Shown here: positions 1-13,242 of the stretch, piece by piece | How the letters are laid out: every line of letters begins with the position of its first letter | How positions within the stretch are numbered: position 1 is the first letter of the stretch | The notes under the pieces: generated by a model | Database searches by the model: none | What the model saw: only the letters and a program-made list of their open reading frames with translations | What the model was told of the DNA's origin: nothing | Program-made: the position numbers and the translations under genes | Assembly (NCBI GenBank): GCA_007133715.1 | Contig: SLMF01000032.1 | Coordinates: 1-13,242, forward strand | Origin: Planctomycetaceae bacterium | GTDB lineage: Bacteria > Planctomycetota > Planctomycetia > Pirellulales > Pirellulaceae | Length of the DNA: 13,242 nt | Direction: 5' to 3'

Positions 1-3000
1 CTGAATTCTCGCAACTGGACGATCACTTGGCCGACCTGGTCGCTGGTATCGATGCCCTTCATCCGCAGATTCTGTTGGAACGTACGGCGGATATCCTCCC
101 AGCGTCGGGCTTCTTCCGGGTTCAGCCGTCCCAGCAGTTCCTTGAACTTCAGCAGGTTTGCTTCCGTATTGCGGGTCAGCGTCTGAGCGTCGTTTTCGTA
201 GTTCGACAGGATCAGCGACTCGAGTTCCTGATCATTCATGATCGGCAGCACACGTTCGGCGATGCGGTTCATATTGCGGTAGGAACCTTGCAGCAGGAAA
301 GGCGGTTCCGTCCGATATTCATCGGCTTGGGCGGCCGAGCGGATATACTGCTGGTTGACCTGGAGGACGACATCGCGGACGCGGAGCAGTTTCCGCATGG
401 TGATCACGAAGTCATTGATTTCCTCCAAGCTGTAGTTGCCTTCCAGTTCGACGCCTTGGCGGACGTCTTCCTGGGCCATGCGGAGGATGGCGTAGACGTC
501 TTGCTGGCTGCGGGCGGCCAGTTGGTTGAGCACCGGGTTGGAGGTCAGGCAGTTTTCCAGGTAGCTCATTTCGAACACGTCGCGGGAATCGCCGATGATT
601 TCGCCCAGGTTATAGATATCAGCCCGGTTGGCCAGCATATCGGGGATCTGGAACACTTCGCCGCTTTCCGTATAGGGGTTTCCGGCCATGACGACGCAGA
701 TTTTCCGTCCGCGCAGGTCGTAGGTGCGAGTGCGTCCGCGATAGACGCCTTCGATCTTCCGCTGGGCGTCGCAGAGCGAGATGAACTTCTGCAGGAACTC
801 GGGATGGCAATGCTGGATGTCATCCACGTAGAGCATCACGTTATCGCCCATTTCCAGGGCCAGGTTCAATTTGTGCAGTTCTTCCCGGGCGGCCGCATTG
901 GGCGCTTCGGCCGGGTCCAGCGAGGTGACCTGATGCCCGACGGCGGGCCCGTTGATCTTCATGAAGATGATGCCCAAGCGGTTGGCGATGTATTCCATCA
1001 AGGTGGTCTTGCCATAGCCGGGCGGCGAGATGACCAGCAGCAGTCCCATCCGATCGGTGCGTTTCGCCTCGCCGGCCACGCCGATCTGTTTGGCCAGGTT
1101 GTCGCCGATCAGGGGCAGGTAGACCTGGTCGATCAACCGGTTCCGCACGAAGGAGGTGAGCACACGGGGTTTGAATTCGTCCAGTCTCAGGGTGTGGCGG
1201 GTCTGCTGGACCAGCTCTTTTTTCCGAGCGACATAGCGGCGGAAGCGGGGGACCACCTCCCGCTCATACCGGCTCAAGCGGGTCAGGAAGTGGTTATAGT
1301 TCAAGCGGTAGGTTCCCTGCTGGAGCTGCGGGTGGGAGCCGACCAATCCGTCGACCTCCCGCGTGACTTGGCCCTCCAGCACGCGTTCCGGCCGGGGCGG
1401 ATCGTCCCACAGCAGCAGGGCCACTTCGTCCACGTATTCGCCATCCTCGTGCTCGCGGGAACCGCGGTGGTCCAGGAACGAGGAGACCCAATCGCGGAGC
1501 AGGAGCAGGGTGCTGGTCGGGTCGTCCTGCAGATCTTGGAGGGAAGCGTGGAAGCGGGCCGTGTAATCGTGCTGGCGCAGGCGCCGCTGAAAGGCCTCGC
1601 ACAACGCGACGGCATGCCGGCTGACCACGAAGCGGGCATCGCCGCTGAGTTCGGCAAACAGGTATTCGGCCGCCTCCGCGGCCCGCCAGGGTTCGAACAG
1701 CCCCGCCTGTCGGGCCCAAGCGTCCAGCATGTCGAGCAATTCCGTGCGATACTGTTGCTGGGCCGAGGCTTCCGGGAACAGGCGGGCCACGGTGGCGAAG
1801 CCGGCCAATTGGGCCTGCATCCGCCGCTTCTGCTCCCGATCGCCGAAGGCTCGCCAGAAGCATTGCCCCATGGCTCGGGCTGGCGGCGAGAAACGCAGCA
1901 GGCCGACGGTGTGCTGCATTTCCAGCAGCGTCATCAGCAGTCGGCCCGCATCGTGATCGTGGACGCCCTTGGAATAGGATTCGTGGTAGCGGGGGCCCAT
2001 GAACCGCTGGATGAAGGCTTCGCGGGCCGCATCGTCCCACTCCAGCAGTTCTGCGCCCGTGGGAACGGATTCGCCCGGTTCAGCCGCCGGGCGGGTCAGG
2101 TACAGCAGCAGTTGGTAAGCCAGGTATTCGCCGCGATAGACGTGGCGGTTCTCGGACACCACCTCCTGTTCCCAGAAGTCGCGCAGCTCGAGCAGTTCCG
2201 GATCTTCGATCGGTTCGAAGAAATTCGTGCCGGACAGATGAAAACACATCTGTTCCTCGCGCAGCACGGTGGTCAATTCCAGCGGCTGGACGTTGACGGA
2301 GAAGCGGTGTTTTCCCAGCCGGATGATCATCGCCCCGTCGACGAACAGCTCCTGGCGGTCCTTCAGCTGGCGGACGGCATCTTCGCGGATGGTCTTCAAC
2401 TGGCTCTGCAGGTCGTCGACTTTGACGCTGTCACCCAAGTCGGCCAGCTGCTGGATCAGGTCGCGGACCTTTTGGATCATCAGGTCGGCGGCGAAGTAGC
2501 TGTGGATATCTTGGATCGTGGGGAGCGCCCCGACGCGGGCCTGGATCCCTTTCAGGATCCGTTCGGCGGCGCGGGTTAACGACCCGGCGCGGCGGTTGCG
2601 GGCTTCGACCAACTGCAGCTTGCGGGTCTCGAAGGCGTTGTAGATCTCGTCACGCTTCTCGGTCAGCTGCTGGACGAACTCGTCGAACTCGGCGAAGCGG
2701 CCTTCCAGCTCTTCCAGCTGGATCATCAGGCGGGTGAGCAGTTCTTCGCATTTTTCCGGGGTCTCGCTGACGTCCAGGTAGTTCACCACGCTCTGGTTCA
2801 GCAGTTTCATTTGCGAGGCGAATTCGGCCACGCCCTCGACGGACAGGAGTTCCTTGATCTTGCGTTTGAGGCCCGCCCGGGCGGTGTTGACGCGAGCGAA
2901 GATCGCCGAGATATGGTCGACGATGGTGGTCCGCTGGAGCGCGTCGTCGATCTTCAGGTTGCTGACGATATCGATCAGCAATTCCAGATCCCGCGCGGCT

Positions 3001-4883
3001 TCGCCGACCTGTGCTTCCAACTGGCGCGCGTCGCGGACGCGGGCCAGCGGTTCGATCGCCGCGGCCTGTTGATCCACTCGCTGGGCGTAGGGTTCGAGCG
3101 CGCGCGGGTCCAGCAGGAACTGGACGCAACGCTGGGCCAGCCGGTCCGCATGTTCGACCACCTCCGTTTCCAGCTGCTGGACGCGTTCGGGATGGACATA
3201 GCGGAGATCGCGGAGGCTGATGATCTCTCCGCGGACGGCCCGCAGTTCGGCCAGCGAGCGGACGAAATCGTCCACGTGTTCGAACCGGCGACGGTGGAGG
3301 GCTGCCAGAATCTCCTCGGCCTGCCCCGCCACGCGGCGGGTCTCGCGCGCGGTGTTTTCTCGCAGCCGCGTGACCTTCTCGAACTCCTCGATCGCCGCCG
3401 AGGCCGTGCCGCGGATCTCGGCCAACACCTCCTGCAGGCGGAAACACTCGGGACTGTCGATCCAGAAATAGCTGTCGCATACGTCGCCCGCCAGCTTGGC
3501 CAGATCGACATAAAGATTGCCGTAGGTGTCCTCCTTGGCGATCAGGTTCAGCACCTCATGGCATTCGGCCATGGCCCGGACCAGATCGCGGTTGCCGATC
3601 TTGAACAGGAGGGAATCGGATTTGGCGGGCGGCACGATCTCTTGGCGGAGGTAAGGCGTCTGCCAGATCTGCAGGGCATGATGCTTCTGCGGCTCCTGCT
3701 GGGCGCGGAACAGGATCAACTCGCCGCCGGGAAAGAAGGCCGCCCCGTTGCACGGCAGCGGGGTCTGCAACTGCTGGTCGATCACATTGTAACGCAACAG
3801 CACGTGTTCGCCGCTGTCGCGATTGTAGAACACGTACAAATAGTCCTCGCCATTCGGGGCCGCCAGCCGCCGCTCGAACAGCATGTCCGTCCATTCGTTC
3901 TCGAAAACCTTGTACTCGCCACTCTGCAAATAGTAGCCGTTGGCAAAGATGATCCCGTGATCGTCCGGCAGCAGCACGCAGGCGTGAGCCAGCGAATCCA
4001 GCCGCAGCGCCTGCTGGATCTTCTCGTTGTAGACGATATAGCGGAACTCGCGTTCCAGATAGGGCCGGATCTTCAGCAGGATCAGGTTGCCGACGATCGC
4101 GTAAGAGAACTCGCCGTCGTCCAGCGTCTGGTCCTTGTTCTCGACATCCTCCGCGTAGATACCTTCGCCCGAGTCGGTGTTGTTTTCGATCTTGATCGTC
4201 AGATCGCCCCCCACCGTCTCGACAAACACCCGATCCTCGATCGAGATGTGCGGATGCACCCCCGGCCGATGCTGGTCCCGGGTGGTGCGCACCCACGGGA
4301 ACTCGTATTGCGGCGGGTAGCGGAACTCGTGGTCGCTGCGGTTGTCCAGATACACCAGCCGTGAGCCGTCCAGGGCCCATTTGAACGTCTTGATATCCGA
4401 AACCTGCTGGCCCACGCGGAAGACCATGAACAGATGCGGCCCGATCAGCGAAAACTTGGCGAACACCGCATGGCGATAGTAGCGATAGACCTCGCGCAGA
4501 TCGCGTTCGAAACGCTCGTCGCGAATCAGCTCGAGATCATGCTGATGGAACGTGCCCTCGCGGAGTTCATGCACTGCGAACACGTCCGACAACTGGGTTT
4601 CCGTCTTCAACCCCAGGTGCACGTTGTAGCCGAAGATGAAGCGGTTGCCGATGGCCACCAGATCGCGGGGGACGCAATTGTGCTCGGTGGTAATCCGTTC
4701 GGTGCTGACCAGCCGCGTCTCGATCGCACCGAAGACCTCCTTGCGCGCCTGGTTCAGTAGTTCCAGGCGGTTGCGCAATTCGCGTGCCTGAGTCTGCAAC
4801 CGATTCCGAATGACCTCGTACGTGCCGCCTTCCAGCTGGATCGCAGCGGGCTCGGCGGCCGGGGTGCGGGCGTCGTCAGCCAT
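1..4883 (-). CDS. Giant multidomain AAA+ ATPase, MoxR/AAA_5-like clade; 5' end and first 1627 codons in the window, 3' end beyond the window start. Layout: N-terminal ~560-aa non-ATPase domain, central ~700-aa alpha-helical region, C-terminal AAA+ module.
   Basis: I translated the minus-strand frame aligned with codon triplets 3-5 up to 4881-4883. It is open from ATG 4883..4881 down to base 3, with a stop (plus tca 4899-4901) just upstream. It is preceded by the flotillin stop after a 4-nt gap. GC3 is strong and amino-acid composition looks real. N-terminus: MADDARTPAAEPAAIQLEGGTYEVIRNRLQTQARELRNRLELL... Walker A LLLVISPPGYGKTTL lies at plus 999..1043 (Lys approx residue 1292). Walker B NVMLYVDDIQ lies at 813..842. 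Sensor-1 CVVMAGNPYT (the NP motif typical of MoxR/midasin/dynein AAA_5) lies at 669..698. A sensor-2-like GSYRNMNRI lies at 261..287. The plus-strand ORFs 27..2579, 2811..4364 and 4434..4760 share one frame and are split only by plus TAA/TGA/TAG, which the minus frame reads as Leu/Ser/Leu. They are antisense shadows rich in L/P/H/Q/R/V/A/D/G with almost no Lys. Confidence 0.8.
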   Translation of the reverse strand, partial: MADDARTPAAEPAAIQLEGGTYEVIRNRLQTQARELRNRLELLNQARKEVFGAIETRLVSTERITTEHNCVPRDLVAIGNRFIFGYNVHLGLKTETQLSDVFAVHELREGTFHQHDLELIRDERFERDLREVYRYYRHAVFAKFSLIGPHLFMVFRVGQQVSDIKTFKWALDGSRLVYLDNRSDHEFRYPPQYEFPWVRTTRDQHRPGVHPHISIEDRVFVETVGGDLTIKIENNTDSGEGIYAEDVENKDQTLDDGEFSYAIVGNLILLKIRPYLEREFRYIVYNEKIQQALRLDSLAHACVLLPDDHGIIFANGYYLQSGEYKVFENEWTDMLFERRLAAPNGEDYLYVFYNRDSGEHVLLRYNVIDQQLQTPLPCNGAAFFPGGELILFRAQQEPQKHHALQIWQTPYLRQEIVPPAKSDSLLFKIGNRDLVRAMAECHEVLNLIAKEDTYGNLYVDLAKLAGDVCDSYFWIDSPECFRLQEVLAEIRGTASAAIEEFEKVTRLRENTARETRRVAGQAEEILAALHRRRFEHVDDFVRSLAELRAVRGEIISLRDLRYVHPERVQQLETEVVEHADRLAQRCVQFLLDPRALEPYAQRVDQQAAAIEPLARVRDARQLEAQVGEAARDLELLIDIVSNLKIDDALQRTTIVDHISAIFARVNTARAGLKRKIKELLSVEGVAEFASQMKLLNQSVVNYLDVSETPEKCEELLTRLMIQLEELEGRFAEFDEFVQQLTEKRDEIYNAFETRKLQLVEARNRRAGSLTRAAERILKGIQARVGALPTIQDIHSYFAADLMIQKVRDLIQQLADLGDSVKVDDLQSQLKTIREDAVRQLKDRQELFVDGAMIIRLGKHRFSVNVQPLELTTVLREEQMCFHLSGTNFFEPIEDPELLELRDFWEQEVVSENRHVYRGEYLAYQLLLYLTRPAAEPGESVPTGAELLEWDDAAREAFIQRFMGPRYHESYSKGVHDHDAGRLLMTLLEMQHTVGLLRFSPPARAMGQCFWRAFGDREQKRRMQAQLAGFATVARLFPEASAQQQYRTELLDMLDAWARQAGLFEPWRAAEAAEYLFAELSGDARFVVSRHAVALCEAFQRRLRQHDYTARFHASLQDLQDDPTSTLLLLRDWVSSFLDHRGSREHEDGEYVDEVALLLWDDPPRPERVLEGQVTREVDGLVGSHPQLQQGTYRLNYNHFLTRLSRYEREVVPRFRRYVARKKELVQQTRHTLRLDEFKPRVLTSFVRNRLIDQVYLPLIGDNLAKQIGVAGEAKRTDRMGLLLVISPPGYGKTTLMEYIANRLGIIFMKINGPAVGHQVTSLDPAEAPNAAAREELHKLNLALEMGDNVMLYVDDIQHCHPEFLQKFISLCDAQRKIEGVYRGRTRTYDLRGRKICVVMAGNPYTESGEVFQIPDMLANRADIYNLGEIIGDSRDVFEMSYLENCLTSNPVLNQLAARSQQDVYAILRMAQEDVRQGVELEGNYSLEEINDFVITMRKLLRVRDVVLQVNQQYIRSAAQADEYRTEPPFLLQGSYRNMNRIAERVLPIMNDQELESLILSNYENDAQTLTRNTEANLLKFKELLGRLNPEEARRWEDIRRTFQQNLRMKGIDTSDQVGQVIVQLREF

Positions 4884-4887
4884 CAGA

Positions 4888-6879
4888 TCACGCTTCCTTC
4901 AATTCGAGCGCAGACACCTTACGATCGGAGATCCCCAAACGCTTGACCGCATGTAACAGGCGACTCAGTTCACTCTTTGCTTCGTCGCTGTCGGTCATCC
5001 CCATCATTTTGGCGATCAGGGCGGCTACCGACAGATCTTTGATATCTTCGGCGCTCAGATCGAAGCGGCCGATGAACTGCTGCAGCTTGTCCTGGAAGTA
5101 TTCCGGATTGCCGTTGAAGAAGGTATTCTTCACATCGGTCAAGGTCTGGCTGTTATTCACCAGGCGATCGACCGCTTTGCCGCCCTGGACCGCTTCCACG
5201 ATCTTGTCGAAGAAGCTGGTTTCGCCGCCCACGATATCGATCCGTGCGCTCTTGAGGGCTTCGCCGACGATTCCTGCCTGGGCCTGAGCGATCAACCGCT
5301 GGGCGTCGATCGTGGCCAGATCGATATCCTTGTCCTTGTTCAACCGCAGCTTGAACTCCTCGTGTTCTTTGCCGACGCTGTCGAACAGCTTCATGGCCTC
5401 CGCTTTTTCTTCGATGCCTTGGGCCTCGCTGCTGAACTTCAATTTCAGCACATTGGCTTCGGCCGTGCCCTGTTTTTCCAGGGCCGTCGCTTTGGCCTGG
5501 ATCACTTGGGCCTCGGCCAGACCGCCCGCGGCCTGGTCGGCCGTCTTGGCCTCCGCCAGCATTTTGGTGGCCTGCATCTGCTTTTCAGAAACCTGCCGCT
5601 CGGCCTCGGCTTCGACCACCACCTGTTCTGCTCGCAGGGCCGCTGCCAGTTTGGCCGCTTCGGCCGCCTTGACCTGCCGCACCATCGCCTCCTGAGCCGC
5701 CATCTCCGCCTGCGTCACCTGGACCCGCTTCTGCCGATCCGCCCCGGCAAACTGCTCCGTGTCCTTGATCCGCTCCTGCTCCTCGACCACCGACCGCTCG
5801 ACCGCCACCCGCTCGCGAATCACCTCCTGAATGTTCCGCCGCTCGACTTCGACCGCCTTGTCCTTGTCGATCTGAGCCAAGGCCACCACGCGTTCCCGCT
5901 CGGTCGCCTCCAGATCCCGGTCCCGCGTGACACGCTCCCGTTCCACCGCGTCCGTCCGCTCCTTGTTCCGCTGGGCCACAATCACCTGCCGCTCCTTGTT
6001 CTCCTCGGCCACCATCAACTCCTCGTCCGTGCGGATCTGGGCGCTCTGCGAACGCAAACGCTCCTGCTCCTGGACCATGCGGGCCTCGGCCTGCTGCCGC
6101 GCCGTGACCTCCGCCACCTCCCGCTGCTGCTTCTGCTCCGCCTCGATCTGCTGCCGCTCCAACACCAGAATCGCCTCCCGCGCCTCGACGTCCTGCTTCT
6201 TGATCGTCTTCTCCTTCTCGCGATTGATCTCGTTGGCCAGGATATGTTCCCGCGCGGTCAGGTCCGTGATCTTCTTGATCCCCATCGCATCCAGAATGTT
6301 CTGCGGATCCATCATGCCCACCGAGGTCTGTTCCAGATAGTCGATGGCACAATCGTCCAGCACGTAGCCGTTCAAATCGGTCCCGATGACCTTCAGAATC
6401 TCCTCCTTGAATTTGTCGCGTTCCTCGTACAACTCGACGAAATCGAACCGCTTGCCGACCGTTTTCAAGGCCTCGGAAAACTTGGCATCAAACAATTCGA
6501 CCAGCGCAGCCTGATCGGAAGCCCGGCGGCAGCCCAGCGATTGCGCCACCTGCAGGATCGCATCCCGCGTGTTGTTCACGCGGACAAAGAAAGCCACCTC
6601 GATGTCCGCCCGCATGTTATCCCGGCAGATCAAGCCCTGGCTGCCCTTGCGGTGGATCGGAATCCGCTTCACCGACAAATCCATCCGCTCGCCCCGGTGG
6701 ACCACGGGGTAGACCATGATCCCCTGGCCCGTCACGGCCACCAACCCATGCCAACCGGAACGGATCAGCGCCTCTTCCGGACCCACCTTTTGGTAAAACG
6801 TGTTCAACAAAAAGGCGACGGCCACAAAACCAAACACACACAACGCCAACACGGCGCCGACAATCAACAGGATCTCCAT
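4888..6879 (-). CDS. Flotillin-like SPFH/Band-7 protein (YqiK/FloT-like), 664 aa. N-terminal TM helix, SPFH domain, long E/R/Q/A-rich coiled coil, C-terminal flotillin tail.
   Basis: Translation from ATG 6879..6877: MEILLIVGAVLALCVFGFVAVAFLLNTFYQKVGPEEALIRSGWHGLVAVTGQGIMVYPVVHRGERMDLSVKRIPI... has a hydrophobic N-terminus followed by an SPFH core, then about 300 aa of heptad-like EAEQKQQREVAEV... sequence. The track start at 7239 overlaps the upstream gene. I chose the internal ATG because it is preceded by GAGGTGGAG (SD) with 7-nt spacing and sits exactly at the upstream gene's stop (TGATG). Confidence 0.88.
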   Translation of the reverse strand: MEILLIVGAVLALCVFGFVAVAFLLNTFYQKVGPEEALIRSGWHGLVAVTGQGIMVYPVVHRGERMDLSVKRIPIHRKGSQGLICRDNMRADIEVAFFVRVNNTRDAILQVAQSLGCRRASDQAALVELFDAKFSEALKTVGKRFDFVELYEERDKFKEEILKVIGTDLNGYVLDDCAIDYLEQTSVGMMDPQNILDAMGIKKITDLTAREHILANEINREKEKTIKKQDVEAREAILVLERQQIEAEQKQQREVAEVTARQQAEARMVQEQERLRSQSAQIRTDEELMVAEENKERQVIVAQRNKERTDAVERERVTRDRDLEATERERVVALAQIDKDKAVEVERRNIQEVIRERVAVERSVVEEQERIKDTEQFAGADRQKRVQVTQAEMAAQEAMVRQVKAAEAAKLAAALRAEQVVVEAEAERQVSEKQMQATKMLAEAKTADQAAGGLAEAQVIQAKATALEKQGTAEANVLKLKFSSEAQGIEEKAEAMKLFDSVGKEHEEFKLRLNKDKDIDLATIDAQRLIAQAQAGIVGEALKSARIDIVGGETSFFDKIVEAVQGGKAVDRLVNNSQTLTDVKNTFFNGNPEYFQDKLQQFIGRFDLSAEDIKDLSVAALIAKMMGMTDSDEAKSELSRLLHAVKRLGISDRKVSALELKEA

Positions 6880-7526
6880 CACTCCACCTCTGCTTCCCCG
6901 GTTGTCACGAAATAGATTTGCTTTGCGGGATCGAAACCGACAATCGTGGCCGCATCCCCCTGAGACAACGGAGGACCGTCCTGCGTCCGAACATGGAGCC
7001 TCAACGGTGCCCCCTCCGTCGCATACTCCGCTTGACCAAACTGCTCGTTCACCACGCTGCTGACCACCCGGCAGGTCTTTCCCAGCATCTGTTCTGCGGG
7101 ATGGGGCGGCGAAACGTCGAATTTTCCTCGCAAGGGGTAGGTCAAAACCTTCGTCCCCACCAACGCCAAGGCCGCGTTCCGGAGAGCGTACTGCCCCGCC
7201 ACCCACCACGACTCGCGCAGCAGCGGATCGTCCAACCACCGATCAAACGCCACCGAGACTGCCCACCAAAGAAGTGAGAATACGCTCAACCAGATCACCA
7301 AGGGCACGCGCCCCAGGTGCAAGAACCGCAGCAGCACCACGCCGACACCCACCACCTCCTGCAGATCCGGATGACCATCCAGATCCAGGTCGAAATCCAG
7401 GATTTGCAGATCCATCCCGGCCAGGATGGCCAGCGACCAGTACACGCTGAGCAGGAGCAACAGCAAGCTGGCCGGGAGTGTCGCCCCCGAGAAGCAGCTG
7501 TGCAAAAACTCCAGGAACTCCGACAT
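6879..7526 (-). CDS. NfeD/YqiJ-like membrane protein (215 aa). N-terminal hydrophobic helices plus a C-terminal NfeD OB-fold beta-barrel. The usual partner of SPFH proteins.
   Basis: MSEFLEFLHSCFSGATLPASLLLLLLSVYWSLAILAGM... and ...VIWLSVFSLLWWAVSVAF are TM segments. The C-terminus GKTCRVVSSVVNEQFGQAEYATEGAPLRLHVRTQDGPPLSQGDAATIVGFDPAKQIYFV shows the NfeD OB-fold pattern of alternating G/V/hydrophobic residues. Gene order and size match E. coli yqiJ-yqiK. Confidence 0.72.
   Translation of the reverse strand: MSEFLEFLHSCFSGATLPASLLLLLLSVYWSLAILAGMDLQILDFDLDLDGHPDLQEVVGVGVVLLRFLHLGRVPLVIWLSVFSLLWWAVSVAFDRWLDDPLLRESWWVAGQYALRNAALALVGTKVLTYPLRGKFDVSPPHPAEQMLGKTCRVVSSVVNEQFGQAEYATEGAPLRLHVRTQDGPPLSQGDAATIVGFDPAKQIYFVTTGEAEVE
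6880..6890 (-). promoter_or_regulatory. Shine-Dalgarno (GAGGTGGAG) for the flotillin gene, embedded in the 3' end of the NfeD-like gene
   Basis: The minus-strand sequence reads AGAGGTGGAGTGATG. The NfeD stop TGA and the flotillin ATG overlap by 1 nt. Confidence 0.6.
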
Positions 7527-7811
7527 TGCCTAAACCCTTTTTATTGACTGATCGAACTAATTATGCGCCCAAGTGGGTGTCGGCTGAAGTCTTTTCGCTG
7601 TGAACCGCGTCAAATTGGGCAAAATTCTGTAATCCGCTTCCCACGGAGGCGAATACCCTTCGTAGGCAGGTGATGTAAGCAGCCAAACGAACCACTCAAG
7701 CCCCGCGGATCGTGCGAGGTCGTTCAAGTTGCCGGGCCGTAATCGCCGATACGATCGATTGGAAGAATAGTGGATTCCCATTGGCGGGTTCGAAAATGAA
7801 GGGATTGAAGA

Positions 7812-9302
7812 ATGCGAACGAAAGGAATCGTCTGCGGACTTGCGCTGGTGATCTCCCTCCTTGGAGCGGGTCGCGTACTGGCGAGCGAGTCAGAGAGAAA
7901 CGTCGCGACGGCGGTTCCCGCCATCTCGATTCAGACTAGCGTGCTGGCGGAGATCAACGTAGGCACGAAGACCCAGGTGGCGATTATCGTCAAAAATAGT
8001 GGTCAGTCGGTGGCGGAAGGGGTCTCGATCCAGACGCAGCTGCCGGACAGTGTCACGTATCAGGGCGCGGTACCGGCGCCGAGCATGAGTTCGGACCGGA
8101 TGATCCAATTCGAGATCGGCGATTTGGCGGCGGGTTCCGAGCATCGGATCGTGATCGATTTGATACCGGAGCGACCGGGTCCGGTGGATTTGGAGACGCG
8201 TGCCTTTTTTGCCGCGTCGACCAAATCGGCGATGCAAATCCGTCGGCCGGAGGTGATGATCGAATCGCGCGCACCGGAAACGGTGGTGGTGGGCGAGGAG
8301 GTTGAATTTCAAGTCGTGTTGAAGAATGTGGGCGATGGAGTCGCCCGCGACGTCGTGCTGACTCCCGACTTTCCTTCCGCAGCCGCTTCCGCATCGCGAA
8401 CCGCGCCCGAGACCACCAGTCTGAGTGGCAGCGAGTCGCAGGAATACCGTTTTACCGCGCGGGCCACGGAGGGAGAATGGCTGGTGGGCCAGTTCGTTGC
8501 GGTGACGGCCGATGGGCGTCAGGTGGAGAGCGAGAGCCGCGTCCGCATTCTACATCCGGCCTTGCAGGTGCAACTAAATGGACCCCGAGGGGGGTTTGTG
8601 AATCAAGAGGGCGAGTACGAAATCGTGGTTTCGAACCCCGGTGACACGACCATCGAGCAGGGTGCGGTCACGCTGCGTGTTCCCGAGGGTCTGCGGGTCA
8701 CCGCGATTTCCGACCAGGCGCACTTGGAAGACAACCATCGCAAACTGGTCTGGTGTTTGGAACCGCTCGCACCGGGCAAATCCCGCTCGCTGATGGTGAA
8801 GGCCGTGGCGGGGCAGGTCGGACCGCACCGGCAGACGGTGGTGGCCGAGGGCACTCCGCAGTTGGTCGCCCGCGACGAGCATTTGACGCTGGTCTTCTCG
8901 CGAGCCAATGTCGACTTGTCGGTCACCAATCGCAGCGAGGCCAATGAAGTGGGGGCGGCGGAGACATTCACGGTCCGCGTCAAGAACCACGGCTCGCGGG
9001 TGGCGGAGCAGGTGTCCGTCCAGGTAGTTCTGCCGGATGCCATGGTGCCGTTGGAATCGTCGGAGTATGCTCAGGATGGTCAGCGGATCAGTTTCCCGGC
9101 CCTGCAATTGAAGCCGGGGCAAGAGGGGCAGCTGGAGTTCCAGGCGACGGGTGTCACGGCGGGCGATTTTGCCGTCCGCGCCCGTTTGGAGAGCGATTTC
9201 AGCCGCACTCCGATCGTGGCGGAAACCACGGTCTATTTCTTTGACCAAGAGGAACTCGAACGTTTGGCGAGCGAAGTGGACGATTCGGTCCGTTTACGCT
9301 GA
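7812..9302 (+). CDS. Secreted cell-surface protein with four DUF11 (conserved repeat domain) Ig-like repeats, 496 aa
   Basis: Signal peptide MRTKGIVCGLALVISLLGAGRVLA/SE. Four repeats of about 110 aa each carry the DUF11 hallmark hxhxVxNxGxxxAxxVxhxxxLP: VAIIVKNSGQSVAEGVSIQTQLPDSV, VEFQVVLKNVGDGVARDVVLTPDFP, YEIVVSNPGDTTIEQGAVTLRVPEGL and FTVRVKNHGSRVAEQVSVQVVLPDAM. GAAGGGA lies 8-14 nt upstream of ATG 7812. Confidence 0.8.
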   Translation: MRTKGIVCGLALVISLLGAGRVLASESERNVATAVPAISIQTSVLAEINVGTKTQVAIIVKNSGQSVAEGVSIQTQLPDSVTYQGAVPAPSMSSDRMIQFEIGDLAAGSEHRIVIDLIPERPGPVDLETRAFFAASTKSAMQIRRPEVMIESRAPETVVVGEEVEFQVVLKNVGDGVARDVVLTPDFPSAAASASRTAPETTSLSGSESQEYRFTARATEGEWLVGQFVAVTADGRQVESESRVRILHPALQVQLNGPRGGFVNQEGEYEIVVSNPGDTTIEQGAVTLRVPEGLRVTAISDQAHLEDNHRKLVWCLEPLAPGKSRSLMVKAVAGQVGPHRQTVVAEGTPQLVARDEHLTLVFSRANVDLSVTNRSEANEVGAAETFTVRVKNHGSRVAEQVSVQVVLPDAMVPLESSEYAQDGQRISFPALQLKPGQEGQLEFQATGVTAGDFAVRARLESDFSRTPIVAETTVYFFDQEELERLASEVDDSVRLR

Positions 9303-9350
9303 GCTGAGTGTGTCGAATATCGCTACCGTCGCGATGTGCCCCGAAGCCTC

Positions 9351-9393
9351 CGCGATTGACTCCCCGGCTTTCCGGCAGGAACCGTCAATCGCG
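9351..9393. repeat. Inverted repeat CGCGATTGAC ... GTCAATCGCG (10-bp arms, 23-nt spacer containing an inner CCGG-CTTT-CCGG hairpin)
   Basis: Arms at 9351-9360 and 9384-9393 are exact reverse complements. A related perfect 10-bp palindrome CATCGCGATG lies at 9404-9413. Confidence 0.7.
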
Positions 9394-9490
9394 GGGGCTT
9401 TCGCATCGCGATGTTTGACCAGAATCATGCACGCTTGCCGAAAGCTCTCGATCCAGCGATCCGGCTGCGCACCGCGATCACCACCGCCGT

Positions 9491-9540
9491 AAACGCGGCT
9501 TCCAGCCGCGTTGCTGTAGACGCGGCTTCCAGCCGCGTTA
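9491..9540. repeat. Two tandem copies (27-bp period) of a GC-rich hairpin unit ACGCGGCT-TCC-AGCCGCGT (REP-like palindromic unit)
   Basis: Copy 1 at 9492-9512 is aacgcggct tcc agccgcgtt. Copy 2 at 9520-9538 is acgcggct tcc agccgcgt. The first copy is followed by GCTG, the second by TAAATTCTT. Confidence 0.75.
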
Positions 9541-9556
9541 AATTCTTAGGGTGTCA

Positions 9557-9579
9557 GATGCGCGCTTTTCGCGCGCATC
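9557..9579. repeat. Perfect hairpin GATGCGCGC-TTTTC-GCGCGCATC (9-bp GC stem)
   Basis: 9557-9565 and 9571-9579 are reverse complements. It could be a bidirectional terminator-like structure between the convergent DUF11 and DegT genes, but there is no clear U-tract. Confidence 0.6.
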
Positions 9580-9639
9580 ATCCAGTCGCCCTCATCCAGT
9601 CGCCCTCATCCAGTCGCCCTCATCCAGTCGCCCTCATCC
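9578..9639. repeat. Tandem repeat, 14-bp unit TCATCCAGTCGCCC x4.4, followed by a GAGCAC x2.7 micro-repeat (9648-9664)
   Basis: Exact copies at 9578-9591, 9592-9605, 9606-9619 and 9620-9633, then a partial copy TCATCC. The unit is not a multiple of 3 and there are no unique spacers, so it is not CRISPR. Confidence 0.85.
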
Positions 9640-9815
9640 TCGAACGCGAGGAGCACGAGCACGAGCGGAGCCTTTTTTGGTTGGGGCACAGCCGCGTTAA
9701 CAGGAGAGCGGCAAGATGCCGCTTCTACCGGTTGCCGTTCCGTCTTTCAGCGACGATGCCGAACGGCTCTCGTTTTCCCCGAATTGGGTCCCCCGTTTTC
9801 GCCGTGCGCGGGCCG

Positions 9816-11006
9816 TCAGGCCGCTTGGCGGTTGTGGCGGACTACCTCGCCGATCGCTTGCACCACGCGCTGCAATTCGACATCGGCCAGTTCCGGAAAG
9901 ATCGGCAGACTGAGCACCTCGCGGGCCGCTCGCTCGGTCTCCGGAAGACTGCCCGGTCCATAGCCCAAGGGGCGGAAGCATTCCTGCTGGTGCAAGCCCA
10001 GCGGGTAATAGATTTCCGTACCGATCTGCTGGTCCGCCAATTGCCCCCGCAGGGTATCCCGCAAACCGTGCGGCACGCGGACGGTGAATTGGTTCCAGAC
10101 GTGAAAGCGATCGGGAACTTCGTATGGCAGCTGCACCCAGTCCGCCAAGCCGGCTTGAGAAAACAGCTGGTGGTACCGTGCCGCATTGGCGCGCCGCTGT
10201 TCACACCATCTTCCCAGTTGCGTGATTTTGACATTCAACACGGCGGCCTGGAGGGAATCCAAGCGGCTGTTGATACCGACCGTGTGGTGGTAGTAGCGGA
10301 TTTGCATGCCGTGGGCGGACAATTGCCGCAGTTTGTCGGCCAGCGATGGGCGTTGGGTGGTCAGCATGCCTCCGTCGCCGAAGCCGCCCAGATTCTTGGT
10401 GGGATAGAAGCTGAAGCAGCCGATATCGCCCATCGATCCTGCGGGCTGTCCTTGGAATTCGGCTCCGATCGCTTGGGCCACGTCTTCGATCACGGCCACC
10501 CCGTGGCGTCGGGCGATCGCCTGAATGGCATCCATTTGGGCACATTGGCCGAACAAATGGACCACCAGAATGGCTTTGGTCGCTGGCGTGATGGCCGCTT
10601 CGATCTGGGCCGGGTCGATGTTGAACGTGTCCGCTTCGATATCGGCGAACACGATGCGTGCCCCCAGCCGCCAGATGCAGCTGGCCGTCGCAAAGAACGT
10701 GAAGCTGGGCGTAATCACCTCGTCGCCCGGTTTGATATCCAGCGCCATCAGGGCCAGCAGCAGGGCATCGCTGCCGGAGGCGCAGCCGACGGCGTGCTGG
10801 GTCTGGCAGATCGCGGCCACCGACTGTTCCAGTTGCTGGACATCGGGGCCGTAGAGGAATCGACCCGAATCACAAACCCCTCGGATCGCCGCCAGGATTT
10901 CTTCACGTAGCGGCTGGTTTCCACGCTGGACGTCCAGCAGGGGCACCGCTTCCGGGGGCGAATCCGGATTGGAGGAGGAGGGGAGGTTCGAGGGGGCGGT
11001 CTTCAT
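9816..11006 (-). CDS. DegT/DnrJ/EryC1/StrS-family PLP-dependent sugar aminotransferase (396 aa)
   Basis: The conserved N-terminal block VPLLDVQRGNQPLREEILAAIRGVCDSGRFLYGPDV is present. So are the DALLLALMALDIKPGDEVITPSFTFFAT block and the PLP-lysine region GDIGCFSFYPTKNLGGFGDGGM. AGGAAG lies 8 nt upstream of ATG 11006. The plus ORF 9411..10910 is its antisense shadow. Confidence 0.9.
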   Translation of the reverse strand: MKTAPSNLPSSSNPDSPPEAVPLLDVQRGNQPLREEILAAIRGVCDSGRFLYGPDVQQLEQSVAAICQTQHAVGCASGSDALLLALMALDIKPGDEVITPSFTFFATASCIWRLGARIVFADIEADTFNIDPAQIEAAITPATKAILVVHLFGQCAQMDAIQAIARRHGVAVIEDVAQAIGAEFQGQPAGSMGDIGCFSFYPTKNLGGFGDGGMLTTQRPSLADKLRQLSAHGMQIRYYHHTVGINSRLDSLQAAVLNVKITQLGRWCEQRRANAARYHQLFSQAGLADWVQLPYEVPDRFHVWNQFTVRVPHGLRDTLRGQLADQQIGTEIYYPLGLHQQECFRPLGYGPGSLPETERAAREVLSLPIFPELADVELQRVVQAIGEVVRHNRQAA

Positions 11007-11014
11007 AAGGTTAG

Positions 11015-11020
11015 CTTCCT
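11015..11020 (-). promoter_or_regulatory. Shine-Dalgarno AGGAAG for the DegT-family gene
   Basis: The minus strand reads AGGAAGCTAACCTT ATG. Confidence 0.5.
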
Positions 11021-11574
11021 TGCCTGTGTGCGAACGAATGACCGGGAAACGGTCCCCAAAAAATAAGCAAGGCCCAGATTACGCAACCTGTCGCGGGAGG
11101 TCAAGATCGGCTGGTCCCGTGCGCGTCGCTCGGATACTCGGGGCGAATCAACCGCGAAACACACGAAAAACCTGCGCTGAAGCCGGGATCCCCGCAGAAA
11201 AACCCCTCTTCCGTACTGAAAGGCCACGAGGAACCCGGAGCGCCTCTCTGGTGCAGATGCTGGAAGCGGGCCAGAATGTCGAGCCACGAGTCGCGTTGCC
11301 AAACCTCCTGCCACAGATGGTCCGTGGGATAGCCATGCGGATAGAGTCCGGAGTTTGAAGGCGAATATCTTCTCACGCGGACACGCCCAGCACTCCGGCC
11401 GAACCATCCAGCGCCCGGCACCGGCTGTCCAACACGGTTGGGGCCGTCTGATTGCCGTGCAATTGTTCCAGCCTCCATCACGTGGCCGGTTGCGTCTGTT
11501 GAAGGAACGCCAGGAACACGCCGGGATCGAGATGTAGCTGGCCAGATTCTCGGCGATTTACCTCGGATCGGGAT

Positions 11575-11796
11575 TCAACGAGCCGGTCGGTGCGAAAACA
11601 AGTGGGATTGGGTGGTATCGGACCCGACTTCGACGGGCCGATTTGGATCGCCAAGTAATTGTCGCAGATCTTTCGGGCGGTATGAGCCTGTGCGCTGGTA
11701 CTCTTCGATCATTGCTCTAACCCAATCGGCCGGAGGAAGCTCATGCAGTTTCGCCCGAATTTCCCGTTGGAGATCATCGTCGGTCACAGTAGACAT
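11575..11796 (-). CDS. Small hypothetical protein (73 aa), acidic and helical. Second gene of a lower-GC two-gene module.
   Basis: MSTVTDDDLQREIRAKLHELPPADWVRAMIEEYQRTGSYRPKDLRQLLGDPNRPVEVGSDTTQSHLFSHRPAR. I chose the internal ATG at 11796..11794 rather than the track start at 11880 because a perfect AAGGAGG SD (plus 11805-11811) lies 8 nt upstream. The start overlaps the upstream ORF by 23 nt. Confidence 0.5.
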   Translation of the reverse strand: MSTVTDDDLQREIRAKLHELPPADWVRAMIEEYQRTGSYRPKDLRQLLGDPNRPVEVGSDTTQSHLFSHRPAR

Positions 11797-12328
11797 CGAA
11801 AAAGCCTCCTTCCCCAATGGCTGCATCAAAACTCTTGTGACGTACCCAACGGAATTTTCTGTCGGTGGTGATAGCAGCAATCTCTACAGGACCCCCGCAT
11901 ACGGGGGCGATATGCGAAAACTTCAGCATCTTGATTGTAGTGTAAATCGATGCATGCACCCAGTCAATCGCCTCGCGGATTGGCAAGTCGCGAGGTTGGC
12001 CCAGACACGACGCTTGAACCAAGTCGAGCAGGTCTTTCTCGCTCCCGGTCCACTTGGTCGACTGAAAAATTCGCATGAAGAGGGGCTCGTCGATACCATA
12101 TAATAGCCGGTCTAACAGATTTGGGCAGCCCCAGAATCGGGTGCTTCCGACGGCAAGCGCTTCGATCGGGACTGGAGCGGTAAGGGTCGGAGCGTACCGC
12201 ACCTCAAAAGCGGCGGGCCGACGGTCTTTCATCAAATACCCCCCCAAGCAGAATCCACCGGAGTAATTCTGTGTAATCCGGCTCAGTTCGTCCTCTTCCT
12301 CCGGCGTTCTTGTCGGTTGCCCATACAA
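11774..12328 (-). CDS. Hypothetical protein (184 aa from the TTG start; real start uncertain, and an internal ATG may be used). No family recognised.
   Basis: Amino-acid composition is balanced (K, N, Y, W, M all present): ...FEVRYAPTLTAPVPIEALAVGSTRFWGCPNLLDRLLYGIDEPLFMRIFQSTKWTGSEKDLLDLVQASCLGQPRDLPIREAIDWVHASIYTTIKMLKFSHIAPVCGGPVEIAAITTDRKFRWV... Local GC is about 52-57% against about 65-68% for neighbouring genes. There is no in-frame ATG between the upstream stop (12362-12364) and the TTG at 12328. Confidence 0.45.
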   Translation of the reverse strand: MYGQPTRTPEEEDELSRITQNYSGGFCLGGYLMKDRRPAAFEVRYAPTLTAPVPIEALAVGSTRFWGCPNLLDRLLYGIDEPLFMRIFQSTKWTGSEKDLLDLVQASCLGQPRDLPIREAIDWVHASIYTTIKMLKFSHIAPVCGGPVEIAAITTDRKFRWVRHKSFDAAIGEGGFFDVYCDRR

Positions 12329-12456
12329 GACCCTCTGCGGACAGATAGCATGCGGCGATTGTCATGGTCACAACCTCGGGCTCTTAGTGATGCTAACGGC
12401 CACCACGAGCAGCAAAAAACAGCACAATCGCGGGAGAAGTCAACAGAAACAACGCC

Positions 12457-12494
12457 CCGCAGAAGCACCGTGTTGCTCGGCGGGGCTTCTGCGG
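12457..12494. repeat. Inverted repeat CCGCAGAAGC ... GCTTCTGCGG (10-bp arms, 18-nt loop) in the divergent promoter region
   Basis: Arms at 12457-12466 and 12485-12494 are exact reverse complements. It sits between the minus-strand 184-aa gene and the plus-strand secreted-protein gene. Confidence 0.55.
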
Positions 12495-12588
12495 TACGAG
12501 GGGGAATCGGCCTTGATCTGCGGGGCGGATTTCGTTAGATCCCCGGCAGCTCTTTTCAAGATCTTGAGCCTTTTCGGCGAAAAATTCC

Positions 12589-13242
12589 ATGGCACGACGC
12601 TTTCATTGCTGGTTACTCGGGGTTGCGCTGGCAGCTTTGCCCGCCGCAGTCCGCTCGACCGACGCTTCGGAATCCGCGGTGCGACTGGCCGCGACCGGCG
12701 TGCTGGAAAAACAGGTCGACCCTCGGGGCAGCCAGTACGTTCTGTTGGACGAGCGGGGCGAAGCCTTGTATCACGTGGCGGGTTCCGAGCGGGTGGATTT
12801 GACCCGTTTTGCGGGCCAGCAGGTCGAGGTTGTGGGTACGCTTCGGTCTCGGGGTCGGCCTGCGTTGCAGGAGTTGCAAGCGGATTGGATCGCTCCAGCC
12901 TCCCGCGTAGTTCCCGCCCATTTTGTTGAGATCACGGACGAGAGTTCGGTGCTGGCGGATCCGGCAGCCCGTCCTCTGCCCGACCTGGACGACGACCCCC
13001 CGCCGATGGAGCCAATTCGGCCCGAGGGCCGGTCTCCCGGCGAACTGCCGGTACCGCCGGACTCGCTACGGGCACCTCCCAGTGGTGACTCCCAGACCAC
13101 TGAACGCCGACGTCTGATCTTCGAGGGACCGCGAAACTGGGAACCGGGCCACGAACGCCAGTACCCTCCCCACAGCCAGAGCGTACCTCCCCATTTCGAA
13201 CCTTATGATCGCAGCAGGTCGCCTGCGGCAACTGCCAGTCAC
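12589..13242 (+). CDS. Secreted protein, 5' portion (218 codons), running off the window end. Signal peptide, a small globular segment, then a Pro-rich low-complexity region.
   Basis: I translated frame 12589 by hand: MARRFHCWLLGVALAALPAAVRSTDASESAVRLAATGVLEKQVDPRGSQYVLLDERGEALYHVAGSERVDLTRFAGQQVEVVGTLRSRGRPALQELQADWIAPASRVVPAHFVEITDESSVLADPAARPLPDLDDDPPPMEPIRPEGRSPGELPVPPDSLRAPPSGDSQTTERRRLIFEGPRNWEPGHERQYPPHSQSVPPHFEPYDRSRSPAATASH... The frame has a stop at 12565-12567 and then stays open to the window end. It is absent from the ORF track because it has no stop. Confidence 0.55.
   Translation, partial: MARRFHCWLLGVALAALPAAVRSTDASESAVRLAATGVLEKQVDPRGSQYVLLDERGEALYHVAGSERVDLTRFAGQQVEVVGTLRSRGRPALQELQADWIAPASRVVPAHFVEITDESSVLADPAARPLPDLDDDPPPMEPIRPEGRSPGELPVPPDSLRAPPSGDSQTTERRRLIFEGPRNWEPGHERQYPPHSQSVPPHFEPYDRSRSPAATASH

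Follow-up and report, generated by a model that had tools for sequence, protein, structure and literature searches.

A planctomycete copy of a conserved bacterial module pairing an NfeD-like protein and a YqiK-type flotillin with a giant DUF3686 ATPase

Three adjoining genes in the window (the whole 13,242-nucleotide stretch of Planctomycetaceae bacterium DNA analysed here, GCA_007133715.1 SLMF01000032.1:1-13242) encode an NfeD/YqiJ-like protein, a YqiK-type flotillin and a giant AAA+ ATPase. On the evidence of gene linkage in other genomes, they constitute a real membrane-associated module, conserved across many bacterial phyla. The same three proteins, in the same gene order and with the same domain architectures, occur in an operon of Ravi et al. 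(2024, mSystems 9:e00847-23, PMC11237479), and by sequence comparison the window module is a planctomycete copy of the "abbreviated", PspA-less form of that operon. Published comparative genomics had already predicted a system of this kind, and the window adds an example of it, not a new class.

The role of bacterial flotillins is debated; in nine phyla or more, the gene for one subfamily is almost always accompanied by one for a very large AAA+ ATPase. The module offers a concrete, testable way into the energy-driven turnover of SPFH scaffolds and into the relation of these scaffolds to the phage-shock-protein (PSP) envelope-stress response. Added here are a measure of the strictness of the linkage (58/61), AlphaFold2 (AF2) models for the flotillin and for part of the ATPase, a family-specific C-terminal module of the flotillin that is a candidate interaction surface, and evidence against both a "DNA repair" label and an anti-phage reading.

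Gene organization

The three genes all lie on the minus strand (Table 1), as the original prediction had stated, and the tight junctions that it reported are present in the sequence. The NfeD-like TGA (6881-6879) and the flotillin ATG (6879-6877) have one base in common, giving the overlap TGATG, and the flotillin stop is separated from the ATPase ATG by the 4 nt TCTG. The further claim that no room is left for an internal promoter stands for intergenic promoters only: a scan of 4600-7900 for sigma-70 consensus sites gave 0 against 0.7 expected by chance, and planctomycete promoter types lie outside such a scan. The intergenic region upstream of the operon is likely to contain its promoter. 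Beyond it are the divergent DUF11/CARDB gene and a DegT aminotransferase gene, and no gene for PspA, CesT/Tir or an HTH regulator adjoins the module in the window. The ATPase frame is open to base 1, where the window edge cuts it after the first 1627 of about 1772 aa; the full length is 1772 aa in a 97%-identical relative (P0001/L002).

Table 1. Features of the module, with positions counted from the first base of the window
Feature	Position	Strand	Basis
NfeD/YqiJ-like gene	7526..6879	-	215 aa; translation
Flotillin-like gene (YqiK-type SPFH protein)	6879..4888	-	663 aa plus stop; translation
Giant cytosolic AAA+ ATPase gene	4883..1	-	1627 aa in window; translation
TGATG stop/start overlap of NfeD-like TGA and flotillin ATG	6877..6881	-	sequence
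Flotillin TGA (4890-4888), 4-nt spacer TCTG, ATPase ATG (4883-4881)	4881..4890	-	sequence
Intergenic region, 285 nt, between operon and divergent DUF11/CARDB gene; candidate promoter region	7527..7811	.	gene positions
Flotillin N-terminal membrane anchor, aa 1-30	6790..6879	-	Kyte-Doolittle 19-residue mean 3.05; AF2 helix 2-28
Flotillin SPFH alpha/beta domain, aa 31-190	6310..6789	-	AF2 pLDDT about 75-85; alignments
Flotillin long helical coiled-coil "flotillin" region, aa 200-479	5443..6282	-	AF2 helices 200-342, 351-485
Flotillin C-terminal module, aa 480-663	4891..5442	-	cross-phylum conservation; sequence checked
ATPase DUF3686 region, aa 35-473	3465..4781	-	Pfam; AF2 beta-rich, pLDDT about 80-90
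ATPase helical coiled-coil region, aa 483-844	2352..3437	-	
ATPase DUF7902, aa 595-678, inside helical coiled-coil region	2850-3101	-	Pfam
ATPase small beta domain aa 853-891 and helical domain aa 917-1160	1404..2327	-	AF2; no Pfam match
AAA+ ATPase core, aa 1245-1430	594..1151	-	invariant columns in 41 diverse homologues; Pfam AAA, AAA_22, RuvB_N, AAA_5
Walker A SPPGYGKTT, aa 1286-1294	1002..1028	-	translation; invariant across 41 homologues
Walker B MLYVDDIQH, aa 1350-1358	810..836	-	translation; D1354 and D1355 invariant in 41 homologues

The two membrane proteins

In the first product the hydrophobic segments fall in the N-terminal part (aa ~8-95), which is predicted to be a multi-pass membrane domain of the YqiJ type; the C-terminal domain is soluble. 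Its match to Pfam YqiJ_N is sub-threshold (E 2e-4, 21.9 bits, cut-off 23) and Pfam NfeD gives none. A profile of 50 homologues aligns with E. coli YqiJ over nearly the full length (hhalign 97%, E 8.8e-11, aa 11-211), an alignment that runs on through the C-terminal domain, a candidate NfeD (OB-fold) domain. The NfeD label thus follows from the sub-threshold YqiJ_N match together with the hhalign comparison.

Pfam Band_7 does not match the second product at any threshold, and the flotillin label is therefore set by profile-profile comparison and fold search. Its profile aligns with E. coli YqiK (hhalign 99.9-100%, E 1e-34 to 5e-43) with the SPFH region included. A Foldseek search of the PDB with the AF2 model ranks flotillin, prohibitin, stomatin, HflK/C and QmcA(-YbbJ) highest, with E values of 1e-10 to 1e-7 for the flotillin, prohibitin, stomatin and HflK/C chains. 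The SPFH domain aligns with the SPFH region of E. coli YqiK, the Band 7 domain of flotillin-2 and the SPFH domains of stomatins, and sequence and model together predict a member of the SPFH/flotillin family, YqiK type, complete with the N-terminal anchor and long coiled coil typical of that family.

AF2 helices run from aa 200 to about 548, and homology to YqiK reaches about aa 444-471. The C-terminal module is a separate matter: between aa 481 and 600 it retains 0.5-0.7 identity to the window sequence in 59 sequences from several phyla, and the E. coli YqiK C-terminus has no detectable similarity to it. The module appears to be specific to flotillins encoded beside the ATPase and is a candidate surface for ATPase docking. 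The positive-inside rule would place the SPFH domain, coiled coil and C-terminal module in the cytoplasm. The AF2 model is of a monomer; SPFH proteins form domed rings on membranes (PMC12624060), the titles of the PDB entries matched by the model also point to such rings, and by analogy the window flotillin may form a large oligomer, ring- or dome-shaped, at the membrane.

The giant ATPase

Pfam matches DUF3686 (PF12458, E 1.3e-186, the full profile), DUF7902 (PF25472, E 8.8e-25) and AAA to the third product; the first of these had been correctly named in the original prediction. The AF2 model covers aa 1-1200 and so stops short of the AAA+ core, which follows an N-terminal propeller, about 400 aa of helical bundles and the small beta and helical domains. 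The propeller occupies aa 57-408, with about seven blades by count of DSSP strands, and its Foldseek matches are the propellers of IFT-A, CyRPA, clathrin heavy chain and prolyl oligopeptidase. With its DUF3686 and DUF7902 matches, its order of propeller, coiled-coil/helical region and single C-terminal AAA+ core, and its operon with flotillin and YqiJ/YuaF-type genes, the protein has the characteristics of a DUF3686 ATPase. It contains no hydrophobic or membrane segment (maximum 19-residue mean 1.42) and, by Pfam, no protease domain, Peptidase_M41 included.

The AAA+ core is the most conserved part of the protein among 41 diverse homologues, and its PDB matches are the P-loops of p97/CDC48 and RuvB. 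The Walker B motif has Asp-Asp in place of the usual Asp-Glu, so that catalytic competence is assumed. The MoxR/AAA_5 type named in the original prediction is a candidate assignment. The window protein scores above the PF00004 AAA cut-off only around the P-loop (25.5 bits), falls below that of AAA_5 (20.9 bits, cut-off 22) and has no AAA_3 match. Nine diverse relatives all match both AAA and AAA_5 at E <= 0.01, with 9/9 above the AAA cut-off and 8/9 above the AAA_5 cut-off (24-36.5 bits), by similar margins. An adjoining gene for a VWA-domain partner is typical of MoxR operons; none appears in the clusters that recur beside the ATPase, as far as these were scanned with Pfam, which leaves room for a rare partner.

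The original prediction did not recognise the giant protein as belonging to any characterised family, and this agrees with our search: in the literature searched there was no mention of DUF3686 or PF12458 and no experimental work on any of the three module members, and no solved structure matches beyond the P-loop.

Conservation and linkage

Upstream DNA of at least 3.5 kb was available for 61 ATPase loci, and in 58 of them a flotillin gene lies directly upstream on the same strand. At 53 of these the NfeD-like gene, assigned to the NfeD/YqiJ family, directly precedes the SPFH gene, as in the window; five have flotillin with no NfeD gene detected. The scanned loci come from six phyla (Planctomycetota, Bacteroidota, Verrucomicrobiota, Desulfobacterota, Clostridia and Fibrobacterota), and the triad is also annotated in Pseudomonas pQBR103, Streptomyces and Deinococcus records, for at least nine phyla overall. 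The tightly coupled operon proposed in the original prediction is thereby borne out. Had the juxtaposition been accidental, homologues of the ATPase should lie away from SPFH and NfeD genes in other genomes; the 61 loci decisively contradict this, as do two look-ups seeded from the flotillin, both of which return the same NfeD-flotillin-ATPase triad. By these comparisons the linkage is not due to chance.

Across 41 loci the matrix of pairwise identities for the ATPase tracks that for flotillin (r = 0.83), and the two genes, on this measure, are inherited as a unit; mean pairwise identity across phyla is 0.55 for flotillin and 0.50 for the ATPase. The linkage has exceptions, in that flotillin is absent within 10 kb at 3/61 loci, about 5% (L012, L020, L042), so that the ATPase can be retained where no flotillin gene adjoins it. 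A collection of 185,579 species genomes holds at least 587 confirmed relatives, with a patchy distribution among species. The gene clusters that recur in 12 or more loci are flotillin, NfeD, PspA, CesT_Tir and HTH genes, with DUF559 and PDDEXK_3 genes in a few.

Relation to the PspA operon

The operon described by Ravi et al. has the order CesT/Tir-PspA-YqiJ/YuaF-(band-7+flotillin)-(beta-propeller+coiled-coil+AAA+), with Dokdonia donghaensis ANH61663.1 as its archetype, and "abbreviated" operons without PspA are also listed and stated to be more widely distributed (PMC11237479). The "undescribed" system of the original prediction had therefore been described, abbreviated form included. The same paper, a computational study, sets the operon among the PSP envelope-stress systems, interprets it in terms of membrane dynamics and treats PspA as an ESCRT-III-family protein; neither DUF3686 nor a planctomycete example is named in the available portion of its text.

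The PspA link arises in two settings, Bacteroidota chromosomes and the Pseudomonas megaplasmid pQBR103. In Bacteroidota, an HTH gene on the opposite strand is followed by CesT_Tir_1 and PspA genes directly upstream of the module (up to 17 loci), and the full form of Ravi et al. recurs in loci from Flavobacteriia and Cytophagia, with the opposite-strand HTH, CesT_Tir_1, PspA, NfeD, flotillin and ATPase genes. In pQBR103 the module comes directly after a PspA/DUF2491/DUF350/DUF1190/glutathionylspermidine-synthase operon. A rhomboid protease gene is also present in the pQBR103 operon. In contrast to the full form, the window has no PspA, CesT/Tir or HTH regulator gene beside the module; with neither PspA nor CesT/Tir adjoining, the window copy is the abbreviated form and not the full operon, and a link to PspA, if the window copy has one, would need to operate in trans.

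Possible functions

The repeated occurrence beside PspA, the YqiJ and YqiK homology, and the SPFH and propeller folds incline us, by a modest degree, to a PSP-type membrane module, whose ATPase would remodel flotillin and/or PspA scaffolds under envelope stress. Flotillin and its NfeD partner would together build a dome-shaped SPFH scaffold against the membrane's inner face, and the ATPase, probably an oligomeric ring, would be recruited to it through the propeller and coiled-coil arm, for which the flotillin C-terminal module is the candidate docking site. ATP hydrolysis would then assemble, disassemble or remodel the flotillin scaffold and/or ESCRT-III-like PspA polymers in membrane stress or repair, much as Vps4 acts on ESCRT-III. 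A bolder form of the proposal, which we put forward tentatively and with considerable doubt, has the DUF3686 ATPase dedicated to the ATP-driven remodelling of flotillin cages and, where they occur, PspA/ESCRT-III polymers, with the propeller docking on the C-terminal module. If that is true, the module would be a machine for bacterial membrane repair or membrane-domain turnover that has no characterised counterpart, and the ATPase would be the first concrete biochemical partner for bacterial flotillins.

Protein quality control is an unlikely alternative to such remodelling: the ATPase would act as an unfoldase or extractor, removing or handing over damaged membrane proteins that the flotillin/NfeD scaffold has collected, similar in function to HflK/C-FtsH, although here the ATPase is separate, soluble and without a built-in protease. 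Its P-loop is closest to those of AAA proteins of the unfoldase type (p97/CDC48, Rix7, VAT), but this similarity is limited to about 35-90 residues around Walker A. AAA proteases are known to work with SPFH cages, FtsH-HflK/C entries are among the flotillin fold matches, and the rhomboid protease gene of pQBR103 also fits this reading, yet the window ATPase has neither protease domain nor membrane anchor, and no protease gene is conserved beside the module. Far less probable is the function implied by the Pfam and NCBI names "ATPase involved in DNA repair" and "DNA repair ATPase", under which adjacency to flotillin would be functionally meaningless. Weak RuvB_N matches agree with these names, as does the Walker B sequence DDIQH, which we take to resemble that of DnaA. 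However, RuvB similarity is confined to the P-loop, Pfam finds no DNA-binding or nuclease domain in the ATPase, no repair gene recurs nearby, no literature support was found for the name, and the linkage to two membrane proteins in 58/61 loci across phyla is beyond chance.

The anti-phage type suggested in the original prediction, in which a membrane-anchored SPFH/NfeD sensor would be coupled to a large NTPase effector in defence or abortive infection, is unsupported, and we regard it as improbable, if slightly less so than DNA repair. It would fit the patchy species distribution, the copy on megaplasmid pQBR103, and the small nuclease-type genes (DUF559/PDDEXK_3) that lie between flotillin and ATPase in some relatives, with a single-HKD hydrolase nearby. 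But the three proteins have no significant match in PADLOC-DB v2.0.0, a 2023 database that does not cover newer systems; the flotillin and NfeD proteins give no matches there, and the best, both to the ATPase, are LmuB (E 5.7e-4, 17 bits, in the coiled-coil region) and mad8 (E 1.9e-3). ATPase homologues number 0 in 50,697 phage records and are found in only 13/72,556 plasmid records, mostly megaplasmids or mislabelled chromosomes. Of 149 neighbouring genes at 68 loci, none belongs to a defence family found in more than 4, the commonest being generic regulators; the recurrent partners are PspA/CesT-Tir genes and not nucleases or toxins, and the cross-phylum identity of flotillin and ATPase is high for a defence gene.

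Comparison with other SPFH and AAA+ systems

E. coli yqiJ-yqiK is homologous to the first two genes of the window, in the same order, and the YqiK alignment spans the membrane anchor, SPFH domain and coiled coil. Sequence identity is about 29%, YqiK has no counterpart to the last ~180 aa of the window flotillin, and yqiK is followed by sibD/ibsD, with no ATPase downstream.

Vps4-ESCRT-III/Snf7 and PspA-AAA+ systems are functional analogues, in that an AAA+ protein is genetically coupled to a membrane-shaping polymer, and relatives of the module adjoin PspA. The window ATPase nevertheless lacks an MIT domain and shares detectable homology with Vps4 only in the generic AAA+ core, and its constant partner is flotillin, whereas PspA accompanies it in some lineages only.

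The HflK/C-FtsH comparison drawn in the original prediction is a loose one. The pairing of an SPFH scaffold with an AAA+ machine is common to both, and HflK/C chains are among the flotillin fold matches, but the membrane anchor and the M41 protease domain of FtsH are both missing from the window ATPase. Further, the HflK/C cage is periplasmic, whereas the window flotillin is predicted by the positive-inside rule to face the cytoplasm. A parallel for the first two genes is E. coli QmcA-YbbJ (PDB 8z5g), where an SPFH protein and an NfeD-family membrane protein are encoded by adjacent genes, as in the window. QmcA is itself among the fold matches, although it belongs to the stomatin-type subfamily and the window protein is of the flotillin type.

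Organization and conservation of the module

The three genes of the window, encoding a YqiJ/NfeD-like protein, a YqiK-type flotillin and a giant DUF3686 AAA+ ATPase (see table), form a planctomycete, abbreviated member of a computationally defined system. The coordinates and gene junctions given for them in the original prediction are correct, because the translated frames, the TGATG overlap of the first two genes and the 4-nt spacer between flotillin and ATPase (TGA-TCTG-ATG) can all be read in the sequence. In the full-length ATPase relative P0001 (1772 aa, 97% identity to the window ATPase), encoded on contig L002, the two upstream genes are the same as in the window. Promoter, terminator and Rfam scans of the window returned nothing informative.

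Genes of the window, parts of the ATPase model and small genes near the module in related loci
Feature	Position	Strand	Remarks
NfeD/YqiJ-like gene	7526..6879	-	215 aa, translation
Flotillin gene	6879..4888	-	663 aa; ATG and preceding TGA have one base in common
Giant ATPase gene	4883..1	-	1627 aa, open to base 1, truncated by window edge
DUF11/CARDB-repeat gene	7812-9302	+	upstream of module, divergent from it; Pfam
DegT/DnrJ/EryC1 aminotransferase gene	9816-11006	-	upstream of module; Pfam
ATPase, helix	aa 19-51		AlphaFold2 model
ATPase, beta-propeller	aa 57-408		AlphaFold2 model; about seven blades, counted from DSSP strands
ATPase, long helices	aa 425-844		AlphaFold2 model
ATPase, small beta domain	aa 853-891		AlphaFold2 model
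ATPase, helical domain	aa 917-1160		AlphaFold2 model
Small nuclease-type genes, cluster c11	L016 818-1258; L027 9524-9946; L032
Small nuclease-type genes, cluster c14	L028 9504-9923; L073
HKD-like protein of about 160 aa, cluster c13	L022 15504-15980; L046 1317-1802; L074; L075

When one genome was scanned for each species, at least 587 ATPase relatives came up, and the best 80 loci among them belong to Planctomycetota, Bacteroidota, Verrucomicrobiota, Desulfobacterota, Clostridia and Fibrobacterota. Linkage was assessed with HMMs made from the neighbouring genes and run on six-frame translations of the loci with at least 3.5 kb of upstream DNA (n = 61). Among the matches listed, a flotillin lies directly upstream of the ATPase on the same strand in 58 of the 61, and the NfeD gene is present as well in 53, and three loci lack a flotillin within 10 kb of the ATPase. 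The conserved operon suspected in the original prediction is thereby borne out, and chance juxtaposition of flotillin and ATPase is ruled out by the linkage in 58/61 loci. The same triad occurs in annotated records from Pseudomonas (plasmid pQBR103), Streptomyces and Deinococcus, as well as in Symmachiella dynata, Gimesia aquarii and one metagenomic contig reached via the flotillin. Mean pairwise identity is 0.50 for the ATPase, 0.55 for the flotillin and 0.28 for the NfeD gene, and the identity matrices of ATPase and flotillin are correlated (r = 0.83, 41 loci), which fits inheritance of the two as a unit, though such a correlation does not prove physical contact.

Five loci have a more divergent flotillin and no detectable NfeD gene. 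A divergent flotillin subgroup lies upstream of the ATPase in Verrucomicrobiota (L050, L067, L072, L074 and L075), with flotillins of 724-810 aa at 37-41% identity to that of the window; the NfeD-like gene is undetectable in four of these loci, and the upstream DNA of L074 is too short to judge.

The three proteins

The ATPase covers the whole DUF3686 profile of Pfam (aa 35-473, E 1.3e-186), followed by DUF7902 (aa 595-678) and by matches to AAA-type P-loop models at about aa 1266-1405. In an alignment of 41 homologues with identities down to 30%, the AAA+ core is the best-conserved part, and the Walker A motif SPPGYGKTT (aa 1286-1294), the Walker B motif MLYVDDIQH with its Asp-Asp pair (aa 1350-1358), the Asn of MAGNPYTE and the Arg of NRAD are invariant; from the motifs, we read the Asn as sensor-1-like and the Arg as a putative arginine finger. 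When C-terminal fragments of nine diverse relatives were compared by Pfam, all nine had matches at E <= 0.01 to AAA (PF00004) and AAA_5 alike, the cut-offs being passed in 9/9 for AAA and 8/9 for AAA_5; the window ATPase scores slightly under the AAA_5 cut-off. These matches do not set a MoxR/AAA_5-type core apart from a classical AAA one. PDB sequence searches with the single ATPase sequence and with the 41-sequence profile gave P-loop matches only, which point to no AAA+ clade in particular. AlphaFold2 modelled aa 1-1200 with a mean pLDDT of 79.8. Foldseek matches to IFT-A and clathrin raised a likeness to eukaryotic or planctomycete membrane-coat proteins, but with TM-scores of about 0.1 it amounts to "propeller, then helices" and is not claimed. 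One homologue, P0046, belongs to a eukaryotic protein collection (eukprot g33011.t1; 1711 aa, 63% identity) and is likely bacterial contamination, because it is similar to planctomycete proteins.

Homology of the flotillin was shown by hhalign and fold search, because Pfam gave no Band_7 match at any threshold and NCBIfam a FloT match of 15 bits only; sequence and profile searches of PDB sequences found nothing significant. The family profile can be aligned with Escherichia coli YqiK from the anchor through the SPFH domain and the coiled coil (probability 99.9-100%, E 1e-34 to 5e-43). The AlphaFold2 model of the flotillin, in which the SPFH part has a pLDDT of about 75-85, has the flotillin complex, prohibitin, stomatin, HflK/C, QmcA-YbbJ and erlin as its top Foldseek matches. 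The final ~180 residues are conserved across the flotillins of the module and have no similarity to the YqiK C-terminus. No basic residue precedes the anchor and Lys31 follows it, an arrangement that by the positive-inside rule suggests a cytoplasmic orientation. The NfeD-like protein, whose hydrophobic segments lie within aa 8-95, gave a below-threshold YqiJ_N match as its sole Pfam result; its 50-sequence profile matches E. coli YqiJ over nearly the full length (hhalign, 97%, E 8.8e-11). Unlike the module, E. coli yqiJ-yqiK has no accompanying ATPase.

Genomic context and known systems

Genes for CesT_Tir_1 and PspA/IM30 directly precede the module in up to 17 Bacteroidota loci, with a divergent HTH regulator gene (neighbour clusters c5, c3 and c4). 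Operons joining CesT/Tir-PspA with three more proteins are described by Ravi et al. 2024 (PMC11237479), one of the three being a 3TM YqiJ/YuaF protein, and the archetype given there, Dokdonia donghaensis ANH61663.1, has the gene order of the Flavobacteriia loci found here. The module is thus a known computational prediction, and the system cannot be called undescribed, as it had been at first. No experimental paper on the module and no publications on DUF3686/PF12458 turned up in the literature searches, and the module stands as experimentally uncharacterised. There is no PspA gene in the window, and neither its DUF11/CARDB gene, whose product is likely secreted or cell-surface judging from its domains, nor its DegT gene recurs beside the module in other loci.

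On the Pseudomonas fluorescens SBW25 megaplasmid pQBR103 (L084, NC_009444.1 85422-104305), the module ends a long same-strand row in which it directly follows genes for PspA, a rhomboid protease, DUF2491, DUF350, DUF1190 and glutathionylspermidine synthase; the row then closes with genes for a hypothetical protein of 217 aa, an SPFH protein and the "DNA repair ATPase", and an MvaT/MvaU gene comes next on the opposite strand. Several relatives carry a small DUF559 (Vsr-like endonuclease) or PDDEXK_3 nuclease-fold gene between flotillin and ATPase, where the window has just its short spacer; we read these as genes that may be inserted and selfish. A protein with what we read as a single-HKD-like motif lies near the module in four loci, echoing PMC11237479, where an HKD hydrolase is noted as part of some operons.

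Proposed role

The best-supported mechanism is scaffold remodelling by the ATPase. The flotillin and its NfeD partner would build a dome-shaped SPFH scaffold on the cytoplasmic side of the membrane, to which the soluble ATPase would be recruited, and ATP hydrolysis would remodel the flotillin scaffold and/or PspA polymers under envelope stress. What the analysis shows directly is which domains the proteins contain, their homologies and folds, the conservation of the linkage and the repeated presence of PspA genes nearby. Cage formation is suggested by solved relatives and by PMC12624060; docking would involve the propeller and the C-terminal module of the flotillin, and the oligomeric state and substrate of the ATPase are likewise presumed. 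What the giant ATPase does biochemically, and how it relates to flotillin cages, can now be tested readily.

Remodelling has to be weighed against a plausible alternative, in which the ATPase is a quality-control unfoldase on the flotillin platform; no protease gene, however, is linked to the module. Membership of the HflK/C-FtsH type is ruled out, as the ATPase has neither a membrane segment (no hydrophobic segment was found in it) nor a protease domain. The anti-phage role entertained in the original prediction found no support: the three proteins have no significant PADLOC match, the ATPase has no homologue in 50,697 phage records and is rare on plasmids, and no defence gene recurs among 149 flanking genes. 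That the ATPase is a DNA repair protein, as its database name has it, finds support in nothing beyond that name and a P-loop similarity to RuvB.

Beyond the DegT gene, about 1.5 kb of the window (11010-12560) lacks a convincing ORF, with no Pfam match for the ORFs tried and no Rfam family, and its G+C of 0.556-0.57 is the window minimum. It is followed on the plus strand (12568-13242) by an open-ended frame of 225 codons with a signal-peptide-like start, MARRFHCWLLGVALAALPAAV..., which runs past the window edge.

Follow-up and report, generated by a model that had tools for sequence, protein, structure and literature searches.

The first 4,883 nucleotides of the window (the whole analysed stretch of 13,242 nucleotides, contig SLMF01000032.1 of a Planctomycetaceae bacterium) carry three long open reading frames on the plus strand and, on the minus strand, a frame that stays open to the end of the contig. 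This raises the question of which strand is coding, and of what the encoded protein does. An earlier note, made from the sequence alone, had proposed that the minus strand carries a giant gene shadowed by the three plus-strand ORFs.

A giant minus-strand gene and its antisense shadows

The minus-strand frame begins after a stop at position 4898 and has its first ATG at 4883. From there to base 3 it runs over 1627 codons with 0 stops, as the earlier note had stated. The gene is missing from the program-made list of ORFs because that list omits ORFs running off an end. Its translation matches the Pfam model PF12458 over the entire profile (positions 1-448 of 448; E 1.3e-186, 620.9 bits for a cut-off of 25), and further matches are found to PF25472 (E 8.8e-25) and to the AAA model PF00004 (25.5 vs a cut-off of 21.2). 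Moreover, more than 5,200 homologs were retrieved in a protein homology search. The closest one, a protein of 1772 aa deposited from a metagenome-assembled genome (MAG), is 97% identical. Homologs are 1611-1891 aa long and carry the identical set of Pfam models, and the start codon is consistent with their N-termini. The full length of 1772 aa can be read from the contig of a 95.6%-identical relative. The region 3..4883 of the minus strand encodes the first 1627 of the ~1772 residues of a giant cytoplasmic ATPase, devoid of TM helix, that belongs to the PF12458/DUF3686 family. The fear that the gene would be lost if the plus-strand ORFs were annotated is not borne out: the gene of a near-identical homolog has been called in GenBank, and standard annotation would catch the gene.

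Table 1. Coordinates of the ATPase gene, its domains and motifs, the neighboring genes of the operon and the shadow ORFs (positions in the window).
Feature	Position	Strand	Basis or remark
DUF3686/AAA+ giant ATPase, partial CDS	3..4883	-	aa 1-1627 of ~1772; 3' end past base 1
DUF3686 domain, aa 35-473	3465..4781	-	PF12458
DUF7902, aa 595-678	2850..3101	-	PF25472, E 8.8e-25
AAA+ alpha/beta core, aa 1266-1426, MoxR-like by structure	606..1088	-	
Walker A GYGKTT, K1292	1002..1019	-	SPPGYGKTT invariant in 81/81 orthologs
Walker B YVDDIQ, D1354-D1355	813..830	-	end of strand beta3 in model; DDIQH invariant in 81/81
Sensor-1 region MAGNPY, N1402	672..689	-	end of strand beta4 in model; MAGNP invariant in 81/81
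Candidate arginine finger R1420 in IPDMLANRAD	624..626	-	invariant in 81/81; end of helix before beta5
Candidate sensor-2 GSYR, R1536	276..287	-	QGSYR invariant in 81/81; N-terminus of lid-region helix 1535-1543 in model
YqiK/flotillin-like SPFH protein, 663 aa	4888..6879	-	28% identity over 439 aa to E. coli YqiK
YqiJ/YuaF (NfeD-type) membrane protein, 215 aa	6879..7526	-	hhalign to E. coli YqiJ
Shadow ORF, 850 aa, not a gene	27..2579	+	no Pfam match, mirror-image GC by codon position, 0.4% Lys, openness unconserved
Shadow ORF, 517 aa, same frame, not a gene	2811..4364	+	codon-position GC, no Pfam match, openness unconserved
Shadow ORF, 108 aa, same frame, not a gene	4434..4760	+	codon-position GC, openness unconserved

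The coordinates of the three plus-strand ORFs given in the earlier note were verified: all lie in one frame, codon-aligned with the minus-strand gene. They are interrupted solely by TAA at 2577, TGA at 4362 and TAG at 4758, which read TTA, TCA and CTA on the minus strand. Over positions 1..4883, stops number 0 in the minus coding frame, 3 in the codon-aligned plus frame and 16-56 in the remaining four frames, for an expectation of 48 +/- 6 per frame derived from mononucleotide shuffles. Because A-ending codons are strongly avoided in the ATPase gene (GC3 0.82), with TTA, TCA and CTA each occurring once among 1627 codons where ~74 such codons would be expected under uniform synonymous usage, its antisense frame contains three stops only. 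Codon-position composition, a check that the earlier note had pointed to, also designates the minus strand. GC1/2/3 of the ATPase gene are 0.675/0.363/0.823, similar to those of the other genes in the window, and the plus ORFs (GC1 0.80-0.84) are the mirror image of this pattern. The 850-aa plus product is almost devoid of Lys (0.4%, the ~3 residues counted in the earlier note), Asn (0.1%) and Trp (0.1%). The Pfam models are matched by the minus-strand translation and the same search returned none for the plus products, in keeping with the strand assignment first proposed. Finally, the number of antisense stops is tightly correlated with GC3 among 81 orthologs (Spearman -0.92). There are 3 breaks in the window, 0 in the 95.6%-identical relative and 86-141 in low-GC orthologs, and the break positions are not common to the window and this close relative. 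The three long plus ORFs are codon-aligned antisense shadows of the ATPase gene.

Shadows of the same kind cover two further genes of the window, making three genes in total.

That at least one of the long plus ORFs might be a true antisense gene overlapping the ATPase gene is a reading to which we give almost no credit. Their lengths, 850 and 517 aa, are unusual, and translated antisense ORFs have a precedent in GC-rich bacteria, since two long antisense ORFs of Pseudomonas aeruginosa were reported as genuine overlapping genes (PMC8850804). However, codon bias suffices to explain the openness of the frame, which varies as described even between close relatives. Pfam homologs are lacking, the composition of the products is extreme, and the same phenomenon recurs over other genes of the window. 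The lack of Pfam match, the mirror-image codon-position GC and the unconserved openness rule out the plus ORFs as genes. More generally, where a genome is rich in GC3, a long gene may leave its codon-aligned antisense frame open over hundreds of codons. This is an annotation trap, and stop-to-stop ORF lists are blind to a genuine gene whose frame continues past the contig end.

Domain organization and catalytic motifs of the ATPase

From N- to C-terminus, the ATPase shows a probable divergent beta-propeller, a long helical region that contains DUF7902, then a helical middle domain and, at its C-terminus, the AAA+ module. The DUF3686 region comprises an N-terminal helix followed by the divergent propeller-like module with ~26 strands (aa 57-408). 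It is nearly confined to proteins of 1.6-1.9 kaa or their fragments. The long helical region (~aa 480-860), rich in E/K/R/Q/A/L (0.56-0.59) and low in P+G, is probably a coiled coil. A coiled coil is also stated for the ATPase of this operon by Ravi et al. (2024; PMC11237479). The C-terminus absent from the window, as seen in the 1772-aa protein of the relative, corresponds to ~145 aa of helical, low-complexity sequence. This rules out, via the 95.6%-identical contig, the additional C-terminal domain that the earlier note had envisaged past base 1.

The window protein resembles the other members of the PF12458/PF25472 family, named "DNA repair ATPase" at NCBI (1.6-1.9 kaa), by its full-length matches to both models, by its AAA+ module, by its length and by its domain order. 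We see no substantive difference, the window copy being merely cut ~145 codons short of its stop. The family is already catalogued (Pfam PF12458; NCBI name "DNA repair ATPase"). Literature searches on DUF3686, on PF12458, on "DNA repair ATPase" with SPFH and on flotillin with MoxR returned nothing relevant and no experimental paper.

The motifs read by eye in the earlier note, GYGKTT, YVDDIQ, MAGNPY and GS.R, are present at aa 1289, 1352, 1399 and 1533 (GSYR), respectively. Walker A, Walker B and sensor-1 are placed where the predicted fold expects them. K1292, D1354-D1355, N1402 and R1420 are invariant in 81/81 orthologs from several phyla and sit on the expected secondary-structure elements. 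By likeness to the MoxR-type motif NP..E.G...P.A..R, we infer that R1420 may be the arginine finger. GSYR is a plausible sensor-2; an hhalign comparison of the AAA+ region with E. coli RavA, meant to map this element, reached 18% probability, which is too weak for this purpose, and covered Walker A to Walker B only. The Walker B motif of the ATPase ends with DD instead of the usual DE, which may confer unusual hydrolysis kinetics.

The nearest structures to the AAA+ module are those of the MoxR-type proteins CbbQ and NorQ. At the sequence level, the AAA_5 model scores 20.9 bits, below its Pfam cut-off of 22, and a PDB sequence search with the ATPase and its profile gave P-loop-level matches to p97 and RuvB only. 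The window ATPase is like MoxR-type proteins (CbbQ, NorQ, RavA, midasin) in the structure of its AAA+ module. It differs from them by ~1250 extra N-terminal residues, by the lack of a VWA partner gene, by its DD Walker B, by its AAA_5 score below the cut-off and by the weak hhalign result with RavA.

A translationally coupled operon and its conservation

Three translationally coupled genes form an operon, which encodes a YqiJ/NfeD-like protein, a YqiK/flotillin-like protein and, at its end, the ATPase. The stop codon of the YqiJ-like gene overlaps the start of the flotillin-like gene (TGATG), and the flotillin stop lies 4 nt ahead of the ATPase ATG. The flotillin-like protein, with an N-terminal TM helix (aa 3-21), gave no match in Pfam (including Band_7 and Flotillin), NCBIfam, PHROGs or the PDB. 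Because these database sequence searches found nothing, homology was established by aligning the protein directly with E. coli YqiK (BLASTP; 28% identity, 439 aa, E 6e-36). The 783-aa GTG ORF listed at 4888..7239 over-extends this gene, for which the homolog in the 95.6%-identical contig is called at 663 aa. The YqiJ-like protein scores 21.9 bits with Pfam YqiJ_N, just under the cut-off of 23, and its family profile aligns with E. coli YqiJ in hhalign (probability 96.4%, E 1.2e-9, 178 columns).

A scan for promoters and terminators upstream of the operon found none. A divergent DUF11-repeat gene lies upstream of the operon. CesT/Tir, PspA and HTH-S24 repressor genes are all absent from the 13 kb window. 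A repeat search around an insertion at 11.1-12.5 kb did not find convincing terminal repeats.

The association of the three genes is widespread. Of 67 related loci, 64 have a flotillin homolog upstream of the ATPase gene and on its strand; these loci span Planctomycetota, Bacteroidota, Verrucomicrobiota, Desulfobacterota, Clostridia and others. A nearby flotillin gene is missing in 3/67 loci. For the YqiJ-like gene, the count is 56 of 63 loci. We considered a conserved fourth gene between flotillin and ATPase and rejected it, the ORFs of the gap being heterogeneous and forming clusters of at most 4 loci. In ~18-20 related loci, apparently all from Bacteroidota, CesT_Tir_1 (E 4e-54) and PspA (E 4e-41) are encoded directly upstream. 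On pQBR103, a Pseudomonas megaplasmid, a cluster encoding PspA, DUF2491, DUF350, DUF1190 and a glutathionylspermidine synthase is followed, on the same strand, by the SPFH and ATPase genes, and a "hypothetical protein" gene occupies the position at which the YqiJ-like gene would be expected.

In both E. coli (yqiJ-yqiK) and B. subtilis (yuaF-floT), NfeD-type and flotillin genes form operons. [quoted passage not shown] Unlike the window, E. coli K-12 has no such ATPase gene after yqiK, the next annotated features being sibD/ibsD. No such ATPase gene is known to adjoin floT in B. subtilis either.

Comparative genomics has already brought the operon of flotillin, YqiJ and ATPase to light (Ravi et al., 2024, mSystems; PMC11237479), and the window therefore does not add a new type of system. 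The three proteins of the window correspond, in the same order, to the band-7/flotillin, YqiJ/YuaF and "beta-propeller + coiled-coil + AAA+ ATPase" proteins of that study. "Abbreviated operons" without PspA were reported to be widespread (Ravi et al., 2024; PMC11237479). The window corresponds to this abbreviated form, and the extended form with PspA is reproduced in our Bacteroidota loci.

Possible roles of the ATPase

Taken as a whole, the explanation that we regard as fairly probable combines a giant ATPase gene, its shadow ORFs and a flotillin operon with ATP-driven remodelling of flotillin/PspA membrane complexes. Gene neighbourhood and fold together suggest that remodelling of such assemblies is the most likely role of the ATPase. 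The C-terminal module would form a MoxR-like AAA+ ring. The N-terminal propeller-like module and the long, probable coiled coil would dock onto, or reach into, the cytoplasmic part of the flotillin/NfeD assembly. ATP hydrolysis would then drive assembly, disassembly or remodelling of SPFH-microdomain or PspA (ESCRT-III-like) complexes in envelope stress. It should be noted that, counting against this explanation, the window operon is devoid of PspA and CesT and a few related loci have no nearby flotillin gene. Further points against it are the AAA_5 score below its cut-off, the 18% probability of the RavA alignment and the DD Walker B.

Alternatively, the protein might be a classical MoxR-type chaperone maturing a metalloenzyme with a VWA/MIDAS partner, as in the CbbQ-CbbO, NorQ-NorD and RavA-ViaA pairs. 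In addition to the closest structures, CbbQ and NorQ, this idea has in its favor the name "MoxR-like ATPase" given by JGI to some homologs, and the NP..E.G...P.A..R and G-S-x-R motifs, which resemble those of MoxR proteins. We nevertheless hold it to be improbable, in view of the AAA_5 score under the Pfam cut-off and of the ~1250 N-terminal residues absent from known MoxR proteins. Moreover, the downstream VWA-type partner that the earlier note had suggested did not turn up in the related loci examined. Among the flanking genes, six recurrent families were read or searched with Pfam and none is a VWA protein; no family is found directly downstream in more than 6 of ~70 loci, and the C-terminal extension is helical and of low complexity. 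At the Symmachiella locus, unrelated genes of the opposite strand follow downstream, and neither this locus nor pQBR103 has a VWA annotation. A VWA partner past base 1 was ruled out via the 95.6%-identical contig, which extends just 295 bases past the ATPase stop, Symmachiella and 80 other loci.

The names of the family, "ATPase involved in DNA repair" in Pfam and "DNA repair ATPase" at NCBI, would rather point to an SMC/RecN-like enzyme for which the flotillin neighbourhood is incidental. A weak PADLOC match between SMC-like LmuB and the helical region (E 5.7e-4) and a divergent LexA/CI-like HTH-S24 repressor upstream in 17 related loci go in the same direction. However, the LmuB match falls in the coiled-coil-like region, and RuvB equivalog models score 20-22 bits for cut-offs of 282-299, with only the P-loop involved. 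A search of the ATPase for DNA-binding, nuclease, helicase and SMC-hinge domains detected none. The conserved partners are membrane proteins and PspA, with no repair genes, and the name has no support in the literature found. We consider this reading very unlikely: the ATPase is probably not a DNA-repair enzyme, and the database name, which nothing tested here backs, is probably misleading. The three-gene unit could also be viewed as an anti-phage or conflict system, in which a membrane effector would be coupled to a giant NTPase whose repeat domain serves as sensor, by analogy with STAND/NLR-type proteins. The large multidomain ATPase with its propeller-like module, the presence of homologs on plasmids of Deinococcus and Streptomyces and on megaplasmids, pQBR103 among them, the variable small ORFs between the flotillin and ATPase genes at some loci and the historical designation of PspA as a "phage shock" protein are all compatible with such a role. 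Several observations make it doubtful, to the same extent as the MoxR-type chaperone. The best PADLOC E-values of the ATPase (5.7e-4 and 1.9e-3) are not meaningful, and the two partner proteins have no match. Phage-encoded homologs were not found, nor was any nuclease, TIR or other effector domain. The order of an N-terminal propeller-like module and a C-terminal MoxR-like AAA+ module is the reverse of that in STAND proteins. In addition, the content and order of the operon are highly conserved across phyla, with proteins 45-70% identical, so that it resembles a housekeeping stress module and not a fast-evolving defence island.

Returning to the remodelling of flotillin/PspA assemblies, a more specific and rather unlikely proposal is that bacterial flotillin cages and/or PspA polymers have their missing ATP-driven remodeller in the DUF3686 ATPase, which would dock by its propeller-like module and coiled coil. 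In function, it may then be likened to Vps4, or to FtsH inside HflK/C. In HflK/C-FtsH and Vps4-ESCRT-III, an SPFH scaffold or an ESCRT-III-type polymer is likewise associated with a ring AAA+ ATPase. This likeness is one of function only: homology with the window ATPase is limited to the AAA+ fold, and the window ATPase has no protease or MIT domain. A Vps4-like ATPase is apparently absent in bacteria, according to a 2025 review (PMC7619361). If true, the remodeller reading would account for the fact that the ATPase gene is tied to YqiJ-YqiK in genomes of different phyla, and also to PspA in those of Bacteroidota and Pseudomonas. The conserved gene context points to the biology of membrane microdomains and envelope stress, and the question on which this ATPase family bears is that of the ATP-driven remodelling of bacterial flotillin and PspA assemblies.

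Coding frame, antisense shadows and extent of the gene

On translation of the reverse strand, one frame stays free of stop codons between the stop at 4898 and base 3; counted from its first ATG (4883), it holds 1627 codons. No long minus-strand ORF is listed over 1..4883 because the ORF list of the window excludes ORFs that run off an end. The earlier note claimed that a real gene was hidden there, the three listed plus-strand ORFs being its codon-aligned shadows, and all its factual statements on frame, ORFs, stops and composition were confirmed. Pfam places the real gene on the minus strand: its translation matches the whole 448-position model of PF12458 (DUF3686; E 1.3e-186), as well as PF25472 (DUF7902; E 8.8e-25) and AAA-type P-loop models, whereas the two long plus-strand ORFs have no Pfam match.

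Features of the window and of its antisense ORFs
Feature	Coordinates	Strand	Basis or remark
Giant ATPase gene	3..4883	-	3' end beyond base 1
Shadow ORF, 850 aa	27..2579	+	Window ORF list
Shadow ORF, 517 aa	2811..4364	+	Window ORF list
Shadow ORF, 108 aa	4434..4760	+	Window ORF list
Flotillin-like protein, 663 aa	4888..6879	-	Real start ATG 6879; homologs called as 663 aa
Shadow ORF, 517 aa	5362..6915	+	ORF list; over flotillin-like gene
YqiJ-like membrane protein, 215 aa	6879..7526	-	Stop overlaps flotillin start as TGATG
Shadow ORF, 499 aa	9411..10910	+	ORF list; over aminotransferase gene
DegT/DnrJ/EryC1 aminotransferase gene	9816..11006	-	Pfam, E 1.8e-120

Over 1..4883, the coding frame contains 0 stops, the plus frame codon-aligned to it 3 and the other four frames 16-56, as compared with 48 +/- 6 per frame in mononucleotide shuffles. 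Read on the coding strand, the three plus stops TAA (2577), TGA (4362) and TAG (4758) become TTA, TCA and CTA, each of which occurs only once among the 192 Leu and 61 Ser codons of the gene, while about 74 such codons would be expected under uniform synonymous usage. The GC contents of the three codon positions (0.675/0.363/0.823) resemble those of the other genes in the window. This pattern is mirrored in the plus ORFs (GC1 0.80-0.84), whose products contain 0.4% Lys and hardly any Asn, Trp or Cys.

Could the plus ORFs be genuine overlapping genes? Such antisense genes have a precedent in Pseudomonas aeruginosa (PMC8850804). However, in a set of 81 orthologs, in-frame stops on the antisense strand become fewer as GC3 rises (Spearman rho -0.92), from 86-141 at low GC3 to 0-13 at high GC3. 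Moreover, the contig of the closest relative (L001, GCA_036681025.1) has 0 such stops, against 3 in the window, despite 95.6% nucleotide identity. Overlapping genes are therefore rejected; codon bias accounts for the openness of the antisense frame, which is not conserved. Elsewhere in the window, the plus ORFs lying over the flotillin-like and aminotransferase genes have no Pfam match either.

More than 5,200 homologs of the ATPase were retrieved, the best being 97% identical (1772 aa, from a planctomycete MAG), and their N-termini are consistent with a start at ATG 4883. The earlier note proposed looking past base 1 for the true stop, which in L001 lies 145 codons further on. The missing tail appears helical and of low complexity by reading, ends in PPPPPRR and gives no sign of the additional C-terminal domain that the note had envisaged. 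Neither would the gene have been missed through annotation of the plus ORFs, as the note had feared: a gene caller had already annotated a near-identical homolog. The N-domain family comprises 776 of 1.84 billion representative clusters (50% identity level), and its members are nearly always proteins of 1.6-1.9 kaa, or else fragments. Among the full-length homologs, P0046 (1711 aa, 63% identical; source 'eukprot') is assigned to a eukaryotic proteome; since it resembles planctomycete proteins to this degree, bacterial contamination is the probable explanation. The observation and the main interpretation of the note are correct, and the checks that it proposed gave the outcomes it had predicted. 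The gene itself is an ordinary one, already catalogued, and is accompanied by a well-understood codon-bias artefact.

Protein anatomy and catalytic motifs

In an AlphaFold2 model of residues 1-520 (105 homologs, pLDDT 86), a helix at 21-51 precedes about 26 strands (within 57-408), and further helices occupy 425-519. In residues ~480-860, which include DUF7902, E/K/R/Q/A/L abound while Pro and Gly are scarce; this region is termed a coiled coil by Ravi et al. (PMC11237479). In a second AlphaFold2 model (residues 861-1627, pLDDT 87), there are a small sheet, a helical domain (~917-1160), a canonical AAA+ alpha/beta core, and a helical lid and C-terminal region. GYGKTT follows strand beta1, YVDD ends beta3 and MAG-N1402 ends beta4, which is preceded by a conserved basic hairpin (1376-1389); the helix preceding beta5 terminates at R1420, and GSYR (1533-1536) starts a helix of the lid region. 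All these elements are invariant in 81/81 orthologs from at least 7 phyla or classes, which argues that the ATPase is almost certainly active. Its Walker B motif is DD, not DE. Pfam AAA_5 scores 20.9 bits (cut-off 22) and hhalign gives a probability of 18% with RavA, so that the link to MoxR proteins at the sequence level is weak; GSYR is therefore only a plausible sensor-2 candidate. No transmembrane helix is predicted in the ATPase.

The operon and its variants

The ATPase gene is the third of a compact operon. The flotillin-like gene ends 4 nt before its ATG, with a Shine-Dalgarno-like stretch, GAAGGAAG. The flotillin-like protein has a single N-terminal transmembrane helix and no Pfam, NCBIfam or PDB sequence match; its alignment with E. 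coli flotillin YqiK spans 439 residues, transmembrane and SPFH parts included, at 28% identity (E 6e-36). A listed 783-aa GTG ORF (4888..7239, minus) starts 120 codons too early, inside the YqiJ-like gene. The family profile of the YqiJ-like protein matches E. coli YqiJ (hhalign probability 96.4%, E 1.2e-9). Homologs of the YqiJ-like, flotillin-like and ATPase proteins are called as 215/663/1772 aa in L001 and 203/695/1810 aa in Symmachiella dynata. Within 5000..7500, GC skew drops to strongly negative values (as low as -0.26) and AT skew fluctuates over the flotillin-like gene, probably owing to the long E/A/K/Q-rich region that this gene encodes on the minus strand.

Upstream, the divergent neighbour (7812..9302, plus; 496 aa) carries DUF11/CARDB Ig-like repeats (PF01345, E 2e-30) and occupies the same position in L001. 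With respect to L001, the window also contains two insertions. One of ~187 bp (9513..9698) is intergenic, between the DUF11-repeat and aminotransferase genes, and L001 sequence adjoining its junction is matched by 33 bp of the window (9509-9541). The other, of ~1.35 kb (11129..12478), breaks the homolog of an exported protein of 506+ aa, which resumes at ~12479..13242. It has a lower GC content (0.556-0.57) and no convincing terminal repeats, and one of its ORFs, 11438..12103 (plus), is without Pfam match; perhaps it is a mobile element, or else a cassette specific to the strain.

A motif scan with one genome per species gave at least 568 confirmed loci, of which 80 were kept, from Planctomycetota, Bacteroidota, Verrucomicrobiota, Desulfobacterota, Clostridia, Omnitrophota and Kiritimatiellota. 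Where enough upstream sequence was available, 64/67 loci have a flotillin homolog upstream in the same orientation, and a YqiJ-like gene precedes it at 56/63. At L012, L018, L031, L034, L035, L042, L056, L076 and other related loci, the otherwise adjacent flotillin and ATPase genes are separated by small heterogeneous ORFs (60-290 aa); these ORFs form small clusters only (up to 4 loci each), and no conserved gene was found across the loci either in this gap or downstream of the ATPase.

In an extended form, CesT_Tir_1 (E 4e-54) and PspA (E 4e-41) genes stand directly upstream at ~18-20 related loci, apparently all Bacteroidota (L013, 1974..4105; L015, L017, L025, L032, L034 and others). CesT_Tir_1 was counted at 18 of the 80 loci, PspA at 20, and a divergent HTH + peptidase S24 (LexA/CI-like) repressor at 17; such an autocleaving repressor suggests stress-inducible control. 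The family occurs on 13 plasmid or chromid records and on no phage record. On pQBR103, the megaplasmid of Pseudomonas fluorescens SBW25 (record 85112..97641), a yjf-like cluster (PspA, rhomboid, DUF2491, DUF350, DUF1190, glutathionylspermidine synthase) precedes the SPFH and ATPase genes on the same strand. Between this cluster and the SPFH gene, at the place expected for the YqiJ-like gene, stands a 'hypothetical protein' gene. Host and plasmid together form a genetically tractable pair.

The system is already known from comparative genomics. Exactly this flotillin/YqiJ/ATPase arrangement, co-occurring with CesT/Tir-PspA, was described by Ravi et al. (2024, mSystems, PMC11237479), whose Table S3 gives a Dokdonia example including the divergent cHTH+protease gene. 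The operon of the window is the abbreviated form, without PspA, reported there as widespread. Our literature searches found no paper on DUF3686/PF12458 and no experimental study of the flotillin-linked giant ATPase.

Possible function

The gene identity, the shadow nature of the plus ORFs, the operon and its conservation, the fold-level affinities and the conserved catalytic residues are established. The proposed role is at the membrane. The C-terminal module would form a MoxR-like ring, and through its propeller-like N-terminal domain and probable coiled coil the protein would attach to the cytoplasmic flotillin/NfeD assembly or else to PspA. By hydrolysing ATP, it may remodel these membrane scaffolds under envelope stress. 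In B. subtilis, the SPFH protein YdjI recruits PspA to the membrane, and a Vps4-like ATPase for bacterial PspA is seemingly missing (2025 review, PMC7619361).

Other roles fit the data less well. Source names of the family ('DNA repair ATPase', 'ATPase involved in DNA repair', 'MoxR-like ATPase') point to DNA repair, which neither domains nor context support, or to a classical MoxR-VWA chaperone. The latter would call for a VWA partner such as the earlier note anticipated downstream, and this partner is absent among the recurrent flanking gene families scanned or read. As for anti-phage defence, the operon has no PADLOC or phage links and its conservation is too uniform. Remodelling of flotillin/NfeD or PspA scaffolds is the likelier role. 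The remaining interest lies in the uncharacterised biology of this flotillin-linked giant ATPase and in its 'DNA repair' label, which is probably wrong.
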